Source: Escherichia phage vB_EcoM_ECO78. From it: a stretch of DNA of 64,000 nucleotides. Under the pieces are notes generated by a model. That model was not told the DNA's origin. It searched no databases and saw nothing but the letters and a program-made list of their open reading frames with translations. Positions 1 through 64,000 of the stretch are shown here, piece after piece (within the stretch, counting starts at the first letter, position 1; every line of letters starts with the position of its first letter). Both the position numbers and the translations under genes were made by a program. The stretch is from the sequence record PP526941.1. One strand, 5' to 3'.

Positions 1-484
1 CCTCTATAATATCGTCTTGAGAAAGACCATTAATTAAAATATGATGTTCAGCAGGAGATTTAGAAATTTTAAAGCATGCCTCAACATCTTCTGCCATATC
101 CGATGCACTACGATTTGGATTACTAATTCCAAGACGATGTTTTCCTGTCAAAGGATTAACGATGATATAGCATTTGCAGCTATTGATATGAACATTGGGT
201 TGAGTCTGATTAATGAATACTTCGCACTCATACTTAGCGAGTTGATTTTCTAAAAAGACTTTCATCTCCTCAACCGCATCAGGAAGCATATCACGGGCTT
301 GCTCAAGACGACGATTTCGATATTCTTTAATGGTCGTTTTCCGCTTAACTTGCTTAGCTAAATCTTTCTTAAGATCGGTGATATATCCAACTCGACGATT
401 TCCTTTGAATACAGAAATCCCATCTGTAGTATCACCGTATGCTTCAACGACCATTTCAGTAGTAATAAGCTGCAAATCCATCAT
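1..484 (-). CDS. alc: Alc (host transcription shutoff protein), truncated by the left window edge
   Basis: Minus-strand frame from ATG at 484 reads MMDLQLITTEMVVEAYGDTTDGISVFKGNRRVGY..., matching T4 Alc as I recall it. SD GAGGA upstream. Absent from the ORF track because incomplete. Confidence 0.7.
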   Translation of the reverse strand, partial: MMDLQLITTEMVVEAYGDTTDGISVFKGNRRVGYITDLKKDLAKQVKRKTTIKEYRNRRLEQARDMLPDAVEEMKVFLENQLAKYECEVFINQTQPNVHINSCKCYIIVNPLTGKHRLGISNPNRSASDMAEDVEACFKISKSPAEHHILINGLSQDDIIE

Positions 485-512
485 AAAGTCCTCATGTTAT
501 GTCAGTAAGACT

Positions 513-542
513 ACTATAACACAACACGATGGACTTGTAAAC
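513..542 (-). promoter_or_regulatory. early sigma70-type promoter upstream of alc
   Basis: Minus strand reads GTTTAC-18nt-TATAGT. Spacer AAGTCC is complementary to GGACTT in the alc SD region. Confidence 0.4.
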
Positions 543-545
543 AGC

Positions 546-2133
<1,588 letters not shown>

Positions 2134-2160
2134 AATAAAATGGGCCTTGCGGCCCACTCC

Positions 2161-3339
2161 TTAAAAGTATTTTTTAAAACTCATCATAACTTTATCATCA
2201 ACATCATTATCAATCTGTGCAACAAGGTAAGATGACAGTTCTACTTCTTGTGGCGCGGATTGAACATTATCAGAATTAAGATATTCACGAATCCAAGGAT
2301 ATGGATGTTTAACCGGAGCATCGGTAATTGGGCATGGAAGACCACACTGTTTCATACGAGATACAGTTAAGTAATCAATAAAGCTCCACATGCTATTTGT
2401 ATTTAATCCAGGAACATCGCCATCTTTAAATAAATGAACTGCCCAATCTTTTTCTTGACGGTTAACTTCCATGAAAATATCAACTGCTTCTTGTTCACAC
2501 TCTTGGGCAATTTTAACCCATTCATCGCCATCAGTGCCAAGTTGAAGTTGACGAATAATATATTGGGTGCCCTTAAGGTGTAGTTGTTCATCGCGAGCAA
2601 TGAACTTCATAATCTTGGCATTACCTTCCATGATTTCCATATTCTTGTGGAAGTTAAAGGTGCATGCGAAAGATACATAAAAACGAATAGCTTCTAAGGC
2701 ATTAATAACGTGCAAACAGAGGTAAAGAGATTTCATTAGCTCACGCTTCCAATATGTCTCATGCTCAATAGCATCTTCAATAATGTCTTCGTCTGCATTA
2801 ATTTCTTTTTGGTATTCGATATCAGCTTTAGCGTTTTCCCAATAACGAGTTTTAATCAGAACATCATCATAATAACGTCCAATGGATTCAGCACGTTTCA
2901 TAATAGCTTCATCTAATACAATTTCATCAAATACCTTCGATGGATCAGTATAAAGATTTCGCATGATATGAGTATATGAACGACTGTGAATAGTTTCACT
3001 AAAAGTCCATGTAGCAACCCATGTATCAAGACTTGGGTCTGAAATTAATGACATAAGTACGGCAGACGGCGCACGACCCTGAATGCTATCCAAAAGTGAT
3101 TGATACTTCAGGTTGTTAGTAAAAATATTTTGCTGGTACTGAGGAAGCTTATTAAACTGTGCAGCATCCATCATCAAGTTTACTTCTTCAGGACGCCAGA
3201 AAAATGACAATTGCTTTTCGGTTAAATCTTCAAAAACTTTATGGCGTTGAATATCATAACGCGCAATACCAAGACCTGAACCGAAGAACATAGGTTCTTT
3301 TAAAACATCAACTGGATTTGTATTAAAAACTGTGCTCAT
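2161..3339 (-). CDS. nrdB: ribonucleotide reductase beta subunit, uninterrupted
   Basis: 392 aa, MSTVFNTNPVDVL...; ATG at 3339; one continuous ORF. Confidence 0.9.
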   Translation of the reverse strand: MSTVFNTNPVDVLKEPMFFGSGLGIARYDIQRHKVFEDLTEKQLSFFWRPEEVNLMMDAAQFNKLPQYQQNIFTNNLKYQSLLDSIQGRAPSAVLMSLISDPSLDTWVATWTFSETIHSRSYTHIMRNLYTDPSKVFDEIVLDEAIMKRAESIGRYYDDVLIKTRYWENAKADIEYQKEINADEDIIEDAIEHETYWKRELMKSLYLCLHVINALEAIRFYVSFACTFNFHKNMEIMEGNAKIMKFIARDEQLHLKGTQYIIRQLQLGTDGDEWVKIAQECEQEAVDIFMEVNRQEKDWAVHLFKDGDVPGLNTNSMWSFIDYLTVSRMKQCGLPCPITDAPVKHPYPWIREYLNSDNVQSAPQEVELSSYLVAQIDNDVDDKVMMSFKKYF

Positions 3340-3390
3340 AAATTTTCCGCTTAGTTAATAGATAGTGACTCGTCCATGAGTCAAATTATA

Positions 3391-5655
3391 TCATAATTTA
3401 CAGGATGAACAATCTTCAGCTTTTGGAGTTTCTATTTCATAATCATCAGTACCAGAACCGTCACGGGTATTATGATAATAGAAATTTTTTCCGCCAAAAT
3501 ACCAAAAATACAAAAGGTCATCAATCATTATTGACATTGGAACCTTTCCTTTTGGAAAAATCTGCGGGTCATAATATGTATTTGCTGAAGCTGATTGACA
3601 TACCCATTTCAGCATAATAGCTACCTGTGTAAGATAAGGTTTATTGCCTTTCTTAGCTAATTTCCACGTATAATCATAGAGGTCTATGTTATGTTCAATA
3701 TTGGGCACGACTTGATTAAAGGAGCCCTCTTTTGATTCTTTAACAGAGACTGGTCCACGTGGAGGCTCGATACCGTTTGTACTGTTAGAAACTTGGGAAG
3801 ATGACTCACATGGCATAAGTGCTGATAATGTGCTATTACGGATGCCAAAGAGCTTAAGGTCTTCCCGCAGCGACGACCAGTCACAAACGTATTTTGGAGC
3901 TGCGATTTGGTCAATCTTTTTATTGTACCAGTCGATAGGTAATTCGCCTCGAGACCAACGAGTGTCTGAATAATATTCGCAAGGTCCTTTTTCTTTGGCG
4001 AGCTTAATGGATGCTTTAATGAGTCCATACTGTAATCTCTCAAATAGTTCATGTGTTAAATCGTTAGCATCTTCATAAGAAGCAAAGTTACTTGCCAGCC
4101 AAGCTGCATAGTTAGTAACACCTACACCGAGGTTACGACGCTTTTTAGCTTTTTCTGCTTCAGGAACTGGATATCCTTGGTAATCCAAAAGATTATCAAG
4201 AGCACGAACTTGAACTTCTGCCAATTCATTAATTTTATCTTGGTCTTGCCAATCGAAGTTATCCAACACAAACGCAGATAACGTACACAATCCAATTTCG
4301 GCATCAGGGCTATTCACATCATTTGTTGGAATAGCAATTTCACAGCACAAGTTACTCTGACGAATAGGTGCCTTTTCACGAATAAACGGAGTGTAGTTAT
4401 TCGTATTATCAATGAACTGTACATAAATCCTTGCTGTTCCTGAACGTTCAGTCATGAGCAATTCAAACAGTTCACGGGCTTTAATACGCTTTTTACGAAT
4501 ATTAGGGTCTTTTTCTGCTGCTTCGTATAATTCGCGGAAACGGTCTTGGTCTTTAAAATAAGAATAATAAAGCTCGCCACCCATTTCATGCGGACTGAAC
4601 AAAGTAATGTAATCGTTCTTTCCAAAACGTTCCATCATCAAATCATTCAGCTGAACACCATAATCCATATGACGAATGCGGTTTTCTTCTACGCCTTTGT
4701 TATTTTTCAAAACGAGAAGATTTTCAACTTCCAAATGCCAAATAGGATAATAAGCAGTAGCAGCGCCGCCACGAATTCCACCCTGTGAACATGATTTAAC
4801 TGCGGTCTGAAAATGTTTCCAAAAAGGAATAACACCAGTATGGCGTACTTCACCCATGCCAATCTTAGAACCTTCGGCACGAATCATACCAACGTTAATA
4901 CCAATTCCAGCACGTTTGGAGATATATTCAACAATCGAAGCGGAAGCCTTATTGATAGACTTCAATGAATCACCTGCCTCAATAACAACGCATGAACTAA
5001 ACTGCCGAGTTGGAGTACGACAACCAGCCATAATAGGAGTTGGCAATGAAATCTGTCGAGTAGATACCGCTTCATAAAAACGGATAACATGTTTTAATCT
5101 ATCAACAGGTTCATCTTGATGCAATGCCATTCCAATAGCCATAAATGCAAACTGCGGAGTTTCATAAATTTGACCAGTGGTTTTATCTTTAACTAAATAT
5201 TTTTCTTTTAATTGCATCGCCCCGGAATAAGTAAATTCCATATCCCGCTCGTGCTTAATTTTTGATTCTAAAAATGTAATTTCTTCTGCTGAATATTTTG
5301 ACAATAATTCAGGGTCATATTTACCTTCATTTACACAATAAGAAATATGGTCAATAAATGAACGTGGTTCATACTGCCCGTAAACATGTTTACGAAGAGC
5401 AAACATTAAACAGCGTGCAGCTACATATTGATAATCAGGTTCTTCAACCGAAATAGAATTCGCAGCGGCCTTAATGACAATAGTCTGAATATCATCAGTT
5501 GTCATTCCATCACGGAGATAAGATTTAATGTTTTCATATAATTCATAAGGATCTACTGATGTTCCCTCAGCTGCCCAAGATAAAACTTTAATAATTTTTT
5601 GTGGGTCAAAGCTCTGAGAAACACCACTACTTTTGATAACATTAATTAATTGCAT
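3391..5655 (-). CDS. nrdA: ribonucleotide reductase alpha subunit
   Basis: 754 aa with ATP-cone N-terminus and class I RNR catalytic core; SD GAGGA before ATG at 5655. Confidence 0.9.
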   Translation of the reverse strand: MQLINVIKSSGVSQSFDPQKIIKVLSWAAEGTSVDPYELYENIKSYLRDGMTTDDIQTIVIKAAANSISVEEPDYQYVAARCLMFALRKHVYGQYEPRSFIDHISYCVNEGKYDPELLSKYSAEEITFLESKIKHERDMEFTYSGAMQLKEKYLVKDKTTGQIYETPQFAFMAIGMALHQDEPVDRLKHVIRFYEAVSTRQISLPTPIMAGCRTPTRQFSSCVVIEAGDSLKSINKASASIVEYISKRAGIGINVGMIRAEGSKIGMGEVRHTGVIPFWKHFQTAVKSCSQGGIRGGAATAYYPIWHLEVENLLVLKNNKGVEENRIRHMDYGVQLNDLMMERFGKNDYITLFSPHEMGGELYYSYFKDQDRFRELYEAAEKDPNIRKKRIKARELFELLMTERSGTARIYVQFIDNTNNYTPFIREKAPIRQSNLCCEIAIPTNDVNSPDAEIGLCTLSAFVLDNFDWQDQDKINELAEVQVRALDNLLDYQGYPVPEAEKAKKRRNLGVGVTNYAAWLASNFASYEDANDLTHELFERLQYGLIKASIKLAKEKGPCEYYSDTRWSRGELPIDWYNKKIDQIAAPKYVCDWSSLREDLKLFGIRNSTLSALMPCESSSQVSNSTNGIEPPRGPVSVKESKEGSFNQVVPNIEHNIDLYDYTWKLAKKGNKPYLTQVAIMLKWVCQSASANTYYDPQIFPKGKVPMSIMIDDLLYFWYFGGKNFYYHNTRDGSGTDDYEIETPKAEDCSSCKL

Positions 5656-5972
5656 AAGTCCTCAACTTGAAAATCGTCTTTAAACAATCGGTTAACTATA
5701 TGAGCTATTATATCACCATGACACGGCTTTGGTTTACATGTGCATCCTAGCCTCATTCCACGTAAAGGCTCTAAATGTGCTTTAGTTATTTCTCCGGATT
5801 TAATTCGACGTATAAAATCTTTTTTGAATAATTCAATGGCAGCCTCCCGGCTGCCAGCATCTTTACCGACGTAATTTCCCCAAAATGTACCACGGTGAAT
5901 ATTAACATCAAAGTCGGATTTGTATTTATTCACTACCCGGCATAGACGGCCCGGTTGGTAATAATTCTTCAT
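5646..5972 (-). CDS. nrdA.1-like small protein with C-x-C...C-H-G-D motif (DUF4326-like)
   Basis: 108 aa; motif [15 protein letters not shown]; overlaps nrdA start by 10 nt. Confidence 0.55.
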
Positions 5973-6189
5973 ATTGTTTTTCCGTTAAAACAGTAATATC
6001 GTAGTAACAGTCAGAAGAAGTTTTAACTGTAGAAATTTTATTATCAAAATACTCACGAGTCATTTTATGAGTATAATACTTTTTACCATAAATGATAATA
6101 GGTTGTTCTGGTCCTGGAACTTCTAACTCACTTGGGTTAGGAAGTGTAAAAAGAACAACGCCAGAAATATCTTTAAATCGTAAAATCAT
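5926..6189 (-). CDS. hypothetical protein (nrdA.2 position)
   Basis: 87 aa ORF packed between td and nrdA.1. Confidence 0.45.
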
Positions 6190-7046
6190 ATTGCCATTTT
6201 CCCTTTAATTGCTGGATGCGATTCATAATTTTCAAGGATAAAATCTTTCGGTTTCATGTATTCAGTTAACCAGTAAAGCTGTGTTTCGGTGTCACAATTT
6301 CCAAACTCTATAGGCCAATCAATTTTAAGTTCACATAGTTCTTTAGGCTCACGACGTAAAATTTCTTTACATTGCTCAGTATGATTCATATAGATGTGAG
6401 TATTACCACCAGAAAATATCAAATCTCCTGGGATAAGATTACACATCTTAGCCACAATATGCGTCAAGGCAGCGTACGAGGCAATATTGAATGGCAAGCC
6501 CAAGAAAACATCTACACTTCTTTGGTACCATTGTAAATCAAGATAACCATTACGCACATTAAACTGATAGAACATATGACAGGGCGGTAATGCCATTTGA
6601 TTGATTTCAGCTGGATTCCATGCTGAAACGATTTGACGTCGATCAGTTGGTAATTTTTTAATACGATCAATAGTTTCAACTAATTGATCCACACCACCGA
6701 AATCACGCCATTGTTTACCGTATATAGGACCAAGTTCACCACTATGATATCCTAGGTCTTTAGCCTGGTTTTCATAGTTATCGTCCCAAATAGTTTTACC
6801 TTGAATAAGACTACCATGAGTGCGAAGACGTAAATCATTAACATTGGTAGAACCGGAAATAAACCATAGAAGCTCAGCAATGCATGCATTCCAGGCGAGC
6901 TTCTTAGTCGTTACTGCAGGAAAACCTTTAGTTAAATCCCAGCGTAATTTAGTACCGAACAAAGCAATTGTTCCTGTGCCCGTTCGGTCATCGGTTTCAT
7001 AGCCGTTTTCAAGAATGTCTTTAATTAAATCTTGGTATTGTTTCAT
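6186..7046 (-). CDS. td: thymidylate synthase, uninterrupted
   Basis: 286 aa, [17 protein letters not shown]..., TS motifs; one continuous ORF; ATG at 7046. Confidence 0.9.
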
Positions 7047-7090
7047 TTAGCACCTTATATAAATTATAATACATTTTATGAAGCTAATAA

Positions 7091-7438
7091 TCAATACGGT
7101 TTAGCATCAAATTTTCTTTCAATTTCAGGCGTAAAATACAATTCTTTACCACGCTTGGAAAAGCGACCAATAATATGATAATTATTCTCATCAAACGTGA
7201 TATTGCCGATATCCATAGCTTTCAACCAAATATCGATATTTCTGTCAAGCTTTATATCAAAATTCCAATATGGAGAACTATTACCAAAAATACTACAAGC
7301 GGATTCAGTGAAACAACTGCTATAAATCTTGTCTTTAGGAACTACTAATTGATAGACACCTTTAATAAACTGAGGACCCTGCCATTTTGGTTGTTTCGCG
7401 TCTTTTTCTAATAGAATAGGGTAATAATTAAAATTCAT
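7091..7438 (-). CDS. hypothetical protein inserted between frd and td
   Basis: Track ORF 7091..7450 starts at GTG; first ATG at 7438 (MNFNYYPILLEKD...). I recognise no family. Confidence 0.45.
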   Translation of the reverse strand: MNFNYYPILLEKDAKQPKWQGPQFIKGVYQLVVPKDKIYSSCFTESACSIFGNSSPYWNFDIKLDRNIDIWLKAMDIGNITFDENNYHIIGRFSKRGKELYFTPEIERKFDAKPY

Positions 7439-7458
7439 ATTTTCCGCCACGTGTTATT

Positions 7459-8285
<827 letters not shown>

Positions 8286-8295
8286 ATTATTTTCC

Positions 8296-8538
8296 TTAAA
8301 CAGACTTTTTCACAATTTTCCAATCAACTTTAAACTGCTCGACGTCAGAATGGTAAATCCAGAATCCTGCGCTTTCTCCGTCTTCATAAAGAGGACATCC
8401 ATCGCATTCATCTTCCCACCCCATATCGCGTAAAAGATGTTCAGCTTTTTCAACAAGTTCAGAATCTTTACCAATGATATTAAAATACCATTTACCTCTA
8501 ACTTCTGAATCTTTGATGCTCTGACGCTGTAATCTCAT
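8296..8538 (-). CDS. hypothetical protein (frd.2 position)
   Basis: 80 aa; SD AAGGAG before ATG; early promoter immediately upstream. Confidence 0.45.
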   Translation of the reverse strand: MRLQRQSIKDSEVRGKWYFNIIGKDSELVEKAEHLLRDMGWEDECDGCPLYEDGESAGFWIYHSDVEQFKVDWKIVKKSV

Positions 8539-8563
8539 TTTATTCTCCTTAGTTGATAGGGTA

Positions 8564-8593
8564 ATAGTATCACACTACTACCCTTCTGTAAAC
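8564..8593 (-). promoter_or_regulatory. early promoter (GTTTAC-18-TACTAT family)
   Basis: Minus strand GTTTAC agaagggtagtagtgtga TACTAT followed by conserved TACCCTATCAACTA; spacer AGGGTA complementary to TACCCT at +2..+7. Confidence 0.45.
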
Positions 8594-8973
8594 TACTTTT
8601 TGAAAGTTTTTCGCAAAAGTTCAATGATTTCGTCGACGTTATTTTCGTCTACAATGCAGTGAATTTTTGTTACGCCAGAAACCTTGTCTTCGATTTCATC
8701 TTCTTCAGAAGTCGGTTCTTTATATTCACGAAAACAATGAAATTCATCTTCACAAATTTCTAAAAGTCTATCTTTGAGGTAAAAATGCTTTCCATTTGCG
8801 CATTCAATGTGTTTTACTGCTTTATATCCATTAGCGACGGAAACTTCTTTAACTTCAAACCATCCGCCATTATCTCGAATGGCTTTAACTATTGATGAAT
8901 TAGAACGTGGGCTATAATTAATAAATGTATCAATAAGTCTTGGAACAAGTTCATACTTTTTACCGGTATACAT
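8593..8973 (-). CDS. hypothetical protein
   Basis: 126 aa ORF with acidic C-terminal half. Confidence 0.45.
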   Translation of the reverse strand: MYTGKKYELVPRLIDTFINYSPRSNSSIVKAIRDNGGWFEVKEVSVANGYKAVKHIECANGKHFYLKDRLLEICEDEFHCFREYKEPTSEEDEIEDKVSGVTKIHCIVDENNVDEIIELLRKTFKK

Positions 8974-9017
8974 TACGTTTTCCTCATTTTAATAGGGGCT
9001 TGATAGCCCCTTGATAA

Positions 9018-9245
9018 TTACTGTTCAATAAATCCTGTGTAAAATTCTACATCTTCAGCATCCATACCGTCGCAGTATTCATTAACCATAAACTGTTTAA
9101 GACGATCTAAAGGACCTTCAATAACAACTGAAACATTACAATTAGGATCATTTAGTGCGCTTATGATACTAAGTTCAGGATAACGATTACGAATAATTTC
9201 TTCAATATATTCAAAATCAACAACATCAATATCAATTTTAGCCAT
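9018..9245 (-). CDS. hypothetical protein (frd.3 position)
   Basis: 75 aa acidic ORF downstream of the gene 32 terminator/promoter. Confidence 0.45.
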
Positions 9246-9288
9246 ATTATTTTCCTCTTTAATTATCAGCAGTATTGCCGATAGTTGT

Positions 9289-9318
9289 ATAGTACCACAG
9301 TATGCTTTGGTTGTAAAC
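9289..9318 (-). promoter_or_regulatory. early promoter (GTTTAC-18-TGgTACTAT), part of a 69-bp near-identical repeat
   Basis: Minus strand: A/T-rich UP-like tract, GGTTTAC, 18 nt, TACTAT, then ACAACTATC. Confidence 0.5.
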
Positions 9319-9342
9319 CGTTTTGTGAAAAATTTTTAAAAT

Positions 9343-9368
9343 AAAAAAAGGGGACCTCTAGGGTCCCC
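9343..9368 (-). terminator. rho-independent terminator after gene 32
   Basis: Minus strand GGGGACCC-UAGA-GGUCCCC followed by U7. Confidence 0.6.
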
Positions 9369-9390
9369 AATTAATTAGTAATATAATCTA

Positions 9391-10299
9391 TTAAAGGTCA
9401 TTCAAAAGGTCATCCAGGTCCGTGTCATCAGCACTAGATGAACTGCCAGAGCTTGAGCTCATAAAATCATCTTCAGTTTTTGTATTGAAGTCATCAACAT
9501 TGAATGCATCCAAATCATCAGCAACTTTATCAGCTTTCTTAGCAGCAGTTGCTGCGGCCCCGCCCATCACAGCAGTTCCCATGACTTGACCGAATTTAGT
9601 GCTCAGTTCTTCAAACGATTTGAATTTATCTTTAGAAGTCATTTCAGAAAGGTCAACCATTTGTTCGAACAGTTCTTTCTGGAAAGATTCATCGTCAATG
9701 TTTGGAATCGCAGATTGATTCAGAAATTTAGATTCATCGTAGTTACTAAATCCAGAAACTTGTTTAACTTTCAGTACAAAGTTAGCACCTTCCCACGGAC
9801 AAGTTACATCAACCGGAGTTTCACCCATTTCAACATCAACTGCAATCATTGCATTGATTTTATCCCAAATTTTCTTACCGAAACGGTATTTAAATACTTT
9901 ACCTTCATTTTCTGGAGCAGCTGGGTCTTTTACAACAAGAATGTTAGCCCAGTAAGAAGTTTTACGTTTAACAAGACTGTACTCTTTATTGTCAGTGTTG
10001 TACAGATCATTTTTACTGATGTATTGACATACTGGGCAAGAATCGTAATCACCGTGGGTAGATGAACAGTTTTCAATATACCATTTACCATTTTTCTTGA
10101 AACCGTGATTTACAAGAATTGCGAATGGTGCTTGTTCATCATTTTTAGACGGAAGAAAACGAATTACTGCTTGACCGTTACCCGCATTGTCGAGTTTCAG
10201 TTTCCACTCGCCTTTATCTTCAGAAGAAAAACCACCTTTATTTCCAGCCAGTTTAGCCATTTGTGCAGCGAGTTCAGCAGTAGATTTACGTTTAAACAT
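9391..10299 (-). CDS. 32: ssDNA-binding protein gp32
   Basis: 302 aa, [50 protein letters not shown]..., acidic Ser/Asp-rich C-terminus. Confidence 0.95.
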
Positions 10300-10366
10300 T
10301 TTTATTTCCTTTTTAATTTAATTAACAGTTGGTGCTATGACGATGTATGACCTCATAGCTGGTCAG
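10300..10366 (-). promoter_or_regulatory. gene 32 translational operator (pseudoknot hairpin plus A/U-rich leader)
   Basis: mRNA reads GCUAUGA-GGUCAUACAUCG-UCAUAGC (7-bp stem) then UUAAUUAAAUUAAAAAGGAAAUAAAAAUG, the classic gp32 autoregulatory leader. Confidence 0.7.
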
Positions 10367-10382
10367 TGAGATAATTATAATC

Positions 10383-10390
10383 TATTTATA
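10383..10390 (-). promoter_or_regulatory. late promoter TATAAATA upstream of gene 32
   Basis: Exact TATAAATA on the minus strand. Confidence 0.4.
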
Positions 10391-10398
10391 ATAAGCAA

Positions 10399-11052
10399 TT
10401 AATACTTACAAGATTTCACAGTTTCAATGAAAACATTTTTAGCTTTCTGTGAATCAATATTTAAAATTTTTCTATAAGCCTTTAACTTTATAGAATAATT
10501 ATTCCAGACTAAATTATCAGTCTGTTCATCATGTTTATCAATTATATTTAAAAATGAATCAAGCAAGATAAACGTCTCAAACGAAATTATGTTCGATTGC
10601 AGAAGTTTAAAAATATAACTTGACTGAACTTTTGGATTATATTCAAAGATTTCTTTAAAAGCAGAAACTTCAACTTTTTTACTAAAATAATAAATGTTGC
10701 GAATATCTTCTTCAAACTTAAATTTAATTTGCTTTAAGCGTCCGATATATTCACGATAAAACACAAGTGCATCAGCGTCAGAGATGTCACCAATCCAAGC
10801 ATCTTGGTTAGCAACCAAATTGCTTATAAAGATTAAAGCAAGTTCCTTTAATTTATATTTTTCTGATAACTTCTGGAAAAAATACTTATCCCTTCGCTTT
10901 TGATAAGCGGCATCAGACACCCGCATGCACCAATTATACTTAATAACATCATACTTTCCATTCATATGTTGTTTTATCATTAAGTATAATTTATAAACTG
11001 ATTTACCATCAATGTATCTTTCACCACCAGCAGGCATGCGGAGTTTAATCAT
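10399..11052 (-). CDS. 59: helicase loader gp59
   Basis: 217 aa, MIKLRMPAGGERYIDGKSVYKLYLMIKQHMNGKYD... Confidence 0.9.
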   Translation of the reverse strand: MIKLRMPAGGERYIDGKSVYKLYLMIKQHMNGKYDVIKYNWCMRVSDAAYQKRRDKYFFQKLSEKYKLKELALIFISNLVANQDAWIGDISDADALVFYREYIGRLKQIKFKFEEDIRNIYYFSKKVEVSAFKEIFEYNPKVQSSYIFKLLQSNIISFETFILLDSFLNIIDKHDEQTDNLVWNNYSIKLKAYRKILNIDSQKAKNVFIETVKSCKY

Positions 11053-11387
11053 AGTAGAAAATCTAATGTATTAGTTTTTTCACAACGAACAACAGAAGGA
11101 CGTAAAAGATTTTCGTCAATAGCTTCTGACTGAATTTTTTCAATTATACCCGAAGGAATAAATTTAGCAAATTGAGTTTCAGGAATAGAGTTTTCTTCCA
11201 AGAATGCTGTCGTAGCTTCAAGATAACTCATTCCAAACTCTTCTACCATTTTTTCAATAATAAATCCATTTTCTTGACGATCAAGAAGCTTTGCTATTTC
11301 ATCCTTTTCTTTCTTGATTGAAAGTTCTTTTTCTGAAAGACCGGTCTCATCGACCGGACGAATATCATTTAGAGAAAACTGTGTCAT
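11049..11387 (-). CDS. 33: late transcription co-activator gp33
   Basis: Track ORF with short extension; T4-like start MTQFSLNDIRPVDETG at 11387. Confidence 0.85.
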   Translation of the reverse strand: MTQFSLNDIRPVDETGLSEKELSIKKEKDEIAKLLDRQENGFIIEKMVEEFGMSYLEATTAFLEENSIPETQFAKFIPSGIIEKIQSEAIDENLLRPSVVRCEKTNTLDFLL

Positions 11388-11634
11388 AAAGTTCAACTAC
11401 CTCTTCAGTTTCAGCTTCAAACACATCACGGTTATCTTTATGATACAAAGCTAACAGACGATTAAACATCTTACCATCAACGCCAAGTTCATCTTTGGCA
11501 CGAATTCGAATATCTTTAATCAATTCATTATAACCAGAAATTTTCAGTTTATGATCAGATGCTTCTTTAATAAATTTAGCCAAGTCTTCGCCATGGATAG
11601 CTTCATCAAATTCAACCATTTCTTTTTTAGCCAT
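11365..11634 (-). CDS. dsbA: dsDNA-binding protein DsbA
   Basis: 89 aa, MAKKEMVEFDEAIHGEDLAKFIKEASDHKL... Confidence 0.85.
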   Translation of the reverse strand: MAKKEMVEFDEAIHGEDLAKFIKEASDHKLKISGYNELIKDIRIRAKDELGVDGKMFNRLLALYHKDNRDVFEAETEEVVELYDTVFSK

Positions 11635-11642
11635 TATTCACC

Positions 11643-12560
11643 TCAAAATTCATTAATGCTATTAGTTAATTTAGAAAGACCCGCTTTTACAAAATATGAA
11701 TAAATTTTGCCACGCGGTGGTAATTTATATGAATTATAGTAATTCACAATGTTTGAAGCAATATTATCAGGAATATAATCAAAATCAATTAGAACTAAAT
11801 TTTCTTTATAACGATTATATTCAGATTCTGTGAGAAGCACCTTAGCTTGCTCACGGTCATTAGCAATAGCTTCAACGATTGAAGTTTTCATTGAAGGAGT
11901 TCGTTCACCTTCAACTCTGGTAAACCAAAAGTCAGATCGTACTTTAACTGAAGCAACGTTATCCTTTTTGTCGCCTTTAAGGATTTTAGTCATACAGTCA
12001 ATTTCAGCAGAACCGCTTTTAATTTTAACCCATTTCTTATGCATCGGTGACCATTGCTTAACATTTGGATATTTGTGAAGCTGTGTAAAGTCACCATCCG
12101 ACGAAATGATTAAAATCTTATGTCCTTCTAAAGAGAACTTTTTAACAAGAACAGCAATGTGGTCATCTGCTTCATACTTATCAATATCCATAACAATGTA
12201 TGGCATATAAGCTTTCAATTCATCTATAACTTTATGGCTGGATTCAAAATAACCTTCCCAGTCCCAAGTAGATTCTTCTCGTGCTTTTCCACGGTTTTTC
12301 TTATAATAATACGCAAAATCACGACGCCAATATCCAGATTTCGCGTTATCAATACACAACACGATTTTAGTGTATCCAAGCGTTTTTGCTTTTTTGACAT
12401 TAAACTTAATTGAGTTCAATATCAAATGACGAACCATTGATAAATTAATTTTTTCTTTATCTGGGAAGTTTACTAAAGCAGTTGAAAGCGCAATTTGACT
12501 AAAGTCAATAAAGCAAATTCCCTCTTTGTAATCTTCATCCAGCATCATTTCTAAATCCAT
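11643..12560 (-). CDS. rnh: RNase H (5'-3' exonuclease/flap endonuclease)
   Basis: T4-like start MDLEMMLDEDYKEG at 12560 with SD GAGG; the track adds 5 aa. Confidence 0.9.
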   Translation of the reverse strand: MDLEMMLDEDYKEGICFIDFSQIALSTALVNFPDKEKINLSMVRHLILNSIKFNVKKAKTLGYTKIVLCIDNAKSGYWRRDFAYYYKKNRGKAREESTWDWEGYFESSHKVIDELKAYMPYIVMDIDKYEADDHIAVLVKKFSLEGHKILIISSDGDFTQLHKYPNVKQWSPMHKKWVKIKSGSAEIDCMTKILKGDKKDNVASVKVRSDFWFTRVEGERTPSMKTSIVEAIANDREQAKVLLTESEYNRYKENLVLIDFDYIPDNIASNIVNYYNSYKLPPRGKIYSYFVKAGLSKLTNSINEF

Positions 12561-12622
12561 ATGAACCTCGTTCAATTAGTGAGATTTCTATTATATACCA
12601 TCCGAATCTTAAAGTAAACAAG

Positions 12623-12630
12623 TATAAATA
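12623..12630 (+). promoter_or_regulatory. late promoter TATAAATA for gene 34
   Basis: Exact TATAAATA about 35 nt upstream of the gene 34 ATG. Confidence 0.55.
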
Positions 12631-12664
12631 CTTATTATTGAAAACACAATAGGAGCCCGGGAGA

Positions 12665-15600
12665 ATGGCCGAGATTAAAAGAAAGTTCAGAGCAGAAGAT
12701 GGTCTGGACGCAGGTGGTGATAAAATAATCAACGTAGCTTTAGCTGATCGTACCGTAGGAACTGACGGTGTTAACGTTGATTACTTAATTCAAGAAAACA
12801 CAGTTCAACAATATGATCCAACTCGTGGATATTTAAAAGATTTTGTAATCATTTATGATAACCGCTTTTGGGCTGCTATAAATGATATTCCAAAACCAGC
12901 AGGAGCTTTTAATAGCGGACGCTGGAGAGCATTACGTACGGACGCAAACTGGATTACAGTCTCATCTGGTTCATATCAATTAAAATCCGGTGAAGCTATT
13001 TCGGTTAACACTGCAGCTGGTAATGACATCACGTTTACTTTACCATCTTCTCCAATTGATGGTGATACTATCGTTCTCCAAGATATTGGAGGAAAACCTG
13101 GAGTTAACCAAGTTTTAATTGTAGCTCCAGTGCAAAGTATTGTAAACTTCAGAGGTGAACAAGTACGTTCAGTACTAATGACTCATCCAAAGTCACAGCT
13201 AGTTTTAATTTTTAGTAATCGTCTGTGGCAAATGTATGTTGCTGATTATAGTAGAGAAGCTATAGTTGTAACACCAGCGAATACTTATCAAGCGCAATCA
13301 AATGATTTTATCGTACGTAGATTTACTTCTGCTGCACCGATAAATATTAAACTTCCACGATTTGCTAATCATGGCGATATTATTAATTTCGTTGATTTAG
13401 ATAAACTAAATCCACTTTATCATACAATTGTTACTACATACGATGAAACGACTTCAGTACAAGAAGTTGGAACTCATTCCATTGAAGGCCGTACAACGAT
13501 TGACGGTTTCTTGATGTTTGATGATAATGAGAAATTGTGGAGATTGTTTGACGGGGATAGTAAAGCGCGTTTACGTATCATAACGACTAATTCTAATATT
13601 CGTCCAAATGAAGAAGTTATGGTATTTGGTGCGAATAACGGAACAGCTCAGACAATTGAGCTTAAGCTTCCAACTAATATTTCTGTTGGTGATACTGTTA
13701 AAATTTCCATGAATTACATGAGAAAAGGACAAACAGTTAAAATCAAAGCTGCTGATGAAGATAAAATTGCTTCTTCAGTTCAATTGCTGCAATTCCCAAA
13801 ACGCTCAGAATATCCACCTGAAGCTGAATGGGTTACAGTCCAAGAATTAGTTTTTAATGGTGAAACTAATTATGTTCCAGTTTTAGAGCTTGCTTATATA
13901 GAAGATTCTGATGGAAAATACTGGGTTGTACAGCAAAATGTTCCAACCGTAGAAAGAGTTGATTCTTTGAATGATTCTACTAGAGCAAGATTAGGCGTAA
14001 TTGCTTTAGCTACACAAGCCCAAGCTAATGTCGATTTAGAAAATTCTCCGCAAAAAGAATTAGCAATTACTCCAGAAACATTAGCTAACCGTACTGCTAC
14101 TGAAACTCGCAGAGGTATTGCAAGAATAGCAACTACTGCTCAAGTGAATCAGAACACCACATTCTCTTTTGCTGACGATATTATCATCACTCCTAAAAAG
14201 CTGAATGAAAGAACTGCTACAGAAACTCGCAGAGGTGTTGCTGAAATTGCTACGCAACAGGAAACTAATGCAGGAACCGATGATACTACAATCATCACTC
14301 CTAAAAAGCTTCAAGCTCGTCAAGGTTCTGAATCATTATCTGGTATCGTAACTTTTGTATCTACTGCAGGTGCTACTCCAGCTTCTAGCCGTGAATTAAA
14401 TGGTACGAATGTTTATAATAAAAACACTAATAATTTAGTTGTTTCACCTAAAGCTTTGGATCAGTATAAAGCTACTCCAACACAGCAAGGTGCAGTAATT
14501 TTAGCAGTTGAAAGTGAAGTAATTGCTGGACAAAGTCAGGAAGGATGGGCAAATGCAGTTGTAACGCCAGAAACGTTACATAAAAAGACATCAACTGATG
14601 GAAGAATTGGTTTAATTGAAATTGCTACGCAAAGTGAAGTTAATACAGGAACTGATTATACTCGTGCAGTCACTCCTAAAACTTTAAATGACCGTAGAGC
14701 AACTGAAAGTTTAAGTGGTATAGCTGAAATTGCTACACAAGTTGAATTCGACGCAGGCGTCGACGATACTCGTATCTCTACACCATTAAAAATTAAAACC
14801 AGATTTAATAGTACTGATCGTACTTCTGTTGTTGCTCTATCTGGATTAGTTGAATCAGGAACTCTCTGGGACCATTATACCCTTAATATTCTTGAAGCAA
14901 ATGAGACACAACGTGGTACACTTCGTGTAGCTACACAAGTTGAAGCTGCTGCAGGAACATTAGATAATGTTTTAATAACTCCTAAAAAGCTTTTAGGTAC
15001 TAAATCTACCGAATCGCAAGAAGGTGTTATTAAAGTTGCAACACAGTCTGAAACTGTGACTGGAACGTCAGCAAATACTGCTGTATCTCCAAAAAATTTA
15101 AAGTGGATTGTGCAGAGTGAACCAACATGGGCTGCTACTACGGCGATAAGAGGGTTTGTTAAAACTTCATCTGGTTCAATTACATTCGTTGGTAATGATA
15201 CAGTCGGTTCTACACAGGACTTAGAGTTATACGAGAAAAATAATTATGCAGTATCACCATATGAATTAAACCGCGTACTTGCTAACTATTTGCCATTGAA
15301 AGCAAAAGCTGCAGATAGTAATTTATTGGATGGTCTAGATTCATCTCAGTTCATTCGTAGGGATATTGCCCAGACAGTTAATGGTTCACTAACCTTAACC
15401 CAACAAACGAATCTGAGTGCCCCTCTTGTATCATCTAGTACTGCTACGTTTGGTGGTTCAGTTTCGGCAAATAGTACATTAACTATTTCTAACTCTGGAA
15501 CAGCAACTCGTCTGATTTTTGAGAAAGGACCTCAAACTGGAACTAATCCAGCGCAGACGATGACTATCAGAGTTTGGGGAAATCAGTTTGGCGGCGGATC

Positions 15601-16534
15601 AGATACAACACGTTCTACTGTATTTGAAGTTGGTGATGAAACGTCTAATCATTTTTATTCTCAACGTAATAAAGCTGGTAATATAACGTTTAGCATTAAT
15701 GGTACTGTGATGCCAATAAATGTTAACGCTTCAGGCACGTTGAATGCGAATGGCGTTGCAACATTCGGTCGTTCAGTTACAGCCAATGGTGAATTCATTA
15801 GCAAGTCTGCAAATGCTTTTAGAGCAATTAGTGGTGATTACGGATTCTTTATTCGTAATGATGCTGCTAATACCTATTTTATGCTCACTGCATCCGGTGA
15901 TCAGACTGGCGGATTTAATGGATTACGTCCTTTGGCTATTAATAATGCATCTGGCCAAGTAACGATTGGTGAAAGCTTAATCATTGCCAAAGGTGCTACT
16001 ATAAATTCAGGTGGTTTGACTGTTAACTCGAGAATTCGTTCTCAGGGTAATAAAACATCTGATTTATATACCCGTGCACCAACATCTGATACAGTAGGAT
16101 TCTGGTCAATTGATATTAATGATTCAGCTACTTATAACCAGTTCCCAGGTTATTTTAAAATGGTTGAAAAAACTAATGAAGTGACTGGACTTCCATACTT
16201 AGAACGTGGCGAAGAAGTTAAATCTCCTGGTACACTGACTCAGTTTGGTAATACACTTGATTCGCTTTACCAAGATTGGATTACTTATCCAACGACGCCA
16301 GAAGCACGTACCACTCGCTGGACACGTACATGGCAGAAAACCAAAAACTCTTGGTCAAGTTTTGTTCAGGTATTTGACGGAGGTAACCCTCCTCAACCAT
16401 CTGATATCGGTGCTTTACCATCTGATAATGCTACAATGGGAAATCTTACTATTCGTGATTTCTTACGAATTGGTAATGTTCGCATTGTTCCTGACCCAGT
16501 GAATAAAACGGTTAAATTTGAATGGGTTGAATAA
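12665..16534 (+). CDS. 34: long tail fibre proximal subunit gp34
   Basis: 1289 aa; internal repeats of about 40 aa (IATQ...TPKKL) and a C-terminal block shared with gp37. Confidence 0.95.
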   Translation: MAEIKRKFRAEDGLDAGGDKIINVALADRTVGTDGVNVDYLIQENTVQQYDPTRGYLKDFVIIYDNRFWAAINDIPKPAGAFNSGRWRALRTDANWITVSSGSYQLKSGEAISVNTAAGNDITFTLPSSPIDGDTIVLQDIGGKPGVNQVLIVAPVQSIVNFRGEQVRSVLMTHPKSQLVLIFSNRLWQMYVADYSREAIVVTPANTYQAQSNDFIVRRFTSAAPINIKLPRFANHGDIINFVDLDKLNPLYHTIVTTYDETTSVQEVGTHSIEGRTTIDGFLMFDDNEKLWRLFDGDSKARLRIITTNSNIRPNEEVMVFGANNGTAQTIELKLPTNISVGDTVKISMNYMRKGQTVKIKAADEDKIASSVQLLQFPKRSEYPPEAEWVTVQELVFNGETNYVPVLELAYIEDSDGKYWVVQQNVPTVERVDSLNDSTRARLGVIALATQAQANVDLENSPQKELAITPETLANRTATETRRGIARIATTAQVNQNTTFSFADDIIITPKKLNERTATETRRGVAEIATQQETNAGTDDTTIITPKKLQARQGSESLSGIVTFVSTAGATPASSRELNGTNVYNKNTNNLVVSPKALDQYKATPTQQGAVILAVESEVIAGQSQEGWANAVVTPETLHKKTSTDGRIGLIEIATQSEVNTGTDYTRAVTPKTLNDRRATESLSGIAEIATQVEFDAGVDDTRISTPLKIKTRFNSTDRTSVVALSGLVESGTLWDHYTLNILEANETQRGTLRVATQVEAAAGTLDNVLITPKKLLGTKSTESQEGVIKVATQSETVTGTSANTAVSPKNLKWIVQSEPTWAATTAIRGFVKTSSGSITFVGNDTVGSTQDLELYEKNNYAVSPYELNRVLANYLPLKAKAADSNLLDGLDSSQFIRRDIAQTVNGSLTLTQQTNLSAPLVSSSTATFGGSVSANSTLTISNSGTATRLIFEKGPQTGTNPAQTMTIRVWGNQFGGGSDTTRSTVFEVGDETSNHFYSQRNKAGNITFSINGTVMPINVNASGTLNANGVATFGRSVTANGEFISKSANAFRAISGDYGFFIRNDAANTYFMLTASGDQTGGFNGLRPLAINNASGQVTIGESLIIAKGATINSGGLTVNSRIRSQGNKTSDLYTRAPTSDTVGFWSIDINDSATYNQFPGYFKMVEKTNEVTGLPYLERGEEVKSPGTLTQFGNTLDSLYQDWITYPTTPEARTTRWTRTWQKTKNSWSSFVQVFDGGNPPQPSDIGALPSDNATMGNLTIRDFLRIGNVRIVPDPVNKTVKFEWVE

Positions 16535-16542
16535 GAGGTATT

Positions 16543-17658
16543 ATGGAAAAATTTATGGCAGAGTTTGGACAAGGATATGTCCAAACGCCGTTTTTATCGG
16601 AAAGCAATTCAGTAAGATATAAAATAAGCATAGCGGGTTCTTGCCCGCTTTCTACTGCAGGGCCATACGTTAAATTTCAAGATAATCCTGTAGGAAGTCA
16701 AACATTTAGCGCAGGTCTTCATTTAAGAGTTTTTGATCCTTCCACAGGAGCATTAGTTGATAGTAAGTCATATGCTTTTTCTACTTCAAATGATACTACA
16801 TCAGCTGCTTTTGTTAGTTTCATGAATTCTTTGACGAATAATCGAATTGTTGCTATATTAACTAACGGAAAGGTTAATTTTCCTCCTGAAGTAGTATCTT
16901 GGTTAAGAACCGCCGGAACGTCTGCTTTTCCATCTGATTCTATATTGTCAAGATTCGACGTATCATATGCTGCTTTTTATACTTCTTCTAAAAGAGCTAT
17001 CGCATTAGAGCATGTTAAACTGAGTAATAGAAAAAGCACAGATGATTATCAAACTATTTTAGATGTAGTATTTGACAGTTTAGAAGATGTCGGAGCTACA
17101 GGATTTCCAAGAAGAACGTATGAAAGCGTTGAGCAATTTATGTCAGCTGTTGGTGGAACTAATAACGAAATTGCGCGTCTACCAACTTCAGCTGCTATAA
17201 GTAAATTATCTGATTATAATTTAATTCCTGGTGATGTTCTTTATCTTAAAGCTCAGTTATATGCTGATGCTGATTTACTTGCACTTGGAACTACGAATAT
17301 ATCCATTCGATTTTATAATGCATCAAATGGATATATTTCCTCGACACATGCTGAATTTACTGGGCAAGCTGGGTCATGGGAATTAAAGGAAGATTATGTA
17401 GTTGTTCCAGAAAACGCAGTAGGATTTACGATATACGCACAGAGAACTGCACAAGCTGGCCAAGGTGGCATGAGAAATTTAAGCTTTTCTGAAGTATCAA
17501 GAAATGGCGGCATTTCAAAACCCGCTGAATTTGGCGTCAACGGTATTCGAGTTAATTATATCTGTGAATCTGCTTCACCTCCGGATATAATGGTACTTCC
17601 TACACAAGCATCGTCTAAAACTGGTAAAGTGTTTGGGCAAGAATTTAGAGAAGTATAA
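16543..17658 (+). CDS. 35: long tail fibre hinge connector gp35
   Basis: 371 aa immediately after gene 34. Confidence 0.9.
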   Translation: MEKFMAEFGQGYVQTPFLSESNSVRYKISIAGSCPLSTAGPYVKFQDNPVGSQTFSAGLHLRVFDPSTGALVDSKSYAFSTSNDTTSAAFVSFMNSLTNNRIVAILTNGKVNFPPEVVSWLRTAGTSAFPSDSILSRFDVSYAAFYTSSKRAIALEHVKLSNRKSTDDYQTILDVVFDSLEDVGATGFPRRTYESVEQFMSAVGGTNNEIARLPTSAAISKLSDYNLIPGDVLYLKAQLYADADLLALGTTNISIRFYNASNGYISSTHAEFTGQAGSWELKEDYVVVPENAVGFTIYAQRTAQAGQGGMRNLSFSEVSRNGGISKPAEFGVNGIRVNYICESASPPDIMVLPTQASSKTGKVFGQEFREV

Positions 17659-17661
17659 ATT

Positions 17662-17689
17662 GAGGGAGCCTTCGGGTTCCCTTTTTCTT
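17662..17689 (+). terminator. rho-independent terminator after gene 35
   Basis: GGGAGCC-UUCG-GGUUCCC followed by UUUUUCUUU. Confidence 0.55.
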
Positions 17690-17697
17690 TATAAATA
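17690..17697 (+). promoter_or_regulatory. late promoter TATAAATA for gene 36
   Basis: Exact TATAAATA about 24 nt upstream of the gene 36 ATG. Confidence 0.55.
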
Positions 17698-17720
17698 CTA
17701 TTAAAATAAAGGGGCATACA

Positions 17721-18383
17721 ATGGCTGATTTAAAAGTAGGTTCAACAACCGGGGGCTCTGTCATTTGGCATCAAGGAAATTTTCCATTGAATCCAGCCGG
17801 TGACGATGTACTCTATAAATCATTTAAAATATATTCAGAATATAATAAACCACAAGCTGCTGATAACGATTTCGTTTCTAAAGCTAATGGTGGTACTTAC
17901 GCCGCGACTGTTCGATTTAATGGAGGCGTACATGTTCCTACTATAGGTAGTAGTCAACAGTGTGGTGTTTATCCAGGTAACGGTGATGCAGCTACTTTTG
18001 CTATGGCAAATATTGACATCGTTTCGTGGAATGGTATTGGTTTTAAATCATCACAAGGTTCAGCAGACCGAACTGTTGTAATTAACGCTCGTACCGGTGA
18101 TATCAGCAGTAAGGGCGGTTTTTATGCAACTGGTCCTGTCCGTTCTAACGCTACTGCTCCGGTTGCAGCAAATGACCTTACTAGAAAGGACTATGTTGAT
18201 GGAGCAATAAATACTGTTACGGAAAATGCGAACTCTAGAGTGTTACGATCTGGCGACACTATGACGGGTAACTTAACCGCACCAAATTTTTTCTCGCAGA
18301 ATCCTGCGTCTCAACCTTCACACGTTCCACGATTTGACCAAATCGTAATTAAGGATTCTGTTCAAGATTTCGGCTATTATTAA
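17721..18383 (+). CDS. 36: long tail fibre distal connector gp36
   Basis: 220 aa, [27 protein letters not shown]... Confidence 0.9.
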
Positions 18384-18391
18384 GAGGACTT

Positions 18392-21300
18392 ATGGCTACT
18401 TTAAAACAAATACAATTTAAAAGAAGCAAAACCGCAGGTGCACGTCCTGCTGCTTCAGTATTAGCCGAAGGTGAATTGGCTATAAACTTAAAAGATAGAA
18501 CACTTTTTACTAAAGATGATTCGGGAAATATCATTGATCTAGGTATTGCTAAAGGCGGTCAAATTGATGGAAATGTGACTATCAATGGTCTTTTAAGATT
18601 AAATGGGGATTATACACAAACTGGTGGAATGACCGTAAATGGACCTATTGGTTCTACTGAAGGCGTATCCGCCTTAGTTTTTAGATCTATGCGAGGGTCA
18701 TTTTACGCAAGAGCAACAAATGATACTTCCAATGCCCATCTTTGGTTTGAAAATACAAATGGATCAGAGAGAGGGGTTTTATATTCAAAACCACAGTCTG
18801 AAAATGAAGGCGTAATTACAATGCGTGTTCGTCAAGGAACCGCTGCGGGAGCTCAAAATTCAGAATTTCATTTCATTTCTACTGATGGCGGTATCTTCCA
18901 GGCACGCAAATTAACTGCTTTAACTTCTATTAGTACACCAACTATTAGTGTTAATTTAATTAATCATGATTCTAAAGCCTTTGGACAATACGATTCGCAA
19001 TCATTAGTTCAGTATGTTTATCCTGGAACTGGTGAAACTAACGGAGTAAACTATCTTCGTAAAGTTCGAGCTAAATCAGGTGGCACTATGTGGCATGAGC
19101 TTTGTACTGCTCAGACTGGCCAGGCTGATGAAATGTCTTGGTGGACAGGTAATACTCCATCATCTAAACAATATGGCATTCGTAATGACGGACGAATGGC
19201 AGGCCGTAATAGCCTTGCATTAGGTACATTCACTACGGGTTTCCCGTCTAGTGATTATGGTAACGTCGGTGTAATGGGCGATAAGTATCTTGTTCTCGGT
19301 GACACTGTAACCGGTCTGAAATATATTAAGCAAGGTGTTTATGATTTAGTTGGTGGAGGTTATTCCGTTGCATCTGTTACTCCAGATAGTTTCCGTAGTA
19401 CTCGTAAAGGTATATTTGGTCGCTCAGAAGACCAAGGTGCTACATGGAACATGCCTGGAAACAACGCCGCGTTTTTATCGGTTCAAACACAAGCTGATGA
19501 AAACACTGCTGGAGACGGCCAGACACATATTGGCTATAACTCAGGCGGTAAAATGAACCACTATTTCCGTGGTAAAGGCAAAACTAATATTAATACTCAA
19601 GAAGGCATGGAAGTTAACCCGGGTATTCTTAAACTAGTAACCGGTGCTAACAGTATTAGCTTTAACGCTGCAACAGGTAATATTGATTCTACATTAGCTT
19701 TTCGTCTTAATAAAGGTATAATTATTGATGGACCTGATAATCAGGGATTCCAATTTAATGCTCCGACGGCTGTAGATGGTACTAGAAGCATATACTGGAA
19801 TAGTGGCACTCGCGCAGGTCAAAACAAAAACCCTGTTACAGTTAAAGTGTGGGGTAATTCATTTAACGCATCTGGTGATCGTAGTCGTGAAACCGTTTTT
19901 GAAGTAGCTGATGGGCAAGGTTACCATTTTTATTCTCAACGCGTAGCTCCTGCACCTGGTTCGACTGTCGGGCCTATTCAACTCCGAGTTAATGGTGGTT
20001 TATTAACTTCTGGTGGTATTACTGCTTCCGGTTCTATTGTTACTGAATCAAGTTTAGTTGCAAATAATGGATTATCTGTAAATGGTCAGGCTAAATTTGG
20101 CGGAACAGCAAACGCACTAAGAATTTGGAACGCTGAATATGGTGCTATTTTCCGTCGTTCGGAAAGTAACTTTTATATTATTCCAACCAATCAAAACGAA
20201 GGCGAAAGCGGAGACATTCACAGCTCTTTGAGACCTGTGAGAATAGGATTAAACGATGGCATGGTTGGGTTAGGAAGAGATTCTTTTATAGTAGATCAAA
20301 ATAATGCTTTAACTACTATAAACAGTAACTCTCGCATTAATGCCAACTTTAGAATGCAATTAGGACAAAATGCTTATATAGATATTGAGGCTTCTGATGG
20401 AATTCGCCCAACAGGTTGTGGTTCCTTTGCATCTCAGAATGACGTAAACGTCAGAGCTCCAATTTATATGAATATAGAGCGTACTGCTACTTCTGAATAT
20501 ATTCCTATTGTTAAACAGCGTTATGTGCAAGGTGATAGCACTTATTCTATTGGGACATTAATTAATCAAGGAGATTTCCGTGTTCATTACCGCCAAGGCA
20601 CCGGTACGGGTGGCACTGATTTGAGTTGGGAATTCCGTCGCACAGGCGATTTCCGCGCGGCAGGTAAAATTATTGCTGGTGCTGCTACTCTTGGCACTGA
20701 TGGTAATATCACCGGTGGTTCTGGTAACTTTGCTAACCTGAATACCACATTAAATCGTAAGGTAAATTCCGGATTTGTAACATACGGTGCAACGGCCGGA
20801 TGGTACAAATTCGCTACAGTAACGATGCCACAATCTACTTCTACTGTTTCATTTACTATAACTGGTGGTAAAGGATTTAATACCGGACTGTTTACACAAT
20901 GTGCTATAACAGAAATTGTTCTTCGTACTGGTAATGACCGCCCAGCAGGTTTAAACGCCGTGATGTATACCAGAACAGCGGCAGGTCTTACTGATATTGC
21001 TGTAGTTAATACCTCAGGAAATACATATGATGTCTATGTTGAAGCTGGCACTTATGCCAACCAATTAGCTTATACCTGGCATACAGTTGATAATGCTACC
21101 GTAGAAGTTATTGGCGCTTTTGGTCCTACTCAAGACCCGGTAGATTCTTTGCCGGCTAATTATGTTAAAGGCCAAGTAGCTAACATGCTTAACAACCTGG
21201 TAGACACAGGTAAAGTAAAACGTTATGTAGCAGATTCTGAAATTGCTATTAATAACCAAACGGGTCTTCGTATTACGAGTAATTATGATAGATCAGGTTC

Positions 21301-22315
21301 TAATTCCGTTTTGTTTCGAAATGACGGTGGAAGCTTCTATATTTTACTGACTGACAAAAACTCTTCAGACGGCGATAATAAAGCAACTGAAGGTGATTGG
21401 AATGGAAAACGACCATTTTCAATTGATATGACTGCTGGTACTGTTCGTCTTGGCGAAAATACTTCTTTTAGTAAAGATGTTACTATTGATGGAAACATTA
21501 ATTCACGAGTTAAAGTTGTCGGACAGTGGAATGTTAGCTTTTCTGATATTTCAGATGTGACTCGTGACCGTTCTGCATTTTTAGTGAATACGGGTGGCAT
21601 TTCCAATACAAGTCAATCTTATTACCCGCTATTTTCTGGATACAGTTTTTTAACTGACGCGGGTTATCGCCAATCGTTTGAATTTGGATGGTTAGGTGTT
21701 TCTGGTACTTGGCGTCAAGGTATTATTCGCATGCGTGGTGACAACGCATCGGGGCAACAGGCTCGTTGGACTTTTGATATGGATGGAACATTTTATGCTC
21801 CTAAATTGGCTTGCGGTTCTACCGGTGCCCTCGGTATTAACACATCCAACGGATGGGGTGGTAACTCAATTGCAATTGGTGATAGCGATACTGGTTTTAG
21901 ACAAGTAGGCGATGGGCTTTTAGAAGCGTGGGCGAACAACGTTAAAGTTGTTAGATTCACTTCGAGCGAAGTTTATTCCGAGAAAAACGTCAATGCTCCT
22001 AACGTTTATATTCGTTCTGATGTTCGCTTGAAATCTAATTTTAAACCTATTAAAAATGCGCTCGAAAGGGTTGAGCAACTTGATGGTTTAATCTATGACA
22101 AAGCTGAATATATAGGCGGTGAACCTGTTCAAACTGAAGCGGGTATTATAGCTCAAACGTTACAAGACGTTTTACCAGAAGCTGTCCGTGAATCAGAAGA
22201 TAGCAAGGGTAATAAAATACTCACTGTTTCTTCTCAAGCCCAGATTGCTCTTCTGGTTGAAGCTGTGAAAACACTTTCTGCTCGTGTAAAAGAACTTGAA
22301 TCTAAACTTATGTAA
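18392..22315 (+). CDS. 37: long tail fibre distal subunit gp37, long T2/T6-type with C-terminal intramolecular chaperone-like domain
   Basis: 1307 aa, [39 protein letters not shown]...; C-terminal about 110 aa end in a coiled-coil ([16 protein letters not shown]). Confidence 0.9.
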
Positions 22316-22316
22316 A

Positions 22317-22334
22317 AGAGGGCTTCGGCCCTCT
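22317..22334 (+). other. UUCG-tetraloop hairpin between genes 37 and 38
   Basis: AGAGGGC-UUCG-GCCCUCU right after the gene 37 stop and before the gene 38 SD; no clean U-run. Confidence 0.4.
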
Positions 22335-22345
22335 AAGGATTTTTA

Positions 22346-23131
22346 ATGGCAATTGTAGGTGTTCCTGGCTGGATTGGTGAATCTGCTGTGAATGAAACTG
22401 GACAACGTTGGATGGATGCTGCGATGAAAGCTGTTCGTGTTTCAGTTCCCGGCTGGATGAGCTCAATGGCTGGACAATCTAAAGAAATTCATTATAGCAT
22501 TGGTGCTAGCAATTCTTACAATAAAGACACTCTTATTAACTGGATGAAAGCACAGGGGTCTACTCCGGTAGTAATTACTATTACAGGAAATATTGTTTCT
22601 TCATCGACAGGTCAACCATGCTTAGATTTTCCTAGCTCATTAACTAATGCATACGTGACACTTAATATCAATTCAGGCGTGCATGTTTGGGGTCGCGGCG
22701 GGAATGGTGGAAATAACTCTGCTGGCGGAGCAGGAGGAACTGCAATAAATAACGGAATTGGAACTAGATTACGTATTAATAACAATGGTGTTATCGCAGG
22801 CGGCGGTGGCGGCGGTGGCGGCGGATACTACTCTCCTTTTTCACAAATGAGATTGACTTTTGGTGGAGGAGGCGGTCGTCCATTTGGTGCGGCTGGCGGG
22901 TCTGCTAATATGGAACAGGGTGCTACTGCTGGTACTATTTCTGCGCCCGGTAAAGGGTCTGTCAACGGTATCTATAATGGCGGGAATGGTGGTGATGCCG
23001 GTGCCGCAGGAGGTAAATGTAATATTCGCGGTCAAGGATCAGAATATAATGGCGGCGCTGCTGGTAAAGCTGTTACTGGTAATGCTCCAACTTGGACTAA
23101 AGTTGGTACAATATATGGTGCAAGAGTATAA
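22346..23131 (+). CDS. 38: glycine-rich receptor-recognising adhesin gp38 (T2/T6 type)
   Basis: 261 aa; conserved N-terminus MAIVGVPGWIGESAVNETGQRWMDAAMKAV, then glycine-rich blocks including G9 separated by short variable segments. Confidence 0.85.
   Translation: MAIVGVPGWIGESAVNETGQRWMDAAMKAVRVSVPGWMSSMAGQSKEIHYSIGASNSYNKDTLINWMKAQGSTPVVITITGNIVSSSTGQPCLDFPSSLTNAYVTLNINSGVHVWGRGGNGGNNSAGGAGGTAINNGIGTRLRINNNGVIAGGGGGGGGGYYSPFSQMRLTFGGGGGRPFGAAGGSANMEQGATAGTISAPGKGSVNGIYNGGNGGDAGAAGGKCNIRGQGSEYNGGAAGKAVTGNAPTWTKVGTIYGARV
22799..22825 (+). repeat. (GGY)9 simple-sequence tract encoding poly-glycine in gp38
   Basis: ggcggcggtggcggcggtggcggcgga. Confidence 0.8.
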
Positions 23132-23162
23132 TTTTGAATAAATATCCTTAAAAGGAGGGTCT

Positions 23163-23819
23163 ATGGCAGCACCTAGAATATCATTTTCGCCCTCTGATAT
23201 TCTGTTGGGTGTTCTAGATCGCTTGTTCAAAGATAACGCTACCGGGAAGGTTCTTGCTTCCCGGGTAGCTGTCGTAATTCTTTTGTTTATGATGGCGATT
23301 GTTTGGTATAGGGGAGATAGTTTCTTTGAGTACTATAAGCAATCAAAGTATGAAACATACAGTGAAATTATTGAAAAGGAAAGAAATGCACGCTTTGAAT
23401 CTGTCGCCCTGGAACAACTCCAGATAGTTCATATATCATCTGAGGCAGACTTTAGTGCGGTGTATTCTTTCCGCCCTAAAAACTTAAACTATTTTGTTGA
23501 TATTATAGCATATGAAGGAAAATTACCTTCAACAATAAGTGAAAAATCACTTGGAGGATATCCTGTTGATAAAACTATGGATGAATATACAGTTCATTTA
23601 AATGGACGTCATTATTATTCCAACTCAAAATTTGCTTTTTTACCAACTAAAAAGCCTACTCCTGAAATAAATTACATGTACAGTTGTCCATATTTTAATT
23701 TGGATAATATCTATGCTGGAACGATAACCATGTACTGGTATAGAAATGATCATATAAGTAATGACCGCCTTGAATCAATATGTTCTCAGGCGGCCAGAAT
23801 ATTAGGAAGGGCTAAATAA
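23163..23819 (+). CDS. t: holin
   Basis: 218 aa with one N-terminal TM segment and a large periplasmic domain, as in T4 holin T. Confidence 0.9.
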   Translation: MAAPRISFSPSDILLGVLDRLFKDNATGKVLASRVAVVILLFMMAIVWYRGDSFFEYYKQSKYETYSEIIEKERNARFESVALEQLQIVHISSEADFSAVYSFRPKNLNYFVDIIAYEGKLPSTISEKSLGGYPVDKTMDEYTVHLNGRHYYSNSKFAFLPTKKPTPEINYMYSCPYFNLDNIYAGTITMYWYRNDHISNDRLESICSQAARILGRAK

Positions 23820-24092
23820 TTATTTGTTTGTATACATCTCTAGATATCGATATACACCCTCAAAACCCTCGTTGAATTCGTCGATGAGGGTTTTCTTATC
23901 TTCTTGAGTTAATTCAGAAACAATTTTACGGAATGAATTTTGATTTAACTTTCTACCTTCATGTGTTACTCCAATCTCATTCAGAAATGCAATAAAATTA
24001 GCGCGATTCTCAACAATATCTTCTCGGGAAAATTTAATCAAAATAGACGCAACAGTAATAATTTCACGAACTGTATCAATGTTTTTATTCAT
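23820..24092 (-). CDS. asiA: anti-sigma70 factor AsiA
   Basis: 90 aa, MNKNIDTVREIITVASILIKFSREDIVENRANFIAFLNEIGV...; convergent with t. Confidence 0.9.
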   Translation of the reverse strand: MNKNIDTVREIITVASILIKFSREDIVENRANFIAFLNEIGVTHEGRKLNQNSFRKIVSELTQEDKKTLIDEFNEGFEGVYRYLEMYTNK

Positions 24093-24104
24093 TAACTATA
24101 CCAC

Positions 24105-24257
24105 TCAATTAGTTGACTTTGTTATAATATCATCAGACGCTTGATTTGTAAACTGGTCTGTGTTATTTTCTTCAAAAATTTTTTCTACGAATTCCTTGAA
24201 CGACTTACGTTCCTGAGCTACATTGTGCTCGATTACCTTTTCAAGATTATGACTCAT
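24105..24257 (-). CDS. hypothetical small protein
   Basis: 50 aa (MSHNLEKVIEHNVAQERKSFKEF...), below the track cutoff; ATGA overlap with the arn stop. Confidence 0.3.
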   Translation of the reverse strand: MSHNLEKVIEHNVAQERKSFKEFVEKIFEENNTDQFTNQASDDIITKSTN

Positions 24258-24532
24258 TCGAAATAATCTTCAATTTCATAATCATGGACATAAATCATTA
24301 TAGTTTTTAATACATCATCGATACTTTTTCCTGGAGCTGGAATTACGTAGAAATATCCTGCTTTTGAGAGGTCTTTATAAGTTCCAATCAAGAAATCATT
24401 ATTCTCGAGATGTAGTTCTTCAACTAATTCATTAACAATTGAGTGGTATAAATTTGGTAGAAACTTATATAGCTTTTCTAGAATATCAATTTTGATTGTG
24501 TATTGAACCACAGACTGAGAATCAATAATCAT
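24254..24532 (-). CDS. arn: anti-restriction nuclease Arn
   Basis: 92 aa, MIIDSQSVVQYTIKIDILEKLYKFLPNLYHSIVNELVEELH... Confidence 0.8.
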   Translation of the reverse strand: MIIDSQSVVQYTIKIDILEKLYKFLPNLYHSIVNELVEELHLENNDFLIGTYKDLSKAGYFYVIPAPGKSIDDVLKTIMIYVHDYEIEDYFE

Positions 24533-24615
24533 AGACCTTCCCCTTGTGTTTCTGTTTGCGATTAGATTCTTTAAACGCTTTCTTCTTATCCTTATGAACA
24601 GAAGCTTTATTAAAA

Positions 24616-24834
24616 TTATGTTTTGCGACTAAATTGTTCATAGTGCTGAATTACCTCTCTTAAACATTTGCATGTGAATGAAAACTTTTTAGCTACACCA
24701 CATTCAAATATATGTTCTCTTAAATCACGTGTATCGGTATATCCCATCTCAACAATAAAATGCCGTATTAGATTTTTATCTTTATCGTTAAGAGAATTAA
24801 AATAATCGGATTTTGAATTAATTTCCCTGGCCAA
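24616..24834 (-). CDS. hypothetical protein (arn.x position)
   Basis: 72 aa with CxxC...CxC cysteines. Confidence 0.4.
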   Translation of the reverse strand: MAREINSKSDYFNSLNDKDKNLIRHFIVEMGYTDTRDLREHIFECGVAKKFSFTCKCLREVIQHYEQFSRKT

Positions 24835-25114
24835 ATTGAATCACCTTCAGTTGACGTTTTAGTTCTTTTATCATTTCTTCGTTCATCGCAATATAAAGAT
24901 CGCGTAAAGCAGGTTTTAGCATTCCATTTATTGGGGAACTAAATGGACATACATAATCTTTTCCTACGAGCTTTTTGGTGAATTCCATATTACAGAATTG
25001 AAATGCCGGTTCATTGGTATAAATTCCCCAATTAGTTGACATCATTTTATTAGCATATTCCAGTGCCTGGATTTGATTCGTAATTCCATCAATTTGAAAC
25101 TTTTTAATATTCAT
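24818..25114 (-). CDS. hypothetical protein
   Basis: 98 aa. Confidence 0.4.
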   Translation of the reverse strand: MNIKKFQIDGITNQIQALEYANKMMSTNWGIYTNEPAFQFCNMEFTKKLVGKDYVCPFSSPINGMLKPALRDLYIAMNEEMIKELKRQLKVIQFGQGN

Positions 25115-25575
25115 TAGTAAAGGTCCTCAGAGTAAAGTTCTTTTTCACTACCACCACGTTCAATACGTACTTGTCCAGCGTAAGTTGCAATAATCATTGC
25201 TTCTTCACGTGTCCAATAATTACTATATTGGTCAATAAATCCTTGGTCATCATCACAAACTTGCTGAGTAACTAATTGAGGTTTAACTACATCTAAAACT
25301 TCTGCCATATCTTTAGAATAATGACGAGCACCTGGAATAATAAGAGTTCGTCCATCTTTTAATTTAAAACGGTTGGCTGCGCAAACAATTCGTCGTTGAT
25401 ACTTTTGGTTTTCATCCCAGTACGCAGTCTGCCAACAAATTTCAGGAACTTCTTTCAGAATATCTTCTTCTGTGCATTTATAACCATGTGCTTTAAATTT
25501 TTGAACAAGACTTTCTGGAGTCTCACGAGATAAAGGAACATTCAACATTTTTAAACGATTAATAAATGGGTTCAT
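25114..25575 (-). CDS. hypothetical protein
   Basis: 153 aa; start overlaps upstream gene stop. Confidence 0.45.
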
Positions 25576-25901
25576 TTAAACCATCCTTTAATACGCTGCC
25601 ACAAAGTTTTCTGCTGAGTTTTGTTAACACCAATTGAACGAATAACTGGTTGAGATTCCTGGAATTCTTTATAATCGGCAAGGTAAATTTCGTAAGCTGC
25701 ATCCGTAAATGAACTTATCGCTGCCATAAAATTATTGCGAATACCTACTGGAGCATCTTTACTTTCACGAATAATCATGTATTTACCAGTCTTAATCTTT
25801 ACGATAGTTCCAAGATAAGCTCCATGGTACCAAATATCCCAACCCTCTTGAGTAGGTTCTGCGCAACGACGAAGTTCATTAACAATTTCTAACTTGTTCA
25901 T
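25572..25901 (-). CDS. hypothetical protein (motA.1 position)
   Basis: 109 aa. Confidence 0.45.
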
Positions 25902-25911
25902 TATTTATTCC

Positions 25912-26547
25912 TCACAGTTCAGATGCTACGGTGATTACTGCTTCAATGTTTTCTGCCGAGCGTTTAATGTCAAGATACACATTACCGTTTTTAGCGATTT
26001 TACATGACATTCCGATGTCAGTAAATTTCTGAATATGATGTTCCATCATTTTATATCCAAAAATTCGCATATTTCCATTGTTGTTAATTTCAAAATTACG
26101 AATTCCGTGAGTGCGTTTTTCTAAAATAGCGAGATAATTACTACGATAAGTTTCAACCTTTTTAAGAACAAATCCATTTTCATCTAAAAGTTTTAACATG
26201 AAGTCTTTATCTTCTTCCATATCAGAAGTAATCTCACGAGCTTTACGAGTTGCCCGTTTTTTCAGTAATTCTGGAGCATTTTCCTGCGCGTATAAAGTTG
26301 CTGCATTTGAAATAATATCCTGAGCTTCACCAGTAATGATTAATCCATCACCGGATTTCTCCACCAGGCCTTTTTTAATCAATACCCCAATATTACTATT
26401 AACTACTGCGTTACCTAAATCTGGATGCACCTCACGAACTTCTGCAGCTGTAATGAAATCTTTCTTAGCAATAGTAATTAAAATCGCAGCAGTTTTTTCA
26501 TTCAGAACATCGTTAGAAGCTTTGATGATGTAAGTTACTTTAGACAT
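25912..26547 (-). CDS. motA: middle-transcription activator MotA
   Basis: 211 aa, MSKVTYIIKASNDVLNEKTAAILITIAKKDFITAAEVREVHPDLG... Confidence 0.9.
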   Translation of the reverse strand: MSKVTYIIKASNDVLNEKTAAILITIAKKDFITAAEVREVHPDLGNAVVNSNIGVLIKKGLVEKSGDGLIITGEAQDIISNAATLYAQENAPELLKKRATRKAREITSDMEEDKDFMLKLLDENGFVLKKVETYRSNYLAILEKRTHGIRNFEINNNGNMRIFGYKMMEHHIQKFTDIGMSCKIAKNGNVYLDIKRSAENIEAVITVASEL

Positions 26548-26588
26548 TTTCTAATCTCCGTAATTCTGTATCAGTAGTTGATAGTTGT

Positions 26589-26618
26589 ATAGTACCACAG
26601 TATGCTTTGGTTGTAAAC
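26589..26618 (-). promoter_or_regulatory. early promoter of motA; second copy of the 69-bp repeat
   Basis: GGTTTAC-18-TGgTACTAT then ACAACTATCAACTACTGA; A/T-rich upstream tract. Confidence 0.5.
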
Positions 26619-26636
26619 CATTTTGTGAAAAATTTT

Positions 26637-26669
26637 TAAAATAAAAAAGGGAGAGCCTCGGCTCTCCCT
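26637..26669 (-). terminator. rho-independent terminator after gene 52 and the small ORF
   Basis: Minus strand GGGAGAGCC-GAGG-CUCUCCC followed by U-rich run. Confidence 0.6.
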
Positions 26670-26673
26670 AAAA

Positions 26674-26823
26674 TTACTGCATGACTGTGATAACTGTCAT
26701 GATAACACGTTGAATTCCGAACGCAAGAAGACCTCCTGCTACTGCTGGAACAACGCCTAAACCCGCCAGTAAAATGCTACCAGATACTAAGGCCGCACTC
26801 GTGATACCGATGAATGGACTCAT
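26674..26823 (-). CDS. small hydrophobic membrane protein
   Basis: 49 aa (MSPFIGITSAALVSGSILLAGLGVVPAVAGG...); ATGA overlap with the gene 52 stop. Confidence 0.4.
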   Translation of the reverse strand: MSPFIGITSAALVSGSILLAGLGVVPAVAGGLLAFGIQRVIMTVITVMQ

Positions 26824-28148
26824 TTGATTTCCTCTAAATCTTTGGTGTATTCGGTAACTACATCAGTAGTTTTCCAATATTCGTTTTCTTCTTTTTTAGC
26901 TTTAGCTTCTTCAGCAAGTTTCTTTGCTTCGTCGGAAGTCATATGAAAAATATTCATTCCAACTAGTTTATCAACATAAGAAGAATACATATCGATTTTC
27001 GAAAGTTCTTCGGTCAGTTCTTTACGAGTTTTACCTTGTACAACAATTTCACCTGAAATTACTTTCTTAATGAAATGTGCCTTGGCAAAAGCTAAACGAA
27101 ATGCTGATTCAGTTTCTTTGATTTTGTTATCAATTCGTTTTTGGACATAAGTTTTACGAACTTCAACGAAGTCTTTGATTAAATCAACTACGTTATCGTA
27201 AACTTGCAGCTTTCCTTTCTCATTAATGACGGTAATATTCTGAGAACGCCGCTCAATCAACCCGAAGTCTTTCATAATTTTTGCATGACGTTCTTCTTCA
27301 TTATCGCTCAAAGAATATTCTTTGCGGAATTTAACTTTGAAGCCAAAACCATGCTCACCGCAAGCATCATCCCATGTAATGAAGCCTTTATCTTCAAGCG
27401 GGTCTAAGATTTTACTCACATAAGTTTCACGATCATACTTATACGGAATCTCAGTGATATGCATTTGAGTTCGTGAAGTAAACTTATATGTTCCACGAAT
27501 TTCATATTGACCATCAATCTCAACGACTTCACCACGAAATTCTGGGAATTCTACCTTTGGTTTAGTTACTTTCTTTCCTTGAAGAGCTTGCAGTACAGCT
27601 TTCTTGACAGAAGAAACACTATGAGGAAGAATGTAAGTTGCATAACCAGTTGCAATACCGGAAACACCATTAAGAAGAACAGTAGGAATAATAGGCAAAT
27701 AGAAAGCAGGCGGAATGTGTTCTTTATCTTGATGTACCGGAGCATATTCAGTATCTTTATATACGTTATAGAAATTTTTACTTACACGAGCAAAAATATA
27801 ACGACTTGCCGCTGCTTTTTGAACGGTACGAGAACCAAAGTTTCCTTGACCGTCTAACAAAGGAAAGTTATTATTCCAAGTGTTAGCCATCAAAGCACCT
27901 GCGTCTTGCGCAGAGTTTTCACCATGATGATATCCAAGGTCTGCTACACCACCTGCAATAGAAGCAAGTTTGTGAAACTTATCTTTATTTCCTCGCGCCA
28001 AATCAAGAGCTCGAGCAATAACAAATCGTTGAACTGGCTTAAATCCATCAATCATATTTGGAATAGCACGATTTTCAACCGTGTACATAGCATAAGCCAA
28101 TGCTTCATTATCAATGATACTTTTTAAATCGCGATTATTCAGTTGCAT
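26820..28148 (-). CDS. 52: DNA topoisomerase II medium subunit gp52
   Basis: 442 aa, MQLNNRDLKSIIDNEALAYAMYTVENRAIPNMIDGFKPVQRF... Confidence 0.9.
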   Translation of the reverse strand: MQLNNRDLKSIIDNEALAYAMYTVENRAIPNMIDGFKPVQRFVIARALDLARGNKDKFHKLASIAGGVADLGYHHGENSAQDAGALMANTWNNNFPLLDGQGNFGSRTVQKAAASRYIFARVSKNFYNVYKDTEYAPVHQDKEHIPPAFYLPIIPTVLLNGVSGIATGYATYILPHSVSSVKKAVLQALQGKKVTKPKVEFPEFRGEVVEIDGQYEIRGTYKFTSRTQMHITEIPYKYDRETYVSKILDPLEDKGFITWDDACGEHGFGFKVKFRKEYSLSDNEEERHAKIMKDFGLIERRSQNITVINEKGKLQVYDNVVDLIKDFVEVRKTYVQKRIDNKIKETESAFRLAFAKAHFIKKVISGEIVVQGKTRKELTEELSKIDMYSSYVDKLVGMNIFHMTSDEAKKLAEEAKAKKEENEYWKTTDVVTEYTKDLEEIK

Positions 28149-28152
28149 AAAT

Positions 28153-28293
28153 TTACCATACTAGTGAATGTAGTGCCATAATAACATCAGAAATGAAAAG
28201 CACGACTTGAATTAATCCGAACATTACTCCATAATATAGTGCTACCAATAAAGTAGCAAGGGCTAATGAATAGCCCAAGATTTTCTTAATCAT
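28153..28293 (-). CDS. small hydrophobic membrane protein
   Basis: 46 aa (MIKKILGYSLALATLLVALYYGVMFGLIQVV...), below the track cutoff. Confidence 0.35.
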   Translation of the reverse strand: MIKKILGYSLALATLLVALYYGVMFGLIQVVLFISDVIMALHSLVW

Positions 28294-28441
28294 TTTTTGA
28301 ACCGATACAAGCGAATAGTGATAAAACCGCTAATAGGCCTTGGGCTGATGCTTGTAAAAATACTGAAGTTTCTCCAGTTACCAATGTTCCAACAAATAAA
28401 AAGGACCAACAGAAAAAGGCTATACCATGAACAAATTTCAT
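28286..28441 (-). CDS. ac: small membrane protein, probable Ac
   Basis: 51 aa (MKFVHGIAFFCWSFLFVGTLVTGETSVFLQ...); size and position match T4 ac as recalled. Confidence 0.5.
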   Translation of the reverse strand: MKFVHGIAFFCWSFLFVGTLVTGETSVFLQASAQGLLAVLSLFACIGSKND

Positions 28442-28448
28442 ATTTTCC

Positions 28449-28529
28449 TCACTGGCGTCCGAAGACGCCTTTAGTTTTAAGATTGTTACGATAGAACTGC
28501 ATCACGTGTTCGTTATGGAAATTACTCAT
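28449..28529 (-). CDS. stp: Stp peptide
   Basis: 26 aa [26 protein letters not shown], matching T4 Stp as recalled; 1-nt overlap with the ndd stop. Confidence 0.7.
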
Positions 28530-28972
28530 TAATATGCCTGCAAAACAAATTTAAAGTTATCAGCCAACATACGGTTCATTTCTTCAAGTGTTTGATACTC
28601 AGAATGATGATTGCGAGTAAACGCCAAAGCTAACTGACCTTTACCAAATCCTGTCGTCAGAGGTTTCATCTTAGAAGCAGGCAGATAAAACACTGTGTAT
28701 ACCATATTGTTATTTGCAATAGTACGCGCAAGTTGAGACCGGCGTTGACGAATATGACTTAGAACCGCACTGAATCCTTGCTTAGAACGCTGATTACCTA
28801 CATAAAATCGTGCAGACACGCATGAACCATCGAATTCACTTACTAAAAAGTAAAATCCAGGTTTAGATAAAATATCTTTATGTGGAGTTCCTAAAAACCA
28901 TTCACCACCCTTGATTGTACCAATAACAGTAGCGCCTGCATTGTTCAGATCAGTAACAGTCATATATTTCAT
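28529..28972 (-). CDS. ndd: nucleoid disruption protein Ndd
   Basis: Track ORF extended; likely start [25 protein letters not shown] at 28972 with SD GAGGAAA. Confidence 0.85.
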
Positions 28973-29032
28973 ATTAATTTCCTCTAAATTATTTTCTACT
29001 CCAAGGCCGCATGAATACACACGGCCATTAAA

Positions 29033-29248
29033 TTACTCGTCGCAGTCGACGCTCAATTCCCAAAACTCTTCTACAGTATAAGTTTCAGTATCATTTTCAA
29101 TACAGAAACGTTCATTACTGTTATTTGCTAAAGTAGCGTTAACTGTCATTTTCTCGCTGGTGCTCTTAAGAGGTGAAATACGAATTAACTGATCACCGTT
29201 ATCTAAACAAAAAATTTCACCAACTTTTACATCTTTAAAGATTTTCAT
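29033..29248 (-). CDS. hypothetical protein (ndd.1 position)
   Basis: 71 aa; SD GAGGTG. Confidence 0.45.
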   Translation of the reverse strand: MKIFKDVKVGEIFCLDNGDQLIRISPLKSTSEKMTVNATLANNSNERFCIENDTETYTVEEFWELSVDCDE

Positions 29249-29256
29249 AATTCACC

Positions 29257-29367
29257 TCAAGGAGTATAAAATCCAAATGCAGTTGTTGACCATCCCATCC
29301 AATATGGAAAATTTGCGCCAATGTAAAACATGAGAATATAAAACCAACCGCTCAGCAAATTCATCAT
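29257..29367 (-). CDS. tiny hydrophobic peptide
   Basis: 36 aa MMNLLSGWFYILMFYIGANFPYWMGW...; ATGA overlap with upstream stop. Confidence 0.3.
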   Translation of the reverse strand: MMNLLSGWFYILMFYIGANFPYWMGWSTTAFGFYTP

Positions 29368-29582
29368 TTTACACCATTCCAAATTGTTTCAACCACGGAT
29401 TTTAAACCATTTTGATGAATATCCATTCCGACTACCGCCATCAAATAGATTCCAACTACAACTGAACCTAAGGCAAAAATCAGCATGAAAATGAATAAAG
29501 CTGGAAAAATATTATCGAAAAACCATTCAATAAATGTAAAAGCACTGCGTTTACGCTTCATATTTTCCTCACATAAATCCAA
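29364..29582 (-). CDS. small membrane protein
   Basis: 72 aa with one strongly hydrophobic segment; true start may be internal. Confidence 0.4.
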   Translation of the reverse strand: MDLCEENMKRKRSAFTFIEWFFDNIFPALFIFMLIFALGSVVVGIYLMAVVGMDIHQNGLKSVVETIWNGVK

Positions 29583-29682
29583 AGTAAACGTTTAATACAT
29601 CAATCATTAAAACGATTGGGAATATACTCAAAACTACTAGTATTATAACTACATTCCATATAGCTTTAATAATCTTTTTCAT
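29569..29682 (-). CDS. tiny hydrophobic peptide
   Basis: 37 aa MKKIIKAIWNVVIILVVLSIFPIVLMIDVLNVYFGFM; SD GGAGG; track ORF 29569..29778 is an artefactual extension across the promoter. Confidence 0.4.
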   Translation of the reverse strand: MKKIIKAIWNVVIILVVLSIFPIVLMIDVLNVYFGFM

Positions 29683-29710
29683 TTTCTGTTCCTCCGTAGT
29701 TGATAGGGTA

Positions 29711-29740
29711 ATAGTACCACGGAGGAACAGTCTTGTAAAC
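29711..29740 (-). promoter_or_regulatory. early promoter with 11-bp spacer/SD inverted repeat
   Basis: GTTTAC aagaCTGTTCCTCCGtgg TACTAT ...CGGAGGAACAG aaa ATG; perfect inverted repeat 29686..29696 with 29720..29730. Confidence 0.5.
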
Positions 29741-29746
29741 AACTTT

Positions 29747-29845
29747 TTAAAAATATTCGTAATAAATGTGAATACCAACTACTACCGCTGAAACCTGCGC
29801 AACCCACCACGCACAAGCAATAAGTACAGAATTCAAAATTTTCAT
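29747..29845 (-). CDS. tiny hydrophobic peptide
   Basis: 32 aa MKILNSVLIACAWWVAQVSAVVVGIHIYYEYF. Confidence 0.25.
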   Translation of the reverse strand: MKILNSVLIACAWWVAQVSAVVVGIHIYYEYF

Positions 29846-29928
29846 AATAACCTCATTACAAAAGTAAATGTTAAACAAATTACTGGAATACTAATTAACC
29901 AAACAAAACACCACCATAGTGAACTCAT
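29842..29928 (-). CDS. tiny hydrophobic peptide
   Basis: 28 aa MSSLWWCFVWLISIPVICLTFTFVMRLL; ATGA overlap with the next ORF. Confidence 0.25.
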   Translation of the reverse strand: MSSLWWCFVWLISIPVICLTFTFVMRLL

Positions 29929-29956
29929 AGCTCAATCTCAACGATTTTCATTTTAC

Positions 29957-30175
29957 TCAATAATCCGCTAAAAGATCGACGATTGCATCACGAAGACACT
30001 TATTCGCAATACGTTTAAGAGCAATTTCAGTTTCTGGAGCATTTTGAATAATCATTGAATTCAATTCAGCCTCAGCAAACTGAAGTTCTTTAACTAATTC
30101 AGCTTTATATTTCCCTTGCCCTTTCTTAGCTTTTGCTCGTTTTAATTCAGCTGTAGTAAACATTTTATTCTCCAA
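29957..30175 (-). CDS. hypothetical small basic protein
   Basis: 72 aa; SD GGAG. Confidence 0.45.
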   Translation of the reverse strand: MENKMFTTAELKRAKAKKGQGKYKAELVKELQFAEAELNSMIIQNAPETEIALKRIANKCLRDAIVDLLADY

Positions 30176-30197
30176 ATCCGTATCAGTTGATAGTTGT

Positions 30198-30227
30198 ATA
30201 GTACCACGGTCCTTGTGGTATGTAAAC
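30198..30227 (-). promoter_or_regulatory. early promoter (GTTTAC-18-TACTAT family)
   Basis: GTTTAC ataccacaaggaccgtgg TACTAT ACAACTATCAACTGA. Confidence 0.45.
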
Positions 30228-30244
30228 CGTTTTGTGAAAATTTT

Positions 30245-30802
30245 TTAAATGGAAAGATACCATCCGTTGTAGTTGCTTTTTCTTACAACCTTACGAAGGT
30301 CTTCTCTATCACCGATGAATTTCGGAGTGTACTGGATGACACCTGGGTGAATTTCTTTAGTGTTGAATATAATTATACAGTCAGCGACCTGATGATTCAG
30401 AATAGGCCCTAGATTTATTCCAGAACCATATGGATACTCTCCGCTGCATCCTGTTGTTACAGAAATCCAACGTGAGTCAGTTTGATGTGTCTTAACTTCT
30501 ACACGAAGCCCGCAGTATCTTGGATGCGCCAATACATCCCATGCGTATGTATACGGGTCATTAACATCCTCTTGGCCTTTGTTAACATACCCGCTTAGCC
30601 AATCTGCTACAAAAAACTCTGCGTACACCGCGATACGACATCTTTCGATAACTTCTGCTTTATCCTGGTTCGGGTTTTGTTTTAAAGAGTATCTTGCTGT
30701 ATCAGCAATTTTGACCTTCATTTCACTAGTCAAGTCACTGTTCGATAGGGTAAATGTCGGAATCTGAAATAGTCTCTGTAAACCCGGATTCGTTTTCTGC
30801 AT
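30245..30802 (-). CDS. denB: endonuclease IV
   Basis: 185 aa; length and position (between ndd region and rIIB) as in T4. Confidence 0.8.
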   Translation of the reverse strand: MQKTNPGLQRLFQIPTFTLSNSDLTSEMKVKIADTARYSLKQNPNQDKAEVIERCRIAVYAEFFVADWLSGYVNKGQEDVNDPYTYAWDVLAHPRYCGLRVEVKTHQTDSRWISVTTGCSGEYPYGSGINLGPILNHQVADCIIIFNTKEIHPGVIQYTPKFIGDREDLRKVVRKSNYNGWYLSI

Positions 30803-31064
30803 TTAGACTTTCCTTTTTACCGCTGAGATAAGCGTTATATACTTTAAGAGTGCCGTAATAAATTCGGTCATTTTCATCTAAAGACTCACGGTCAAGTTCA
30901 TCGAGTTCCTTTTTATCCATGACTATAATATCATTGCAGTAAAGAAACCCAAGTTTTTCGTGACCAAACTCAAATTTATTGCAGTACACAATATTAGCGT
31001 GATGATTTCCGTGCAGTTTAATCTCTTTTATGTCGGAATCACCGATATTCATACAATAAATCAT
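30735..31064 (-). CDS. hypothetical acidic protein (denB.1 position)
   Basis: 109 aa; 3' end overlaps the denB start by about 68 nt in another frame. Confidence 0.35.
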   Translation of the reverse strand: MIYCMNIGDSDIKEIKLHGNHHANIVYCNKFEFGHEKLGFLYCNDIIVMDKKELDELDRESLDENDRIYYGTLKVYNAYLSGKKESLNAENESGFTETISDSDIYPIEQ

Positions 31065-31080
31065 AATTTTTCCTTAAAAC

Positions 31081-31100
31081 AAAAGGGCCGAAGCCCCTTA
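31081..31100 (-). terminator. rho-independent terminator
   Basis: Minus strand GGGGC-UUCG-GCCC followed by UUUUUGUUUU. Confidence 0.55.
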
Positions 31101-31101
31101 T

Positions 31102-31296
31102 TTATTTGAATTGTGCAATTCTTTTTTCTAAACAATCTGCGTAAGATTTCATTGAGATGAACTGTGAAAGCAGTAATTCTTGCTCAACTTCATTAATCGT
31201 TAGAAACTTTGCGCTTTCTAAAAATTTACTCAGTGCATTAATTTTGAGCATTAATTGATCGTATTCTTCTTTTACTCGTGCTTGATAACCTAACAT
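31102..31296 (-). CDS. hypothetical protein
   Basis: 64 aa; SD AAGGAAAA. Confidence 0.45.
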   Translation of the reverse strand: MLGYQARVKEEYDQLMLKINALSKFLESAKFLTINEVEQELLLSQFISMKSYADCLEKRIAQFK

Positions 31297-31324
31297 AATT
31301 TTCCTTAGTTAAGGGCCGAAGCCC

Positions 31325-32263
31325 TTATTTAAATTGTTCAGTAACGTCTTCAACTACTTCGTATTGGCAGGTACGCATTTTAGCGTCGTTGTAATCAATC
31401 GGAATTGATACTACATCGCGAGGATGTACTTTAACTTTTACAACTCGGCTGGTTGAACTACCAAAGTGACGAATATAAGATTTAGAACACACATGCAGAC
31501 CACGAGAACAAGTTTGTGTATCATCGTCATTCACACGAGTACGTGGCATTTTAACTACTTTACCAGGACTGTTATCAAAGGTATTTGAGTGACAGTCAAA
31601 GTAATTGCTACGAACTACTTTCCAAGCATAGAAGTAACCATCTTCTGTAATTTCAATATCGTTTGCTACCAAGAAATCAAAGAGTCGAGATACCGCTTTT
31701 TGGCTCGGGTTTTCCAGCAGATTTTCCAAGAACGGAAAATAAAATTCAAAGTTTTCGCCTTTTTCCATCGAATCAAGAATACGATCAACTAAACCAGATC
31801 GCAATTCAATATTTTGATAGAACAAGCTTCCACCTTCAATTCGAACATCACCGGAAATATATTTTTCAACAGCGCGGCGAACATTAATTTTTTGTGCCGC
31901 TTCTTCCAATTTATCTGCAACAAGCAGATTAAGAATTTCCTGGAAGTTTGAATGAGTATTAGGAGTTGCGTTATAAGTTACACCGTCAACAGTAATTGAA
32001 ATGAATTTTTTAGATGCATTCCAAATAATGTCAGATTTAGCAACTGGAGCAATAACTACATCGCTATTAACTTTAACCGTAATGTCACCGCTAATAGTAA
32101 CTTTAGGACGTTTAGCTTCTTCAGCATTTTTCAAAACACGGCGGATTGTGTCAACCGATACATCCTTCCAGTAAGCTAATTCCTGCTGGGTGTAATTACC
32201 ACTTGAATACAGTTTGACAATTTCAGCTTGTTCGTTTTTGGTCAGGCATTTAATATTGTACAT
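31325..32263 (-). CDS. rIIB: rIIB membrane-associated protein
   Basis: 312 aa, MYNIKCLTKNEQAEIVKLYSSGNYTQQELAYWKDVSVDTIRRVL... Confidence 0.9.
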   Translation of the reverse strand: MYNIKCLTKNEQAEIVKLYSSGNYTQQELAYWKDVSVDTIRRVLKNAEEAKRPKVTISGDITVKVNSDVVIAPVAKSDIIWNASKKFISITVDGVTYNATPNTHSNFQEILNLLVADKLEEAAQKINVRRAVEKYISGDVRIEGGSLFYQNIELRSGLVDRILDSMEKGENFEFYFPFLENLLENPSQKAVSRLFDFLVANDIEITEDGYFYAWKVVRSNYFDCHSNTFDNSPGKVVKMPRTRVNDDDTQTCSRGLHVCSKSYIRHFGSSTSRVVKVKVHPRDVVSIPIDYNDAKMRTCQYEVVEDVTEQFK

Positions 32264-32274
32264 AATTTTCCTTA

Positions 32275-34452
32275 TTAGGCCGCAAGGGCCTTCATAGTTT
32301 TAGCGATTTGGGAAACTTCATCATCACTTAAAGAGTTGCGATAACCGATGAAGTCGGAAACAATACGGAATTTCTTGGTAAACTCAGCAACCATTTTATC
32401 ACTATTTTTTGAAGCATTATTTGATAATACATCAAAAAGATTAGTTACTGTCCAGATGTCATGACCGATGGTACCTTTTCCACCGTTGAAATATATACCC
32501 TGTAATGAACTAACCATATTACCAAGGCGAGTATATTCTTCAGAAACTTCATCTACACTGAAGTACTTCATCATAAAATCGAGTTCAGGATACTTAATAA
32601 TTTTATCAATATATCGTTTAGCTGAACTTGAATAACCTACATACTTATCATAATCTACAGCATCAAAAGCATCTACATATAAATCACGCAGAGTTTCAAA
32701 AATACATTGGCACTGACCAAGTTCTTTTACCTTTTTCTGCAAAAGCGGACGAATAACATAAAACTCATTAATGCCAATAAGATTAGCCATACGAGTCAAA
32801 ATACTCGTAGATGGATGACAAAGCGATGTAGTACCATCCATAGAGAAAATATCAGAACGATGCATATACGCTACATAACCAGTAATTTCATCTGCTTCTG
32901 ACGTAAGTGTAAACAGTTCCTCTTTTTCCCAGCGCCCATCTTTAATTTCAAACTTAAACGCAGTAGCAGTTTTAGGACGAGGAGCTTTACTTTTAACTGC
33001 CTTCGGAATATAACTTTTAACTAAAGCTTCAATTTCTGACAAATAATGAATGTTAACTTCATCACTTTCAAACATTGCCATAATATCAGGGAGTAAATCA
33101 ATCTGCGATTCTACTTCCGGATTAATAAACAGAAGACGCTCATTATGATGAATATTCAAAGTGTTGTTAAATTCTTTATCATCTAACGCATGCGCTAATC
33201 CACGGACAATATTAACACGATTTTTAATATTATCAATAACGATATTAATTTTTGTTGTATTAATACCGAACAGACGATAACTTGATGCAATGGCTGAAGT
33301 TTCATGACTTTGCTTAATGCGTTTCAGTCGAGGGTCAAGATTTACTTCATACACAACTCCTGCATTGCATAACTTACTGTCAGGTTCAAACATGCTTTGC
33401 ATCTTCTTATATGACAGATTTTTAGTCGTAAATTTGACTGAATTACTAATCATATAATCTCGAGCAGAATATCCCATCTTCATCAATTCACGGTATGTAT
33501 GACGAGGAGATGTAGATTCTTTAAATCGTTTTACATCTTCATTGAATGCTTTCTCACTAAGCTCTTTAACACGCTCAATAATATTTTTACGAGTACGATC
33601 ATCTAATGAAAGAGCTTCGCGCGATGGAGCAATATCCAGTGAACCCATTGGAAACTTAATGTAATTCACTTCATTGCGGATGCTTAACCAGTTGCGGTCT
33701 CTAATAACACCATCGATAGGATAAACAATACCACCATAGATAGCATACAATCCACCACGATCTGGCCAGTATCTTTCTGGATTTACGCCGTAATAGTCAT
33801 CAAAATCCGGAAAATAATCAATTTCGCGGTCAAGACCATTAATGATAGCTAAATCTTTGAATGGTCGCATGATATAAGAAACTTCATAAGCAAAGTTTCT
33901 AAAGTCTTTTTCTTCAACTGGAACTACGATTTCAATACCAGTTTTATCATCTGGACCCATTTCTTTTACAAATGTAGGTTTAATTTGTGGACCATCGCCA
34001 TCCATGTAAGCTACATAACCACGAATTTCGCCTTTATGATATGAAGTAATACTAAATGTATCAGTATAACTAAACGGAGATTTAGAACCTAAACCAAATC
34101 CGCCAATGAAATCGTTAGATTCAGCCTTAGATGAACTAAAGTATGAATTATACAACCCAGGAGAATTATCATCACCCTGAATATCAAAATCGCTCATACC
34201 CGGACCAAAATCTCGGCAAACAAATCGTGGATCTAATCGTCCTGGAACTTGAATGATAAATTTTTCAGGATTTCCATTGAGAGCATGGGCATCAATCATG
34301 TTGGTAATCAATTCACGGACTACTGCGCGAATCTTGTTTGTATACAAATCAGATGACAGAATTTTGAATACTTTAGGAGATGCTGTGATGCTAAATGCCT
34401 TTGATTTAGAACCATTACCAAGAATTGTTTCTTTTTCAGTGGTGATAATCAT
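32275..34452 (-). CDS. rIIA: rIIA protein
   Basis: 725 aa, [56 protein letters not shown] (GHKL ATPase-like N-terminus). Confidence 0.9.
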
Positions 34453-34462
34453 AATTTCCTCA

Positions 34463-34666
34463 TTAATTCATATTGCGTTTAATAACTTCAGCAACTTCTA
34501 GTAGTTCATCTTTAGTTGCGGTGTCGGATTGAATTTTATCTCTAATATCCTTAAAGCGGTTTTTAAACTCTTCAGCTTCTCCCATATCGAAAAAGCGTTG
34601 AATGATTCTATATTCTCGATGAACTGCTTTATCAAAAAGTTCTAAATTTACTTTATATGATTTCAT
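34463..34666 (-). CDS. rIIA.1: rIIA.1-like small protein
   Basis: 67 aa between rIIA and gene 39. Confidence 0.55.
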
Positions 34667-34720
34667 TTCAATATCCTCATTTGCCCAATTAATTATACCA
34701 CATCCTTGTGGTAAAGTAAA

Positions 34721-36538
34721 CTATTGGCTCATCCATTCTTTACGAAGGTCAGCATTATCTCCCATGAGCATTTCAAAAAGCTCTTTCCAATTCTCAGGAA
34801 GTTTAACAACATCATATACTGGGTTTTGAATCATCTCACGATATTCAGATTTTTCCAAAGAGCCAAGTCCCTTAATATAACGGATGCTATGTTTAGGTAG
34901 AGCATCTTTGGCACTCTCATATTCAGCGACTGTATAAAACCATTCTTGTTTTTTACCGACCTGAGCGATGATTACAGGAGTTTTGACGAAGCGAATTCTT
35001 CCTTGTTCAAACAGTTCTGGCCAATTACTAAAAAATCCGAGCAGAGAAGGATAAATGCTTCCTAGACCATCATGGTCGGCATCGGTCATAATTGCAATAT
35101 TATGATAATTCAAGTTTTCAGCCTTTTCACCAAGAACTAATCCGGTGATTGCGCAAATATCAAACAGTTCTTTATTTTTAAGCATATCAGCATATGACAT
35201 ACCCCAACTGTTGAGAACTTTACCACGCAATGGATAACCACCATGAAGTTCTTTATCACGAACATCAATAAGATATCCGATAGCAGAATCACCCTCAGTC
35301 AAGAAAAGAGTAGTGTCAGCATCTTTACCACAAAGATTCGCTTTAATATGTTTATGAACCTTAGCTTTAGAAGCCTTTTTAGCTGCTTTAGTTTCTGCTG
35401 CCTTTTCTGCAGCCAATTTACGAGCCAAAGCAGCTTCAATAATTGGCATTAAAATTGCTTCATTATTTAAAATAGCACGTGAAATCTTTTTAGCATCAAG
35501 CTGAATATGACTACGAATTTCACCAAATGGAGAAGTCAAACGCTCTTTAGTCTGAGAATCAAATCGCATGTTTTTCATATCACGAACAAACATAACGATA
35601 GTCAAACATTCTTTAACACGTGCTTTAGTTACATCAATTTTGAACTTGCGTTTGATTTGTGGAATAAGGTCTTCACAAATATCATCCATAACGCAGTCAA
35701 TATGATGGCCACCATTCTTAGTATGAATGTTATTGACGTATGTTAATTGACGAAAACCATCCGGTGAACGACCAACCGCAATAGAACAATTTTCTTGTTC
35801 TTGAACGATAGCATGCTCATCATATTGGCGTGCGTATTTCTTAAAATTACCCTGAACCTTTTTACCATTAAAGGTAAATTGAATATCAGGATAAACTACT
35901 GCAAGTGTCTGGAGACGATCTAGCGTAATGTCAAGATAAACTTGAGATAGCTCATTAGTTTCAAATGACATAAAATCAGGAATGAAAGTAACACGTGTTC
36001 CTTTCCATTTTCCAGGAATAGTTTCCCATGATTTATTTTCCATGCCATTTGAACAACGAACTACAATATTATTTTGACCATCGCCAGTTTCACCGACAAA
36101 CATCACAGAAAAAATGTTAGTTAAACTAGAACCAACACCGTTCATACCGCCAGTGACGCGTTCTTTATCATCACCGAAGTTACCACCTGCTTTTGGAATA
36201 GTCCAGGCAGCAACAGGACCAGGAATTTCTTCACCGGTAGGTGTTTTAACCATCGCTTGTGGAATACCACGACCGTTATCTTCAACTGTTACTTGATTGT
36301 TTTTAATAGTAACATTAATTTTATTCGCGAATTTAAACTTAGTACGAATACCTTCATCTACTGAGTTATCGATAATTTCATCAATAAGCTTAACAAGACC
36401 AGGTACATACTGAACACTTTCCCATTTACCAAACAGAAAACGCTCATGCATTTCATTAGCGGAAGAGCCAATATACATGCCGCTACGCTTTTTGATATGT
36501 TCAATATCGCTCAGAATTTTAATTTCATTCTTAATCAT
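34721..36538 (-). CDS. 39: DNA topoisomerase II large subunit gp39, single fused ORF
   Basis: Track ORF starts at GTG; ATG at 36538 gives MIKNEIKILSDIEHIKKRSGMYIGS (GyrB-like ATPase plus TOPRIM); continuous ORF. Confidence 0.85.
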   Translation of the reverse strand: MIKNEIKILSDIEHIKKRSGMYIGSSANEMHERFLFGKWESVQYVPGLVKLIDEIIDNSVDEGIRTKFKFANKINVTIKNNQVTVEDNGRGIPQAMVKTPTGEEIPGPVAAWTIPKAGGNFGDDKERVTGGMNGVGSSLTNIFSVMFVGETGDGQNNIVVRCSNGMENKSWETIPGKWKGTRVTFIPDFMSFETNELSQVYLDITLDRLQTLAVVYPDIQFTFNGKKVQGNFKKYARQYDEHAIVQEQENCSIAVGRSPDGFRQLTYVNNIHTKNGGHHIDCVMDDICEDLIPQIKRKFKIDVTKARVKECLTIVMFVRDMKNMRFDSQTKERLTSPFGEIRSHIQLDAKKISRAILNNEAILMPIIEAALARKLAAEKAAETKAAKKASKAKVHKHIKANLCGKDADTTLFLTEGDSAIGYLIDVRDKELHGGYPLRGKVLNSWGMSYADMLKNKELFDICAITGLVLGEKAENLNYHNIAIMTDADHDGLGSIYPSLLGFFSNWPELFEQGRIRFVKTPVIIAQVGKKQEWFYTVAEYESAKDALPKHSIRYIKGLGSLEKSEYREMIQNPVYDVVKLPENWKELFEMLMGDNADLRKEWMSQ

Positions 36539-36565
36539 CACTTATCCTCGTTTGGTTTCGGGAAT

Positions 36566-36591
36566 ATTATACTCCGGTAATCATAAAGCTA
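36566..36591 (-). promoter_or_regulatory. MotA-box middle promoter candidate for gene 39
   Basis: Minus strand tTAGCTTtA, 12 nt, TATAAT. Confidence 0.35.
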
Positions 36592-36609
36592 AAGGCCCGA
36601 AGGCCTTTT
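36590..36609 (-). terminator. UUCG-tetraloop hairpin terminator
   Basis: AAAGGCC-UUCG-GGCCUUU directly after the stop of the 90-aa gene; T-rich on both sides. Confidence 0.45.
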
Positions 36610-36880
36610 ATTTAAAACGGATAGTCGAATCCTTGAAGAATAGACCAGAACATACGGTTCCTTCTACTTTCTGCCCGGTAGGTCCAATAGCACGAAATCC
36701 AGTGTGTTGGAAATCATTTTCAGAGCAACCGAACCAGTTATATCCAGTGATTTCAATATTAGTAAAACCGCTTGAAGACAAAATTTTGGTTGCATTATCA
36801 GCATCAGTACATCCTGCTAAAGACACTGCTAATACTAATGCTGCGATAGAACGATTAACATATTTCATAATTTCACTCAA
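36608..36880 (-). CDS. predicted lipoprotein
   Basis: 90 aa; N-terminal signal with lipobox LAG-C (AALVLAVSLAGCTDAD). Confidence 0.5.
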   Translation of the reverse strand: MSEIMKYVNRSIAALVLAVSLAGCTDADNATKILSSSGFTNIEITGYNWFGCSENDFQHTGFRAIGPTGQKVEGTVCSGLFFKDSTIRFK

Positions 36881-37244
36881 ATTTAATGGCTTGAAGGAGA
36901 CTAATAATTCTCAAGCGACTTCTTTCATCTTTAACTGTAAAAGAAAGAGGGTCGCCAGATTTCATAGTAATAGTACATTCAAAATCAAAATCTTCGGAAA
37001 CTTCTTTGAAGAAGTCAAATTCTTCATCATAAATTAAAACATTACTCTGACAACTATGAAGAATTTTTCCATCATTTCCAGATGCTGTACTAATCATTGT
37101 AACATTATGACCTTTCATATCTTCAACGATAAATTCACTAGTCAATATTACAGCATTAATAGAACTATTCCTATTACTAGCAGAAAGTAGATATTTCTGT
37201 TCTTCACCTTCACGAATGCGATATTTCTTACCGATTTTAAACAT
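36873..37244 (-). CDS. hypothetical protein
   Basis: 123 aa. Confidence 0.45.
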   Translation of the reverse strand: MFKIGKKYRIREGEEQKYLLSASNRNSSINAVILTSEFIVEDMKGHNVTMISTASGNDGKILHSCQSNVLIYDEEFDFFKEVSEDFDFECTITMKSGDPLSFTVKDERSRLRIISLLQAIKFE

Positions 37245-37246
37245 AA

Positions 37247-37423
37247 TTACCCTTTAAGTAAGTCGTAAAATCCACCATTCACATGCTTAGGAGCGGAAAC
37301 TAACCGAATGGCAATCCGATGACAATCAGGACATACATCAGTATCCCTTTCAGAAATTTTCTTGATTTTTTCGTATTCATTCCCGCAATCTTCGGATTGG
37401 CATTTATAATCATACATTGGCAT
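37247..37423 (-). CDS. small zinc-ribbon protein (FmdB-like CxxxxCG...CPDC)
   Basis: 58 aa MPMYDYKCQSEDCGNEYEKIKKISERDTDVCPDCHRIA...; SD AAGGAA; below the track cutoff. Confidence 0.4.
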   Translation of the reverse strand: MPMYDYKCQSEDCGNEYEKIKKISERDTDVCPDCHRIAIRLVSAPKHVNGGFYDLLKG

Positions 37424-37425
37424 AA

Positions 37426-37845
37426 TTATTCCTTAAAGTGTGCTTTCAACATCTGATACAAGGACCATGCCTGTTCATTATTTTCAATAGTAACTTTCAT
37501 GATAGGAAATTCTGTGAAATCTTCTATTTGTTCTTGCTCTTCCTGCTCTTGTTCTTCAGCAGCCTGATATGGATTTTCCACTTCATTAAAGAACCCAGCT
37601 TCGTTAGTAGAGAGCCAGATAAAGTTTTCGTCAAGGATATCACCATGTGTTGCATATCCAACTGTGCCAGTAGATGTCACAATTTTAGTAGGACGACCAA
37701 GATGGTCAACATCTAAAATTTTAAAAGGATGCATACCTAAACGTCGCGCATAGATTCCATTATCAGTATGGTCTTTAATAAAATTTTCTTGAGCTTGTTT
37801 ATTTTTAAATTGATACCATTTATTAACTTCAAATCTAATAGCCAT
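37426..37845 (-). CDS. hypothetical protein with acidic EQ-rich linker
   Basis: 139 aa; contains [16 protein letters not shown]. Confidence 0.45.
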
Positions 37846-38060
37846 TAATAAATTTCCTTCCAGTAAGTTGTGCCATCTTCAGTAATTTCACGGAATACAC
37901 CGTAAATAGGTTGTTTATCACCAACCTTTTCATACACATAAACCGAAGTCAAGTGAGTAAACTTAACGGTGTGTTCCTTTTGAACTACTACCAAATCTGG
38001 ATCGAATAATACATCTTCAAATTCGTCATTAGTGCAATTCTGAACATTTTTACGTTTCAT
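37845..38060 (-). CDS. hypothetical small protein
   Basis: 71 aa; SD GAGGAAA. Confidence 0.45.
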
Positions 38061-38160
38061 TACAATTTCCTCATTAATTGAACATTGGAGCGATGCGTTT
38101 CAGAAGAGTGACAGCACCTTTGGCAAATTTTCCATTTTATTCTCCAAGTTGTTTTCTGTA

Positions 38161-38201
38161 TCAGTAGTTGATATTGATATAGTACCATAATCAACTACTG
38201 A
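38161..38201. repeat. perfect 12-bp inverted repeat (degenerate early-promoter-like element)
   Basis: tcagtagttgat-N17-atcaactactga; loop contains tatagtacca; no GTTTAC at the expected -35. Confidence 0.7.
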
Positions 38202-38217
38202 TGTATATAGTTTTATG

Positions 38218-38230
38218 AAAAAAAAAAAAA
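38218..38230. repeat. A13 homopolymer tract
   Basis: 13 consecutive A on the plus strand, just 3' of the 165-aa gene stop. Confidence 0.9.
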
Positions 38231-38237
38231 TTAAACT

Positions 38238-38735
38238 TTATGCACAGCGGGCTTTGCTATAGTGTTTAATCCAACTTTCAGGAATGACTTTGTATGTTCC
38301 TAAAAATACCGCGTTGTATAACTTAACACCATCTTCTACCCATTGATCGGTAATGTATGCACACATAGCACGAGTACGATGTTTTTGAACAACCCCTTCC
38401 TCATCTTCGGTAAATTCGAATTCATAAGGAGCAATAAACTTAATAGCCTGACCGAGTTTCCACTTAAAGTCTACACCTACATGCGAAGTATCAATCGTTT
38501 CAATTCCTTTAGCAGGAACAGCTTTCAAAAACGCAGACTCAAGAAATTTCGCACGAACATAGCCAAACTGGGGTTTAGACTTTCCATCTTTAGGAATGAT
38601 ACGCACTTTTACTTCAGAATCTTCATATTTAACACCATGTTTAAGCTGAATGCTTACAATTTCAACCAATTTTCCTGCTGCTTTAGAACGGGATTTATCA
38701 GATACACGAGCTAATTCACCAATATTAATAATCAT
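38238..38735 (-). CDS. MotB-like protein (paralog A)
   Basis: 165 aa; C-terminal block AYITDQWVEDGVKLYNAVFLGTYKVIP shared with the next gene. Confidence 0.45.
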   Translation of the reverse strand: MIINIGELARVSDKSRSKAAGKLVEIVSIQLKHGVKYEDSEVKVRIIPKDGKSKPQFGYVRAKFLESAFLKAVPAKGIETIDTSHVGVDFKWKLGQAIKFIAPYEFEFTEDEEGVVQKHRTRAMCAYITDQWVEDGVKLYNAVFLGTYKVIPESWIKHYSKARCA

Positions 38736-38811
38736 AGTTATCTCTCACTTGTTAAAAAGATTTTATACTCCACAGGACCATTATACTCTGGTCCCAAGAG
38801 TTTGTAAACTA

Positions 38812-39354
38812 TTAATTCAAAATAGCTACAACCGCACTACGGGGTACTACGCTAAAATCACCTGCATGAACAACGTTCAGAAGTTCAACGCCATCTTCAA
38901 TCCACTGGTCTGTTACCCATCCACAGACCGAAATAAATGGGGTCTTAATAGCTACAGCACGAGTTAGAAGGTCAGTAGGATCGCATTCTTGGAAGAGGAT
39001 AAGCTCTGCTTCAAAGACTATAGTTTTAATTACTTCATCATTATCTAAGCGTTGTGCTCGAATCACATAAGCTTTATTCTTATCGTGCCAGTTACTTTTT
39101 GAAAAACTTTTAACCACAAACTCGCCTTCACCAAAAACACTAGTCAATGCTTTATAACCCAAACTTAGTTCAGTAGTTTTAATTTCAGTTTCAACCAGTT
39201 TGTAGATTTTGCCAATTTCAATGGTCCGAGCAGTCATAAAGGTTTCCTTAATTTCTAATGGTTTAACAAGAGTGCCGTGCATGCTTGCTATATCCATATC
39301 AAATATTTTATCTATAGGATTTGGGGTGTATTCAGGATTATAATTAAATTTCAT
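38812..39354 (-). CDS. MotB-like protein (paralog B)
   Basis: 180 aa; C-terminal CGWVTDQWIEDGVELLNVVHAGDFSVVP homologous to paralog A. Confidence 0.45.
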   Translation of the reverse strand: MKFNYNPEYTPNPIDKIFDMDIASMHGTLVKPLEIKETFMTARTIEIGKIYKLVETEIKTTELSLGYKALTSVFGEGEFVVKSFSKSNWHDKNKAYVIRAQRLDNDEVIKTIVFEAELILFQECDPTDLLTRAVAIKTPFISVCGWVTDQWIEDGVELLNVVHAGDFSVVPRSAVVAILN

Positions 39355-39356
39355 AA

Positions 39357-39869
39357 TTATCTCATTTCAATAAAATCTACAAGTTCAGCATGGGATTTGC
39401 GGAACATTACTTGGTGTCCGCCAATGATAACTTCATCTTCAGGAACTTCATAAATCGCAATGTACATTCCACGATCTTTTAAGTCTTCACGCTCTTCTCG
39501 GGTGAACCATCTCATCATATCATATTCACTAGCGAAAGCAAAATGGTATAATGCAATAAACCGCGATGGAATATACCTTTCAGACGGTGAATAATTTTTA
39601 TCCCATTTAGTTTTAATAACATCATTAGCATTTTCAACTAATAACTTATCATCGTGTGGAATAGGAATACTTTCATGGCTTTCATAATTATCGCTATGAT
39701 GATGAAATGACGATGAATTAATACCGCAAAATTTTAGCCAAGTTCGAGTTTTCATAGAATCAAATCCACGATAAGGAGTTGATTGAACGCATAACTCTTG
39801 CCTAATTTTCACTATACCACTATCATCATTTAATGCGCTAAACGATGATTCAACACGATAAATTTTCAT
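39357..39869 (-). CDS. hypothetical protein
   Basis: Track ORF starts at TTG; ATG at 39869 (MKIYRVESSF...) has SD GAGGA. Confidence 0.45.
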   Translation of the reverse strand: MKIYRVESSFSALNDDSGIVKIRQELCVQSTPYRGFDSMKTRTWLKFCGINSSSFHHHSDNYESHESIPIPHDDKLLVENANDVIKTKWDKNYSPSERYIPSRFIALYHFAFASEYDMMRWFTREEREDLKDRGMYIAIYEVPEDEVIIGGHQVMFRKSHAELVDFIEMR

Positions 39870-39896
39870 TTTATTATCCTCAGTAGCTATGGTGTT

Positions 39897-39926
39897 ATAG
39901 TACCACAACTAACCGAGGAAGTAAAC
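39897..39926 (-). promoter_or_regulatory. early promoter (GTTTAC-18-TACTAT)
   Basis: GTTTAC tTCCTCggttagttgtgg TACTAT; spacer TCCTC complementary to the downstream SD GAGGA. Confidence 0.4.
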
Positions 39927-39932
39927 AACTTT

Positions 39933-40616
39933 TTATCGTTTTGTTGGAAGAGATAGAGGATCGCACTCTTCCTCTGACGGAGCATCTTCAAGACCCATAG
40001 CATACCGCAAAGCATACTTCATCATCAGGATGTCTTTCGCGCAGTCATGAATAGAATCATGTGCAACGAATCCATCTAAAGTTCCCTTTGGAAGAGGACA
40101 TGTAGTCATATCACGAACAAGCAGAAGTGCTTCAATTCTAGTACGAATATCACGTTGATTCCAGAATTTACATGGTTCTAACTTAAATGTGTCAAGTTCA
40201 TTCTCAGAAACGCCGTTAAGACGCTGAATATCGCGAATAAGATCGACTAAAATTGGAAAATCAAATGACATTCCACGGCACCAGCCTTGAGATTTCCAAG
40301 GATCGATGTTATGTGCATTAATGTAATCATTAAATTTTGCAATACCATCGATAGTGCTTACATCTTCATTTGATGGCGCAATATTTTTTCGAGCTTCAGG
40401 AGACTGATTTTTCCACCATTCAATAGTGCTTTTAGTAAAAAGACGATGTCCTTTTTGGCTTTTTAAATCAAACTTGATTTTAATGCCACGTGAAACTAAT
40501 TCATCAAAGGATTCAACTACTTCTGGATTAGGGTCAAAGGCAATAACAGCTAAGTCAATAACAGCTGCTTTTTCACCGCTTCCCATTGTTTCAAAATCTA
40601 TAATAAAATCAAACAT
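39933..40616 (-). CDS. dexA: exonuclease A (DnaQ-like 3'-5' exonuclease)
   Basis: 227 aa, MFDFIIDFETMGSGEKAAVIDLAVIAF... Confidence 0.85.
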   Translation of the reverse strand: MFDFIIDFETMGSGEKAAVIDLAVIAFDPNPEVVESFDELVSRGIKIKFDLKSQKGHRLFTKSTIEWWKNQSPEARKNIAPSNEDVSTIDGIAKFNDYINAHNIDPWKSQGWCRGMSFDFPILVDLIRDIQRLNGVSENELDTFKLEPCKFWNQRDIRTRIEALLLVRDMTTCPLPKGTLDGFVAHDSIHDCAKDILMMKYALRYAMGLEDAPSEEECDPLSLPTKR

Positions 40617-40891
40617 TAAATTTTCCTCGCTAAATCGCGAATTTGACCTACAGTATAATCTTGGATATAAACTTTATTAATGGGCTCATCAATAAATTTT
40701 GCCATAGATTCAATATCTTTTTGTATCTCTTCAAGACTGTATACTATCTTTAAAGCTTTTTCGCGAATAGTAACATTATCAGGTCCTGGATTTTCTTGAA
40801 TGACAGCTTTAACATTTGCCATAAGAGATTTAAACTGATGCAAACTCAATTCAATCATTAATAACCGCCTTATAAAGATGGCTAATTTCAC
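40616..40891 (-). CDS. hypothetical small protein (tandem paralog 1)
   Basis: 91 aa; shares blocks with the next ORF (EEIQKDIESM vs EEIERDLIAL). Confidence 0.4.
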   Translation of the reverse strand: MKLAIFIRRLLMIELSLHQFKSLMANVKAVIQENPGPDNVTIREKALKIVYSLEEIQKDIESMAKFIDEPINKVYIQDYTVGQIRDLARKI

Positions 40892-41111
40892 CTAAAATAT
40901 AATCACTAATTGTAACAGTTTTCACTTCACCGCAAAAGAATTCTAACGCAATCAAATCTCGTTCAATTTCTTCCAATTGAAGCATTAACTTGCCTGATTC
41001 AATTTTCACGTTTTTGCGATTTTTACTATAAGCTATTTCATAAATTTCGCTCACTTTATCTTGAAGCAGATAAAACTGATCTTTAGTTATTTCCACGAAT
41101 AGCTTCCTCAA
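40851..41111 (-). CDS. hypothetical small protein (tandem paralog 2)
   Basis: 86 aa. Confidence 0.4.
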   Translation of the reverse strand: MRKLFVEITKDQFYLLQDKVSEIYEIAYSKNRKNVKIESGKLMLQLEEIERDLIALEFFCGEVKTVTISDYILGEISHLYKAVIND

Positions 41112-41343
41112 ATTTAATCAGCAGCTTACAGACACTTTCATCTAGCGTAATTACCGTGTCTGTGTTACTGTGATATGATTGTTTTTCAATTCGTTTAATT
41201 GCTAGTATAGTATCACTTATAAGATTAAGCTTATAAAGGAGCTCAGCTCCTGTTATCATAACACTGAGGTTATCTTGCTTATCAGTATGCTTCTTTATAC
41301 CATCTATTAGACGATTTAAATATTTTGAATTGATGTTAATCAT
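41083..41343 (-). CDS. hypothetical small protein
   Basis: 86 aa. Confidence 0.4.
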   Translation of the reverse strand: MININSKYLNRLIDGIKKHTDKQDNLSVMITGAELLYKLNLISDTILAIKRIEKQSYHSNTDTVITLDESVCKLLIKFEEAIRGNN

Positions 41344-41349
41344 ATATCC

Positions 41350-42669
41350 TCACACATAAAACACATCATAACGACCACGAGTGACACCAACATAAAGAAG
41401 CTGCTGAGCCAATTCAGCATCTGCATAATGAATACAAGGTGTATAGATGAAAGCACGGTCTACAGACATGCCCTGAGCTTTATGGAATGTTGATGCAGGA
41501 AGTGCTTTCACTTTACTAAACTGTGATTTAGCATCCCAAAAATCACTCCACGGAGCTTTTCCACCTTTATTCCAATTTTTATACGTTTCTGCCGTTTTAC
41601 CTAAAAATAAGTTAAACTTATACAGCTCTTCATCAGATGAAATTATTTTAATCTTTTCACGATAATATTCATCATCGCCGTAAGTTTCTACTGTTAAATC
41701 CCAATGACGAATTAGATATTCTCCAGAAACACCATGAGCTTTAACAAATGTTGATGTATACTCTGCTTCTATAATACGAACTAATTGTCCGTTATTAAAA
41801 ATAATTTCTGACACAGGCTTTCCATCAATCTTATATGTTTTAATTAATGGTTCCTGCATTACGATAATTTCACCAACGATAAAATCTTTATCAGTTTCAA
41901 AAATCTTTTTGCGAATAATGCTATTTAACTTGTCGACAGATTTATTCGTAAATGCCATTACGCGATTTTCAAACAAATCATCTAGCGATTTTACGATTGA
42001 AAAATAATTTACCATAAAATCGCGTAAAGCGGTATCACCAGTAAATCCACGTACTCCATGCCCGTCAACAACTTTATCATAAATCCACTTACCGTTGCGA
42101 ACATCAGTAGCTACATCAATAATAGGAGCATTACTGCGTTTAACTTCAGTGAGTTCACACTGATAAAAATCTTTATGCGTAAAGAATGGACTGATATAAG
42201 CAGTGTTTTCTCCTGGGTCAACAGGTCTAATTTGCTTATTATCGCCTATTCCAATTATAGTACACCACGGCGGGATAGTTGAAAGCAGAATTTTAAATAG
42301 CTTTCTATCATACATTGACACTTCGTCGCAGATTAATACTCTACATTTAGCTAAATCCGGTACTTCTTTTTGTTCAAAAAGAACGTTTTCTTCATATGTT
42401 ACCGGGTTAATTTTGAGAATACTGTGAATAGTACTCGCTTCTTTCCCTGATAGTTTTGAAAGAATCTTTTTAGCTGCATGAGTAGGAGCTGCTAAAATAA
42501 TGCCAGTTTCGCCTGTAGATATTAAAGCTTCAATGATGAACTTAGTAAGAGTAGTCTTACCAGTACCAGCAGGTCCATTAATAGTTACATGATGTTTCTT
42601 TTCTTTAATAGCCCTCATAACGATGTTAAAGGCATTTTTCTGGCCTTCTGTCAAATCATCAAATGTCAT
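41350..42669 (-). CDS. dda: Dda DNA helicase (SF1B)
   Basis: 439 aa, MTFDDLTEGQKNAFNIVMRAIKEKKHHVTINGPAGTGKTT (Walker A). Confidence 0.9.
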   Translation of the reverse strand: MTFDDLTEGQKNAFNIVMRAIKEKKHHVTINGPAGTGKTTLTKFIIEALISTGETGIILAAPTHAAKKILSKLSGKEASTIHSILKINPVTYEENVLFEQKEVPDLAKCRVLICDEVSMYDRKLFKILLSTIPPWCTIIGIGDNKQIRPVDPGENTAYISPFFTHKDFYQCELTEVKRSNAPIIDVATDVRNGKWIYDKVVDGHGVRGFTGDTALRDFMVNYFSIVKSLDDLFENRVMAFTNKSVDKLNSIIRKKIFETDKDFIVGEIIVMQEPLIKTYKIDGKPVSEIIFNNGQLVRIIEAEYTSTFVKAHGVSGEYLIRHWDLTVETYGDDEYYREKIKIISSDEELYKFNLFLGKTAETYKNWNKGGKAPWSDFWDAKSQFSKVKALPASTFHKAQGMSVDRAFIYTPCIHYADAELAQQLLYVGVTRGRYDVFYV

Positions 42670-42977
42670 CGTAAATTCCCTGCAATTGGTATACTAACAA
42701 TACGCCCAGTATCTAAAATTCGCCGATATAATCTTTGTGTGTCTACATCAGGCTTAACATGTTTAACTTCTATTTTATTAAACCAAAACTTGCGTGGAGT
42801 CTCGACTAATCTCGGAATTCCCATACCTAAAGCTAGTCGATACTGCTCTTTAAGAGTGGTAAATACTTTATCAGCAATCTCCCTTTCAAAAAATACAGCA
42901 GGACGATGTTCATCAAGCGGAACTGGCACCGCAAATCCATCTTTATCTCTATACACTATCGCATATACATAAAACAT
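42666..42977 (-). CDS. hypothetical protein (dda.1 position)
   Basis: 103 aa. Confidence 0.45.
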   Translation of the reverse strand: MFYVYAIVYRDKDGFAVPVPLDEHRPAVFFEREIADKVFTTLKEQYRLALGMGIPRLVETPRKFWFNKIEVKHVKPDVDTQRLYRRILDTGRIVSIPIAGNLR

Positions 42978-42978
42978 A

Positions 42979-43725
42979 TTATCCTCGGATAAGTTTAAAA
43001 ATTGAACAATTTAGCGGGTATCCTCTTTTCAGTTTAAGTTTATCAATAAAAGACAAGTTTTGATACCGCTCTACACCTTGAATAATTTTATCACACATAT
43101 CATATTGCATTTCTGCTTCTGACAACTTTTTCACAGTTTTCCAGTCAGAGCCTTTAAGAAGAACGTTCAATTTAACAACTTCAGCGCCTTCTGCTATACG
43201 AGAACCATCAATACGAGCTTTAAGCGCTATAATCGTTAGCTTAATGTCAGAGGTTTGTTTTGATTTAGAAAGCTGAGAAATGTGTTCAATTCGGTTTTCA
43301 CGTTTTTTCTGTATAGCTTTAATTTGATTATAAGTCTTTTTGATTTTAGCCCATTTCTTTTCATCTAAATTTAGTTTATGAACTTTTTTCGCAGATGAAC
43401 GACCAATTCGCAAAGCAAATAAATCACGCTTTTCAATCAACTCTTCTAAAGTATAATCAGAACGAAATGTATTATACTTTTTCTTTACTGCAATAACATT
43501 CCCTTTAATGTATCCAACGTTATTATCAAAACGTTCTAATGATAATTTCTCTCCTTCAATACGATTATCAAAAGGTTCTCCCGAGTAAGCGCAAACTTTC
43601 TGATCTAAAATGTTCTTAATGTAATTGAAGTCTAAGTTAAAATCTTTAGAACGTCTTTTAGCAGATGCCTGAGTATGCTCTAGACGACGTGTAATTTTAC
43701 GAATTTGATTTTTAGACAGTTTCAT
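42979..43725 (-). CDS. srd: Srd-like basic protein
   Basis: 248 aa, Lys/Arg-rich; sits between dda and modA as T4 srd does. Confidence 0.5.
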   Translation of the reverse strand: MKLSKNQIRKITRRLEHTQASAKRRSKDFNLDFNYIKNILDQKVCAYSGEPFDNRIEGEKLSLERFDNNVGYIKGNVIAVKKKYNTFRSDYTLEELIEKRDLFALRIGRSSAKKVHKLNLDEKKWAKIKKTYNQIKAIQKKRENRIEHISQLSKSKQTSDIKLTIIALKARIDGSRIAEGAEVVKLNVLLKGSDWKTVKKLSEAEMQYDMCDKIIQGVERYQNLSFIDKLKLKRGYPLNCSIFKLIRG

Positions 43726-43841
43726 ATTTTTCTCACGGACGGGTTAACTACTTATACTATAACATTTTTACTTCAGCTTGTAAACAACTTTATGAAAAAT
43801 GCTTTAAAACTTTCATGGTATAATGAATCTAAGTCCTTCCA

Positions 43842-44444
43842 TTATAGATTAAATCCTTCGAAATCAAGAGTATAAATAGTGTATGTTGAATACTTTTTAT
43901 ACTCGTATCTATCCGCAATTCTAAATACACTTCCAGCTGGTATCATTACTTCTTGTTCATCTGAAACTAATTCCATATTACGATAGCGATGGCTATCCGG
44001 AAATTTAAAACTCGGGCTATATTCTTTACAACGTAAAGCCTTTATAGCATACTCCTGGAAATTAAACACCATAGGAGCTTTGAATTCAAAAATAACTTGT
44101 GTATTGTATTCTAATCCAGAAGCAAAATGTAGAGCTATATTTTTATCATATGAAGCTGATACTACTTTATCAAATATAATAATATCAATTCCTTGATTTA
44201 ACACCTGTTTAGTCTCAACTGGAACACCTCTCCAAAGAGGTTTATCGTTTGGTTCCAAACGAGATTTGATTATTTCATTTAACCAAGAATGATCGTCTGG
44301 CTTATTAGTAATACAATGAATTAAAAGTTCAATTTCGGATAAATTAAATCCTTCAGAAAGTAATTCTTCACGAATAGAAGCACGCACCGATGCATCCATT
44401 GATTTTATTTTAAAATCTTTTAATTGCATTGCTGAATATTTCAT
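43842..44444 (-). CDS. modA: ADP-ribosyltransferase ModA
   Basis: 200 aa; R (LWRG), S-x-S (SAS) and E-x-E-like (EQEVMIP) motifs. Confidence 0.75.
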   Translation of the reverse strand: MKYSAMQLKDFKIKSMDASVRASIREELLSEGFNLSEIELLIHCITNKPDDHSWLNEIIKSRLEPNDKPLWRGVPVETKQVLNQGIDIIIFDKVVSASYDKNIALHFASGLEYNTQVIFEFKAPMVFNFQEYAIKALRCKEYSPSFKFPDSHRYRNMELVSDEQEVMIPAGSVFRIADRYEYKKYSTYTIYTLDFEGFNL

Positions 44445-45064
44445 TCAACTACCTCAATATCATATACTTTAAATGTTCCAAATGAATCGTGTAATTTTTC
44501 TTTTGAAATAGAAGTTATTTTATATTTTCCAATTGGAATCATCCATTCTTGTTCACGTACAATCATCATTAAGTTATCAGTACGTTCTGAATCTAATCCA
44601 TCAGTATCTTCATATGTATACTTAAACTCAGTATTAGGAGAAGAAAGTATAATATCGCTGATATGGTCAGAATAATTAAAAGCTTTATCAGTTTTTAAGC
44701 GAAATATTATTTCAGTGGAATATTCAACATAAGAAAAACCACATGCTGTGTGCAAACTAGTAGTAAATGAATCTACCCTATTCGTTGAAAACACTTCTCC
44801 GACTTGTAAATCTTTAATGAGTTCTTTTGTCGATTTTGATATACCACGATATAGCTGATAAGGTGATTTAGTTAAATGCTTTTTAACGATTTTATTCAAC
44901 TGCTGATGAAGAGCTTCATTCTTTTTGGCTTCCATACATTGCCAAAGAATTGACTGTTCAAAGTCAGTAAATTTTTCACAAACCTTTTTATACATATCAT
45001 ATTGAAAATCAACGCTTTCAGCTTTTATAGATAACTGTTCAACATCTGCAAGATTAATAATCAT
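44441..45064 (-). CDS. modB: ADP-ribosyltransferase ModB
   Basis: 207 aa paralog of ModA (LYRG, EQEWMIP). Confidence 0.75.
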   Translation of the reverse strand: MIINLADVEQLSIKAESVDFQYDMYKKVCEKFTDFEQSILWQCMEAKKNEALHQQLNKIVKKHLTKSPYQLYRGISKSTKELIKDLQVGEVFSTNRVDSFTTSLHTACGFSYVEYSTEIIFRLKTDKAFNYSDHISDIILSSPNTEFKYTYEDTDGLDSERTDNLMMIVREQEWMIPIGKYKITSISKEKLHDSFGTFKVYDIEVVE

Positions 45065-45090
45065 GATAGCCTCCGTATACTTCAGAAGCT

Positions 45091-45120
45091 ATCATATCAT
45101 TGTTAGGAAGGAAAGTAAAC
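45091..45120 (-). promoter_or_regulatory. early promoter of modB with 8-bp inverted repeat over the start codon
   Basis: GTTTAC-18-TATGAT; ATGATAGC (45088..45095) is complementary to GCTATCAT (45063..45070), which contains the AU of the modB AUG. Confidence 0.45.
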
Positions 45121-45131
45121 AACTTTTTGAA

Positions 45132-45314
45132 TTATTTTGCCCAGGGAGCCCAAGGCGGAGGGTCAAGATGGTATGAAGCTAGTTCTTCTAGAAGAGCATC
45201 TGGGGCTTCAATTCCATAATTCTGTAATACTATACGGTACTCTTTCTTATAATCACTAGAATCATTCTGGATATTCGTAGAATGATTATCTTCTAACATC
45301 TCAAATAAATCCAT
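45132..45314 (-). CDS. hypothetical protein
   Basis: 60 aa. Confidence 0.4.
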   Translation of the reverse strand: MDLFEMLEDNHSTNIQNDSSDYKKEYRIVLQNYGIEAPDALLEELASYHLDPPPWAPWAK

Positions 45315-45322
45315 ATTAATTC

Positions 45323-45793
45323 CTAGCGATAAAAACCAAAATGACGATTAGCTTCAATAATCTTTCTTTCTTCTTCGGACATTCTCCAGCGTAGTCCAAC
45401 ATCAAAATGAGCCCAGACCATCTTAACAAATGCATTTATATCTTTAATATCTTCAATAATGAATGTTTTACTTTTAGAAGGTTGACTAGCTAATTTAACT
45501 TTATCGTCTTCAAACAGGTCAAAAAGACCATATTCATGAGCTCTTTTATAGCCTTTAATAGTTAAAGCTTCAGAAGAAGAAAACGGTGAATCAGTATTCT
45601 GTAAAATATCTTCAGTATGCTTTATAATTAGAATAACATTTTCTGGATATTTTCTTTCTTTTATATCTTTAATTAAAATATCCGGATTTTCTGCTAAAGG
45701 AATAATTAATGAGCACTTTTTATCAAGTGTATTTACTGATTTACCTTCTTTAGACATAAATTCTATTGAATAATGTTTTGCTACTTCAATCAT
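45323..45793 (-). CDS. hypothetical protein
   Basis: 156 aa. Confidence 0.45.
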
Positions 45794-45938
45794 GTGATTT
45801 CCTCTTGCCTACTAATGGGCCGTCAGGAATTTTGTTTTCCTGGATATATTTCTCATTTTCTTCCATCATTTTACTACCGATTTTAAGAAGCAAATCCATT
45901 GCTTCATTTGCTTTAGCTTTAGCCTCTTCTAATGTCAT
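45786..45938 (-). CDS. hypothetical small protein
   Basis: 50 aa ([28 protein letters not shown]...); weak SD. Confidence 0.25.
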
Positions 45939-45946
45939 ATCTCTGT

Positions 45947-46150
45947 TCACGATTTATCCCCATAGATGTCTCTCATCAATTTAAGCGCTGAGCGTTCTAA
46001 TTTCTTTTCTTTCTCAGCACTAATCATTGATTTCATCCATTCTTCCGATTCGTTCTGCATTTCTTTATTTGCTTGTTCAACCCAACCATCATCAATATAC
46101 ATTGAGTTTGGTCTATTGAACCATTCAAGCATTTTCTTCAGAACTTTCAT
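45947..46150 (-). CDS. hypothetical protein
   Basis: 67 aa. Confidence 0.4.
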
Positions 46151-46622
46151 TTGTTTTACCTAAAACAATAGTAGGAGCATCGTCAAATTCATGAATTTTT
46201 AGCAATTTTGGATTTAAATTATTCCATACATAATAAATAAAGTATGATAAAGCATCTTCACTCGCAATTATAAATTTATTTCCTTTATCTATTTTCCAGT
46301 CATATACTGAATCGTACGAATAAAAAGATAAAGGGTTATCATTATATTGTTCTGCGCTAACATTGATGTATTCGGATTTAGTAAATGCTTCAATTGCTCT
46401 AAACGGACTATTTGGCACAGTTTCAATAATTCCGATCTTTTTAAGTTTTATTTCAGCATCTTCTGGAACTGGCATTGAAACGAAATTTTCTACGAGATAC
46501 ATAGGGTTACGATAACCCTTATCAATCATTACGGCTACAGTAATTGGAACATCTTTAGCAAATGACATGCTATTACTGCTAATATACATTTCAAACAAAA
46601 TCGCTTCCATAATTTTCCTCAA
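46125..46622 (-). CDS. hypothetical protein
   Basis: 165 aa. Confidence 0.45.
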
Positions 46623-46957
46623 TCACAAGATGTAGATGAACAACTAGAATCACAAGAACTTCCACATGAATCTCCCGTCCATACATGAACAGGAACATTA
46701 GTATCATATGAATCAGAACTAGACTGTGTATTCTGTGTATTAGATGATGTAGGTGTTGACCAGCGCCAAGGATTTTTATAATATTCTTGGGCTTCTTCAT
46801 AAGTCATAGTAACTGCTTCTACTGTTCCATCTCCCATATAAACATACTCAACTACAGTTAAAGGAAGGTAGTCATTTGAAATAGGAACTACACCTTCCCC
46901 AGGAGTTGTAGAGAAAAAATCCGTAAAGAAACTTTTAAACCAATTAAAGATAAACAT
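46619..46957 (-). CDS. hypothetical protein with Ser/Cys-rich C-terminal tail
   Basis: 112 aa ending [34 protein letters not shown]. Confidence 0.45.
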
Positions 46958-47163
46958 TACAAAAAGCCTCTTTTGAATTCAACTTGCTTTTCACCATAAT
47001 CGTATCGAATCTCTGCATTAAATTCGACAGAACCATCTGCATACATCATAAATGAATGCACAACAACTTCTGTAGACCATGGCTGTAGTTCATATTTTTT
47101 CATTACATGCCGTGAAATGATAATATCTAAATCTTCATTTGGTTTAATCCAGCGATTTAACAT
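46957..47163 (-). CDS. hypothetical protein
   Basis: 68 aa; SD AGAGGAG; early promoter upstream. Confidence 0.45.
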   Translation of the reverse strand: MLNRWIKPNEDLDIIISRHVMKKYELQPWSTEVVVHSFMMYADGSVEFNAEIRYDYGEKQVEFKRGFL

Positions 47164-47189
47164 AGTGCTCTCCTCTATAAGATAATTCT

Positions 47190-47219
47190 ATTATACCATA
47201 CTCATTGTGGAAAGTAAAC
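47190..47219 (-). promoter_or_regulatory. early promoter with canonical -10
   Basis: GGTTTAC-18-TATAAT. Confidence 0.5.
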
Positions 47220-47227
47220 CGGTAAAA

Positions 47228-47254
47228 TGAAAAAAGGACTCCCGAAGGAGTCCT
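47228..47254 (-). terminator. rho-independent terminator after soc
   Basis: AGGACUCC-UUCG-GGAGUCCU followed by U6. Confidence 0.65.
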
Positions 47255-47259
47255 TGAAT

Positions 47260-47505
47260 TTATTCACCAGTTACTTTCCACAAATCTTCGTTTGCAGTAA
47301 TCCATTCAGTACGTTGATTTTCTTCATATACTGTAGAATATGCTGCTTTTTCTGAAGGGAATATCTGATAATGAGCGCCAGAAATTTTGTGAACGTCAGA
47401 ATAAAGAGGGAAAGCTACAGAAATTTCCTTTCCTTCAATTTTCTTATTTCCATCTAATTTTTGCTCAAATGTTTTAATATTAACATAACCGCGAGTACTA
47501 GCCAT
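47260..47505 (-). CDS. soc: small outer capsid protein Soc
   Basis: 81 aa, MASTRGYVNIKTFEQKLDGNKKIEGKEISVAFPLYSDVHKISGAHYQIFP... Confidence 0.85.
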   Translation of the reverse strand: MASTRGYVNIKTFEQKLDGNKKIEGKEISVAFPLYSDVHKISGAHYQIFPSEKAAYSTVYEENQRTEWITANEDLWKVTGE

Positions 47506-47521
47506 GTAATTCTCCTTTTAT

Positions 47522-47731
47522 TTAAATTACATGATTATTTATAATAAATTCTTGCGGAACGTTAAAATAACCAATTTTAGTTAATATAACAACATCACCA
47601 TTAATAATTACCGGAGAATAATCTTCTGGAGCATTAAATTTCCAATGGGCTCTAATATTATATCCGTCAGAACCAAATGCTCGACTAGCCGGTCTCCCAG
47701 CTTTTTGCCATGCATAAAAATCAAATTTCAT
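47522..47731 (-). CDS. hypothetical protein (soc.1 position)
   Basis: 69 aa. Confidence 0.4.
   Translation of the reverse strand: MKFDFYAWQKAGRPASRAFGSDGYNIRAHWKFNAPEDYSPVIINGDVVILTKIGYFNVPQEFIINNHVI
47536..47543 (-). promoter_or_regulatory. late promoter TATAAATA for soc
   Basis: Exact TATAAATA on the minus strand about 30 nt upstream of the soc ATG. Confidence 0.5.
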
Positions 47732-47922
47732 TTTGAATGCTCTATAATTAATTTTAAAGCTTCTTCACTGACAAAAATTTCGTCAGGACCTTCTATAATT
47801 TCAACCATACGAAGTTGATTAGTTAAGAGCTCACACACGAGCTCTTTGTTATAATCTTTAAATAGCTGGTCAATACGTTTCTTATGGGCTTTCTTAAGCT
47901 GACGTTTATTTAAACGAGCCAT
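47728..47922 (-). CDS. hypothetical protein (soc.2 position)
   Basis: 64 aa. Confidence 0.4.
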   Translation of the reverse strand: MARLNKRQLKKAHKKRIDQLFKDYNKELVCELLTNQLRMVEIIEGPDEIFVSEEALKLIIEHSK

Positions 47923-48440
47923 TAATAGCCTCGGTCTTGACGAGCGAAGTTTTCAGCATTTTTCAGATAATAAAGTTTAAAGATTTCTTCAGCTGACATT
48001 CCAAGAGCAATGAATTTATTCATGAAAAAGTGAAACTGGTCAATCAGTTCAAATTTAATTTCAAGCTGATCTTCAGGAGATAAATCTTGAATTTTCTTGG
48101 ATTGCATTTCAGAATAACGTTTCTTCCAAGGTTTCCATACAGCAGAAGCTTCTTTTTCGCCATTACTCATACCACCAAGAGAAGTATATAGCTCGCGAGT
48201 TTCGTCTGCGATATAATCGTCTTGGTTTCGCAGCCAAGCAAGAACTTCTCCTGCAGTTTCAAGTGAATCGGGATGACGATTTGTTTCTGGTTTATCATTA
48301 GCCAAACGAATCTGTAAATGCCGCTGCATATCAAGCATAACCTGCAGTGGGTCAATATTGTGCATAATATTCTCAGCATATGCACGATTTGCTTTATCAA
48401 CACCTTCGATCAAATGAGCACATTCATTAAAGTAAGCCAT
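47922..48440 (-). CDS. 56: dCTPase/dUTPase gp56 (MazG-like)
   Basis: Track ORF has a 31-aa hydrophobic extension; T4-like start MAYFNECAHLIEGVDKANRAYAENIMH at 48440 with SD AGGA. Confidence 0.8.
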   Translation of the reverse strand: MAYFNECAHLIEGVDKANRAYAENIMHNIDPLQVMLDMQRHLQIRLANDKPETNRHPDSLETAGEVLAWLRNQDDYIADETRELYTSLGGMSNGEKEASAVWKPWKKRYSEMQSKKIQDLSPEDQLEIKFELIDQFHFFMNKFIALGMSAEEIFKLYYLKNAENFARQDRGY

Positions 48441-48511
48441 TATTTTTCCTTTCAATTCATGGGTTAGTAGATTAATTATACAATAAATATATAAAGCAAT
48501 AAGGAGGATAT

Positions 48512-48712
48512 ATGGTACAAAAATTAATGGCACTTGTTAATGCCATAAAAGGTAATAAAAAACGTATAGCTTTTACTATTTCTGCTATGATAGGAATTTT
48601 ACTCTGGAATTTTGTTTTATCACCAATTGCTATTGCTCATGGTGTTAATATTCCAGTAATTACTCTTGATACATTCGTAGATTTAGCATTTGCTTTGGTT
48701 GGGTTAATTTAA
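48512..48712 (+). CDS. hypothetical small membrane protein on the opposite strand
   Basis: 66 aa, hydrophobic (ISAMIGILLWNFVLSPIAIAHGVNIPVI); strong SD AAGGAGG 4 nt before ATG; stop codon overlaps the gene 61 stop inside TTTAAA. Confidence 0.4.
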   Translation: MVQKLMALVNAIKGNKKRIAFTISAMIGILLWNFVLSPIAIAHGVNIPVITLDTFVDLAFALVGLI

Positions 48713-49737
48713 ATCTTAGCATATTTAGATAGCCGCATTTTAGCCATCAACCCCTGGGCAATATTATTTTTCATATATTCCATAATTTGTTCAGGGGCTG
48801 CACCTTCCTTTCTAATCATATCATTAACATCTTTTGATTTCCAGGGAGATTTATCCCAAAACATAACCCTTTCTCCTGCATCAACTAATTTAGTCATTCG
48901 TTTAATAGTGTCAGGGTGACGAGGTTCATTATCTAAGACCCACACGCGTCTATCTTTAAATGGAACAACTTCTAGGTCTAATTGACCACCAGTAATAGCT
49001 ATACCATTTTCAATAAAAAGTGAATCTATAGGTCCTTCTAGAACATATACATCACCATCTTTGACTCGTTCAACTCCATAGATTTTTGTTGCCTCAGGAT
49101 AAGCTTTGATGGTGATATATTTTTGAGGAGCATCTTTCTTTAATGCACGTCCTTGAAAAGACTCAGCTTTTCCATTAGCATTATAAATTGGAATAACAAG
49201 ACGAGGCTCAGGTATTTCCTTTTTATATGTTCCCGGTGCTATGCTATTAACTAATTTAGGCCATTCAGTTGTAAACCAAAGATATTTCCATTTATCCTTT
49301 GGAATACAACGAGCTTTTACATATTTTATAATTGGATGGTCTTCCGCCAGTTTATCTAATCTAATACATGACGGAAGAGATTTAATTATTTTCTTCTCAG
49401 GTTGTTTAGGAAGTTCTTTAGGTTTTTCTACTGGCCGACTTTTACCTTTTTCTTTTCTTATTTCAAAGATATACTCACGATATAAATCAGGTTCAAACTC
49501 CTTTAAATATATTCCGATTGGTGCATGATAGTTACAGTTATAACAATGAATATTTCCTTCATTATTATCACCATAATACCATCCACGAGCTTTATTCTGG
49601 TCGGTTTTTGAATCTCCACAAACAGGGCATCTAAACCGTAATTTAAAAGTTGAACTATTATTTACTTGTGTGAATTTAGGTAAATGAGCTAATGCACGAT
49701 ATGCAAACTCATTATCAATCCAAGGTATTGATGACAT
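48709..49737 (-). CDS. 61: DNA primase gp61
   Basis: 342 aa; N-terminal zinc ribbon (CPVCGDS...CYNC) and TOPRIM region. Confidence 0.9.
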   Translation of the reverse strand: MSSIPWIDNEFAYRALAHLPKFTQVNNSSTFKLRFRCPVCGDSKTDQNKARGWYYGDNNEGNIHCYNCNYHAPIGIYLKEFEPDLYREYIFEIRKEKGKSRPVEKPKELPKQPEKKIIKSLPSCIRLDKLAEDHPIIKYVKARCIPKDKWKYLWFTTEWPKLVNSIAPGTYKKEIPEPRLVIPIYNANGKAESFQGRALKKDAPQKYITIKAYPEATKIYGVERVKDGDVYVLEGPIDSLFIENGIAITGGQLDLEVVPFKDRRVWVLDNEPRHPDTIKRMTKLVDAGERVMFWDKSPWKSKDVNDMIRKEGAAPEQIMEYMKNNIAQGLMAKMRLSKYAKI

Positions 49738-49739
49738 TT

Positions 49740-49904
49740 TTACTCTTCTTTTTCTTTAGATTCCTCTTTTTTCTTTTTAGGAATCTGCTCAGGACCTTTA
49801 TTTACTACAGCACCTGACGTTGTTCCAGTAGAGATATTTTCAGGATTACCACCTGAATCTCCAGCTACCATATCTTCTTTGATAAATTCTTTATATGTTT
49901 TCAT
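49740..49904 (-). CDS. hypothetical small hydrophilic protein (61.1 position)
   Basis: 54 aa MKTYKEFIKEDMVAGDSGGNPENISTGTT...KKKKEESKEKEE; SD AGAGGT. Confidence 0.35.
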   Translation of the reverse strand: MKTYKEFIKEDMVAGDSGGNPENISTGTTSGAVVNKGPEQIPKKKKEESKEKEE

Positions 49905-49905
49905 A

Positions 49906-50262
49906 TTAACCTCTATTCATAAAAGCATTAAAAATTTGGTCATCAATCGACGGAATAGCAATCTTTTCTGCATCATTTAGCAAATCATTAATTTCATCAG
50001 ATAGCATAACGCATGTACCTTTATTTCCTGTAATTGTTACTGCACAATTACGAACGTTTTCTTTATCAAATTTTAGGTTAATATTTTCGTAGTGAAAATC
50101 CTTTAATGCCGAATATATTTTTAAAATGAAATTGTCTTTTACTACAATAAACCCAACCTCACTATTAAAACGTGGTTCATGGAAACTGTAATAAACCTTT
50201 TCATCTATAAAATCGTATGAAATTTTTTCCATTTTTAAATATGAAAATTCAGAACTATACAT
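49906..50262 (-). CDS. hypothetical protein
   Basis: 118 aa. Confidence 0.45.
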   Translation of the reverse strand: MYSSEFSYLKMEKISYDFIDEKVYYSFHEPRFNSEVGFIVVKDNFILKIYSALKDFHYENINLKFDKENVRNCAVTITGNKGTCVMLSDEINDLLNDAEKIAIPSIDDQIFNAFMNRG

Positions 50263-50274
50263 ACTAACCTCTAA

Positions 50275-50568
50275 TTACTCACCTACCACTTCAGCGATGA
50301 TATTTTTATTATTAAAGTTTTTATCGCAATACAGAACATAATTATACTGCATTACACCACCAGACTTAAGTTGTTTTTGTACTTCAGCTTTCATTTCAGG
50401 ACGATCACGCTCAACGATATTCATAATATCTGCTTCAATTTGGGTTTCAACCTCAGTCTGATCCGCAGTCATAGACCATTCGCACAAATCTTTATCATAA
50501 CCTGCCATAGCAGGATGAGCAGCGCAAGAAGCTAAAGCAAAAATTGTAGCAAAGATAAATTTTTTCAT
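50275..50568 (-). CDS. sp: Spackle periplasmic protein
   Basis: 97 aa with signal peptide MKKFIFATIFALASCAAHPAMAGYDKDLCEW. Confidence 0.7.
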   Translation of the reverse strand: MKKFIFATIFALASCAAHPAMAGYDKDLCEWSMTADQTEVETQIEADIMNIVERDRPEMKAEVQKQLKSGGVMQYNYVLYCDKNFNNKNIIAEVVGE

Positions 50569-50625
50569 GATAATCTCCTCAGTAGTTTATGTTTATATAG
50601 TATCTCAATTTCCAACAAAAGTAAA

Positions 50626-50880
50626 CTATTTTATTTCCTCAAGTTCGTTAATCAATAAAAGTTCTCTGACGCTAAAAACAAAGAAAAATGTGTTCCCATC
50701 AACCAGAGCATGACCGCTAATAGAACACCCTCTGTGGAATTTAGAAACTTTACAATCTAGAACTGTAAAGGGTTTTAATCCTATGACTTTAGCTGTGCGT
50801 CTATTCAGTTCACAACCACTTGCGAATTTTTCCAAATCTTCTTCTGATTTAAACTGATATTCTCTATTAACTAGCATCAT
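50626..50880 (-). CDS. hypothetical protein (61.4 position)
   Basis: 84 aa. Confidence 0.45.
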   Translation of the reverse strand: MMLVNREYQFKSEEDLEKFASGCELNRRTAKVIGLKPFTVLDCKVSKFHRGCSISGHALVDGNTFFFVFSVRELLLINELEEIK

Positions 50881-50911
50881 TTTCTTTTCTCCGCGATTAG
50901 CTGATAGAATT

Positions 50912-50941
50912 ACTATAACACAACTCTATCAGCTTGTAAAC
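50912..50941 (-). promoter_or_regulatory. early promoter with 8-bp spacer/+1 inverted repeat
   Basis: GTTTAC aaGCTGATAGagttgtgt TATAGT ...CTATCAGC; arms at 50926..50933 and 50900..50907. Confidence 0.45.
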
Positions 50942-50943
50942 TA

Positions 50944-51186
50944 CTATTTTACTAGCATCAATAACTGTTTCTCTAGCTTAACGATCTTACGAAAATACCT
51001 TTTACACTGACGAATCTGTCGCTTCGTAGGACGTACAGCAAACTTAATAAATTCCACTCGACCAGATGGAGGACTTTCTTCTGGTGGAATATCTAACACC
51101 AATTCCCACGTATCTGCAATAAGTGCTTTGAATTGTGTATTTTTCCTGACGTTATACGGAGTAGGTTTAAATAAAACAATATGCAT
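50944..51186 (-). CDS. hypothetical basic protein
   Basis: 80 aa, Arg/Lys-rich. Confidence 0.4.
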   Translation of the reverse strand: MHIVLFKPTPYNVRKNTQFKALIADTWELVLDIPPEESPPSGRVEFIKFAVRPTKRQIRQCKRYFRKIVKLEKQLLMLVK

Positions 51187-51187
51187 A

Positions 51188-51370
51188 TTATCCTCGGCAA
51201 TCTACTTCACATACTTTCTTGTCATCAATGAAAGCTTTAACTAATGCTTTATTAACTTCAGCATATTGAGTAGTAGCCCATTGAACGTCATCTTTCATCA
51301 TTGTGATTTCTTTAGTAAACATGCTTTCGTTCTTAAACCACCCCATAAAAACTACCTTTACCAATTCCAT
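51188..51370 (-). CDS. dmd: Dmd (discriminator of mRNA degradation, antitoxin)
   Basis: 60 aa MELVKVVFMGWFKNESMFTKEITMMKDDVQWATTQYAEVNKALVKAFIDDKKVCEVDCRG. Confidence 0.8.
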   Translation of the reverse strand: MELVKVVFMGWFKNESMFTKEITMMKDDVQWATTQYAEVNKALVKAFIDDKKVCEVDCRG

Positions 51371-51428
51371 AACAATCTCCTCATTTAACCAACAAGACTA
51401 CTATACCATAGTCTTGTCAACTTGTAAA

Positions 51429-52856
51429 CTAAAATTTTAATTCATTTGCCAAAGCATCTAACTGAGCTCGAGTGGATTCATTTCTTTGATAGCGATTCTG
51501 CTCAGCCTGAATCTGTTGTGAACCTGCTACTTCACTCACTTCAGTTGGAGTAGAATCTTGTTCAATTTCTACCCATTTCTGATTTCCTTTTTGAACACCC
51601 ATCAAAAACTTATTCCATTTGTTCTTATCGCCATATCGTGATTTGATTTGCTTAATGAGTTGTTGTTCAGCAGCTGCTAACTCCTCGGTTTCAATGACCG
51701 CAAGCATAAAATCAGCTGTTGCTGGAAGACCAGCAGATTCTGCAATATCGCTCATGTTAACATCAGAAGAGTCCCAAGCTTGTTTACCAACCTGTGCTGC
51801 AGTCCAAAGAACAGTTTCGGTTTCAACAGCCAAAGCACGCAATTCCTCTGCAATAGCTTTAACAGTTGTGTAACTATTTTCTGAATAAACTCTGATGCGG
51901 CAAGATTTACAAATACCTAGATAGTCGACAATAATGATTGTTGGAACAAAATTCTTTTTGAGCTTCAATTCGTTTAAAAGTGATCGAAATGTATTAGCAT
52001 CTGCTCCGCCAGTAGGATACTGTTTAACGATTAAACGACCGAGAGTAGATTTCTCACGCCATTTTTCCATTTTTCCTTTATACTCAGCGTAAGAAATATG
52101 CCCATCATCAATGTCATCAAGAGAAACATCAAGCATATTAGCGTCAATACGTTTAGCACAGACTTCTTCTGCCATTTCCATGGAAATGTAAAGAACATTA
52201 TGTCCGAGCTGCAAATAATCTGCTGCCAATGAACACAATCCTAATGACTTACCAACGTTAACACCAGCCATTAAAACGTTCAGTGTTCCAGTCTCAGCTC
52301 CACCTTTAGTAATTTTATTTAGAATTTTGAGTTTAAATGGAACCTTACGAGCTTTATTCATATAAGATAGCCAACGTGCTTCGTAGTCATCCATCCAATC
52401 ATGACCAACGTAACTATCAAATGAAATTGATAATGCTTGTCGCATGATGTCAGGAATAGCACCAACATCCGGCATTTTCTTATTTCGTTTTTCCGGAGGA
52501 AGCTCAGCATTAGTTTGAATTTCAATTATTTTAGACGTAGCATTAAACATCGCCCTTTGCTGAACATATTTTTCTGTTTCTTTTATTAACCAACTGTGGT
52601 CTTCCGGAGAATCAGCTAGTTTTGAAATAAGTGTTTTTACACCAGAATATTCTGTTTCAGTAAATGAACTATTTTCTAATGCAACATTTAACGCATTAAT
52701 AGATGGAACGCTATGGTACTCATTAACATGAGATTTAATTAATTTGAATGTATTTTTAGCTGGACCACTTTCAAAATATTCTGAATCCATATATGGCCAA
52801 ACTTTTGAAAAATAAGCTTGATCAAATATGAGATGAGAAAGAATAATTTCTACCAC
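51429..52856 (-). CDS. 41: replicative DNA helicase gp41 (GUG start)
   Basis: 475 aa (MVEIILSHLIFDQAYFSKVWPYMDSEYF); start codon is GTG with SD AAGGAG overlapping the gene 40 stop. Confidence 0.9.
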   Translation of the reverse strand: MVEIILSHLIFDQAYFSKVWPYMDSEYFESGPAKNTFKLIKSHVNEYHSVPSINALNVALENSSFTETEYSGVKTLISKLADSPEDHSWLIKETEKYVQQRAMFNATSKIIEIQTNAELPPEKRNKKMPDVGAIPDIMRQALSISFDSYVGHDWMDDYEARWLSYMNKARKVPFKLKILNKITKGGAETGTLNVLMAGVNVGKSLGLCSLAADYLQLGHNVLYISMEMAEEVCAKRIDANMLDVSLDDIDDGHISYAEYKGKMEKWREKSTLGRLIVKQYPTGGADANTFRSLLNELKLKKNFVPTIIIVDYLGICKSCRIRVYSENSYTTVKAIAEELRALAVETETVLWTAAQVGKQAWDSSDVNMSDIAESAGLPATADFMLAVIETEELAAAEQQLIKQIKSRYGDKNKWNKFLMGVQKGNQKWVEIEQDSTPTEVSEVAGSQQIQAEQNRYQRNESTRAQLDALANELKF

Positions 52857-52865
52857 ACTTACTCC

Positions 52866-53228
52866 TTAAAAGAATTTAAATTTTTTCTTTGACCTTTTAT
52901 TAAATGCATCTTGTAGTTGCATTGTAATACATTTTTCTACATGAGGAGCTAACTCAGCTTTTCTTTCTTGGTCAAGAACAGCAAAGTCCATTACGACTTT
53001 TCCATCAACCCAATCTAATTTTGTCACATACACAATGTGTGTAGAACCATCTTCTAGTTTAATGACAATCTCCTGGATAACATTTTCCATAGCGGATTTA
53101 ATTATCTTAAGAGACTCATTAAAAAGACGTTCTTTTCTTTCTTCTTCCCCCTCCGAAGAGGGGGATTCATCGATAATTTCTAGATCTAAATCTAAATCAT
53201 CTTTATTCATTAAATTCTTCCATATCAC
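52866..53228 (-). CDS. 40: gp40 head vertex assembly chaperone
   Basis: 120 aa between uvsX and 41. Confidence 0.65.
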   Translation of the reverse strand: MIWKNLMNKDDLDLDLEIIDESPSSEGEEERKERLFNESLKIIKSAMENVIQEIVIKLEDGSTHIVYVTKLDWVDGKVVMDFAVLDQERKAELAPHVEKCITMQLQDAFNKRSKKKFKFF

Positions 53229-54384
53229 TTAACTGTTCGAGGTCAGTTTCTAAATCAGCTGCTGATTTACTTTTACTTTCTGGAGATTTAAATTTTTCAA
53301 CCTTTGAGTTAATCAATTCATCAACTTCAGCTTCAACAATTTCATTACTATCAATAGCACCTAACTGATAAGCACGTTTAATAGCATCTCGGAATGGTTG
53401 ATGCTTAAATAAAGGACCCCAGAATGTAGTGCAGTTGGTATCTTTTGCACGCCAAGATTTTTCTTCGCGAATCATCTCGCCGGTTTCTTCGTCAAGAAAT
53501 TCACGAGCATACCAGCCATTTTTAGGTTTTACCACGAATCCTAATTCTAGAGCCATATCTAACAATCCAGAATAAGGATCGATACCACCGTCAAATTTAA
53601 CATCAATAAAGAATTTACTTTTTTCTTTAACGGTACGAGATTTTTCTACATTTAGAACAAATTGATACCCCTGAAGATCAGAACCATCTTTAATCTGGCG
53701 CTTACCGATAATGAATACAGTATCAGCCGAATACATTACGCCTGTACCACCTGTCATCACGGTTTTACTAAACATTTCAATTGTTTCAATTGTATGGTTA
53801 ACCGCAACGCACGGAATGTTTTTAATACTAAAATAAGGAGTAACAATACGAAATAATGACTTCAGCGATTTAGCACGAGTCATATCTGCCACAGATTTTT
53901 CATTCAAGGCATCTTCAGTTTCTTTCTTAGAAGCCATATTACCGATTGAGTCGATGAATACAATAACCTTTTCACCACGCTCAATAGCTTCAAGCTGATT
54001 CACCATATCAATTTTCAGCTGTTCAACTGACTGAATTGGTGTATGAATTACTCGTTCCGGGTCAACTCCCATGGATCGCAAATAAGCTGGAGTAATACCA
54101 AATTCGCTATCATAGAATAGACATACCGCGTCAGGATATTTGTTCAAATATGCTGCAACCATAGTCAAAGACATATTTGATTTAAAGTGTTTAGAAGGCC
54201 CTGCGAAAATAGTTAAACCAGACTGCATACCGCCATCAATCGCACCAGAAATAGCAATATTAAGCATTGGGATTTTTGTGCGAATTACATCCTTTTCATT
54301 AAAGAATTTAGATGTAGTCAGTTCAGCAGTCATTTTAGAAGTGGAAGCTTTAATCAAACGGGATTTTAAATCTGCAATAGACAT
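53203..54384 (-). CDS. uvsX: UvsX recombinase (RecA-like)
   Basis: 393 aa, MSIADLKSRLIKASTSKMTAELTTSKFFNEKDVIRTKIPMLNIAISGAIDGG... Confidence 0.9.
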   Translation of the reverse strand: MSIADLKSRLIKASTSKMTAELTTSKFFNEKDVIRTKIPMLNIAISGAIDGGMQSGLTIFAGPSKHFKSNMSLTMVAAYLNKYPDAVCLFYDSEFGITPAYLRSMGVDPERVIHTPIQSVEQLKIDMVNQLEAIERGEKVIVFIDSIGNMASKKETEDALNEKSVADMTRAKSLKSLFRIVTPYFSIKNIPCVAVNHTIETIEMFSKTVMTGGTGVMYSADTVFIIGKRQIKDGSDLQGYQFVLNVEKSRTVKEKSKFFIDVKFDGGIDPYSGLLDMALELGFVVKPKNGWYAREFLDEETGEMIREEKSWRAKDTNCTTFWGPLFKHQPFRDAIKRAYQLGAIDSNEIVEAEVDELINSKVEKFKSPESKSKSAADLETDLEQLSDMEEFNE

Positions 54385-54461
54385 TCATTTTTTCCATAGG
54401 CATCATTATATTTTCCTCACTGGTTAAAGATAGAGTAATTATAACACAATAAATTTAGGCA

Positions 54462-55304
54462 TTAATCAACTGCTATTGGATGAATAGCATTAAACTTATG
54501 AAATGCTTCTGATTTTTCTTTACGCGAAACACACATGCGAAGAACCTTTAGTGGTTCATCTTCTTCACCCAACGATTTTCTCTTTTCAATATTCGATGTT
54601 TTCCAACGAGCTTGCTCTGGAAACTCTCTATTGATTTGCTCAAGCGCTCTATTATGTTTAGAATTACTACGAATTGAGCTACATCCGCCTGGAGCTTGCG
54701 CTTTTCCAGATACAACCAGATATTTGAACAAGGCCAAATGCGGATAACCTTGATTAATTAAATTGAGAAATGCATACATATCTTCACATAAATCAATTTT
54801 TCCATACCCAATTTGTTCTGTCGTAAGTTTTCCAAGGTCATACCAGGTATTCGTGAATCCATATGAATTTTCACGGTAATTACCCCAAGATGAAGTAATT
54901 TTAAAAATAGGTAGACGAGCATGACCGTGATAATACCCGCAATCCATAGCATCTTCAACGTATTGAATCAATTCATAGAACTGTTCACGAGTCAATTGAT
55001 TGACTTTATCTACGCAACGCCGATCATCTCTTTTTCGCATTGAACTCATACGAATAGTAGTATCATCGTCAATCATCCAGATTCGTTGGCCTGCATACAT
55101 ATCAGTAATTACTTTACGAGTTCCAGCAATTCCGTTTACGTCATCAGGAATAGTTACAATTTTAGCTCTAGACCCATAGGCATCATAATAAGCTTTTTCT
55201 TCATGTTCACGTACTACAATATGCGGTTCATAATCAGTCGGAAACATATCAAGGGCAGAAACTGCCCCTACACGTTGATAGCTCGGAATTACGAATTGAA
55301 TCAT
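54462..55304 (-). CDS. DNA-modifying glycosyltransferase (DxD-type; not T4 beta-gt)
   Basis: Track ORF starts at GTG; ATG at 55304 (MIQFVIPSYQR) in ATGA overlap with the gene 42 stop; DxD motif IWMIDDDTTI. Confidence 0.55.
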   Translation of the reverse strand: MIQFVIPSYQRVGAVSALDMFPTDYEPHIVVREHEEKAYYDAYGSRAKIVTIPDDVNGIAGTRKVITDMYAGQRIWMIDDDTTIRMSSMRKRDDRRCVDKVNQLTREQFYELIQYVEDAMDCGYYHGHARLPIFKITSSWGNYRENSYGFTNTWYDLGKLTTEQIGYGKIDLCEDMYAFLNLINQGYPHLALFKYLVVSGKAQAPGGCSSIRSNSKHNRALEQINREFPEQARWKTSNIEKRKSLGEEDEPLKVLRMCVSRKEKSEAFHKFNAIHPIAVD

Positions 55305-56041
55305 TTCCACTCACCTTTATAGTCTTTTTTCACAATATGAGTTTCGCCAGTATTCCACCAATGATCAACCAAGTAAAAATGACGAGAATATACATGAAGA
55401 CTTCCAACATTCCATATAATAGAACCTGCTTTATACTGACGAGTTGAATCGCCTGCATTCAAATCAGATACTAATTTATCTAATACGTATTTTTGCCATG
55501 CATAATCATTACGGAATCCGAAGACCACGTCATTTGAGCGCATGCTTACTACTGCATTGACTTTCTTATCACGAATCAAGTACTGTACTGTATTAGTACA
55601 CATGAAATCTGACATACCATCTTTATTGTAGTCAAACTGCATAGATGGACGAGTATAAATCATGATACCGCGCCGAGAATCAGGATTTTGACCAAGTTCA
55701 GCTAAACACATATCATACTGGGCATAGTTATCTTCTGACCAGATAGCCCAACCATAATTCGAGTTAATTTCGCCTTTAGAAGATGCTACTTGTTGCCAAA
55801 TCTTCGGTGTTTCACCCGGAATATCTTTAACGAACAAGCTCTTAGATTTATACCATTCAAGTTCGCGCTGAATGTATTCATCATTAAGAGCGCCAAAAAT
55901 AAACGGTTCATCTGCTACAAATGATGCGCCAATAATTTCAATAGTTTTAACGCCAGTTTTATCAACTACGAAATCTTTTTCCTTTAATGCAAGCCCCAAA
56001 TGAAGACGGATTTCTTCAACTGTCATAGAGTCACTAATCAT
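55301..56041 (-). CDS. 42: dCMP hydroxymethylase gp42
   Basis: 246 aa, MISDSMTVEEIRLHLGLALKEKDFVVDKTGVKTIEIIGASF... Confidence 0.9.
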   Translation of the reverse strand: MISDSMTVEEIRLHLGLALKEKDFVVDKTGVKTIEIIGASFVADEPFIFGALNDEYIQRELEWYKSKSLFVKDIPGETPKIWQQVASSKGEINSNYGWAIWSEDNYAQYDMCLAELGQNPDSRRGIMIYTRPSMQFDYNKDGMSDFMCTNTVQYLIRDKKVNAVVSMRSNDVVFGFRNDYAWQKYVLDKLVSDLNAGDSTRQYKAGSIIWNVGSLHVYSRHFYLVDHWWNTGETHIVKKDYKGEWK

Positions 56042-56194
56042 TTAAACCTCAATTGATACATTCATATTTAACTTGTAACAGTAATAAGCTCCAACCTAAA
56101 ATAATAGTTGGAATCATAAGAGGAACCGTTACACTATAGTATATACTTATTATAATCATCAAGATTAAAAGCAATGCTGCTATAATTTTGCTTT

Positions 56195-56446
56195 TCATTC
56201 CTTCTCTCTGATGATAATTACCTGATTTGGCTGCGCAGACTTTTTAGTTTCACCCGCAATTGACCAAATAAATGTAATAAACCAACCAATAATTGACCAG
56301 TTAAACAGTAAAGACGTGAAAAAGATTCCTACTGTCGATTTTGACCCACGCATCAAGGCAATAAACCATGGAAGCATGTATATAATAATAGCCAACACGC
56401 CTGAAACTAAAACCATAAAAATTGAACCTGCTACTAAAGTTTCCAT
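56195..56446 (-). CDS. imm: immunity (superinfection exclusion) membrane protein
   Basis: 83 aa with two hydrophobic segments. Confidence 0.6.
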   Translation of the reverse strand: METLVAGSIFMVLVSGVLAIIIYMLPWFIALMRGSKSTVGIFFTSLLFNWSIIGWFITFIWSIAGETKKSAQPNQVIIIREKE

Positions 56447-56453
56447 CTTTTCC

Positions 56454-56834
56454 TCACTTAGTCAAATTTTTTACGCATGAATTATAAGAATTCACTACAT
56501 ACTCCATCGGAGCATTTTTACCTGTACGCCACTGGTAATTATTAGCCCAATTTGCCCAAAGCACGGCACAGTAGTTTTCAATTTTTTCTTCGCGTGTAAT
56601 TACATCTGAATTACGATATGCTTGAGCAGATTCATCTGGACGAATAGCTTCGTCAAAATTCGCCTGCATTTGTTCTATTGTTTGCTTTGGAGCTTCTTTA
56701 TAACACTTGACATTAGGATTATAAAATTTGCTTGAACAATTTACAATTTTTCCTACATCAGACTGATTTACTACCGGTCCTTGAGCTACACAACCAGTAA
56801 GACCCAATGCAATAACCAAAATAGCGATTTTCAT
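56454..56834 (-). CDS. predicted lipoprotein
   Basis: 126 aa; signal and lipobox MKIAILVIALGLTGC. Confidence 0.5.
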   Translation of the reverse strand: MKIAILVIALGLTGCVAQGPVVNQSDVGKIVNCSSKFYNPNVKCYKEAPKQTIEQMQANFDEAIRPDESAQAYRNSDVITREEKIENYCAVLWANWANNYQWRTGKNAPMEYVVNSYNSCVKNLTK

Positions 56835-56846
56835 AACAATTTCCTC

Positions 56847-57098
56847 TTAAAACTTAACAAATAATTTTAAAGCATCTTCAGTTTTAATTCCTTTTCTTAC
56901 ACCCATAACAGAAATTGGCTGTGACTGAAATTTTCCTTTGCCATTATAAATTTCTAATCCAGTCACCATTCCATTTTGTTCTATAATACCATAAGTATTA
57001 CCTTCATTTTCGAATTCTTTAACTTTAAAGAGTTTATTAGCTTTTTCTGCATTAACAACTTTTAAATTTTGAATAAAATTAGTTTGAATGTTTTTCAT
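56847..57098 (-). CDS. hypothetical protein
   Basis: 83 aa from ATG at 57098 (MKNIQTNFIQNLKVV...), SD GGAGGAA; track ORF 56847..57281 is an artefactual extension across the promoter. Confidence 0.45.
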   Translation of the reverse strand: MKNIQTNFIQNLKVVNAEKANKLFKVKEFENEGNTYGIIEQNGMVTGLEIYNGKGKFQSQPISVMGVRKGIKTEDALKLFVKF

Positions 57099-57126
57099 TT
57101 TGTGTTCCTCCGTAGTTGATAGTTGT

Positions 57127-57156
57127 ATAGTACCATGGAAGAACAGTCTTGTAAAC
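57127..57156 (-). promoter_or_regulatory. early promoter with spacer/SD inverted repeat
   Basis: GTTTAC aagactGTTCTTCCatgg TACTAT ...GGAGGAAC; arms 57137..57144 and 57104..57111, 8 bp with one G-U. Confidence 0.5.
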
Positions 57157-57239
57157 AGTTTTGTGAAAAAAATTTTAATGAATTTACAGGACCTAGAATC
57201 ATCTATTTTTCCTAAGTATAGATTTATATTACTTGTATG

Positions 57240-57260
57240 AAAAAGGGACCCGGAGGTCCC
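57240..57260 (-). terminator. rho-independent terminator after gene 43
   Basis: GGGACC-UCCG-GGUCCC followed by U5. Confidence 0.6.
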
Positions 57261-57273
57261 TAGATTTATTCTA

Positions 57274-59970
57274 TCAGCCAAACAGGAAGTCTAACGAAGC
57301 TTTTTCTTCATAGTCCATACCAGCCGATTCACACATACCCGCAAGCGGTTTAACAAACGATTTTTGGAACAAGGTTGAGTAGTCAATCCAAGACAGTACG
57401 TCAGAACGAATTTCTTTTGGAAGTTCTGTACCTGATGGCCAAGCAATGCACTTATCACCAAATGGATTTCCTTCACGTAATGGAAGAACCATTACTTTAT
57501 TTCCATCCAAAATTGGAGCTACACCCAGACCGCTAACAGCTCGACGATAAGTTAGCACACCACGAATATGGAACGGGCATTTAAATCCTGGCCAACCTTT
57601 ATCATCATATTTCGCTATATCGTTCGCAGTTTTTACTTCAGCAATAACTTTATAGTCAAGTTGACGATATTCTTTCTCGAAGTTCTTGTAGTATTCTTGG
57701 ACAGACTCTTCACCTTCCTGAAGAATACGACGAATACTTTCTTCGAGAGCTTCTTGTACTGCTTTTGGTGTTGAACTCTGTTGAGTTTCCATGCCCATGA
57801 TTTTTAGATGCGGTTCAGCAAATCGTTTATCTTCCATATCATAAACGTTCAGAGCATAACGCTTTTTCGCTTTCCAAAATCCACCAACACCCTTTGAACC
57901 AAGCGGAGGGCAAGAAATAGCTTCACGGTCCATATGCATCAGATGCTCGCGGTTATTCATATAATCACATAACTCACGATATGCAACATCAATCATAGGT
58001 TCCATCTTTTTCTTACCAAACTGATTCATGAATTCAACTAAATCGTTCTGCTCTTTGAATCGGTCAAGACCTACTTTTTCAATAACTTTATCTACACAAA
58101 CATATACCGAATCAGTATCACCTGCTGCAATGAAATCTTCATCATTAGTTCCGCATACTTTATTCAGATATTCATTAATTTTACGAGCAATCCACTGAAT
58201 ACCGACTTGACCAAAAATTGTGATAGCAGTAGCATTTCGCAAATCATAGTAACGGAAATGAATATTACCAAGAGCACCATAAAGACTGTTAATGAGAATT
58301 TTACGGTTCAGCTGATTTGTGTTAGCAAGTGTAGCTGCTTTTTCACATTCCTCAATCAGACTATTGAGAACAGATTCAGTATAATTCGATAGTTCATTTA
58401 AGAAATCATCACTGAACTTAACATATCGTTCAACTTCCGGTTTAGTTGAGCAAGACCCTGCGCCTTTCATAATAATCTTTTTAATAGCTTCGGCATTCAT
58501 TTCTTCAGCGAACATTTTCTTTTTCCAGTCTTTACGCTGGAAAAATACTTTAGCGATTTCCTTTGGAATGATACCTTCTTGATGCTTATCATACATCCAT
58601 CCATTCGGAGAACAAGAATATTCATCACTTGGCTTAGGAGCTGTTCCTGCGATATATTCATGAATTGGATGAACTTTAAACTGCCCACGAATAGTCTCAG
58701 GACTAATGTTAACCTGACGAATAATGCTCGGATACAGAGACGTCAAGTCAAAACTCATAATGTATCGACGAGCAATTGGTTTAGGTTCAAACACAAATGC
58801 ACCTGGAAAACTTTGTTTAATGTGCGAACCTTGTTGAGGAATAACCTTATGTTCACATTTCAGTGAGTTAAAAATAATAGCATCCCAAGTTTTAATAGGG
58901 CTCATTACACCAGAAAAAGGCATTTTAGCGTAATAAGACATACTTAAAACTAGATCGATAAACCCACGAATTTTATCAATTGCTTGAACTGATTCTACGT
59001 CAATGATGTTATAACTAATGTATCGCTGATGATTAGTCTCACGAAGTTTATTAATAGGACCATCGTACGGTAATTTACCTTTTTTGGTTTCATGTTGAGC
59101 AACTGATTCCAAAGAGAACGATGGCAAATTAGTAAATGCGAATTTCTTGTACAAATCTAAATAATCAAGAATAGATACGCCATCAATAGAATAAATTTCT
59201 TTGCTACCGTACATATTTTGAATTAGTTTAGATTTTACTCGACCGATTGGAGAGAAGCGTTTCATACTGCGTTCGCCGAGAACCATTTTAACACGGTTCA
59301 TGATATACGGAACGTCAAATCCCTCAATATTCCAACCGGTAAAAATAGCAGGTCGTTTCTGTTCCCAGAGATTAATATATTCCATGAGCATATCACGCTC
59401 ATTATCGAATGGCATATAAATTACTCGGTCAAGAATTTCTTGAGGAACTTCATCACCACCTTCACAGTCAAGCTTAGCAGCTAACTTTGCATCCCATTTT
59501 GATACTGAACCGTACATTGAATTCAAAAGGTCGAAAACATAAAAACGATCATCAATTGAATCATAATGAGTGATAGCATCAATTTCATATTCTGCTTTCA
59601 TTGGGTCAGGAAATTTATCACCAGTAACCTCAATGTCACAGTTAGCTACACGAACAAATTTTCGGTCATAAACAATTTCTGAACCATACGTATCACTGAT
59701 ATAAGCGAGTTTAAAATCGTTCATACCGAGAGCTTCGAGACCGATGTCTTCCATTCGCTTCATCCAATCTCGAGCATCTTTCATTGATGGAAATTTTTGA
59801 GGAGCGCAATTTTTACCATAAATGTCTTTGTATTTTGACTCTTCCTTACAATGCCTAAACATAGTCGGAAGATATTCTACTTCACGAGTACGTTCCTTTC
59901 CGTTTTCATCAATATAACGTTCAACAATGTTATTTCCGACTGTTTCGATAGAGATATAAAATTCTTTCAT
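57274..59970 (-). CDS. 43: DNA polymerase gp43 (family B)
   Basis: 898 aa, MKEFYISIETVGNNIVERYIDENGKERTREVEYLPTMFRHC... Confidence 0.95.
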   Translation of the reverse strand: MKEFYISIETVGNNIVERYIDENGKERTREVEYLPTMFRHCKEESKYKDIYGKNCAPQKFPSMKDARDWMKRMEDIGLEALGMNDFKLAYISDTYGSEIVYDRKFVRVANCDIEVTGDKFPDPMKAEYEIDAITHYDSIDDRFYVFDLLNSMYGSVSKWDAKLAAKLDCEGGDEVPQEILDRVIYMPFDNERDMLMEYINLWEQKRPAIFTGWNIEGFDVPYIMNRVKMVLGERSMKRFSPIGRVKSKLIQNMYGSKEIYSIDGVSILDYLDLYKKFAFTNLPSFSLESVAQHETKKGKLPYDGPINKLRETNHQRYISYNIIDVESVQAIDKIRGFIDLVLSMSYYAKMPFSGVMSPIKTWDAIIFNSLKCEHKVIPQQGSHIKQSFPGAFVFEPKPIARRYIMSFDLTSLYPSIIRQVNISPETIRGQFKVHPIHEYIAGTAPKPSDEYSCSPNGWMYDKHQEGIIPKEIAKVFFQRKDWKKKMFAEEMNAEAIKKIIMKGAGSCSTKPEVERYVKFSDDFLNELSNYTESVLNSLIEECEKAATLANTNQLNRKILINSLYGALGNIHFRYYDLRNATAITIFGQVGIQWIARKINEYLNKVCGTNDEDFIAAGDTDSVYVCVDKVIEKVGLDRFKEQNDLVEFMNQFGKKKMEPMIDVAYRELCDYMNNREHLMHMDREAISCPPLGSKGVGGFWKAKKRYALNVYDMEDKRFAEPHLKIMGMETQQSSTPKAVQEALEESIRRILQEGEESVQEYYKNFEKEYRQLDYKVIAEVKTANDIAKYDDKGWPGFKCPFHIRGVLTYRRAVSGLGVAPILDGNKVMVLPLREGNPFGDKCIAWPSGTELPKEIRSDVLSWIDYSTLFQKSFVKPLAGMCESAGMDYEEKASLDFLFG

Positions 59971-60010
59971 AGATATTCCTTAGTTTATAGCCCGAGTTAT
60001 TAGGCTCTTG
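59971..60010 (-). promoter_or_regulatory. gene 43 translational operator hairpin
   Basis: mRNA reads GAGCCUAAUAACUCGGGCUAUAAACUAAGGAAUAUCUAUG, the gp43 autoregulatory hairpin adjacent to the SD as I recall it from T4. Confidence 0.6.
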
Positions 60011-60028
60011 ATATATTATACTCCAAAT

Positions 60029-60046
60029 AAGGGGCCGAAGCCCCTT
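60029..60046 (-). other. UUCG-tetraloop hairpin after regA
   Basis: AAGGGGC-UUCG-GCCCCUU followed by partly U-rich sequence and a TATAAT. Confidence 0.4.
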
Positions 60047-60048
60047 GC

Positions 60049-60417
60049 TTAATTACCAATCGTATATTTAGGAACGAGTTTCCATTCATGTTTTTGTTTA
60101 AAAGAAATAACTCGGAAGTTATTAGTTAAATCTTTCATAAAAGTTCTTTGACCAGGAACGATTTCAATCAGCCCCCAATCTTCTAACAGCCACGCAATCG
60201 AATCACGACGAACTTCATCTTCTTCTGTCATTTCAACCTGACGGCCATCCATACGAAGCATTTCTTTAAAATGAACGATATAGTATAGTCCTTTTTTCTG
60301 AAGAATGTGGCAGGACTGATACAGAACTTTATCTTTATTATTAGCAATTCCCATACGAGTCAAAGTTTCTTTTACTTTCAGAAAATCTTCAGGTTTTTTA
60401 AGAGTAATTTCAATCAT
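60049..60417 (-). CDS. regA: translational repressor RegA
   Basis: 122 aa, MIEITLKKPEDFLKVKETLTRMGIANNKDKVLYQSCHILQKKGLYYIVHFKEM... Confidence 0.85.
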   Translation of the reverse strand: MIEITLKKPEDFLKVKETLTRMGIANNKDKVLYQSCHILQKKGLYYIVHFKEMLRMDGRQVEMTEEDEVRRDSIAWLLEDWGLIEIVPGQRTFMKDLTNNFRVISFKQKHEWKLVPKYTIGN

Positions 60418-60418
60418 T

Positions 60419-60982
60419 TTACCATTCCAATGCTAGTTTTTTGAGTTGTTTCTGTTCTTTTACGTTCTTAGTCACTTCTTTCAAAAAATCATCCGTGACT
60501 AAACCTTTTAGTTCTTTTAATACTAAAGGAAGTTTTCCATTTTTAGTAAGAATTGATTTATAGTTAATTGCATCATTTGTATTAACTTGATACCGCTTAG
60601 CAAGTAACTTAATAATCAATACTTCGGTGGAATCTTCAACCAGTTTTGCCCATTTACCATATCTTTTACCACGAGGAACTGCAGCCATTAGATAATTAAA
60701 ATGAGCTTCATCACTTAATCCAGAACCGATTAAATTCATAGCATATATGGCTGGCATGCACTCTGGAAATTGCGATAATGCATTCTCAACCATGAATTTT
60801 GAATAATCTTTTTGAGCAATAGAGCATTTAGTTTTATTATTGATAGCTCCAATTATTTCAAAAAATTCATTTTCAGCTTTTTCTTTAAAAGAATCAGCAG
60901 CGGATTGGACAGCTGTCCAATCTTTTGAATACCAAGCAACTTGATGCTCGTTTAATTGAATATCATCTTCAAATAAGCTCAT
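60419..60982 (-). CDS. 62: clamp loader small subunit gp62
   Basis: 187 aa. Confidence 0.85.
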
Positions 60983-60983
60983 A

Positions 60984-61943
60984 TCACTTCCACTGCATTT
61001 CGCATGCTAATTGAATGAAAAGATATGTTAAATGCAATTCAGTATTAGCTGCAATACCATGATACTGGTTATTTTCACCAACAATTTCATACATACGAAT
61101 AATACTTTGCGGAGTTACACGTGTATAGATTTCTTCGGCAAGTTTACCAACGAACAACGAATAATCAGCTGCATATTTTGGTGCTAAAGCTCTGAGCTGT
61201 TTAACATCTTTATTTTTGAGAGACTCAAGAACATCATCAATAGCACCACGATCGTTAGTAACCAGTGATAAAATACCAGCATCCAAAACACCTTTAGATG
61301 AATAACTATCGAGCTCACCAATAGTTTTACGAAAATCAGGAAAATTCTTTTTAACCAAAGCTGCTACAACTTTCATATCAGCTATAGCAATTCCTTCATG
61401 CTTGCAGATTTCAGTCAATCGACGAATCATCTGCTTCATCATTTCAATTTTATCTTCATCAGTCGGTTGACCGAATGTAATAACTCGGCAGCGTGACTGA
61501 AGCGGTTTAATAATACCATCAATATTGTTAGCAGTAATAATAATACTACAGTTTGAACTATAAGCTTCCATAAAGGAACGAAGATGTCGCTGAGACTCTG
61601 CTAACCCTGAGCGGTCAAATTCATCAATAACGATTACTTTTTGACGACCATCAAATGAAGCTGCACTAGCAAAATTAGTCAAAGGACCACGAACGAAATC
61701 AATTTTACAATCTGATCCATTCACAAACATCATATCAGCATTTACATCATGACACAATGCTTTTGCTACAGTTGTTTTACCTGTTCCTGGAGAAGGAGAA
61801 TGAAGAATAATATGTGGAATTTTACCTTTACTTGTAATAGATTTAAAGGTTTCTTTATCAAAGGCGGGAAGAATACATTCATCGATAGTAGATGGACGAT
61901 ATTTCTGTTCAAGAATGTGTTCTTTTTCATTTACAGTAATCAT
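60984..61943 (-). CDS. 44: clamp loader ATPase gp44
   Basis: Track start is TTG; ATG at 61943 ([17 protein letters not shown]) with SD GAGGAAA; Walker [11 protein letters not shown]. Confidence 0.9.
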
Positions 61944-61975
61944 AATTTCCTCATTCAAGTTTTAGTGTAAATTTA

Positions 61976-61990
61976 AGGGCCGAAGCCCTC
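61976..61990 (-). other. UUCG-tetraloop hairpin at the 45/44 junction
   Basis: GAGGGC-UUCG-GCCCUU immediately after the gene 45 stop; no U-run. Confidence 0.4.
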
Positions 61991-61992
61991 TA

Positions 61993-62679
61993 TTAAAAAT
62001 CGTGGGTAGAATCAGCTTCAAGAGCTACTACATAATTCGCATGTTCACCTTCAAATTTAGCAGCGCCTTGTTTACCTTTTGCCCAAAGCAGAAGTTTATA
62101 ATTTCCTGGTTGCATTTTCATATTTGCCATATTGATAATGAAATTAAATGTATTTTCACCATCATAATCACCAAGAGTCAAAGAATATTTAACACGGGTC
62201 AAAGCAGAATCTTCTACTTTATTAAAACCGTTAATTACGATTTTACCTTCTTTTACCGTGATAGCAATTGTATCAATCTGCAGACCACGAGATACACGCA
62301 ACAGTTGTTGAAGGTCTTCAGCTTTAATTTCAGTAACAACAGATGCTACCGGGAATGGAATTGGTTTATTAGGAGCAACTACTGTACTCGGATCGGCTGC
62401 TGGCCAAAAAATTGTTGAACGAGCATCAGCAATTTTAATATTACCATCTTCTGACTGGGAAATTTCTGCATCGTCATTAACTAGAGACAGAATGCCGAGA
62501 AAACCGTTCAAATCGTAAATTGCTACATCAAAATCAATAGTGTCAGAAATATTTGCTTCCGCATAAGTTGTACCATTAACTGCGCGAGTCATAATAAATT
62601 GACCTGATTTAAGCATAATACCGGAGTTAATAGTAGCGAAATTTTTAAGCAGAGCAGTAGTATCTTTAGACAGTTTCAT
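61993..62679 (-). CDS. 45: sliding clamp gp45
   Basis: 228 aa, MKLSKDTTALLKNFATINSGIMLKSGQFIMTRAVNGTTYAEANI... Confidence 0.9.
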   Translation of the reverse strand: MKLSKDTTALLKNFATINSGIMLKSGQFIMTRAVNGTTYAEANISDTIDFDVAIYDLNGFLGILSLVNDDAEISQSEDGNIKIADARSTIFWPAADPSTVVAPNKPIPFPVASVVTEIKAEDLQQLLRVSRGLQIDTIAITVKEGKIVINGFNKVEDSALTRVKYSLTLGDYDGENTFNFIINMANMKMQPGNYKLLLWAKGKQGAAKFEGEHANYVVALEADSTHDF

Positions 62680-62734
62680 GTAATTTCCTTCAATTCAAAT
62701 GAGATTTAATTTTATAACTAATTTAATAAAGCAA

Positions 62735-63124
62735 TTAACGATTAAAATCAGCCGCAATTGTTTCCGCAACAATTTGTGCAGCAACAATTAGACGTTCATC
62801 TGCATTACCGCAATAATCATCTTCAAGGCGTTCACCACATGAAGTCATAATAAATTTAGCACCGGCGTTTAGAGATTCTGCAGTATGTTTGCGCATTAGT
62901 TCAATCCATTTATTACTTACTTCACGATCGATAGCTTCATAATACGCATGACGAGCAGGTGCAGATTTAATTTTGTTCTGAATAACTTCCATTGCGTTAT
63001 CGGAAAGAGACAAAACCCATGCTCGACGAATTTTATTTTGGTTTTGTGGATTTGATTCAGAACGCACGTGTTTTGGCTGAATATCTTTTACATCAACAGT
63101 ATAATTCACAGTAATTTTAGTCAT
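62735..63124 (-). CDS. rpbA: RNA polymerase-binding protein RpbA
   Basis: 129 aa between 45 and 46. Confidence 0.65.
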
Positions 63125-63133
63125 AATACACCT

Positions 63134-63322
63134 TTAGTCATAATAATCAGTAACAGTCCAAGCTTCATTTCTATTGGACATTATTTTTGTATATTCTGCT
63201 TTAAATGCATTCCTAAGCATAGATTCAGTAACTATATGCTCTTCATTAGAAAAATTATTTCTCAGAATATATCGTTTTATTTCAGGAATAGTTAATAGAT
63301 GCTGTCCAGTTGAATATTCCAT
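63134..63322 (-). CDS. hypothetical protein
   Basis: 62 aa. Confidence 0.4.
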   Translation of the reverse strand: MEYSTGQHLLTIPEIKRYILRNNFSNEEHIVTESMLRNAFKAEYTKIMSNRNEAWTVTDYYD

Positions 63323-63377
63323 GTTTTTCCTCCATAGAGATTATACTCTAATAAATTAAAGCATAATCTCTTATAAA

Positions 63378-64000
63378 TTAAACCATTACAGTAAATCGAC
63401 CAACTTTCTTCATTTGAAGATGCTGACCATATTCTTGCGGGTCATGGTCTTTATGCGAAATTATAAAGACATTAGTGTTTTTCATTGAATTTATAATATT
63501 AGCTACACCTTTAATACCTTCGGCATCAAATGACCCATCAAACACTTCATCGAGTATTAATGTACTAATACTAACACCAGATACAATAGAAGCAATATCG
63601 CGCCAAGTAAATAAAAGAGCAATATCAATTCTTGCTTTTTCACCTTCACTAAATGAAGCATAACTAAAATCTTCACGACCACGGGATTTAATTGTCTCAT
63701 TAAATTCTTCATCTAATGTAAACACATAATCCGCTTCCATTATTTTAAGATAATGGTTAATCTGCTTATTAAATAATGGAATGTATTTTTTAATAATAGC
63801 ACCTTTAATACCAGAATCTTTGAGCATATCAGTCAAAATTCCTCGGTGGTATTTTTCCATTACTAAATTAGTTTTTGTCTTAACAATTTTATCAAGTTCT
63901 TCTTGAAGCAGTGCTATTTCATCAGCATGGTCGATAAACTCGGATGATGCTTTTTCTATAGCCGCTTTAACTTTTTTAGCTTTATCTACCGTCGTGATTA
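63378..64000 (-). CDS. 46: recombination endonuclease subunit gp46 (SbcC/Rad50-like), C-terminal part only
   Basis: Frame stays open upstream of the track ATG to the window end (...AKKVKAAIEKASSEFIDHADEIALLQEELDKIVKTKTNLVMEKYHRG...); N-terminus lies beyond 64000. Confidence 0.8.
   Translation of the reverse strand, partial: ITTVDKAKKVKAAIEKASSEFIDHADEIALLQEELDKIVKTKTNLVMEKYHRGILTDMLKDSGIKGAIIKKYIPLFNKQINHYLKIMEADYVFTLDEEFNETIKSRGREDFSYASFSEGEKARIDIALLFTWRDIASIVSGVSISTLILDEVFDGSFDAEGIKGVANIINSMKNTNVFIISHKDHDPQEYGQHLQMKKVGRFTVMV

Follow-up and report, generated by a model that had tools for sequence, protein, structure and literature searches.

How is the junction between the genes for dihydrofolate reductase (DHFR, frd) and thymidylate synthase (TS, td) built in the T-even phages, and what is the small gene that occupies it in some of them? 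In T4, as stated in a first-pass annotation of the present sequence, the stop codon of frd overlaps the start codon of td, and the T4 record agrees (NC_000866; the end of frd is at 145109 and the td start at 145112, the overlap being ATGA). In Escherichia phage vB_EcoM_ECO78 (ECO78), an open reading frame (ORF) of 115-119 amino acids (aa), here called X1, separates the two genes, which flank it on the minus strand in one nucleotide-metabolism unit, and it is indeed an extra gene relative to T4, whose frd/td junction holds none. The window, that is, the whole stretch of ECO78 DNA that was analysed, is 64 kb long and comes from a T2-like Tequatrovirus distinct from T2. It is almost certain that X1 is a genuine gene, that it belongs to a family which is attached to frd, dispensable and constrained, and that the frd-td slot exists in three alleles; the action proposed below for its product is put forward much more tentatively.

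Organization of the frd-td region in ECO78

In the ORF listing X1 is a minus-strand frame, 7091..7450, of 119 aa with a GTG start, flanked by frd and td (Table 1). An internal ATG at 7438 gives a 115-aa protein, MNFNYYPILLEKDAKQPKWQGPQF..., and the protein read from this ATG is MNFNYYPILLEKDAKQPKW..., the form quoted in the first-pass annotation. This ATG is likely to be the start codon of X1, because the sequence GGCGGA lies 4 nt upstream of it and because distant homologues share the N-terminus MNFNYYP (or M..Y), in their case at an ATG overlapping the frd stop. The Shine-Dalgarno (SD) sequence proposed earlier is weak but plausible, and it is also kept in the X1 copy of Mosigvirus KMB38.

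The td gene of ECO78 is uninterrupted and, unlike that of T4, contains neither a group I intron nor I-TevI. The promoter-like element in the X1-td spacer is overlapped by a sigma-70-like match; the number of promoter-like matches in the region is not above the shuffled expectation, and about 31 bp of the spacer, including the promoter-like part, are absent from the KMB38 cassette. In T4 and RB69, in which the slot is empty, translation of td can couple directly to that of frd, whereas td of ECO78 has a strong SD of its own and a promoter-like spacer in front of it.

Two further features of the neighbourhood may be recorded. An 81-aa ORF (8040..8285, minus strand, PHROG 3183) lies between frd.1 and frd, its stop codon overlapping the start of frd; in T4 the corresponding place is a mere gap of 72 bp, which makes the ORF a second difference in gene content between T2 and T4 beside frd. 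In addition, a strong terminator-like hairpin (GGGGACC...GGTCCCC followed by a T-run; 9350..9368, minus strand) is found just 3' of the gene 32 homologue (9391..10299).

Table 1. Features of the frd-td slot in ECO78, with copies of the alternative slot gene Y on other sequences
Feature	Position	Strand	Remarks
frd (dihydrofolate reductase)	7459..8040	-	193 aa; upstream of X1, whose family is always attached to it
Direct repeat TAAATGAAA, left copy	7457..7465	-	contains the frd TGA stop and a vestigial mini-ORF
Mini-ORF ATG-AAA-TAA (ATGAAATAA)	7454..7462	-	two codons; overlaps the frd TGA stop
Alternative X1 start, GTG	7450	-	adds 4 residues
SD-like GGCGGA, weak	7443..7448	-	purine-rich, 4 nt 5' of the X1 ATG; direct sequence reading, pattern-level evidence
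X1 coding sequence	7091..7438	-	115 aa and TGA stop, ATG start; basis: ORF listing, PHROG 1928, T2/RB14 identity, dN/dS
Promoter-like element, X1-td spacer	7063..7087	-	MotA-box-like TTAGCTTCA (7087..7079) and TATAAT (7068..7063); pattern match only
td SD, AAGGTG, strong	7056..7051	-
Direct repeat TAAATGAAA, right copy	7041..7049	-	contains the td start codon
td (thymidylate synthase)	6186..7046	-	286 aa; downstream of X1
Y copies	L020:1739-1945; L021:1704-1910; L004:3173-3379; L023:4670-4879		on other sequences

X1 as a constrained protein-coding gene

The X1 protein matches PHROG 1928 over its full length (E = 8.4e-36; residues 4-111 on profile positions 2-125/126) and does not differ at any residue from its T2 and RB14 counterparts (100% identity). 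X1 is thus a member of this family and the same gene, in size and position, as its hypothetical proteins RB32ORF229c of RB14/RB32, T2 XUQ82819.1 and phiR1-RT Gp236; in another T2 record (AY310907) the ORF is present and unannotated. The DNA of X1 differs between ECO78 and T2 at 18 sites, all 18 of them synonymous (dS 0.36, dN 0), and dN/dS is 0-0.05 across the Tequatrovirus copies, within which the protein hardly varies although the DNA is about 5% divergent; when X1 is compared with two metagenomic copies that are 63-66% identical to it, omega is about 0.1. Hundreds of genomes have the frame unbroken, and in 579 of the 580 records with a match at least 80% of the protein is covered. No long ORF overlaps X1 on the opposite strand in the ORF listing. 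X1 is therefore a genuine protein-coding gene, orthologous to the T2/RB14 hypothetical protein, and the substitution pattern indicates very strong purifying selection wherever it is present. Compared with T2 (PV648363), protein identity is 100% for X1, 95% for DHFR and only 86% for TS, and this mosaic conservation along 6186..8040 points to recombination within or near td.

It might be supposed that X1 is a non-functional remnant, either an ORF that is never translated or the decayed residue of a mobile element (a homing endonuclease, for example), for its SD is weak, homing endonucleases are abundant in the region and certain GenBank records call the homologues "putative homing endonuclease". 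This is extremely improbable. The exclusively synonymous differences from T2 effectively refute an untranslated or decayed frame, the integrity of that frame in hundreds of genomes speaks against it as well, and the AlphaFold2 model described below is a confident, compact fold. Moreover, no catalytic or homing-endonuclease motif had been recognised by eye, and the profile searches bear this out: X1 matches no Pfam family at E <= 10 (GIY-YIG, HNH, LAGLIDADG or any other), no NCBIfam family at E <= 1 and no PADLOC model at E <= 1, no Rfam family lies under it, and no nuclease is among the structural matches. PHROG 1928, the one family to which the profile search assigns it, is without an assigned function.

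Distribution of the family and gene order

A tblastn search of 50,697 phage records found the X1 protein in 580. In 362 of these the identity is at least 90%, and they are Tequatroviruses of Escherichia, Shigella, Yersinia, Salmonella and Citrobacter; the other 218, below 60% identity, are phages of Klebsiella, Enterobacter, Salmonella, Citrobacter, Serratia, Erwinia, Edwardsiella and other hosts. Remoter members of the family occur in phages of Proteus, Morganella, Providencia, Pectobacterium, Kosakonia and Yersinia. Only 43 matches came from an exhaustive HMM search, which covered 1.84 billion representative proteins, so the family is small and restricted to phages. Those retrieved are about 95-140 aa long, barring two short fragments and two long repeat proteins (P0036 and P0042), which owe their match to a short strand motif that recurs in them and looks Ig-like, and which were rejected as spurious. 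Protein P0017, from an NCBI contig of 100 kb, is a chimeric ORF of 195 aa, the N-terminal 155 residues of which weakly resemble an RlaP-type nucleotidyltransferase, while its last 40 residues are the C-terminus of the X1 homologue of Klebsiella phages; in one phage, it would seem, X1 has been rearranged or has taken up an insertion.

Homologues stand directly 3' of frd in Kanagawavirus, Jiaodavirus, Gelderlandvirus, Roskildevirus, Kagamiyamavirus, Tegunavirus, Gualtarvirus, Bragavirus, one recombinant Mosigvirus and others. The ORFs between frd and td were classified at every locus fetched, and at each of these that carries a family member, ECO78 included, the gene right after frd is such a member. 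The order is frd, X1, td in T2, ECO78 and Jiaodavirus; frd, X1, X2, td in Kanagawavirus PEi26, Gelderlandvirus and Kagamiyamavirus EcS1; frd, X1, X2, Y, td in Entb_45, two IMG/VR contigs and the Logan contig L023; frd, an X2-like gene, X1, td in Roskildevirus Cronus; and frd, an X-like gene, td in Tegunavirus phiR1-RT, with further genes between the X-like gene and td in Gualtarvirus MP1 and Bragavirus PM2, both of which lie outside Tevenvirinae. In all arrangements save the T2 type the start of the first member overlaps the frd stop by 1-23 nt. X2, tandem to X1 in many genera, is a divergent paralogue of it (hhalign probabilities 81-97%; PHROG 1928 at 1.6e-37 and 4.4e-16) with an insertion directly after the invariant tryptophan; no X1 paralogue was found among all the ORFs of the ECO78 window. 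T6 lies outside the set of loci classified, and in it a hypothetical gene of the same span fills the frd-td slot.

Against distant genera the identity is 33-63% for X1, 46-51% for DHFR and 73-83% for TS, which is consistent with long-term co-inheritance of X1 with frd at about the rate of divergence of DHFR. The family is an old one that does not extend beyond the T4-like (Straboviridae) phages of Enterobacterales. Weak matches in BFVD led to Aeromonas phage phiAS5, and the part of its genome fetched contains neither frd nor a family member. In Entb_45 frd is annotated as two pseudogene fragments (L004:2002-2516; a frameshift, possibly a sequencing error), and X1, X2 and Y downstream are intact. 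Directly after td, EcS1 (L028:3202-3960, minus strand) and phiR1-RT (L029:3350-4078, minus strand) have a free-standing homing-endonuclease gene on the strand opposite td and overlapping its 3' end, annotated as I-TevI in the former and "homing endonuclease" in the latter.

Alleles of the slot and history of the junction

The alleles were read from a spread sample drawn from the 518 records matching the flanks. The X1 allele, with 352 records in which the 801-bp query is covered to at least 80%, accounts for roughly two thirds of the Tequatrovirus records. About a quarter (some 135 records at >=95% identity) carry Y, an alternative occupant unrelated in sequence to X1, which encodes a basic protein of 68 aa (PHROG 9550), overlaps its neighbours by ATGA at both ends and is seen in Sf21, a51, the PYps phages and others. 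Kanagawavirus and contig L023 have Y in addition to X1 and X2, and copies at 40-43% identity are also found in Phapecoctavirus genomes. The third allele is the empty one (T4, SG1, vB_EcoM_112 and F1, and RB69 in Mosigvirus). X1 is dispensable, because T4, RB69 and the Sf21-type phages live without it, and the empty T4/RB69 junction is a minority allele, T4 being the exception. In Mosigvirus KMB38, X1 is present at 94% identity, so slot alleles cross genus boundaries by recombination. A strict tie between loss of X1 and the td intron (co-conversion by I-TevI) was rejected, since the intron is found with all three alleles: with X1 in IME340, with Y in fFiEco06 and PYPS2T and with the empty slot in T4 and F1, besides its presence with the hypothetical slot gene of T6.

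On either side of the T2-type cassette stands a copy of the 9-bp direct repeat TAAATGAAA; the two copies match perfectly and are 416 bp apart. Pairs of random 30-bp windows at this spacing shared a 9-mer in 0.6% of trials, so the repeat is probably a footprint of recombination. T4 and RB69 have exactly one copy, which reads straight into td (...TATAAATGAAACAATACC), and the T4 junction is the ECO78 sequence minus the 416 bp that separate the copies. The X1 and empty alleles are thus one recombination event apart, between the two copies. The mini-ORF in the left copy resembles a td start that has been duplicated and disabled (ATGAAACAA), and it could serve in termination and re-initiation ahead of X1.

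In the first-pass annotation X1 had been taken for a lineage-specific insertion. Read as an insertion into an ancestral, overlapping frd/td junction, it has several observations in its favour: the repeat includes the td start, its left copy runs into a stop codon like a disabled td-start duplicate, RB69 and T4 have the identical empty junction despite diverged flanks, X1 of the T2 type does not overlap frd and has spacers of its own, unlike that of all other genera, and its G + C content is 32% as against 38% in frd and td. However, lineage specificity does not survive the synteny comparison over T-even and other genera. The same protein is present in T2 and RB14 and in the 362 records at >=90% identity, same-slot homologues directly follow frd in many genera, not all of them in Tevenvirinae, and their divergence keeps pace with that of DHFR, most records have the X1 allele, and the T6 slot, too, holds a gene, if a hypothetical one. 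In addition, deletion between the same repeats, or at recurring ATGA junctions, explains the empty and Y-only alleles equally well. An origin of X1 by such an insertion is accordingly quite unlikely. The footprint itself is neutral as to direction and fits either deletion of X1, giving the T4 allele, or re-insertion of the cassette into an empty junction; at most, within Tequatrovirus, the cassette was put back into an empty junction by recombination. In L023, the fullest arrangement, all four junctions are ATGA-type overlaps, and such overlaps would offer microhomology for the deletions that yield the Y-only and empty alleles.

Protein features and predicted fold

Members of the family are hydrophilic and mildly basic (median pI 8.6). 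W19, G91, K95 and G97 are invariant throughout, and Q16, G27, Y29, F93 and F102 are at least 90% conserved. Some GenBank records name the protein "putative dihydrofolate reductase", but X1 matches neither DHFR_1 nor the R67-type DHFR_2 domain nor an SH3-like fold, and a likeness seen by eye between KWQGPQFIKGVY and the R67 DHFR motif AWQGQIVGWY was dropped, being unsupported by Pfam or by the fold search. The sole borderline profile match in the PDB, the ABC ATPase TagH, was rejected as chance because it weakened from E 0.003 with 17 sequences to 0.08 with the deeper profile of 44 and lay inside the nucleotide-binding domain.

The AlphaFold2 model, built from the 17-sequence alignment, has a pLDDT of 82.7 and a pTM of 0.76, and its predicted elements are E6-12, E27-34, E48-50, E62-64, H68-76, E80-82, E86-96 and E99-104. 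Their order, three strands, a helix and a beta-hairpin (beta1-beta2-beta3-helix-beta4-beta5), is that of the OB fold. The structure-based search recommended in the first-pass annotation did bring up OB folds in Foldseek-PDB (Stn1-Ten1, RPA32/14, RuvA domain I, anticodon-binding domains of aminoacyl-tRNA synthetases and SSBs), but none of them with significant similarity to the model (E >= 0.64, TM about 0.3), and the BFVD matches are only uncharacterised proteins of T4-like phages, including the Cronus paralogue. The likeness, below significance as it is, is suggestive of an OB-like barrel or possibly a new fold. From the predicted topology, the motif QxKW would fall in the beta1-beta2 loop and GrFxKxG in the beta4-beta5 hairpin, which form the ligand-binding face of OB folds.

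Possible function of X1

Nothing was found in the literature under the ORF names or the PHROG number, and the only relevant data concern Gp236 of phiR1-RT, the product of the gene right after frd. Gp236 was one of the 94 hypothetical proteins that were left for screening once the virion proteins had been set aside, neither a conserved domain nor an HHpred match was found in it, and when cloned in E. coli it gave a relative CFU (transformation efficiency) of 0.401, the cut-off for toxicity being 0.4; it is not among the four proteins confirmed as toxic (Mohanraj et al. 2019, PMC6893735). As we read the same paper, Gp236 was undetected in the LC-MS/MS proteome of the phiR1-RT virion. On this reading it is not a structural protein, and it is at most mildly deleterious to the host.

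Since X1 is small, soluble and dispensable, strongly constrained, coupled to frd in an early operon and devoid of an enzymatic signature, we infer a non-catalytic binder. X1 would be soluble, mildly basic and not an enzyme, would have an OB-like beta-barrel and be produced pre-replicatively from the DHFR mRNA by translational coupling or re-initiation, and would act by binding a conserved partner through a face that may comprise the invariant W19 and K95/G97 and the near-invariant Q16, Y29, F93 and F102 in the beta1-beta2 and beta4-beta5 regions. The most likely partner would be DHFR, the dNTP-synthesis complex or nucleic acid, and X1 could modulate the early nucleotide-precursor/replication machinery without being required for it. 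The family's co-location and stop/start overlap with frd would be compatible with a place in the dNTP-synthetase complex of T4. That X1 is a non-catalytic binder made together with DHFR, with the phage nucleotide-precursor/replication machinery or nucleic acid as its partner, is a tentative proposal, possible rather than probable. The narrower version, in which X1 (with X2 where present) is a non-covalent adaptor, a beta-barrel without a solved relative, that docks on phage DHFR and links it to TS or the dNTP-synthesis complex, as a detached equivalent of the junction in bifunctional DHFR-TS enzymes, is improbable.

A close rival to the favoured phage-partner reading, itself rather unlikely, is a host-directed or anti-defence role, in which X1, as a small early binding protein, would block some host factor (for instance a component of anti-phage defence or an enzyme) or turn it to another use, and the slot would be a hot spot for accessory genes. 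Most characterised small non-essential early proteins of T4 do target the host, the slot is polymorphic within one genus (X1, Y or nothing), Y is shared with the unrelated Phapecoctavirus, tandem duplication and divergence into X1 and X2 are common, and the family is found only in phages of Enterobacterales; the efficiency of g236, right at the toxicity cut-off, can be counted on the same side. On the other hand, X1 keeps to a single locus in at least 12 genera and evolves as slowly as DHFR, unlike arms-race proteins, and this slow evolution and long residence are the reason why phage machinery or nucleic acid is favoured as partner over an arms-race target. Furthermore, X1 matches no PADLOC model, g236 is absent from the confirmed toxic proteins, and a host target is indicated by no result. 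The phage-partner explanation as a whole, observed and inferred parts taken together, seems to us nearly balanced between right and wrong, leaning slightly to the latter.

Significance and comparison with known systems

The existence of X1 is not new, because hundreds of T-even genomes already list it as a hypothetical protein and PHROG 1928 includes it. What the analysis adds is that the reference phage T4 is atypical at the frd-td locus, that few small ORFs of the region are under constraint as strong as that on X1, which is attached to frd across the Straboviridae of enterobacteria, and that three circulating slot alleles provide natural, isogenic-like comparisons between T2/T6, the Sf21-type phages and T4. 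If X1 is a partner of DHFR or the dNTP complex, it bears on the long-standing question of how nucleotide synthesis is organised in the T-even phages; if it acts on the host, a conserved new early effector is added.

Among known proteins, X1 is likened to the small OB-fold proteins (the RPA14/RPA32 core, Stn1-Ten1, S1/cold-shock-like domains and HIN), which have the same predicted order of elements and a size of about 100-120 aa and predominate in both structure-search lists, and the tandem paralogues X1 and X2 recall OB heterodimers such as RPA32-RPA14. A second comparison is with the bifunctional DHFR-TS of protozoa, in which DHFR is followed by a junction (linker) segment of about 60-110 residues and then by TS. 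Unlike that junction, X1 is a separate polypeptide, is dispensable and may be followed by other genes before td; by analogy, though, the phage operon may be seen as the same order, DHFR, a small middle piece and TS, with the three products expressed together.

Follow-up and report, generated by a model that had tools for sequence, protein, structure and literature searches.

Which protein is encoded by the glycine-rich open reading frame behind gene 37 of Escherichia phage vB_EcoM_ECO78, which receptor would it recognize, and does the run of glycine codons within it vary in length? The window, i.e., the whole stretch of DNA that was analysed, comprises 64,000 nucleotides (sequence record PP526941.1). 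The reading frame lies at 22346..23131 on the plus strand, starts with ATG, and encodes 261 amino acids followed by a stop codon. It is a real gene and encodes a T2/T6-type gp38 adhesin, in which 60 of the 261 residues are glycine. The preliminary description, made from the letters of the window alone, had proposed such an adhesin with a layout of glycine blocks and variable segments that sets receptor specificity, and this proposal is borne out by Pfam, known structures, alignments, and a predicted model.

The deduced protein matches Pfam GP38 (PF05268) over residues 47-261 with 242.3 bits (cut-off 25, E = 6.9e-72) and Gp38_N (PF21721) over residues 1-42 with 64.8 bits (cut-off 25, E = 7.2e-18). 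Sequence matches are also found to the S16 gp38 crystal structure (6f45_D, E = 1.9e-48) and to the PP01 gp38 structure (9v85, E = 1.4e-31). The AlphaFold2 model, calculated with an input of 59 sequences, has a mean pLDDT of 92.9 and a pTM of 0.86. When the model was compared with the PDB by Foldseek, 6f45_D (TM 0.79/0.83) and 9v85_C (TM 0.74/0.86) were matched, and no other match was below E = 7. Superposition of the predicted model on these two chains suggests a fold in three parts, the attachment domain, the beta-helix, and the polyglycine-II sandwich. All profile and structure matches of the protein belong to the adhesin family. In this family, the N-terminal domain binds gp37 and is followed by a small beta-helix; the polyglycine-II sandwich is built from five glycine-rich motifs, and the receptor-binding loops are four variable segments that project from it (Trojet 2011, PMC3157838; Lutz 2025, PMC12032242). 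The layout is also ascribed to Dunne 2018 in the summary given in PMC12892980. The gp38 proteins of S16 (6f45) and PP01 (9v85) share the three-part architecture and the fold with the window protein at 41-43% identity, and their glycine motifs align with those found here. However, both proteins bind OmpC, and their variable loops are unlike those of the window protein in sequence and length. S16 gp38 has eight glycines in the second glycine-rich motif, as compared with nine in the window protein.

Gene 38 follows gene 37 and precedes the holin gene t (gene order gp36-gp37-gp38-t), and the 24 kb around it show 94-95% identity to several Tequatrovirus genomes. The neighbouring fibre gene is as follows.

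18392..22315, plus strand: gene 37, distal half-fibre subunit carrying gp38, 1307 aa (Pfam, structure match)

gp37 contains Peptidase_S74 of Pfam, an intramolecular-chaperone domain, at residues 1209-1266, and also Gp34_trimer. Its last 150 residues match the tip of S16 gp37 (6f45_A, E = 5.5e-10). Gene 38 thus lies directly 3' of a gp37 that has a C-terminal chaperone domain, and not a receptor-binding tip of the T4 type; the chaperone domain is presumably removed from gp37.

Product names in databases point in another direction. In several records, those of T6, teqhal, RB18, and Solly among them, homologues bear the label 'distal long tail fiber assembly catalyst' or else 'tail assembly protein', as would befit a tail-fibre assembly chaperone like T4 gp38, which is not an adhesin of the virion. 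However, the window protein falls in the adhesin families PF05268 and PF21721, the crystal structure that it matches has gp38 on the gp37 tip, T2-type gp38 is unrelated to T4 gp38 (Trojet 2011, PMC3157838), and swaps of gp38 switch the receptor (2026 preprint). The T4-type chaperone reading taken from the GenBank product names was discarded on the family and structure evidence, and we see practically no chance that it is correct. The 'assembly catalyst' names in many GenBank records, that of T6 included, are the T4 gp38 chaperone label carried over by annotation.

The modules of the adhesin were delimited by aligning it to 10 phage alleles and to 58 cluster representatives, in the scheme of Trojet 2011 (PMC3157838). 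Five glycine-rich motifs (GRM1-5) separate four variable segments (HVS1-4) in the C-terminal half.

22346..22471, plus strand: N-terminal module, T2-like (Pfam Gp38_N, residues 1-42)
22472..22690, plus strand: beta-helix body, residues 43-115 (strands in the model)
22691..22711, plus strand: GRM1, GRGGNGG, residues 116-122 (7/7 identical to T6)
22712..22798, plus strand: HVS1, residues 123-151 (Trojet scheme and alignment)
22799..22825, plus strand: GRM2, nine-glycine run, residues 152-160 (codon reading, conservation, and model)
22826..22861, plus strand: HVS2, YYSPFSQMRLTF, residues 161-172 (identity, model strands)
22862..22900, plus strand: GRM3, GGGGGRPFGAAGG, residues 173-185 (12/13 identical to T6)
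22901..22978, plus strand: HVS3, residues 186-211 (identity to relatives)
22979..23014, plus strand: GRM4, GGNGGDAGAAGG, residues 212-223 (conservation)
23015..23050, plus strand: HVS4, KCNIRGQGSEYN, residues 224-235 (identity to relatives)
23051..23131, plus strand: GRM5 (GGAAGKAVTG, residues 236-245), C-terminal strands (residues 246-261), and stop codon (conservation, model)

Invariant glycines are present in all five motifs in the alignments with phage alleles and cluster representatives. Among 59 diverse gp38 proteins, which are 52-97% identical to the window protein, the invariant residues are G116, R117, G118, and G119 in GRM1; G153, G154, G155, and G157 in GRM2; G176, G177, P179, and G181 in GRM3; G213, G215, G216, and G222 in GRM4; and G237, G240, A242, G245, P248, W250, G254, and G258 in GRM5 and the C-terminus. 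G152, G156, and G158 in GRM2 are conserved in at least 90% of these proteins. GRM1 and GRM4 form a direct repeat with a spacing of 282 nt. HVS2 is predicted to be a beta-hairpin loop at the distal tip, with strands at residues 160-165 and 168-173 in the model, and C-terminal strands are predicted at residues 243-257. The four glycine blocks quoted in the preliminary description are all there (residues 116-131, 152-160, 172-186, and 210-223), while a fifth block (residues 236-245) had been missed. The short segments between the blocks had been regarded as variable, but the first of them, HVS1, is fairly conserved.

The identities of the individual modules justify the double label 'T2/T6'. The N-terminal 42 residues are shared with T2 at 40 positions and with Bas43 at all 42, and residues 43-115 are shared with T2 at 48 of the 73 positions. 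T6 gp38 has the same length, the same five glycine motifs, and the same nine-glycine run as the window protein and a nearly identical loop set, but it has diverged in the N-terminal module (28/42) and in the beta-helix (26/73), where the window protein is T2-like. Contrarily to these modules, HVS2, HVS3, and HVS4 are T6-like (11/12, 20/26, and 10/12, respectively), and T2 retains only 0/12, 6/26, and 3/12 of them. HVS1 is 29/29 identical in NR1, IME339, and Bas39 and 19/29 in T6. Identity is likewise complete in HVS2 with IME339, NR1, and Krischvirus GEC-3S (12/12), in HVS3 with Bas39, IME339, and NR1 (26/26), and in HVS4 with Bas39, IME339, NR1, and GEC-3S (12/12). Since the N-terminus is T2-like and the loops are T6-like, a T2-like docking module is joined to a T6-like specificity module in this protein. 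This is a known kind of combination.

The nearest relatives should be noted, since they bear on both the novelty of the allele and its receptor. The phage collection contains 31 records with a gp38 of 95-99% protein identity, the best of which is NR1 (LR990704; 98.1% protein and 95.7% DNA identity). The gp38 proteins of NR1 and IME339 (MH051915) have 261 residues and are encoded at the same genomic position as in the window. NR1 differs by five substitutions (K28R, I48V, H49Y, M67I, and A259S), none of which is in the variable loops, so that NR1 and the window protein agree fully in the four variable segments. The IME339 gene has 93.0% DNA identity, and most of the differences of IME339 and NR1 from the window are synonymous. 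Bas39 FriedrichMiescher (MZ501066) and Shigella phage JK38 (MK962755) have gp38 proteins of 96.9% identity (91.7-92.2% at the DNA level) with the nine-glycine run; they share HVS1, HVS3, and HVS4 completely with the window protein, and HVS2 at 11 of 12 positions. Both proteins differ by R169K in HVS2, by A259S, and by six substitutions within residues 1-112. Over residues 113-261, the identity is 149/149 with IME339, 148/149 with NR1, 147/149 with Bas39 and JK38, 118/149 with T6, and 84/155 with T2.

These values leave little of the novel allele implied by the preliminary description, the receptor-binding half being that of IME339 and, except for two residues, that of the Tsx-dependent phages Bas39 and JK38. 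The search by alignment for unique variable segments, which it had proposed, returned four segments identical to those of NR1, i.e., the T6 set. The exact 261-residue protein was absent from a collection of 15 billion protein sequences in an exact look-up, and in this strict sense there is no identical allele on record. The allele is nevertheless largely one already characterised, and judged by the refuting condition that it had set itself, the preliminary description is for the most part not upheld. It is ordinary because its receptor-binding half is identical to that of IME339 and almost identical to those of two Tsx phages, and it belongs to a class with an experimentally determined receptor; this type of gp38 gene is already known and well characterised. 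The comparisons made here demonstrate the gene identity, the fold, the motif layout, and the near-identity to alleles with known receptors.

The set of HVS1-4 is, judging from loop identity, that of the Tsx-recognising gp38 proteins, nearly all of which share one HVS set (Trojet 2011, PMC3157838). Because the window protein carries the variable-loop set of T6, Tsx is the predicted receptor. The same prediction follows from Bas39 and JK38, which are Tsx-dependent and whose sole loop difference is a lysine in place of R169, where T6 also has arginine. Tsx is the primary receptor of Bas39 (BASEL supplementary table), and Tsx/Kdo was assigned to JK38 by RB-TnSeq (2026 preprint). For IME339, the sole allele with an identical binding domain, no receptor assignment was found. 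Taken together, the receptor of the window gp38 is most probably the Tsx nucleoside channel. Its rating as the likeliest host-range determinant in the window stands in a narrower form, as the most plausible determinant of the primary receptor in this part of the window. The value of the result is practical only: Tsx can be predicted with confidence as the primary receptor of this phage, which is useful for the design of phage cocktails and for anticipating resistance through loss of tsx. The gene adds nothing to the understanding of gp38, as the family, the fold, the modular layout, the link between loops and receptor, and the mosaic exchange have all been published.

We place high confidence in the explanation as a whole, namely that the reading frame represents gene 38 in a T2/T6-like Tequatrovirus and encodes a Tsx-type adhesin with a glycine tract of fixed length. 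A monomeric gp38 would cap the gp37 trimer of the long tail fibre at its tip. By analogy with the S16 gp37-gp38 structure and according to Trojet 2011, residues 1-42 are likely to dock on gp37, and residues 43-115 would form the small beta-helix. From the five glycine-rich motifs, the nine-glycine run among them, a rigid 'PGII sandwich' of packed polyglycine-II helices is predicted to form. This core would hold HVS1-4 at the distal end to bind the extracellular loops of an outer-membrane protein, which for a T6-type loop set would be the Tsx nucleoside channel.

Small sequence differences retarget gp38 adhesins, and for this reason a receptor other than Tsx, or one in addition to it, has to be considered, possibly OmpA or an extended range as in PST. 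RB51/RB68 change between OmpF and OmpW through a single HVS3 substitution, and Q206L switches RB68 from OmpF to OmpW (2026 preprint). A few residues, three in HVS2 and HVS3, separate PST from T6, and PST gains OmpA in addition (Trojet 2011, PMC3157838). The window protein differs from T6 at one, six, and two positions in HVS2, HVS3, and HVS4, respectively, and has a unique patch in its beta-helix region. Since single loop substitutions can switch the receptor, near-identity is strong evidence for Tsx but not proof. The N-terminal sequence of gp38 can also influence specificity, as suggested by Trojet 2011 (PMC3157838), so that the five differences from NR1, with those in the N-terminal and beta-helix parts, can weigh against full certainty. 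On the other hand, HVS1-4 match those of Bas39 and JK38 except for R169K, a position at which T6 has arginine, and all three are Tsx phages. Tsx is used even by Bas43, in which the loops have diverged further (HVS2 6/12, HVS4 3/12). A receptor that is not Tsx, or not only Tsx, is therefore unlikely in our estimation.

The remaining part of the explanation concerns the length of the glycine tract. GRM2 had been described as a (GGC/GGT)9 repeat at 22799..22825. The tract is in place and in frame as codons 152-160, and it reads GGC GGC GGT GGC GGC GGT GGC GGC GGA, i.e., eight GGY codons and one GGA. Tandem Repeats Finder reports a 9-bp unit, GGCGGCGGT, in 2.9 copies with 100% match. The 64-kb window contains a single stretch of nine GGN triplets in succession, and 100 dinucleotide-preserving shuffles yielded none, by which a chance origin of the tract was ruled out. 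The run consists of nine glycines in all 10 aligned T6-type alleles including that of the window, with codons differing among the phages, and nine glycines are kept in both T6 and Krischvirus GEC-3S (dS = 1.47 over residues 113-261). The 29 closest records, with at least 95% identity, each align over exactly 783 nt, and thus show no net change in length. Among 120 cluster representatives, the run length is nine in 60, eight in 24, and seven in 17; it is fixed within loop classes, as observed in 8/8 representatives of the class of the window and in 32/33 of the largest class. An IMG/VR scan for related loci gave only four distant loci of 57-77% identity, which were of no use for the tract analysis.

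In the model, residues 151-160 have a mean pLDDT of 98, and the run is predicted to be an ordered part of the core. A flexible linker was excluded because of this value and the invariance of the glycines. T6 derivatives with GRM2, GRM3, or GRM4 deleted gave no viable phage (Trojet 2011, PMC3157838). Comparisons within the class over residues 113-261 give dN/dS ratios of 0.00-0.06, and this holds even for GEC-3S at dS = 1.47. Strong purifying selection acts on the 'hypervariable' half within one receptor class, on its sequence as well as on the length of the tract. The GGY tract codes for a structural element of fixed length and is not a variable spacer.

Contrary to this fixed length, the tract could be thought of as a contingency locus, in which slippage in GGCGGCGGT changes the number of glycines in GRM2 and thereby shifts loop geometry and host range. 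The perfect 9-bp tandem repeat in the window would suit such a role, and four cluster representatives have runs shortened relative to their own classes: P0009 (nine to six), P0022 (seven to four), P0028 (nine to four), and P0120 (seven to four). The DNA of P0009 (L016:301-1071, Logan contig SRR21291524) has a clean in-frame loss of 9 bp within the tract, from nine to six glycines, and is otherwise 98.4% identical to the full-tract contigs L017, L018, and L019 (301-1080). As judged from the assembled sequence, this loss appears to be a slippage-type contraction. However, the length is fixed in each loop class and is unchanged in the 29 close records and across dS = 1.47. In relatives, synonymous changes break up the repeat, which indicates that its repetitive character is not preserved. 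Residues G152-G158 show no or hardly any variation among the 59 diverse proteins, and removal of GRM2 is lethal in T6. The short-run variants are confined to clusters of one or two sequences, P0009 and P0022 each being on single contigs. Slippage-type 9-bp contractions do occur in public assemblies, but only as rare variants. The perfect repeat may favour gain or loss of three glycines, but it is very improbable that variants such as L016 are a functional host-range switch, and we attach equally little weight to the contingency locus as a whole. If true, it would mean a host-range switch driven by slippage within an otherwise rigid gp38 fold. The claim of a slippage-prone tract of variable length is thus mostly unsupported, with nine glycines in 10/10 T6-type alleles and in 8/8 class representatives, though the rare contractions bear out a small part of it.

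Deletions of another kind are seen in the same set. Eleven of the 120 gp38 cluster representatives (P0011, P0041, P0066, P0089, P0090, P0100, P0103, P0108, P0110, P0112, and P0115) have clean internal deletions, the ends of which lie in two different glycine-rich motifs. GRM1 is joined to GRM4 in P0041, for example, and GRM2 to GRM3 in P0011. Some of these representatives are on contigs longer than 200 kb or in nine-member clusters. Such motif-to-motif deletions are hard to square with the report that T6 is not viable when motifs or loops are deleted.

The preliminary description had also expected recombination among gp38 alleles, and in general terms this is correct, as the gene 37-38 locus is a mosaic. 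Within gene 37, the nearest relative is IME339 at approximately 18770-20100, Bas43 at 20720-21770 (93-99%), and T-01 and Phaginator at 21770-22070 (95%), while NR1 is nearest in gene 38. Even within gene 38, the sites differing from NR1 are unevenly distributed, with 24 in 22387-22594, none in 22595-22800, and 10 beyond. This is fine-scale exchange as published for the tail-fibre genes of T-even phages and is nothing new. Only the last approximately 100 nt of gene 37 are conserved in all sampled T2-type relatives. At 22474-22594, gene 38 has a patch within its beta-helix part that is unlike that of any sampled member of the allele class; no donor was identified for it, the best database match being 93.6-93.8%. 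At the protein level, the patch matches the Krischvirus GEC-3S type (KEIHYSIG...INWMKAQ). GEC-3S (L011:4286-5065) belongs to another genus, and its gp38 has 89.8% protein identity at near synonymous saturation (dS ~1.4). Its gp38 gene is located away from gene 37, among small hypothetical genes; displacement of gene 38 in Krischvirus has been noted in the 2026 preprint.

Two transcription signals are related to the locus.

17690..17697, plus strand: T4-type late-promoter consensus TATAAATA (pattern match, upstream of gene 36)
22317..22334, plus strand: hairpin AGAGGGC-TTCG-GCCCTCT (terminator-like hit)

Since the count of TATAAATA in the window is not above chance, only its location, 24 nt upstream of the start of gene 36, speaks for a function; from this position, it probably drives transcription of genes 36-37-38. 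No late promoter was found immediately upstream of gene 38, the nearest TATAAATA being that at 17690, before gene 36. The hairpin, which has a 7-bp GC-rich stem and a TTCG loop, is situated between the gp37 stop codon and the ribosome-binding site of gp38, and the equivalent hairpin is annotated as a terminator in NR1. As gene 38 is without a late promoter of its own, the hairpin must either be read through by transcription or attenuate it.

Follow-up and report, generated by a model that had tools for sequence, protein, structure and literature searches.

Early promoters of the window and the ndd.4-like locus

The window, that is, the whole stretch of 64,000 nucleotides analysed here, belongs to Escherichia phage vB_EcoM_ECO78 (PP526941.1). 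It is 95–97% identical to many Tequatrovirus (T4-like) genomes, and its T4 equivalent extends from about 134 kb, across the origin, to about 29 kb, a region whose early genes lie on the minus strand. A motif scan (GTTTAC-N18-TAnnnT) revealed 18 strong T4-type early promoters on the minus strand of the window, all of them followed by an SD and an ATG, with a promoter-to-start-codon distance of 19–38 nt. Across the window and T4 loci considered below the promoters are of the same class, the GTTTAC-N17/18-TAnnnT sigma-70 early type.

One of these promoters precedes a small ORF resembling ndd.4, and the spacer of this promoter is complementary to the SD region of the ORF. The features of the locus are as follows.

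29735..29740, minus strand: −35 sequence GTTTAC of the promoter of the ndd.4-like ORF (motif scan; the same cassette is found in T4 at Pe166807)
29716..29730, minus strand: 5' arm CUGUUCCUCCGUGGU, within the promoter spacer; 15-bp MFE helix, z = −4.9, the original prediction having given 29720–29730 as its core; predicted to be present only in read-through RNA
29711..29716, minus strand: −10 hexamer TACTAT (motif scan), lying in the hairpin loop; only its first T (29716) belongs to the 5' arm, as the final base
29686..29700, minus strand: 3' arm ACUACGGAGGAACAG with the SD GGAGG (29691–29695), pairing with 29716–29730
29569..29682, minus strand: 37-aa ORF for an ndd.4-like small membrane protein, 97% identical to T4 ndd.4

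Two leaders were folded for each promoter. The read-through leader began 20 nt upstream of the −35 sequence and ended 20 nt beyond the ATG. The promoter-proximal leader began at the presumed start site, placed about 7 nt after the −10 sequence from promoter geometry (about position 29704 for the ndd.4-like promoter). Burial was expressed as a difference in free energy: the cost of unpairing the 17-nt SD-to-AUG stretch in the read-through RNA, less the same cost in the proximal RNA. At the ndd.4-like locus, the predicted extra energy for opening the RBS is 18.0 kcal/mol in the read-through RNA (compare with 1.1 kcal/mol in the promoter-proximal RNA).

Four other promoters of the window share this organization, and a fifth carries a hairpin placed differently.

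57132..57145, minus strand: 5' arm, within the spacer of the promoter that has its −35 sequence at 57151–57156; z = −2.9, extra opening 11.2 kcal/mol
57103..57116, minus strand: 3' arm with the SD GGAGG of an 83-aa ORF (ATG 57096–57098); 13 bp plus one mismatch
45083..45101, minus strand: modB 5' arm, made of the spacer end, the −10 sequence TATGAT (45091–45096) and the discriminator; −35 at 45115–45120, extra opening 12.3 kcal/mol
45056..45075, minus strand: modB 3' arm CGGAGGCUAUCAUGAUUAUU, comprising the SD, the AUG (45062–45064) and the first codons; 19 bp with one bulge, z = −3.9, kept in six genera
39902..39919, minus strand: motB.2 5' arm in the spacer; −35 at 39921–39926, z = −7.5, extra opening 12.3 kcal/mol
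39877..39893, minus strand: motB.2 3' arm with the SD GAGGAU; 17 bp, ATG 39867–39869, covarying in Dhakavirus and Mosigvirus
512..537, minus strand: alc 5' arm, spacer plus −10 sequence; −35 at 537–542, z = −4.2, extra opening 10.1 kcal/mol
485..507, minus strand: alc 3' arm with the SD GAGGA, adjoining the AUG (482–484); 23 bp, with at least six other arm-sequence families in other genera
50899..50934, minus strand: 14-bp promoter-spanning hairpin that does not cover the SD (SD GGAG 50889–50892, ATG 50878–50880)

The motB.2 promoter is the positional equivalent of the T4 early promoter P8.1, one that has been used experimentally. The original prediction had listed six inverted-repeat pairs at these early promoters; all six are present, and its −35 and −10 assignments agree with the motif scan. 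It had given helices of 8–11 bp and 'weaker' ones of 5–6 bp at alc and at 39877; the pairs exist, but the helices are mostly longer, 13–23 bp. The arms cover the SD or start region at five of the loci, whereas the hairpin at 50900/50926 is located 5' of the SD. The observation holds, and for five of the six loci it is stronger than had been described. A repeat search of the whole window was dominated by AT-rich palindromes and did not single out the arm pairs.

Predicted burial of the SD in read-through RNA

The five SD-burying loci (promoters at 57156, 45120, 39926, 29740 and 542) require 10–18 kcal/mol of extra opening energy, compared with at most 2.8 kcal/mol for the remaining thirteen promoters of the window. 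Their read-through leaders are predicted to form helices of 13–23 bp that are more stable than those of dinucleotide shuffles (z from −2.9 to −7.5), and the SD is buried. In the proximal leaders, by contrast, the SD is open: the predicted opening cost is 1–4 kcal/mol, and the folds (0 to −4.8 kcal/mol) are, if anything, less structured than those of shuffles. All the 5' arms lie between the −35 sequence and about +2, so that a start about 7 nt past the −10, as we infer from the promoter geometry, would exclude them. At these loci the stop codon of the upstream ORF is found 3–15 nt before the −35 sequence and no terminator was found in between; read-through RNA therefore necessarily carries both arms.

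A spacer of the CCUCC type pairs with any GGAGG, and the complementarity is partly generic, with cross-term means of 4.8–9.5 kcal/mol. We compared each promoter with its own leader and with the leaders of the other promoters. At a threshold of 8 kcal/mol or more, 5 of the 18 own promoter/leader pairs qualified, versus 14 of 306 swapped pairs (permutation p about 0.0002).

The same calculation was applied to T4, where promoters were defined by the motif and an annotated gene start because the T4 RefSeq record has no promoter features. Ten of 36 early promoters reached 9 kcal/mol or more (those of ndd.4, alc, 30.8, alt.-3, e.8, denV, regB, nrdC.8, modB and motB.2), the others did not exceed 6.1 kcal/mol, and the distribution was bimodal. 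Only 5% of swapped T4 pairs reached 8 kcal/mol, and the observed count was matched in 0 of 20,000 permutations. A promoter/leader interaction of −7 kcal/mol or stronger was found at 19 of 36 T4 promoters versus 23% of swapped pairs. When all 219 T4 minus-strand genes were ranked for burial of the RBS, 100 nt of upstream sequence being included, regB came first and alc second, and nrdC.8, modB, motB.2, alt.-3 and ndd.4 fell among the validated 49, e and I-TevI and the implicated segB. Burial of 12 kcal/mol or more concerned 7 of 35 genes with their own early promoter versus 8 of 184 others (Fisher p = 0.004).

Taken together, these results show that a distinct SD-burying subset, about 28% of early promoters, is real. 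The earlier claim that the feature appears systematically at early promoters is too strong: the counts are 5 of 18 for the window and 10 of 36 for T4, and two of the examples are copies of one cassette. The folding and the swap controls in both the window and T4 support the proposal that only read-through RNA would carry the 5' arm and hide the SD or AUG.

Copies of the ndd.4 cassette

The promoters at 29740 and 57156 and that of T4 nrdC.8 are copies of one cassette. Since the first two are paralogous, the window holds four independent cases and not five. In T4 imm.1 the 57156-type spacer is joined to a different leader, and the pairing is broken. The spacers at 26618 and 9318 are identical. 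Among 570 phage records the ndd.4 cassette was found at 2–6 places per genome, in Tequatrovirus only, where its copies are 92–99% identical. Within four phages, 4 of 4 variable arm positions were C/U opposite G, so that pairing would be kept; this is weak but consistent support from sequence variation. Repetition of this kind is seen with the copies of the ndd.4 cassette, while alc, modB and motB.2 are single-copy and gene-specific.

Conservation of the pairing with different arm sequences

We then looked at the alc promoter in a set made of annotated phage records and one metagenome scan. The alc 5' arm begins directly after the −35 sequence and the SD always falls within the 3' arm, but the arm sequences themselves vary among genera. 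The T4 type pairs AAGTCC...TCGTGTTGTGTTAT with ...ACATAACATGAGGACTT. The arms are ATCTCCGTTTAGTT and AACTAAACGGAGAT in Gelderlandvirus S16, and TCTCCATTTGGTT and AACCAAATGGAGA in Moonvirus CF1 and Karamvirus PS49, which amounts to two double compensatory changes relative to S16. They read ATCCTCATCAG and CTGATGAGGAT in Jiaodavirus, and of two metagenomic lineages one has TTTCTCCA with TGGAGAAA and the other TCTCCTCAG with CTGAGGAGA. When eight alc promoters were combined with eight leaders (8 x 8 matrix), the own promoter gave the strongest burial for 6 of the 8 leaders, with means of 11.8 kcal/mol for own and 4.8 kcal/mol for cross combinations. Own-versus-cross folding found no hairpin at the Mosigvirus alc promoter, meaning that the feature is dispensable there. 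The T4-type spacer can still pair with the Mosigvirus alc leader (14.3 kcal/mol), but the spacer found in Mosigvirus is another one, suggestive of a promoter replacement.

A similar turnover was observed at motB.2, whose arms are TTCCTCGGTTAG and CTACTGAGGA in the T4 type, TTCTCCTCATG and CATGAGGAGAA in Dhakavirus, and TTCTCCTCTGGTT and AACCAGAGGAGAA in Mosigvirus. For modB, the predicted burial of the RBS is 11.6–19.9 kcal/mol in six genera. Here the 5' arm consists of the −10 hexamer and the discriminator, and the hexamer therefore co-varies with the start context: TATGAT faces ATCAT in T4 and Karamvirus, and CATAAT faces ATTATG in VR7, within a 14-bp helix. The trait is specific to certain genes: in the same genomes, burial is not seen at the promoters of srd, motB, cef and mrh.2.

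A covariance model built from the S16, CF1 and PS49 alc promoters only also recovered the promoters of motB.2, denV, regB, ndd.4, alt.-3 and 30.8. In the alignment fitted to this model, 91% of the cells were paired, versus 62% in shuffles and 39–46% with a slid partner, and double-sided changes occupied 149 cells versus 39 expected; such an alignment is biased towards the structure, and the own-versus-cross matrices carry more weight. The long-range helix was not recovered by RNAalifold from MAFFT-aligned alc leaders, as the genera differ by 1 nt in register. An IMG/VR scan with ModB yielded only 6 near-identical loci, uninformative for covariation.

Altogether, the compensatory changes at alc, motB.2 and modB, which had been put forward as a check of the original prediction, were found across genera, and as judged from the sequences the predicted pairing at these three genes is conserved with different arm sequences across at least six genera. 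A DNA-level operator or protein-binding site was rejected, since the arms differ completely among genes and genera while complementarity persists.

These data also bear on the trivial explanation, namely that the pairing arises by chance from cassette duplication and from pyrimidine-rich spacers that face purine-rich SDs. Duplication does relate the promoters at 29740 and 57156 to that of T4 nrdC.8, and swapped pairs with CCUCC spacers also have sizeable energies. Yet the permutation tests in the window and T4 and the bimodal energies go against chance, the arm sequences are independent at alc, modB, motB.2, regB, denV and 30.8, and the compensatory changes extend beyond the SD core across genera. 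We regard chance as an extremely improbable explanation.

Promoter-spanning hairpins that leave the SD free and the PeSL stem-loops

The hairpin at 50899–50934 ends its 3' arm 7 nt upstream of the SD, which is unpaired, and the extra opening energy is −0.8 kcal/mol. It belongs to a promoter-spanning class that leaves the SD free and that also includes the promoters at 51429, 38208 and 8593 of the window and those of T4 ipI, ipII, mobD.2 and dmd. In this class roughly the first 12 nt of the RNA form the 3' arm. These hairpins need another function, and that function could also fit the SD-covering class.

Stem-loops called PeSLs (promoter-early stem-loops) have been described in the T4-type phages RB49 and phi1, often between the −35 and −10 sequences or overlapping the −10 (Arbiol et al. 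2010), and have been interpreted as terminators or attenuators and as recombination sites (Arbiol et al. 2010; Comeau et al. 2014). The layout found here is PeSL-like, with a gap after the upstream stop, an AT-rich upstream (UP) region, a strong sigma-70-like early promoter, an SD, a start codon and a stem-loop; as for the PeSLs, the repeats lie in hyperplastic regions (ndd) and shuffling is implicated. What sets the present hairpins apart from the PeSL description is the pairing of the SD with its covariation at the downstream gene, and the lack of U tails. Two points go beyond the original prediction: that PeSLs had been published with another function, and that there is a second hairpin class with the SD free.

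The hairpins could accordingly be PeSL stem-loops that attenuate or terminate transcription coming from upstream and provide homology for modular shuffling, the cover of the SD being incidental in leaders of only 20–30 nt. Indeed, one PeSL stem-loop cut expression of a downstream lacZ like a strong terminator (Arbiol et al. 2010), and PeSLs have been extended to the T4/PST pair, including an ndd.4/ndd.5 exchange (Comeau et al. 2014). The cassettes at 29740 and 57156 are paralogous, the T4 imm.1 spacer is found with another leader, and a promoter-spanning class without SD cover exists, for which a terminator is the more natural reading. The modB hairpin alone was terminator-like in a loose consensus scan. 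Its tail, however, is AUUAUUAAUC, and none of the SD-covering hairpins has a U run after its 3' arm; intrinsic terminators were rejected as a general reading for lack of these U tails. The loops of the SD-covering hairpins are 15–25 nt long, although a plain hairpin could have used the short loop of the other class. Moreover, every genus that bears the hairpin at alc, motB.2 or modB has the SD covered by the 3' arm, despite complete turnover of the arm sequences. The T4/PST stem-loops were placed just upstream of the promoter in the 2014 paper and are different structures. We consider this PeSL reading unlikely as the main explanation, while noting that PeSL activity is compatible with silencing of the cistron and may be a second function. 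An untranslated cistron would, in addition, invite Rho-dependent termination.

Relation to RegB and to translation of the upstream gene

RegB cleaves early SDs at GGAG/GGAU, an activity readily blocked by secondary structure, and among GGAG-bearing transcripts most of the middle and all of the late ones resist it (PMC1702504). Most of the buried SDs contain GGAG or GGAU. The hairpin might then serve to shield the SD GGAG from RegB, and from RNase E/G decay, on the long RNA that reaches the middle genes, the short early RNA being destroyed. This does not extend to alc and alt.-3, whose SD is GAGGA without GGAG/U, and the denV SD resists RegB through its 3' context and not through structure (PMC1702504). 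Furthermore, protection and silencing both follow from one helix, and shielding would be an added benefit rather than an alternative; as the main purpose of the hairpin we find it quite unlikely.

RegB was nevertheless reported to cut the SDs of regB, motB.2, modB and nrdC.8 in vivo, and modB was described as a 'similar situation' to an RNA resistant in vitro, presumably because of structure, and cleaved in vivo (PMC1702504). This contrast between in vivo and in vitro fits, in our interpretation, with two RNA populations. RegB inactivation and the hairpins involve the same SDs (regB, motB.2, modB and nrdC.8), and both would end early protein synthesis. RegB is a trans-acting nuclease on accessible SDs, whereas the hairpin would be a cis structure that silences the SD on the other transcript population.

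In another possible reading, a ribosome reaching the upstream stop codon would melt the outer pairs and free the SD transiently, so that translation would occur only in step with the upstream gene. The geometry at alc is favorable: the rnlA stop is 2–4 nt before the −35 sequence and the arm 8–11 nt after the stop in five genera, at the edge of the footprint of a terminating ribosome, which covers roughly 10–11 nt 3' of the A site. At ndd.4, motB.2 and modB, in contrast, the distance from stop to arm is about 16, 12 and 30 nt, respectively, beyond the reach of the ribosome, and helices of 13–23 bp are not opened by the loss of 1–2 outer pairs. On geometry, coupling is unlikely with the possible exception of alc, and as a general explanation we judge it very improbable. 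A parallel exists with the coat-replicase coupling of MS2/Qbeta, where upstream RNA also pairs with a downstream RBS and access is set by upstream events. In MS2/Qbeta, however, the opening is due to ribosomes on the upstream cistron; here the switch would be the transcription start site, and the arm lies mostly beyond a terminating ribosome.

Comparison with sequestered late genes of T4

In T4 the RBSs of e, soc, 49 and I-TevI are sequestered in long transcripts, a block that is relieved by a proximal late promoter; a similar sequestration was proposed for I-TevII/III, segB and Aeh1 mobE, again with late proximal promoters (PMC3014915). The remark in the original prediction that the principle is known for some T4 late genes is therefore borne out by the literature. 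As in e, soc, 49 and I-TevI, the SD and/or the AUG would lie here in a helix of the RNA started upstream, and the predicted burial equals that of T4 e, 49 and I-TevI in the same calculation. The differences concern the promoter and the timing. The four known genes have a gp55 late promoter (TATAAATA) and their translation is delayed to the late period, whereas the promoter here is a sigma-70 early one with the 5' arm in its spacer or −10 sequence, and the predicted effect is the mirror image, with translation in the first minutes only. The arrangement predicted here from sequence and folding concerns about a quarter of the early promoters.

In the 2006 comparative paper, the 2010 reviews, the PeSL papers and full-text searches, we found no account of SD sequestration at early promoters, of its frequency or of its covariation, though single genes may have been remarked on earlier. 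The principle is known from late promoters, and the cassette type is known as well; what is new is the pairing of the SD at early promoters.

A proposed model for promoter-dependent translation of early genes

In a subset of early promoters, the variable bases are complementary to the SD/start region of the gene located 20–30 nt downstream. The bases concerned usually belong to the spacer just 3' of GTTTAC and, in the case of modB, to the −10 hexamer and discriminator. We propose that a polymerase coming from upstream transcribes the entire promoter, making the 5' arm first and the SD arm 15–25 nt later. The SD would be paired by the 5' arm as it emerges, and the cistron would remain silent on read-through or polycistronic RNA. 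RNA initiated at the own promoter would begin downstream of the 5' arm, and its open leader would be translated. Folding is slowed by loops of 15–25 nt, however, and in some cases a 30S subunit that binds during transcription could prevail. Protein output would then track the own early promoter, which goes off 2–3 min post-infection, after which RegB cuts its transcripts in the SD. The synthesis of Alc, ModB/ModA, RegB and MotB.2 may in this way be limited to the immediate-early period despite continued transcription from upstream. We estimate at about 60% the probability that the SD-burying cistrons depend for their translation on their own early promoter.

Several of the genes concerned, alc, modA/modB and regB, have products whose amount must be kept within narrow limits. 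ModA is highly toxic according to the T4 review literature, ModA, ModB and RegB are early proteins (PMC9697503), and regB production must be tightly regulated (PMC3014915). Early promoters are turned off at 2–3 min by a mechanism described as 'not completely understood', and early protein synthesis then falls sharply (PMC3014915).

A wider reading can be offered tentatively, and we give it slightly less than an even chance. An immediate-early subset of Tevenvirinae genes (alc, modB/modA, motB.2, regB, denV, ndd.4 and others) may be 'tagged by promoter of origin'. In that case the RBS and the variable positions of the sigma-70 promoter, including the −10 of modB, would co-evolve in such a way that all read-through RNA is silent. 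Together with the shut-off of early promoters and RegB, this would be the missing cis-acting element behind the abrupt stop of early protein production during ongoing transcription, and the promoter core would be under simultaneous selection at the DNA and RNA levels.

T4 is a reference system for the temporal control of genes, and a 2022 omics study reported mismatches in timing between transcripts and proteins that were left unexplained (PMC9697503). The dependence of translation on the own early promoter, which appears well supported in silico and comparatively but is not universal among early promoters, would, if true, make a simple contribution to the shut-off of early proteins. It would also explain how RegB cuts SDs in vivo despite its sensitivity to structure, and it would mean that promoter spacers, and even −10 hexamers, can be shaped by RNA pairing. 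The annotation of T4-like phages and their engineering for therapy would be affected as well, as moving or swapping an early promoter would alter the translation of the downstream gene from read-through RNA.

Promoter/leader pairing across T4 early promoters

The energy of interaction between promoter and leader was bimodally distributed among 36 T4 early promoters (loci L001, L008, L009 and L010). In 19 of them it reached −7 kcal/mol or lower; in the remaining half, pairing was weaker than in the swapped controls, where a promoter is joined to another promoter's leader (ranks 27–36 of 36), a pattern that resembles selection against complementarity. When T4 gene starts were folded together with the 100 nt preceding them, the ribosome binding sites predicted to be most deeply buried also included those of gene 55 (40157), 39.1 (5595), 26 (116428) and gene 1 (75374), which are neither classical sequestration cases nor early-promoter genes.

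Paralogous and shuffled cassettes

Promoter cassettes proved to be both paralogous and shuffled, as seen at window positions 29680–29740, 57096–57156, 26547–26618 and 9245–9318 and at the T4 early promoters Pe27080 and Pe53943. The T4 nrdC.8 cassette is matched by the window cassettes of promoters 29740 and 57156, while window promoters 26618 and 9318 have exactly the same spacer and different leaders. At T4 imm.1 the SD pairing is broken because a spacer of the 57156 type is joined to a different leader. T4 imm.1 occupies the place equivalent to that of the 83-aa ORF at 56847–57098 of the window, an ORF for which comparison with T4 gave no counterpart.

The annotated T4 start of ndd.4 is an upstream in-frame ATG (T4 166762–166764, in L001; equivalent to window 29697–29699) that is owed solely to a C-to-T change within the 3' arm (CTACGG to CTATGG). 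Since this upstream ATG is missing from the window phage, the real ndd.4 ORF is probably the shorter, 37-aa version, which has a good SD.

Hairpins that leave the SD free, and terminator-like hairpins

A second class of hairpin is predicted across promoters, with the spacer as 5' arm and the first ~12 nt of the transcript as 3' arm; the loop would contain the −10 only and the SD would be unpaired. Its members in the window are the following.

50899–50934, second-class hairpin
51377–51398 region, second-class hairpin of the promoter at 51429
38160–38202, second-class hairpin of the promoter at about 38208
8593 promoter, second-class hairpin

The T4 members are ipI, ipII (14 bp), ipIII, mobD.2 (12 bp), dmd and 30.7. 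A U run 3' of the hairpin was absent from all members, in the window and in T4. The cef-type promoter (window 38208–38235) has a perfect 12-bp inverted repeat between spacer and leader (TCAGTAGTTGAT/ATCAACTACTGA) despite a poor −35 (TATACA), which follows 13 consecutive T.

The modB hairpin (45062–45096; 14 pairs, 7-nt loop, tail AUUAUUAAUC) was the sole SD-covering hairpin called terminator-like by the consensus scan, and it might additionally attenuate read-through transcription. GC-rich hairpins with T tails (AAGGGGCTTCGGCCCTTT) also occur on both strands at 31082–31099 and 31310–31327; these look like ordinary intrinsic terminators of the denB/rIIB region, possibly bidirectional ones.

The alc promoter of Mosigvirus

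The Mosigvirus alc leader (loci L018, L019 and L045–L051) has retained complementarity to the T4-type spacer, with an RBS burial of 14.3 kcal/mol in the cross test, and its own spacer carries a local AACACC/GGTGTT hairpin instead. Taken together, these sequence features suggest replacement of the cassette's promoter half in Mosigvirus alc and loss of the SD hairpin.

Follow-up and report, generated by a model that had tools for sequence, protein, structure and literature searches.

A predicted early promoter embedded in a stem-loop between motB and cef of T-even phages

Early promoters and stem-loops in T-even phages

The early promoters of bacteriophage T4 consist of an UP element, a -35 element, a TGn extension and a -10 box, with the UP elements located between -40 and -60 (PMC2988021). 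Early promoters have also been described in combination with a stem-loop, and in these so-called PeSLs, the stem-loop commonly lies in the interval from the -35 to the -10 or overlaps the -10 box (PMC2839356). One PeSL stem-loop of RB49/phi1 was as effective as the rrnB T1 terminator in lowering the expression of a downstream lacZ, and an attenuator or insulator role of PeSL stem-loops has been proposed and partly tested (Arbiol et al. 2010, PMC2839356). PeSLs are also present in T4 and PST, where the promoter consensus is TTTACW-N17-TAYWAT (Comeau et al. 2014, PMC4122927) and the stem-loop is found just upstream of the promoter, often in the form AGNA-loop-TCNT. The emphasis of both papers is on recombination and gene shuffling (PMC2839356, PMC4122927). 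In addition, the T4 genes e, soc, 49 and I-TevI are established cases in which an inhibitory RNA structure has a promoter within its 5' strand (PMC3014915).

The window analyzed here, a stretch of 64,000 nucleotides from Escherichia phage vB_EcoM_ECO78 (PP526941.1), comes from a T-even phage of the genus Tequatrovirus. The genes around the palindrome discussed below are all located on the minus strand and include dexA, two motB-adjacent ORFs, motB, cef, goF, the 39.x genes and gene 39, which is unsplit and encodes 606 aa. The motB gene (38238..38735, minus strand; stop codon TAA at 38240-38238) lies upstream of the palindrome, and cef (37845..38060, minus strand; 71 aa) is the first intact gene served by the promoter predicted below, with goF and the 39.x genes further downstream. 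The intergenic gap between motB and cef is 177 bp and houses both the palindrome and a run of 13 A residues. A promoter of motB itself, called as strong, is predicted on the minus strand at 38808-38780 (TTTACA-17-TATAAT), and a terminator scan detected no intrinsic terminator between this promoter and the palindrome (0 in 37000-39500). No Rfam match was obtained in 37700-38900, even at E <= 1.

The leader downstream of the palindrome (38100..38145, minus strand) contains a GGAG at 38145-38142 and a remnant ORF of 11 codons, from the ATG at 38135 to the TGA at 38100. Alignment with phage REP4 revealed that a 208-bp deletion has removed most of an 89-aa ORF, of which 38135-38100 is the remnant. 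This ORF, which corresponds to phrog_3720 and has no assigned function, is kept between motB and cef in many relatives, such as REP4, and is absent in the window phage and in T4, so that the predicted promoter now feeds cef directly. It sits 112 nt upstream of the cef ATG and, in the relatives, 37 nt upstream of the 89-aa ORF. The deletion junction joins ATGGAAAA to TTTGCC at a short A-run, approximately 25 nt downstream of the stem and outside the palindrome.

The predicted cef promoter and the stem-loop that encloses it

The original prediction for this locus was that of a promoter-like element of the early family, tcagtagttgat-N17-atcaactactga, which had lost its -35 and had been converted into a perfect 12-bp palindrome. 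These strings are present at 38161-38201, in plus-strand spelling, because the promoter family and the genes lie on the minus strand. Seven promoters of the window share the minus-strand pattern aaaaatttttcacaaaac-GTTTAC-N15-TGGTACTATA-N5-ATCAACTAC(T/G)GA, and the cef site fits this pattern with the same spacing, which agrees with the family membership originally claimed. A looser version of the family pattern gives 16 early promoters in the window. Read on the minus strand, the full layout of the cef site is TTTTTTTTTTTTT-CATAAAACT-ATATAC-atcagtagttgatta-TGG-TACTAT-atcaat-ATCAACTACTGAT.

The -35 is not missing but weakened. ATATAC occupies the GTTTAC slot at 38208-38203 (TATACA, 38202..38207, minus strand, as the -35 hexamer; ATATAC in T4 notation) and is separated from TGGTACTATA by 15 nt, as in every member of the family. 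With four of six positions matching, both for ATATAC against GTTTAC and for TATACA against TTGACA, this -35 is weaker than those of the sibling promoters. Family alignment places the extended -10 TGG at 38187-38185 and the -10 box TACTAT, which has the TAnnnT form, at 38184-38179, both on the minus strand. Counting the TGG, the spacer (38201-38185) has 17 nt. From the family geometry, the predicted start is the A at 38172, 7 nt after the -10. Further upstream, CATAAAACT (38209..38217, minus strand) matches the family sequence CACAAAAC(g/t) and provides the proximal UP element together with the -40 A-rich block. The run of 13 T (38218..38230, minus strand; A13 on the plus strand) makes up the distal, A/T-rich part of the UP element and runs from about -58 to -46, counted from the predicted start. 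Together with CATAAAAC, the T13 run spans about -58 to -38, aligned with the family aaaaatttttcacaaaac, and is A/T-rich as in an UP element. The homopolymer is located where it was first noted, just 3' of the motB stop codon at a distance of 7 nt, and its gap to the 12-bp repeat is 16 nt (15 nt to the 13-bp repeat described below) rather than 17 nt.

In a leave-one-out weight matrix, the cef site, at 22.9 bits, ranks 10th of the 16 early promoters; of the roughly 128,000 positions in the window, no more than 16 reach this score. No other early-family promoter was found by pattern search between the cef site and the end of gene 39, so the site is the only family promoter for cef-goF-39.x and gene 39, read-through aside. 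A middle promoter was also considered as a candidate and rejected, as the T4 middle-promoter table is empty between P39 (5349) and Pdex.2 (10058) (PMC2988021).

An annotated example for comparison is the early promoter of T4 motA, of which the -35 and -10 were marked by the depositors of GenBank Z48569. Its -10 is TACTAT, the same as at the cef site, and both promoters share TGGTACTATA and the start region ATCAACTACTGATACAG and are identical in the -10/+1 half, with the same spacing and the same architecture. They differ in the -35, which is ATATAC at cef and GTTTAC at motA, and in the upstream A/T tract, which is a T13 run at cef and A5T5-6 at motA. The motA promoter also has a canonical upstream terminator and no complementarity between the spacer and the +1 region (-1.9 kcal/mol), unlike the cef site. 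Based on these comparisons, the cef site looks like an intact T4-type early promoter in the correct orientation, with UP, -35, TGn and -10 all in register and with predicted activity.

Foremost in the original prediction was a promoter that had decayed, was no longer active and persisted only as a structure for RNA processing or termination. The departure of the -35 from GTTTAC points in that direction, as do a simple sigma-70 consensus scan, which did not call the site (8/12 against a threshold of 9), and the loss, in the window phage and in T4, of the ORF that was originally served. This reading has become highly improbable, since the UP element, TGn, -10, spacing and +1 motif are intact and the score is in the middle of the family. 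The identical promoter, ATATAC included, is present in phages that keep the 89-aa ORF. In addition, no other family promoter serves cef-goF-39.x and gene 39, and the orthologues in other genera, with which the window phage makes up 11, keep xTxTAC-N15-TGn-TAnnnT.

The inverted repeat itself is perfect, and it is longer than first described by one base on each side: the arms at 38160-38172 and 38190-38202 are 13 bp, with a loop of 17 nt. When mismatches are allowed, the repeat grows to a near-palindrome of 43 bp with 20-nt arms and 85% complementarity. The 3' arm (38160..38172, minus strand) reads ATCAACTACTGAT, begins with the predicted start and equals the conserved initial transcribed (+1) motif of the family. 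The 5' arm (38190..38202, minus strand; -30 to -18 relative to the predicted start) takes up the promoter spacer; its sequence, ATCAGTAGTTGAT, is the exact reverse complement of ATCAACTACTGAT, as had been noted for the upstream part of the element. Perfect inverted repeats of 12 bp or more with a loop of 3-30 nt number just three in the window, and two of these lie on early promoters. Counted as overlapping 12-mer matches, this amounts to four in the real window against a mean of 0.28 per window in first-order Markov simulations.

The minus-strand RNA folds into a hairpin of -20.2 kcal/mol (z = -5.5), and none of 200 shuffles was equally stable. It consists of helices of 13 and 5 bp separated by a 2x2 internal loop, with the TGn and the -10 contained within the loop of the outer stem. 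The inner 5-bp helix, UGGUA/UAUCA, contains one G-U pair. The outer-stem arms are entirely Watson-Crick paired; therefore, the cef locus is uninformative as to sense versus antisense for the outer stem. The hairpin shares with Rho-independent terminators its stability and its position at the 3' end of a gene, but its stem is A/T-rich and on the transcribed strand it is followed by ACAGAAAACAAC, without a U-run, so that it does not qualify as a canonical intrinsic terminator. A UUUU is present 9 nt away on the plus strand. An intrinsic terminator with a G+C-rich stem and a U-run is thereby ruled out, as also follows from the scan, which found none. The terminator-like RNA structure suggested earlier comes close to what has been proposed for PeSLs. 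A second A/T-rich hairpin, upstream of the T13 run, was rejected as a terminator, as it was no better than shuffles (-9.2 kcal/mol, z = -1.0). Compared with RNase III sites, which have about two helical turns of double-stranded RNA and often an internal loop, the cef hairpin has its 13 + 5 bp and 2x2 internal loop; the orthologues in other genera are only 8-14 bp, which speaks against RNase III processing as the general role. From the end of the 3' arm at 38160, 14 nt separate it from the GGAG at 38145-38142, and therefore the ribosome-binding site is not sequestered at the cef promoter.

Taken together, the most probable reading, to which we assign a probability of roughly 0.7 from sequence comparison, is that the early promoter of cef-goF-39.x is built inside a stem-loop and is of the PeSL type, in the subclass that overlaps the -10 box. 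Like the PeSLs described so far, the locus shows an intergenic A/T-rich block, a sigma-70-like early promoter and a stable stem-loop, followed by a Shine-Dalgarno sequence and an ATG. The cef promoter fits the T4/PST consensus TTTACW-N17-TAYWAT at 11 of 12 positions. As in those PeSLs, the region between the motB stop (38238) and the GGAG/ATG (38145/38135) is variable and a neighboring ORF is present or absent in relatives. Unlike the T4/PST PeSLs as their authors describe them, the cef stem brackets the -10, and its 3' arm is the promoter's own +1 motif. The crossover point associated with such elements is also not seen at the stem-loop, as the only local indel, the 208-bp deletion, joins outside the element.

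In this promoter-in-stem-loop arrangement, E. coli sigma-70 RNA polymerase is predicted to start at about A 38172. The RNA from the cef promoter would begin with the 3' arm, and the 5' arm, which lies upstream of the predicted start, would be absent, so that this RNA could not fold the hairpin and would have an unstructured leader. Read-through transcripts from the motB promoter would carry both arms and would form the hairpin of -20 kcal/mol at the motB/cef boundary. Most likely, the RNA hairpin forms only on transcripts that read through from motB. On such RNA it would most likely act as a transcription attenuator or insulator and/or as a stabilizer of the 3' end of the motB mRNA, and the embedded promoter would restart transcription with an open leader. 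Attenuation by the cef-promoter hairpin is suggested by analogy with a different PeSL, that of RB49/phi1, and with no U-run present, any termination at the cef-promoter hairpin would be non-canonical. The arrangement also resembles that of T4 e, soc, 49 and I-TevI: in these genes and, as predicted, at cef, the promoter is in or next to the 5' strand of the helix, which lies upstream of the start, and thus long upstream transcripts fold and promoter-proximal ones do not. The promoters of e, soc, 49 and I-TevI are late promoters and the 3' strand of their helices sequesters the Shine-Dalgarno sequence or the AUG, whereas the cef promoter is early and has no such pairing.

The symmetry of the palindrome also raises the question of a divergent promoter pair, in which the plus-strand TGATATAGT would act as an extended -10, with ATCAACTACTGAT 6 nt further on, and antisense RNA would run into the 3' end of motB. 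Because of the symmetry, the plus strand carries TGnTATAGT (5/6 to TATAAT) and the same +1 motif, and 22 antisense start sites are reported in a dRNA-seq study of T4 (bioRxiv 10.1101/2024.04.04.588121; data GSE255091). We consider such a pair very unlikely: at the -35 position, the plus strand has TCTGTA, with only two of six matches, and no UP element, and it shows neither a notable ORF nor an Rfam match. Moreover, the palindromes of other genera are short and centered on the -10, without a TGn on the opposite strand.

Conservation of the stem-loop in close relatives and other genera

T4 carries the identical element at 6582-6624; there, the start is predicted on the minus strand at 6594. Of the 533 phage records that match a 78-nt core, 491, among them T2, T4 and T6, do so with an identity of at least 95%; the identity is at least 99% in 268 records and 95-99% in 223. 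Among the 30 listed records, no regulatory annotation lies under the core: most have no feature there and four have a hypothetical protein only. One partial match among these 30 overlies the -10 signal of another promoter. In the T4 records NC_000866 and AF158101, only coding genes are annotated at the palindrome region, and the cef promoter is not mentioned in the MotB, GoF and T4 omics papers.

In a direct comparison of 24 relatives, the 60 nt that begin at the -35 show no difference as far as the 3' arm reaches, although the pattern used to retrieve these relatives fixed part of the 5' arm, where identity is not independent evidence. The phages that retain the 89-aa ORF have the same promoter, ATATAC included. 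The sole variable part is the T-run, which is T5 in T4, T6 most commonly, or T12 or T13. With the length alone varying and the adjacent 60 nt constant, the tract is slippage-prone, in line with what had been suspected from the window alone. The A13/T13 tract is best understood as the upstream A/T element of the promoter, probably lengthened by replication slippage from the T5-T6 of most relatives.

Searching viral contigs with MotB yielded no more than 7 loci, and Cef tblastn of phage records was needed for other genera; in this manner, cef upstream regions were obtained from 12 other genera. Across 11 genera, that of the window phage included, xTxTAC-N15-TGn-TAnnnT is kept without any change in length, with GTATAC, ATGTAC, TTGTAC, GTGTAC and GTTTAC as variants of the -35. 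In 10 of these 11 genera, a hairpin of 8-14 bp encloses the -10, formed by complementarity of the spacer to the sequence just after the -10, so that the -10 is in the loop or next to it. The hairpin is found with the same geometry in Mosigvirus, Dhakavirus, Winklervirus, Kanagawavirus, Moonvirus, Karamvirus, Muldoonvirus, Gualtarvirus and a Klebsiella phage. It is absent from the cef promoter of Jiaodavirus. Bragavirus has a hairpin plus a T-run, around the -35 instead. The comparison of orthologous intergenic regions that had been proposed as a check thus gave a variable T-run among close relatives and a hairpin kept in 10 of 11 genera.

The sequences of the arms differ by genus, for example, GGTCTAT, TAGGGTA, TTGGTGTAGGAG, TGGTAGGAGC, GATAGGGTA, AGGGCTAT and GATAGGTCT, compared with ATCAGTAGTTGAT in the window phage. 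Pairing across genera was evaluated with an own-partner versus swapped-partner test, which replaced a single consensus structure. The spacer pairs with its own downstream partner at a mean of -16.4 kcal/mol, against -8.7 kcal/mol with the partner of another genus; in 100,000 permutations, a value as low was never obtained. When pairs are counted in a fixed register over the 11 genera, the paired fraction is 70%, against 65% in shuffles, and the covariation score is equaled or exceeded by 9 of 500 shuffles; this support is modest because the helix register shifts by 1-5 nt between genera. As judged from these sequences, the cef-promoter hairpin is maintained across genera and is not accidental. 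A recombination scar, as once suggested, is contradicted by orthologous hairpins with different arms in 10 of 11 genera, which a one-off scar would not give. The retention of the orthologous hairpin in about 10 genera with changed arms is not described in the passages of the PeSL papers that were consulted (PMC2839356, PMC4122927).

Templated mutation, in which one arm of a quasi-palindrome is copied to the other, is known for the quasi-palindromes of T4 rII. The palindrome could, in the same way, be functionless and be kept perfect by intrastrand template switching during replication, without selection. This would be in line with the 13-bp arms, which are perfect and do not vary among hundreds of Tequatrovirus genomes, and arm-to-arm copying would also yield double changes that appear compensatory. 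At the cef hairpin, furthermore, neither a U-run nor sequestration of a ribosome-binding site is observed. Such an origin is nevertheless improbable, as a partial palindrome would have to be present already at each of many promoters, and copying does not account for the fact that 10 of 11 genera have kept the hairpin at the orthologous site, nor, at the promoters considered below, for its placement across the -10 or the Shine-Dalgarno sequence (own partner better than swapped, p < 5e-5) and the bias toward the sense RNA.

Spacer pairing at other early promoters and its possible meaning

Strong pairing between the spacer and a downstream sequence is found in 8 of the 16 early promoters of the window. 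The conversion into a palindrome, seen at first as a peculiarity of this locus, is therefore a property that about half of the early promoters share. Over all 16 promoters, the mean pairing energy is -10.4 kcal/mol with the own partner and -6.5 kcal/mol with swapped partners, and 0 of 20,000 permutations were as low. At four of the eight strong promoters (29716, 57132, 39902 and 518), the spacer pairs with the Shine-Dalgarno region of the gene that follows, and these siblings have the Shine-Dalgarno pairing that characterizes the e/soc/49/I-TevI type. At the other four (51405, 50917, 8569 and the cef promoter), the partner is the region just after the -10.

Embedded pairing is absent at all three promoters that have a canonical upstream terminator. 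This complementary distribution of terminators and embedded hairpins rests on small numbers, with a hypergeometric p of about 0.1 and a rank correlation that is not significant. In all eight strong cases, the sense RNA forms a duplex at least as stable as the antisense one, with a mean difference of -3.0 kcal/mol (Wilcoxon p = 0.016), an asymmetry that may be inflated since the strong set was picked on folding energy. The bias toward the sense strand suggests a role in RNA rather than in symmetric DNA.

This point bears on the possibility that the palindrome works at the DNA level, as a cruciform or as the operator of a dimeric protein from phage or host, and switches the promoter off. The arms are perfect and centered on the -10, and as 13-bp half-sites bracket this box, dimer binding or cruciform extrusion would block RNA polymerase. 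Such an element could contribute to the shut-off of early promoters, the mechanism of which is not completely understood (PMC3014915). The PeSL authors speculated that the stem-loop might be the target of a DNA-binding protein (PMC2839356), and MotB, which is encoded directly upstream, is a DNA-binding protein (PMC6070864). Still, an action on DNA is unlikely, because the arms vary between genera and within the genome, leaving no common recognition sequence, and because the length and register of the helix are variable. The G-U pairs of the sibling hairpins are possible only in the sense RNA, with the other strand weaker by 3 kcal/mol on average, which is unexpected for symmetric DNA. The persistence of the cef-promoter stem-loop in about ten genera with different arms, the spacer pairing at half of the early promoters and the sense bias argue, on sequence grounds, for a function of promoter-embedded hairpins in the RNA, and not only as recombination linkers.

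A broader claim is that hairpins that enclose the -10 or join the spacer to the leader are a selected, general device of early promoters in the Tevenvirinae, kept across about 10 genera by compensatory change. We put this forward only tentatively and regard it as rather unlikely at this moment. If it is true, the same gene would be handled according to the origin of the transcript, with folded read-through RNA on the one hand and open, promoter-proximal RNA on the other. Alternatively, the device might take part in the unexplained rapid shut-off of early promoters. In either case, the meaning of PeSLs would shift from recombination linkers to a regulatory code.

The cef element belongs to an already published class, that of PeSLs and early promoters, to which the cross-genus hairpin and the sense bias are a modest addition. 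The apparent oddity of a palindromized promoter is removed, as it is a normal and widely conserved T-even design that is unchanged in T4, T2 and T6. The variants from T5 to T13 form a natural allelic series for the effect of UP-element length on an early promoter, and positions 6582-6624 of T4 offer a concrete, testable site in the best-studied phage.

Early promoters with hairpins or preceding terminators

Hairpins at the -10 element are found at several early promoters of vB_EcoM_ECO78. At the promoters with minus-strand -10 positions 51405, 50917 and 8569, hairpins of 9-11 bp enclose or overlap the -10, with the arms ACAAGACTA/TAGTCTTGT, CTGATAGAgTT/AAtTCTATCAG and GGGTAGTAGT/ACTATTACCC, respectively. 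The last of these hairpins contains a G-U pair, which is present in the sense RNA only. A perfect 12-bp inverted repeat is also observed away from the promoters, where AATATATCCATT and AATGGATATATT, separated by an 18-nt loop (17296-17337, plus strand), lie within a 371-aa ORF (16543-17658) and have no promoter association.

At three other minus-strand early promoters, 26594 (the motA promoter), 9294 and 47195, a canonical G+C-rich terminator hairpin lies upstream, and its T-run runs into the UP element. The embedded pairing, in which the promoter spacer is complementary to its own downstream or leader sequence, is absent at all three. Upstream terminator and embedded pairing appear to be an either/or arrangement, which is statistically not significant at these numbers.

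The motB-cef interval and gene 39

Between motB and cef, an 11-codon remnant ORF, MENLPKVLSLF, is present on the minus strand (38100-38145) with GGAG in front; the corresponding positions in L002, a comparison locus from a relative, are 1775-2044. It derives from an 89-aa ORF (phrog_3720) that has been retained between motB and cef in many Tequatrovirus genomes. A 208-bp deletion with a short A-run as its junction is common to T4 and vB_EcoM_ECO78. At gene 39, the two phages differ: T4 has the topoisomerase large subunit divided between genes 39 and 60, whereas vB_EcoM_ECO78 encodes it in a single 606-aa ORF (34721-36541, minus strand) and is therefore T2/T6-like at this locus.

An A/T-rich hairpin spans the motB stop codon and is directly followed by the T13 run (38214-38275, minus strand). 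The arrangement resembles that of a weak terminator, a reading that was rejected; the stability of the hairpin does not exceed that of shuffled sequence (z = -1.0). In the Bragavirus Proteus phage Pm5461, a stem-loop with a T-run behind it (AAAGAGGT...ACCTCTTT) is located upstream of cef, and the record carries a promoter annotation at this site, found with MEME. Here it is the -35 GTTTAC, and not the -10, that lies within the stem-loop; terminator and promoter overlap there in a different register.

Spacers complementary to the Shine-Dalgarno region

The early promoter with its -10 at 29716 carries another perfect 12-bp inverted repeat, CTGTTCCTCCGT / ACGGAGGAACAG (29686-29730, minus strand). 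The gene driven by this promoter has a Shine-Dalgarno region (GGAGG) to which the promoter spacer is exactly complementary, and a less perfect pairing of this kind is also observed at promoters 57132, 39902 and 518. Given the exact complementarity at 29716, the ribosome-binding site downstream of this promoter should be masked in read-through transcripts.

What the first reader, a model, noticed from the sequence alone, without database searches (positions are those of the whole stretch)
48441..48712. Opposite-strand small membrane ORF where T4 carries dam; no dam or segF around gene 56
Between gene 56 and the end of gene 61 there are only about 270 bp. They hold a 66-aa hydrophobic plus-strand ORF with a near-consensus SD, convergent with gene 61, and the two stop codons overlap within TTTAAA. 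From memory, T4 (and T2) carry dam between 56 and 61, and T4 carries segF between soc and 56; both are absent here. A plus-strand gene inside a long minus-strand early block is unusual and may be a moron-like acquisition. The lack of dam fits a T6-like lineage, which I recall lacks Dam. If the ORF is not expressed, the region may instead be regulatory or origin-like.
Basis: partly seen in the sequence, partly recalled or inferred. Interest (0 to 1): 0.55.

Follow-up and report, generated by a model that had tools for sequence, protein, structure and literature searches.

The report
Conserved small late membrane-protein gene
The small opposite-strand gene next to the primase gene is real, but it is an old feature of T4-type phages that T4 itself also carries unannotated, not a newcomer replacing dam, and its function is unknown.

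Summary
A 66-codon plus-strand ORF (48512-48712) with an AAGGAGG ribosome-binding site lies between gene 56 and gene 61. Its stop overlaps the gene 61 stop, and dam and segF are absent.

The interpretation does not hold. T4 has the same ORF intact and unannotated at 17738-17938, between dam and gene 61. So do T2, T6, RB69 (RB69ORF029w), RB32 and JS98, and at least eight genera of T4-like phages in all. It is always 63-66 codons, convergent with the primase gene, with a 4-nt stop overlap. It belongs to PHROG 2024 (unknown function). The variable elements are dam and the other genes inserted between it and gene 56.

Coding is well supported:
- dN/dS is 0.2-0.3 within the genus.
- Synonymous sites are saturated between genera while the frame stays open.
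- Variable sites fall 8/3/14 by codon position.

A T4 late-promoter box (AATAAATA) lies 22 nt before the ATG. Holin gene t in this window has the same variant at similar spacing, and two other genera have a perfect TATAAATA.

The product is predicted to be an N-in, single-pass inner-membrane protein. No homologue has a known function.

The 71-bp spacer also holds the MotA-type promoter of gene 56, which matches T4's oriA primer promoter.

Verdict: an ordinary, already catalogued gene of unknown function. Interest is low.

The parts
48512..48712 (+). 66-codon ORF plus stop; small membrane protein of family PHROG 2024 / RB69ORF029w
   Evidence: phrog_2024 E 8e-31. dN/dS is 0.2-0.3. Variable sites by codon position are 8/3/14. 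The identical protein is deposited as 'hypothetical protein'.
48501..48507 (+). Shine-Dalgarno AAGGAGG, 4 nt before the ATG
   Evidence: AGGAGG/AGGAGA is kept in all genera compared.
48482..48489 (+). T4 late-promoter-type box AATAAATA (A at -13 variant); inferred transcript start near 48495
   Evidence: An NATAAATA box ends 15-22 nt before the ATG in 24 of 25 loci, and is a perfect TATAAATA in Marfa and Kosakonia 305. The same variant and similar spacing precede holin t at 23137. A(-13) is the commonest variant among T4 late sites (PMC2988020). Activity is inferred, not shown.
48709..48712 (.). 4-nt overlap (TTAA) of the convergent stop codons of the ORF and gene 61
   Evidence: The same 4-nt overlap is seen in RB69, ST0, VR25, JS98, Moon, Kosakonia 305 and Marfa.
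48494..48500 (-). MotA box ATTGCTT of the middle promoter of gene 56
   Evidence: The heptamer is identical to the one annotated as the mot-box of P(M)16.53 in T4 record X01416.
48475..48480 (-). -10 hexamer TATAAT of the same middle promoter, 13 nt after the MotA box; the late box lies inside this spacer on the other strand
   Evidence: T4 has ATTGCTT, 14 nt, TATAAT.
47922..48440 (-). Gene 56 (dCTPase), left neighbour
48709..49737 (-). Gene 61 (DNA primase), convergent right neighbour
48527..48546 (-). Terminator-like hairpin with a U-run on the gene 61 strand, inside codons 6-12 of the ORF
   Evidence: dG -8.9 kcal/mol, z -2.1. The sequence is identical in T4. It is absent in RB69 and JS98. 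Function is uncertain.
47522..47922 (-). Two small ORFs (69 and 64 aa) of the soc.1/soc.2 type, in the place of T4 segF
   Evidence: The name soc.2 comes from the Shfl2 annotation. segF is a free-standing homing endonuclease inserted between soc and 56 (PMC2988022).

Best explanation
The ORF is a genuine, vertically inherited gene of the T-even phage group. It is not an acquisition. It sits tail-to-tail with the primase gene.

The gap between it and gene 56 is a hot spot where different phages carry extra genes: dam in T4 and T2, MazG-like genes or a homing endonuclease elsewhere. This window has the common, uninterrupted form.

Expression (inferred): the gene is most likely transcribed late in infection by gp55-RNA polymerase from the AATAAATA box at 48482-48489. 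The start would be near 48495, giving a leader of about 17 nt. It is translated from a strong ribosome-binding site.

Product (predicted): a 7-kDa protein with a basic cytoplasmic N-terminal helix, one transmembrane helix (about residues 16-42), and a short hydrophobic tail of about 23 residues at the periplasmic face. The conserved signature W-N-x4-P-x-A-x3-G-x3-P-x-V lies in the outer half of the membrane helix and the loop. This suggests it acts by contacting a membrane or periplasmic partner.

What is shown: existence, conservation, purifying selection, promoter and ribosome-binding-site motifs, and predicted topology.

What is inferred: late timing, membrane insertion and the mode of action.

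My best guess for the role is a non-essential accessory in late envelope events such as lysis timing, lysis inhibition or membrane integrity. I put that at about 0.2. The biological role itself remains unknown.

No plus-strand terminator follows the ORF. Its transcript must therefore run antisense into gene 61, which may be a secondary effect.
For: - Presence in T4, T2 and T6, RB69 and RB32, where it is annotated ORF029w/030w, ST0 and VR25, JS98, and Moon, Kosakonia and Marfa.
- 692 plus 140 phage records by tblastn. 115 database clusters, all 41-73 aa (nearly all 62-69); the long contigs among them are 160-175 kb T4-like genomes.
- Selection: dN/dS is 0.20-0.30 among window, T4, T2, T6 and PP01. 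Between genera pS is 0.56-0.82 against pN 0.33-0.55, with the frame intact. Variable sites by codon position are 8/3/14. GC by codon position is 0.44/0.32/0.14.
- Late promoter: NATAAATA ends 15-22 nt before the ATG in 24 of 25 loci, including a perfect TATAAATA in two genera.
- The 64-kb window has only 15 NATAAATA sites. Six are followed by a ribosome-binding site and ATG: genes 34, 36, t and soc, this ORF, and one unidentified site.
- The A(-13) variant accounts for 9 of 50 listed T4 late sites, and late transcripts run in both directions (PMC2988020).
- Topology: 4-7 Lys/Arg before the hydrophobic core and 0-1 after it in all nine members examined. AlphaFold gives H2-12, H16-42 and H52-63 at pLDDT 76-80.
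- No RNA structure signal on the plus strand, z -0.68. No plus-strand terminator before 52943.
Against: - No direct expression data were found. The T4 omics paper examined (PMC9697503) does not mention antisense or unannotated features. No paper in the library names the ORF.
- The promoter box never has the consensus T at -13 in Tequatro-, Mosig-, Gapriver- or Dhakavirus, and Moon has only TATTAAATA. The promoter may therefore be weak.
- The gene is dispensable at least sometimes. The T6 record has ATT for the start codon. Truncated, frameshifted or internally deleted variants exist. CC31 lacks it at this locus.
- There is no functional homologue in Pfam, NCBIfam, PADLOC, PDB or BFVD. The proposed role is a guess.
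Confidence: 0.8

Rival explanations
1. One reading: the ORF is a moron-like, recently acquired plus-strand gene that occupies the place of dam in a T6-like lineage.
For: It has its own promoter-like box and runs against the surrounding genes. All 21 CDSs in the matching 7.1 kb of PP01 are on the minus strand. Its GC is slightly low, 0.294 against 0.355 for the window.
Against: - T4 and T2 have dam and the ORF side by side.
- The ORF is syntenic and keeps the same stop overlap in at least eight genera.
- Its divergence tracks that of the phages: 90-100% within Tequatrovirus and about 50% to Mosig- and Gaprivervirus.
- No terminator flanks it.
- No homologue was found outside T4-like phages.
Confidence: 0.03
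2. The stretch is not protein-coding. It is conserved because it carries the 3' end or terminator of gene 61 transcripts and promoters for dam or gene 56. The open frame would be incidental.
For: - A minus-strand hairpin with a U-run lies at 48546-48527.
- The gene 56 middle promoter lies in the spacer.
- T4 record X01416 annotates an early promoter, P(E)17.40, just upstream of the ORF start on the other strand.
Against: - The hairpin is confined to Tequatrovirus.
- The frame is kept open over 63-66 codons at saturated synonymous divergence, with a third-position excess and low dN/dS.
- A tandem paralogue exists in Gaprivervirus.
- Invariant residues W32, N33 and P38 hold across 28 diverse members.
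- The plus-strand fold is no better than shuffled sequence.
Confidence: 0.05
3. The main function is RNA-level. The late plus-strand transcript reads antisense through gene 61 and shuts down primase mRNA late in infection. The small ORF would mainly stabilise or couple that transcript.
For: - There is no plus-strand terminator for more than 4 kb after the ORF.
- The convergent 4-nt overlap with gene 61 is invariant across genera.
Against: - The amino-acid sequence itself is under selection, and a paralogue was retained. An RNA-only role would not need this.
- No transcript data exist.
- The stop overlap may persist simply because any indel would change one of the two C-termini.
Confidence: 0.12
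4. The protein is a holin or pinholin-type lysis protein, as one UniRef entry labels a homologue.
For: - It is small, hydrophobic and probably late.
- It has the same AATAAATA box and similar spacing as holin gene t in this window.
- The homologue in phage OE5505 is named 'Holin' by UniRef and BFVD.
Against: - There is no match to any Pfam holin family.
- The C-terminus is hydrophobic and acidic with no basic tail, 0 Lys/Arg.
- The C-terminal helix has only 12 helical residues (52-63) in the models.
- It is not next to an endolysin or spanin gene.
- From established knowledge, T4 lysis is accounted for by T, E, RI, RIII and the PseT.3/PseT.2 spanins.
- The 'Holin' label stands alone among more than 100 entries named 'hypothetical'.
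Confidence: 0.05

Closest known systems
RB69ORF029w / RB32ORF030w; PHROG 2024 (unknown function)
   Same: Same family, with E 8e-31 to the PHROG profile. Same length, same strand and same position convergent with gene 61. The identical protein is already deposited from other Tequatrovirus genomes.
   Different: Nothing of substance. This is another copy. The family has never been given a function, and it is missing from the T4 and JS98 reference annotations.
T4 late genes with a TATAAATA-type promoter, such as soc, t, 34 and 36
   Same: An NATAAATA box, then 15-22 nt containing a strong ribosome-binding site, then the ATG. Holin t in this window has the same AATAAATA variant.
   Different: Promoter activity has not been demonstrated. 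The first base is A, G or C rather than T in four genera. The gene lies alone inside an early/middle block and is convergent with an early gene.
Class II holins and pinholins (for example lambdoid S21)
   Same: Small size, hydrophobic character and probable late expression.
   Different: No sequence or profile similarity. No charged C-terminal tail. The second hydrophobic segment is too short to span the membrane in several members. It is not in a lysis cassette.
Morons of temperate phages
   Same: A single small gene with its own promoter, oriented against its neighbours.
   Different: No terminator. Distribution is conserved and syntenic rather than sporadic. The host is a virulent phage.
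T4 dam / segF variable cassettes at the soc-56-61 locus
   Same: The same neighbourhood. The window shows the cassette-free alleles.
   Different: dam and segF are optional insertions. Dam of T4 type is in 182 records against about 500 carrying the ORF. segF is a homing endonuclease. The ORF is the constant element.

Membership tests
PHROG 2024 / RB69ORF029w family | Significant full-length match to the family profile | tested here: met
   E 8.2e-31, residues 2-66 against profile positions 1-65 of 65. 48-54% identity to Mosig- and Gaprivervirus members.
PHROG 2024 / RB69ORF029w family | Position on the plus strand, convergent with primase gene 61, with overlapping stops | tested here: met
   Window. 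RB69, RB32, ST0, VR25, JS98, Moon, Kosakonia and Marfa.
T4 late gene | 8-bp TATAAATA-type box about 10 bp upstream of the start site, with no -35 element required | tested here: met
   AATAAATA at 48482-48489, the A(-13) variant seen at 9 of 50 T4 late sites (PMC2988020). The box is conserved in 24 of 25 loci.
T4 late gene | Transcription dependent on gp55, gp33 and gp45, appearing after DNA replication begins | not testable with these tools
   No transcript data are available. No paper was found that covers this ORF.
Holin | At least one transmembrane domain | tested here: met
   Hydrophobic core at residues 23-41, mean Kyte-Doolittle 2.0. Helix 16-42 in the models.
Holin | Hydrophilic, highly charged (basic) C-terminal domain | tested here: not met
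   The C-terminal 25 residues have 0 Lys/Arg and 2 Asp, and the protein ends in LVGLI.
Holin | Match to a known holin family, or a place in a lysis cassette next to an endolysin or spanin gene | tested here: not met
   No Pfam or NCBIfam hit. The neighbours are dCTPase and primase.
Holin | Forms lethal membrane lesions that release endolysin | not testable with these tools
   This needs expression experiments.
Moron | Sporadic presence among otherwise collinear relatives | tested here: not met
   Present at the same site in 692 plus 140 records across at least eight genera. Absent at the locus in CC31 only, among the genomes inspected.
Moron | Autonomous unit with its own promoter and terminator | tested here: not met
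   A promoter-like box is present, but no plus-strand terminator was found before 52943.
Moron | Base composition unlike the surrounding genome | tested here: inconclusive
   GC is 0.294 against 0.355 for the window and 0.31-0.38 for neighbouring genes. This is a small difference for a 201-bp gene.
Dam methyltransferase locus (T4 type) | A dam gene between 56 and 61 | tested here: not met
   No tblastn match in the whole window, best E 2.6. The 268-bp gap holds only this ORF.
Type I toxin-antitoxin-like small hydrophobic toxin | Small hydrophobic peptide controlled by a dedicated overlapping antisense RNA | tested here: inconclusive
   The peptide is small and hydrophobic. Read-through transcripts from gene 61 would be antisense to it, but no dedicated small RNA, fold signal or Rfam-type element was examined beyond.

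The most novel reading that the evidence does not exclude
The best-studied virulent phage, T4, carries an unannotated late gene that is conserved across the enterobacterial T4-like genera. It encodes a 7-kDa inner-membrane protein with a real but unrecognised role in late envelope biology: lysis timing or lysis inhibition, membrane-attached prohead assembly, or protection of the infected cell. Its read-through transcript may also damp primase expression by antisense pairing. In dam-less phages such as this one, its late promoter is interleaved with the oriA-type middle promoter of gene 56. Occupancy of one would then exclude the other, giving a middle-to-late switch.
Probability: 0.25. Interest if true: 0.5.

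Novelty: already known. Interest (0 to 1): 0.22.

Why it matters
For this window it matters little. The gene is a routine, already deposited 'hypothetical protein', and the lack of dam and segF is the common allele of a known variable locus.

Two modest points of wider use follow:
- The T4 (NC_000866 / AF158101) and JS98 reference annotations omit a gene that comparative evidence strongly supports. Studies built on those annotations, such as omics or knock-down screens, would not report it.
- A conserved, probably late, small membrane protein of unknown function in T-even phages is a cheap target for a knock-out experiment.

Tried and rejected
- **Remote homology.** Pfam, NCBIfam and PADLOC gave no hits. 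A profile search of 1.84 billion representative proteins found only 6 clusters, all the same family. A PDB sequence profile search gave nothing below E 2.
- **Paralogues in the window.** None were found.
- **RNA structure reading.** The plus-strand fold has z -0.68. The minus-strand hairpin is not conserved beyond Tequatrovirus.
- **Literature.** Searches for the peptide sequence, the PHROG number, the RB69/RB32 locus names, T4 Ribo-seq or transcription-start mapping, and T6 Dam status found nothing on this ORF. The Miller 2003 T4 genome review is not held.
- **Annotations rejected as evidence.** The label 'putative head morphogenesis protein' in the T2 and T6 records is unreliable. Those records also call soc a 'terminase small subunit' and gene 56 'ferredoxin'. 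The single UniRef 'Holin' label is unsupported.

Full report
**1. What is in the window**

- Gene 56 (dCTPase) is 47922-48440 on the minus strand. Gene 61 (primase) is 48709-49737 on the minus strand.
- They are separated by 268 bp.
- This gap holds a plus-strand ORF at 48512-48712 (ATG start, 66 codons). AAGGAGG lies at 48501-48507, before the start.
- The ORF's TAA (48710-48712) overlaps the complement of the gene 61 stop (48709-48711).
- tblastn with T4 Dam and T4 SegF finds nothing in the 64-kb window.
- The segF position holds two small minus-strand ORFs (47522-47731 and 47728-47922), as in T2 and T6.
- The window is a Tequatrovirus. This 1.1-kb stretch is 98% identical to Ec_MI-02, ECP2301 and PP01.

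**2. The ORF is not a substitute for dam**

- T4 has dam at 16846-17625 and gene 61 from 17935. The 309 bp between them are unannotated in both NC_000866 and AF158101.
- That gap contains the same ORF at 17738-17938 (+). It is 92% identical in protein and has the same 4-nt overlap with gene 61.
- T2 has dam, a further 181-codon ORF, and then the small ORF. T6 has the dam-less layout of this window.
- The ORF has been annotated since the RB69 genome as RB69ORF029w, and in RB32 as ORF030w.
- It matches PHROG 2024, unknown function, at E 8e-31.
- The exact protein of this window is deposited many times as 'hypothetical protein'. The exact T4 version has no NCBI protein accession.

**3. Breadth of the family**

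- tblastn finds the ORF in 692 phage records: about 500 at 90% identity or more (Tequatrovirus) and 189 below 60% (Mosigvirus, Gaprivervirus).
- A second subtype was recognised first as the tandem downstream gene VR25_032 in Gaprivervirus. It is the only copy in JS98, at 15343-15543 and unannotated.
- That subtype occurs in 140 more records from Dhakavirus and from Klebsiella, Enterobacter, Pectobacterium, Salmonella, Kosakonia, Edwardsiella and Citrobacter T4-like phages.
- In Moon, Kosakonia 305 and Marfa it is again 63-66 codons, on the plus strand, and overlaps the primase stop by 4 nt.
- CC31 lacks it at this site and has a minus-strand MazG-like gene instead.
- Profile searches of very large protein collections find only this family, in T4-like phage contigs.
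- The constant element is therefore the ORF-primase pair. The variable element is whatever lies between the ORF and gene 56: nothing here, dam in T4, dam plus another ORF in T2, and MazG-like genes or a homing endonuclease elsewhere.
- T4-type Dam occurs in 182 records against about 500 carrying the ORF at 90% identity or more. The dam-less state seen here is thus the majority.
- segF is a free-standing homing endonuclease (PMC2988022). Its absence is ordinary.

**4. Is it coding?**

- Within Tequatrovirus dN/dS is 0.20-0.30, and the replacements seen are conservative (I/V, A/T).
- Between genera synonymous sites are at or near saturation (pS 0.56-0.82) while pN is 0.33-0.55. The frame stays open at 63-66 codons.
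- Among 11 distinct Tequatrovirus sequences, variable sites number 8, 3 and 14 at codon positions 1, 2 and 3.
- GC by codon position is 0.44/0.32/0.14.
- W32, N33 and P38 are invariant, and A40, G44, P48 and V50 nearly so, across 28 diverse members.
- A retained tandem paralogue also argues for a protein function.
- The plus-strand RNA folds no better than shuffled sequence, z -0.68.
- I conclude that the ORF is a real gene.

**5. Expression signals**

- The box AATAAATA lies at 48482-48489, 22 nt before the ATG.
- Every first-in-line copy in 25 loci except Moon has an NATAAATA box ending 15-22 nt before its ATG. The forms are AATAAATA (dam-less Tequatrovirus, Mosigvirus, JS98), GATAAATA (T4, T2), CATAAATA (Gaprivervirus) and a perfect TATAAATA (Marfa, Kosakonia 305).
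- The review of T4 late transcription states that late promoters are an 8-bp TATA box. Of 50 listed sites, 32 are perfect and 9 have A at -13. Late transcripts run in either direction (PMC2988020).
- As an internal control, the window has only 15 NATAAATA sites. Six are followed within 40 nt by a ribosome-binding site and an ATG. These precede gene 34, gene 36, holin t (also AATAAATA, 18 nt before its ATG), soc, this ORF and one unidentified site.
- Late transcription is therefore the best-supported reading, but it remains an inference. No transcript or proteome evidence for this ORF was found in the library.
- No plus-strand terminator follows before 52943. A late transcript would therefore continue antisense into gene 61.

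**6. The protein**

- All members have 4-7 Lys/Arg before the hydrophobic core and 0-1 after it.
- AlphaFold models from 9- and 28-sequence alignments (pLDDT 76 and 80) both give a short N-terminal helix (2-12), a long helix (16-42), a loop (43-51) and a short C-terminal helix (52-63).
- In the Moon- and Kosakonia-type members the C-terminal segment is too short to cross a membrane.
- The likely topology is N-in, one transmembrane helix, with a short hydrophobic tail at the periplasmic face.
- The conserved signature (WN, P, A, G, P, V) sits in the outer half of the helix and in the loop.
- No functional relative was found in any sequence or fold library.
- The one 'Holin' label, for phage OE5505 in UniRef, is unsupported. 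The protein lacks the charged C-terminal tail and the lysis-cassette context.
- The gene can be lost or damaged. The T6 record has ATT for the start codon. Truncated, frameshifted and internally deleted variants exist. It is therefore probably non-essential.

**7. The spacer**

- Read on the minus strand, 48500-48475 is ATTGCTT, 13 nt, TATAAT, followed by the ribosome-binding site and start of gene 56.
- T4 record X01416 annotates ATTGCTT as the mot-box and TATAAT as the -10 of P(M)16.53, 14 nt apart, in front of gene 69/56.
- The T4 genome record places oriA there and describes its primer as the gene 56 transcript.
- In this dam-less phage the plus-strand late box lies exactly inside the spacer of that middle promoter.
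- A minus-strand hairpin with a U-run at 48546-48527 (dG -8.9 kcal/mol, z -2.1) could end some gene 61 transcripts. It is identical in T4 but absent in other genera.

**8. Verdict**

- The interpretation as an acquired gene replacing dam is not supported.
- The feature is a known, catalogued, conserved gene of unknown function. It is most likely a late, small inner-membrane protein.
- The only mildly noteworthy point is its omission from the T4 and JS98 reference annotations.
- Interest is low.

Noticed in passing
L003:3239-3439 (T4 NC_000866 17738-17938, +); L022:5344-5544 (JS98 15343-15543, +): The T4 and JS98 reference records leave this conserved 66-codon ORF unannotated. The exact T4 protein has no NCBI accession in the 15-billion-protein collection.
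   Followed up: yes
window 48475-48500, both strands: The plus-strand late box AATAAATA (48482-48489) sits inside the 13-nt spacer between the MotA box ATTGCTT and the -10 TATAAT of the minus-strand middle promoter of gene 56. That promoter is the counterpart of T4 P(M)16.53 / the oriA primer promoter. In T4 the two are about 1 kb apart because of dam.
   Followed up: partly
L004:2501-2503 (T6 AP018814): In this T6 record the ORF's start codon is ATT instead of ATG. The annotators began the CDS at Met6, far from the ribosome-binding site. It could be a laboratory-strain loss or a rare start codon.
   Followed up: partly
L007:2495-2901 (VR25); also L017, L018, L021: Gaprivervirus carries both subtypes of the family in tandem on the plus strand. 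Only the first copy has a late-type box. The second follows 8 nt later with its own GGTGGA ribosome-binding site.
   Followed up: partly
window 48527-48546 (-): A hairpin of 8 pairs with a 4-nt loop, followed by UAAUUUUUGU, lies on the gene 61 strand, 163 nt past the gene 61 stop and inside codons 6-12 of the ORF. It is identical in T4 and absent from RB69 and JS98. It may be a weak terminator of gene 61 transcripts.
   Followed up: partly
window 23137-23165 (+): Holin gene t (23163-23819) is preceded by the same non-consensus late box AATAAATA as the small ORF, at similar spacing.
   Followed up: partly
window 47522-47922 (-): Two small ORFs (69 and 64 aa, soc.1/soc.2 type) occupy the site where T4 has the homing endonuclease gene segF. 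T2 and T6 have the same arrangement.
   Followed up: partly
L005:1865-2410 (T2), L023:7821-8105 (CC31), L026:523-1457 (Kosakonia 305), L027:371-1472 (Marfa), L025:671-1441 (Moon): The interval between gene 56 and the small ORF is an insertion hot spot. It holds dam, a 181-aa ORF, MazG-like pyrophosphohydrolase genes, a homing endonuclease, or other small ORFs, depending on the phage.
   Followed up: partly
window 31106 (-): Another AATAAATA box is followed by a GC-rich hairpin (AGGGGCTTCGGCCCCT), a T-run, and then a ribosome-binding site and ATG. The gene was not identified.
   Followed up: no
L004 and L005 annotation tables (T6 AP018814, T2 AP018813): Product names in these two records look unreliable. 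For example, soc is called 'terminase small subunit' and gene 56 'ferredoxin'. Their label 'putative head morphogenesis protein' for the small ORF therefore carries no weight.
   Followed up: yes
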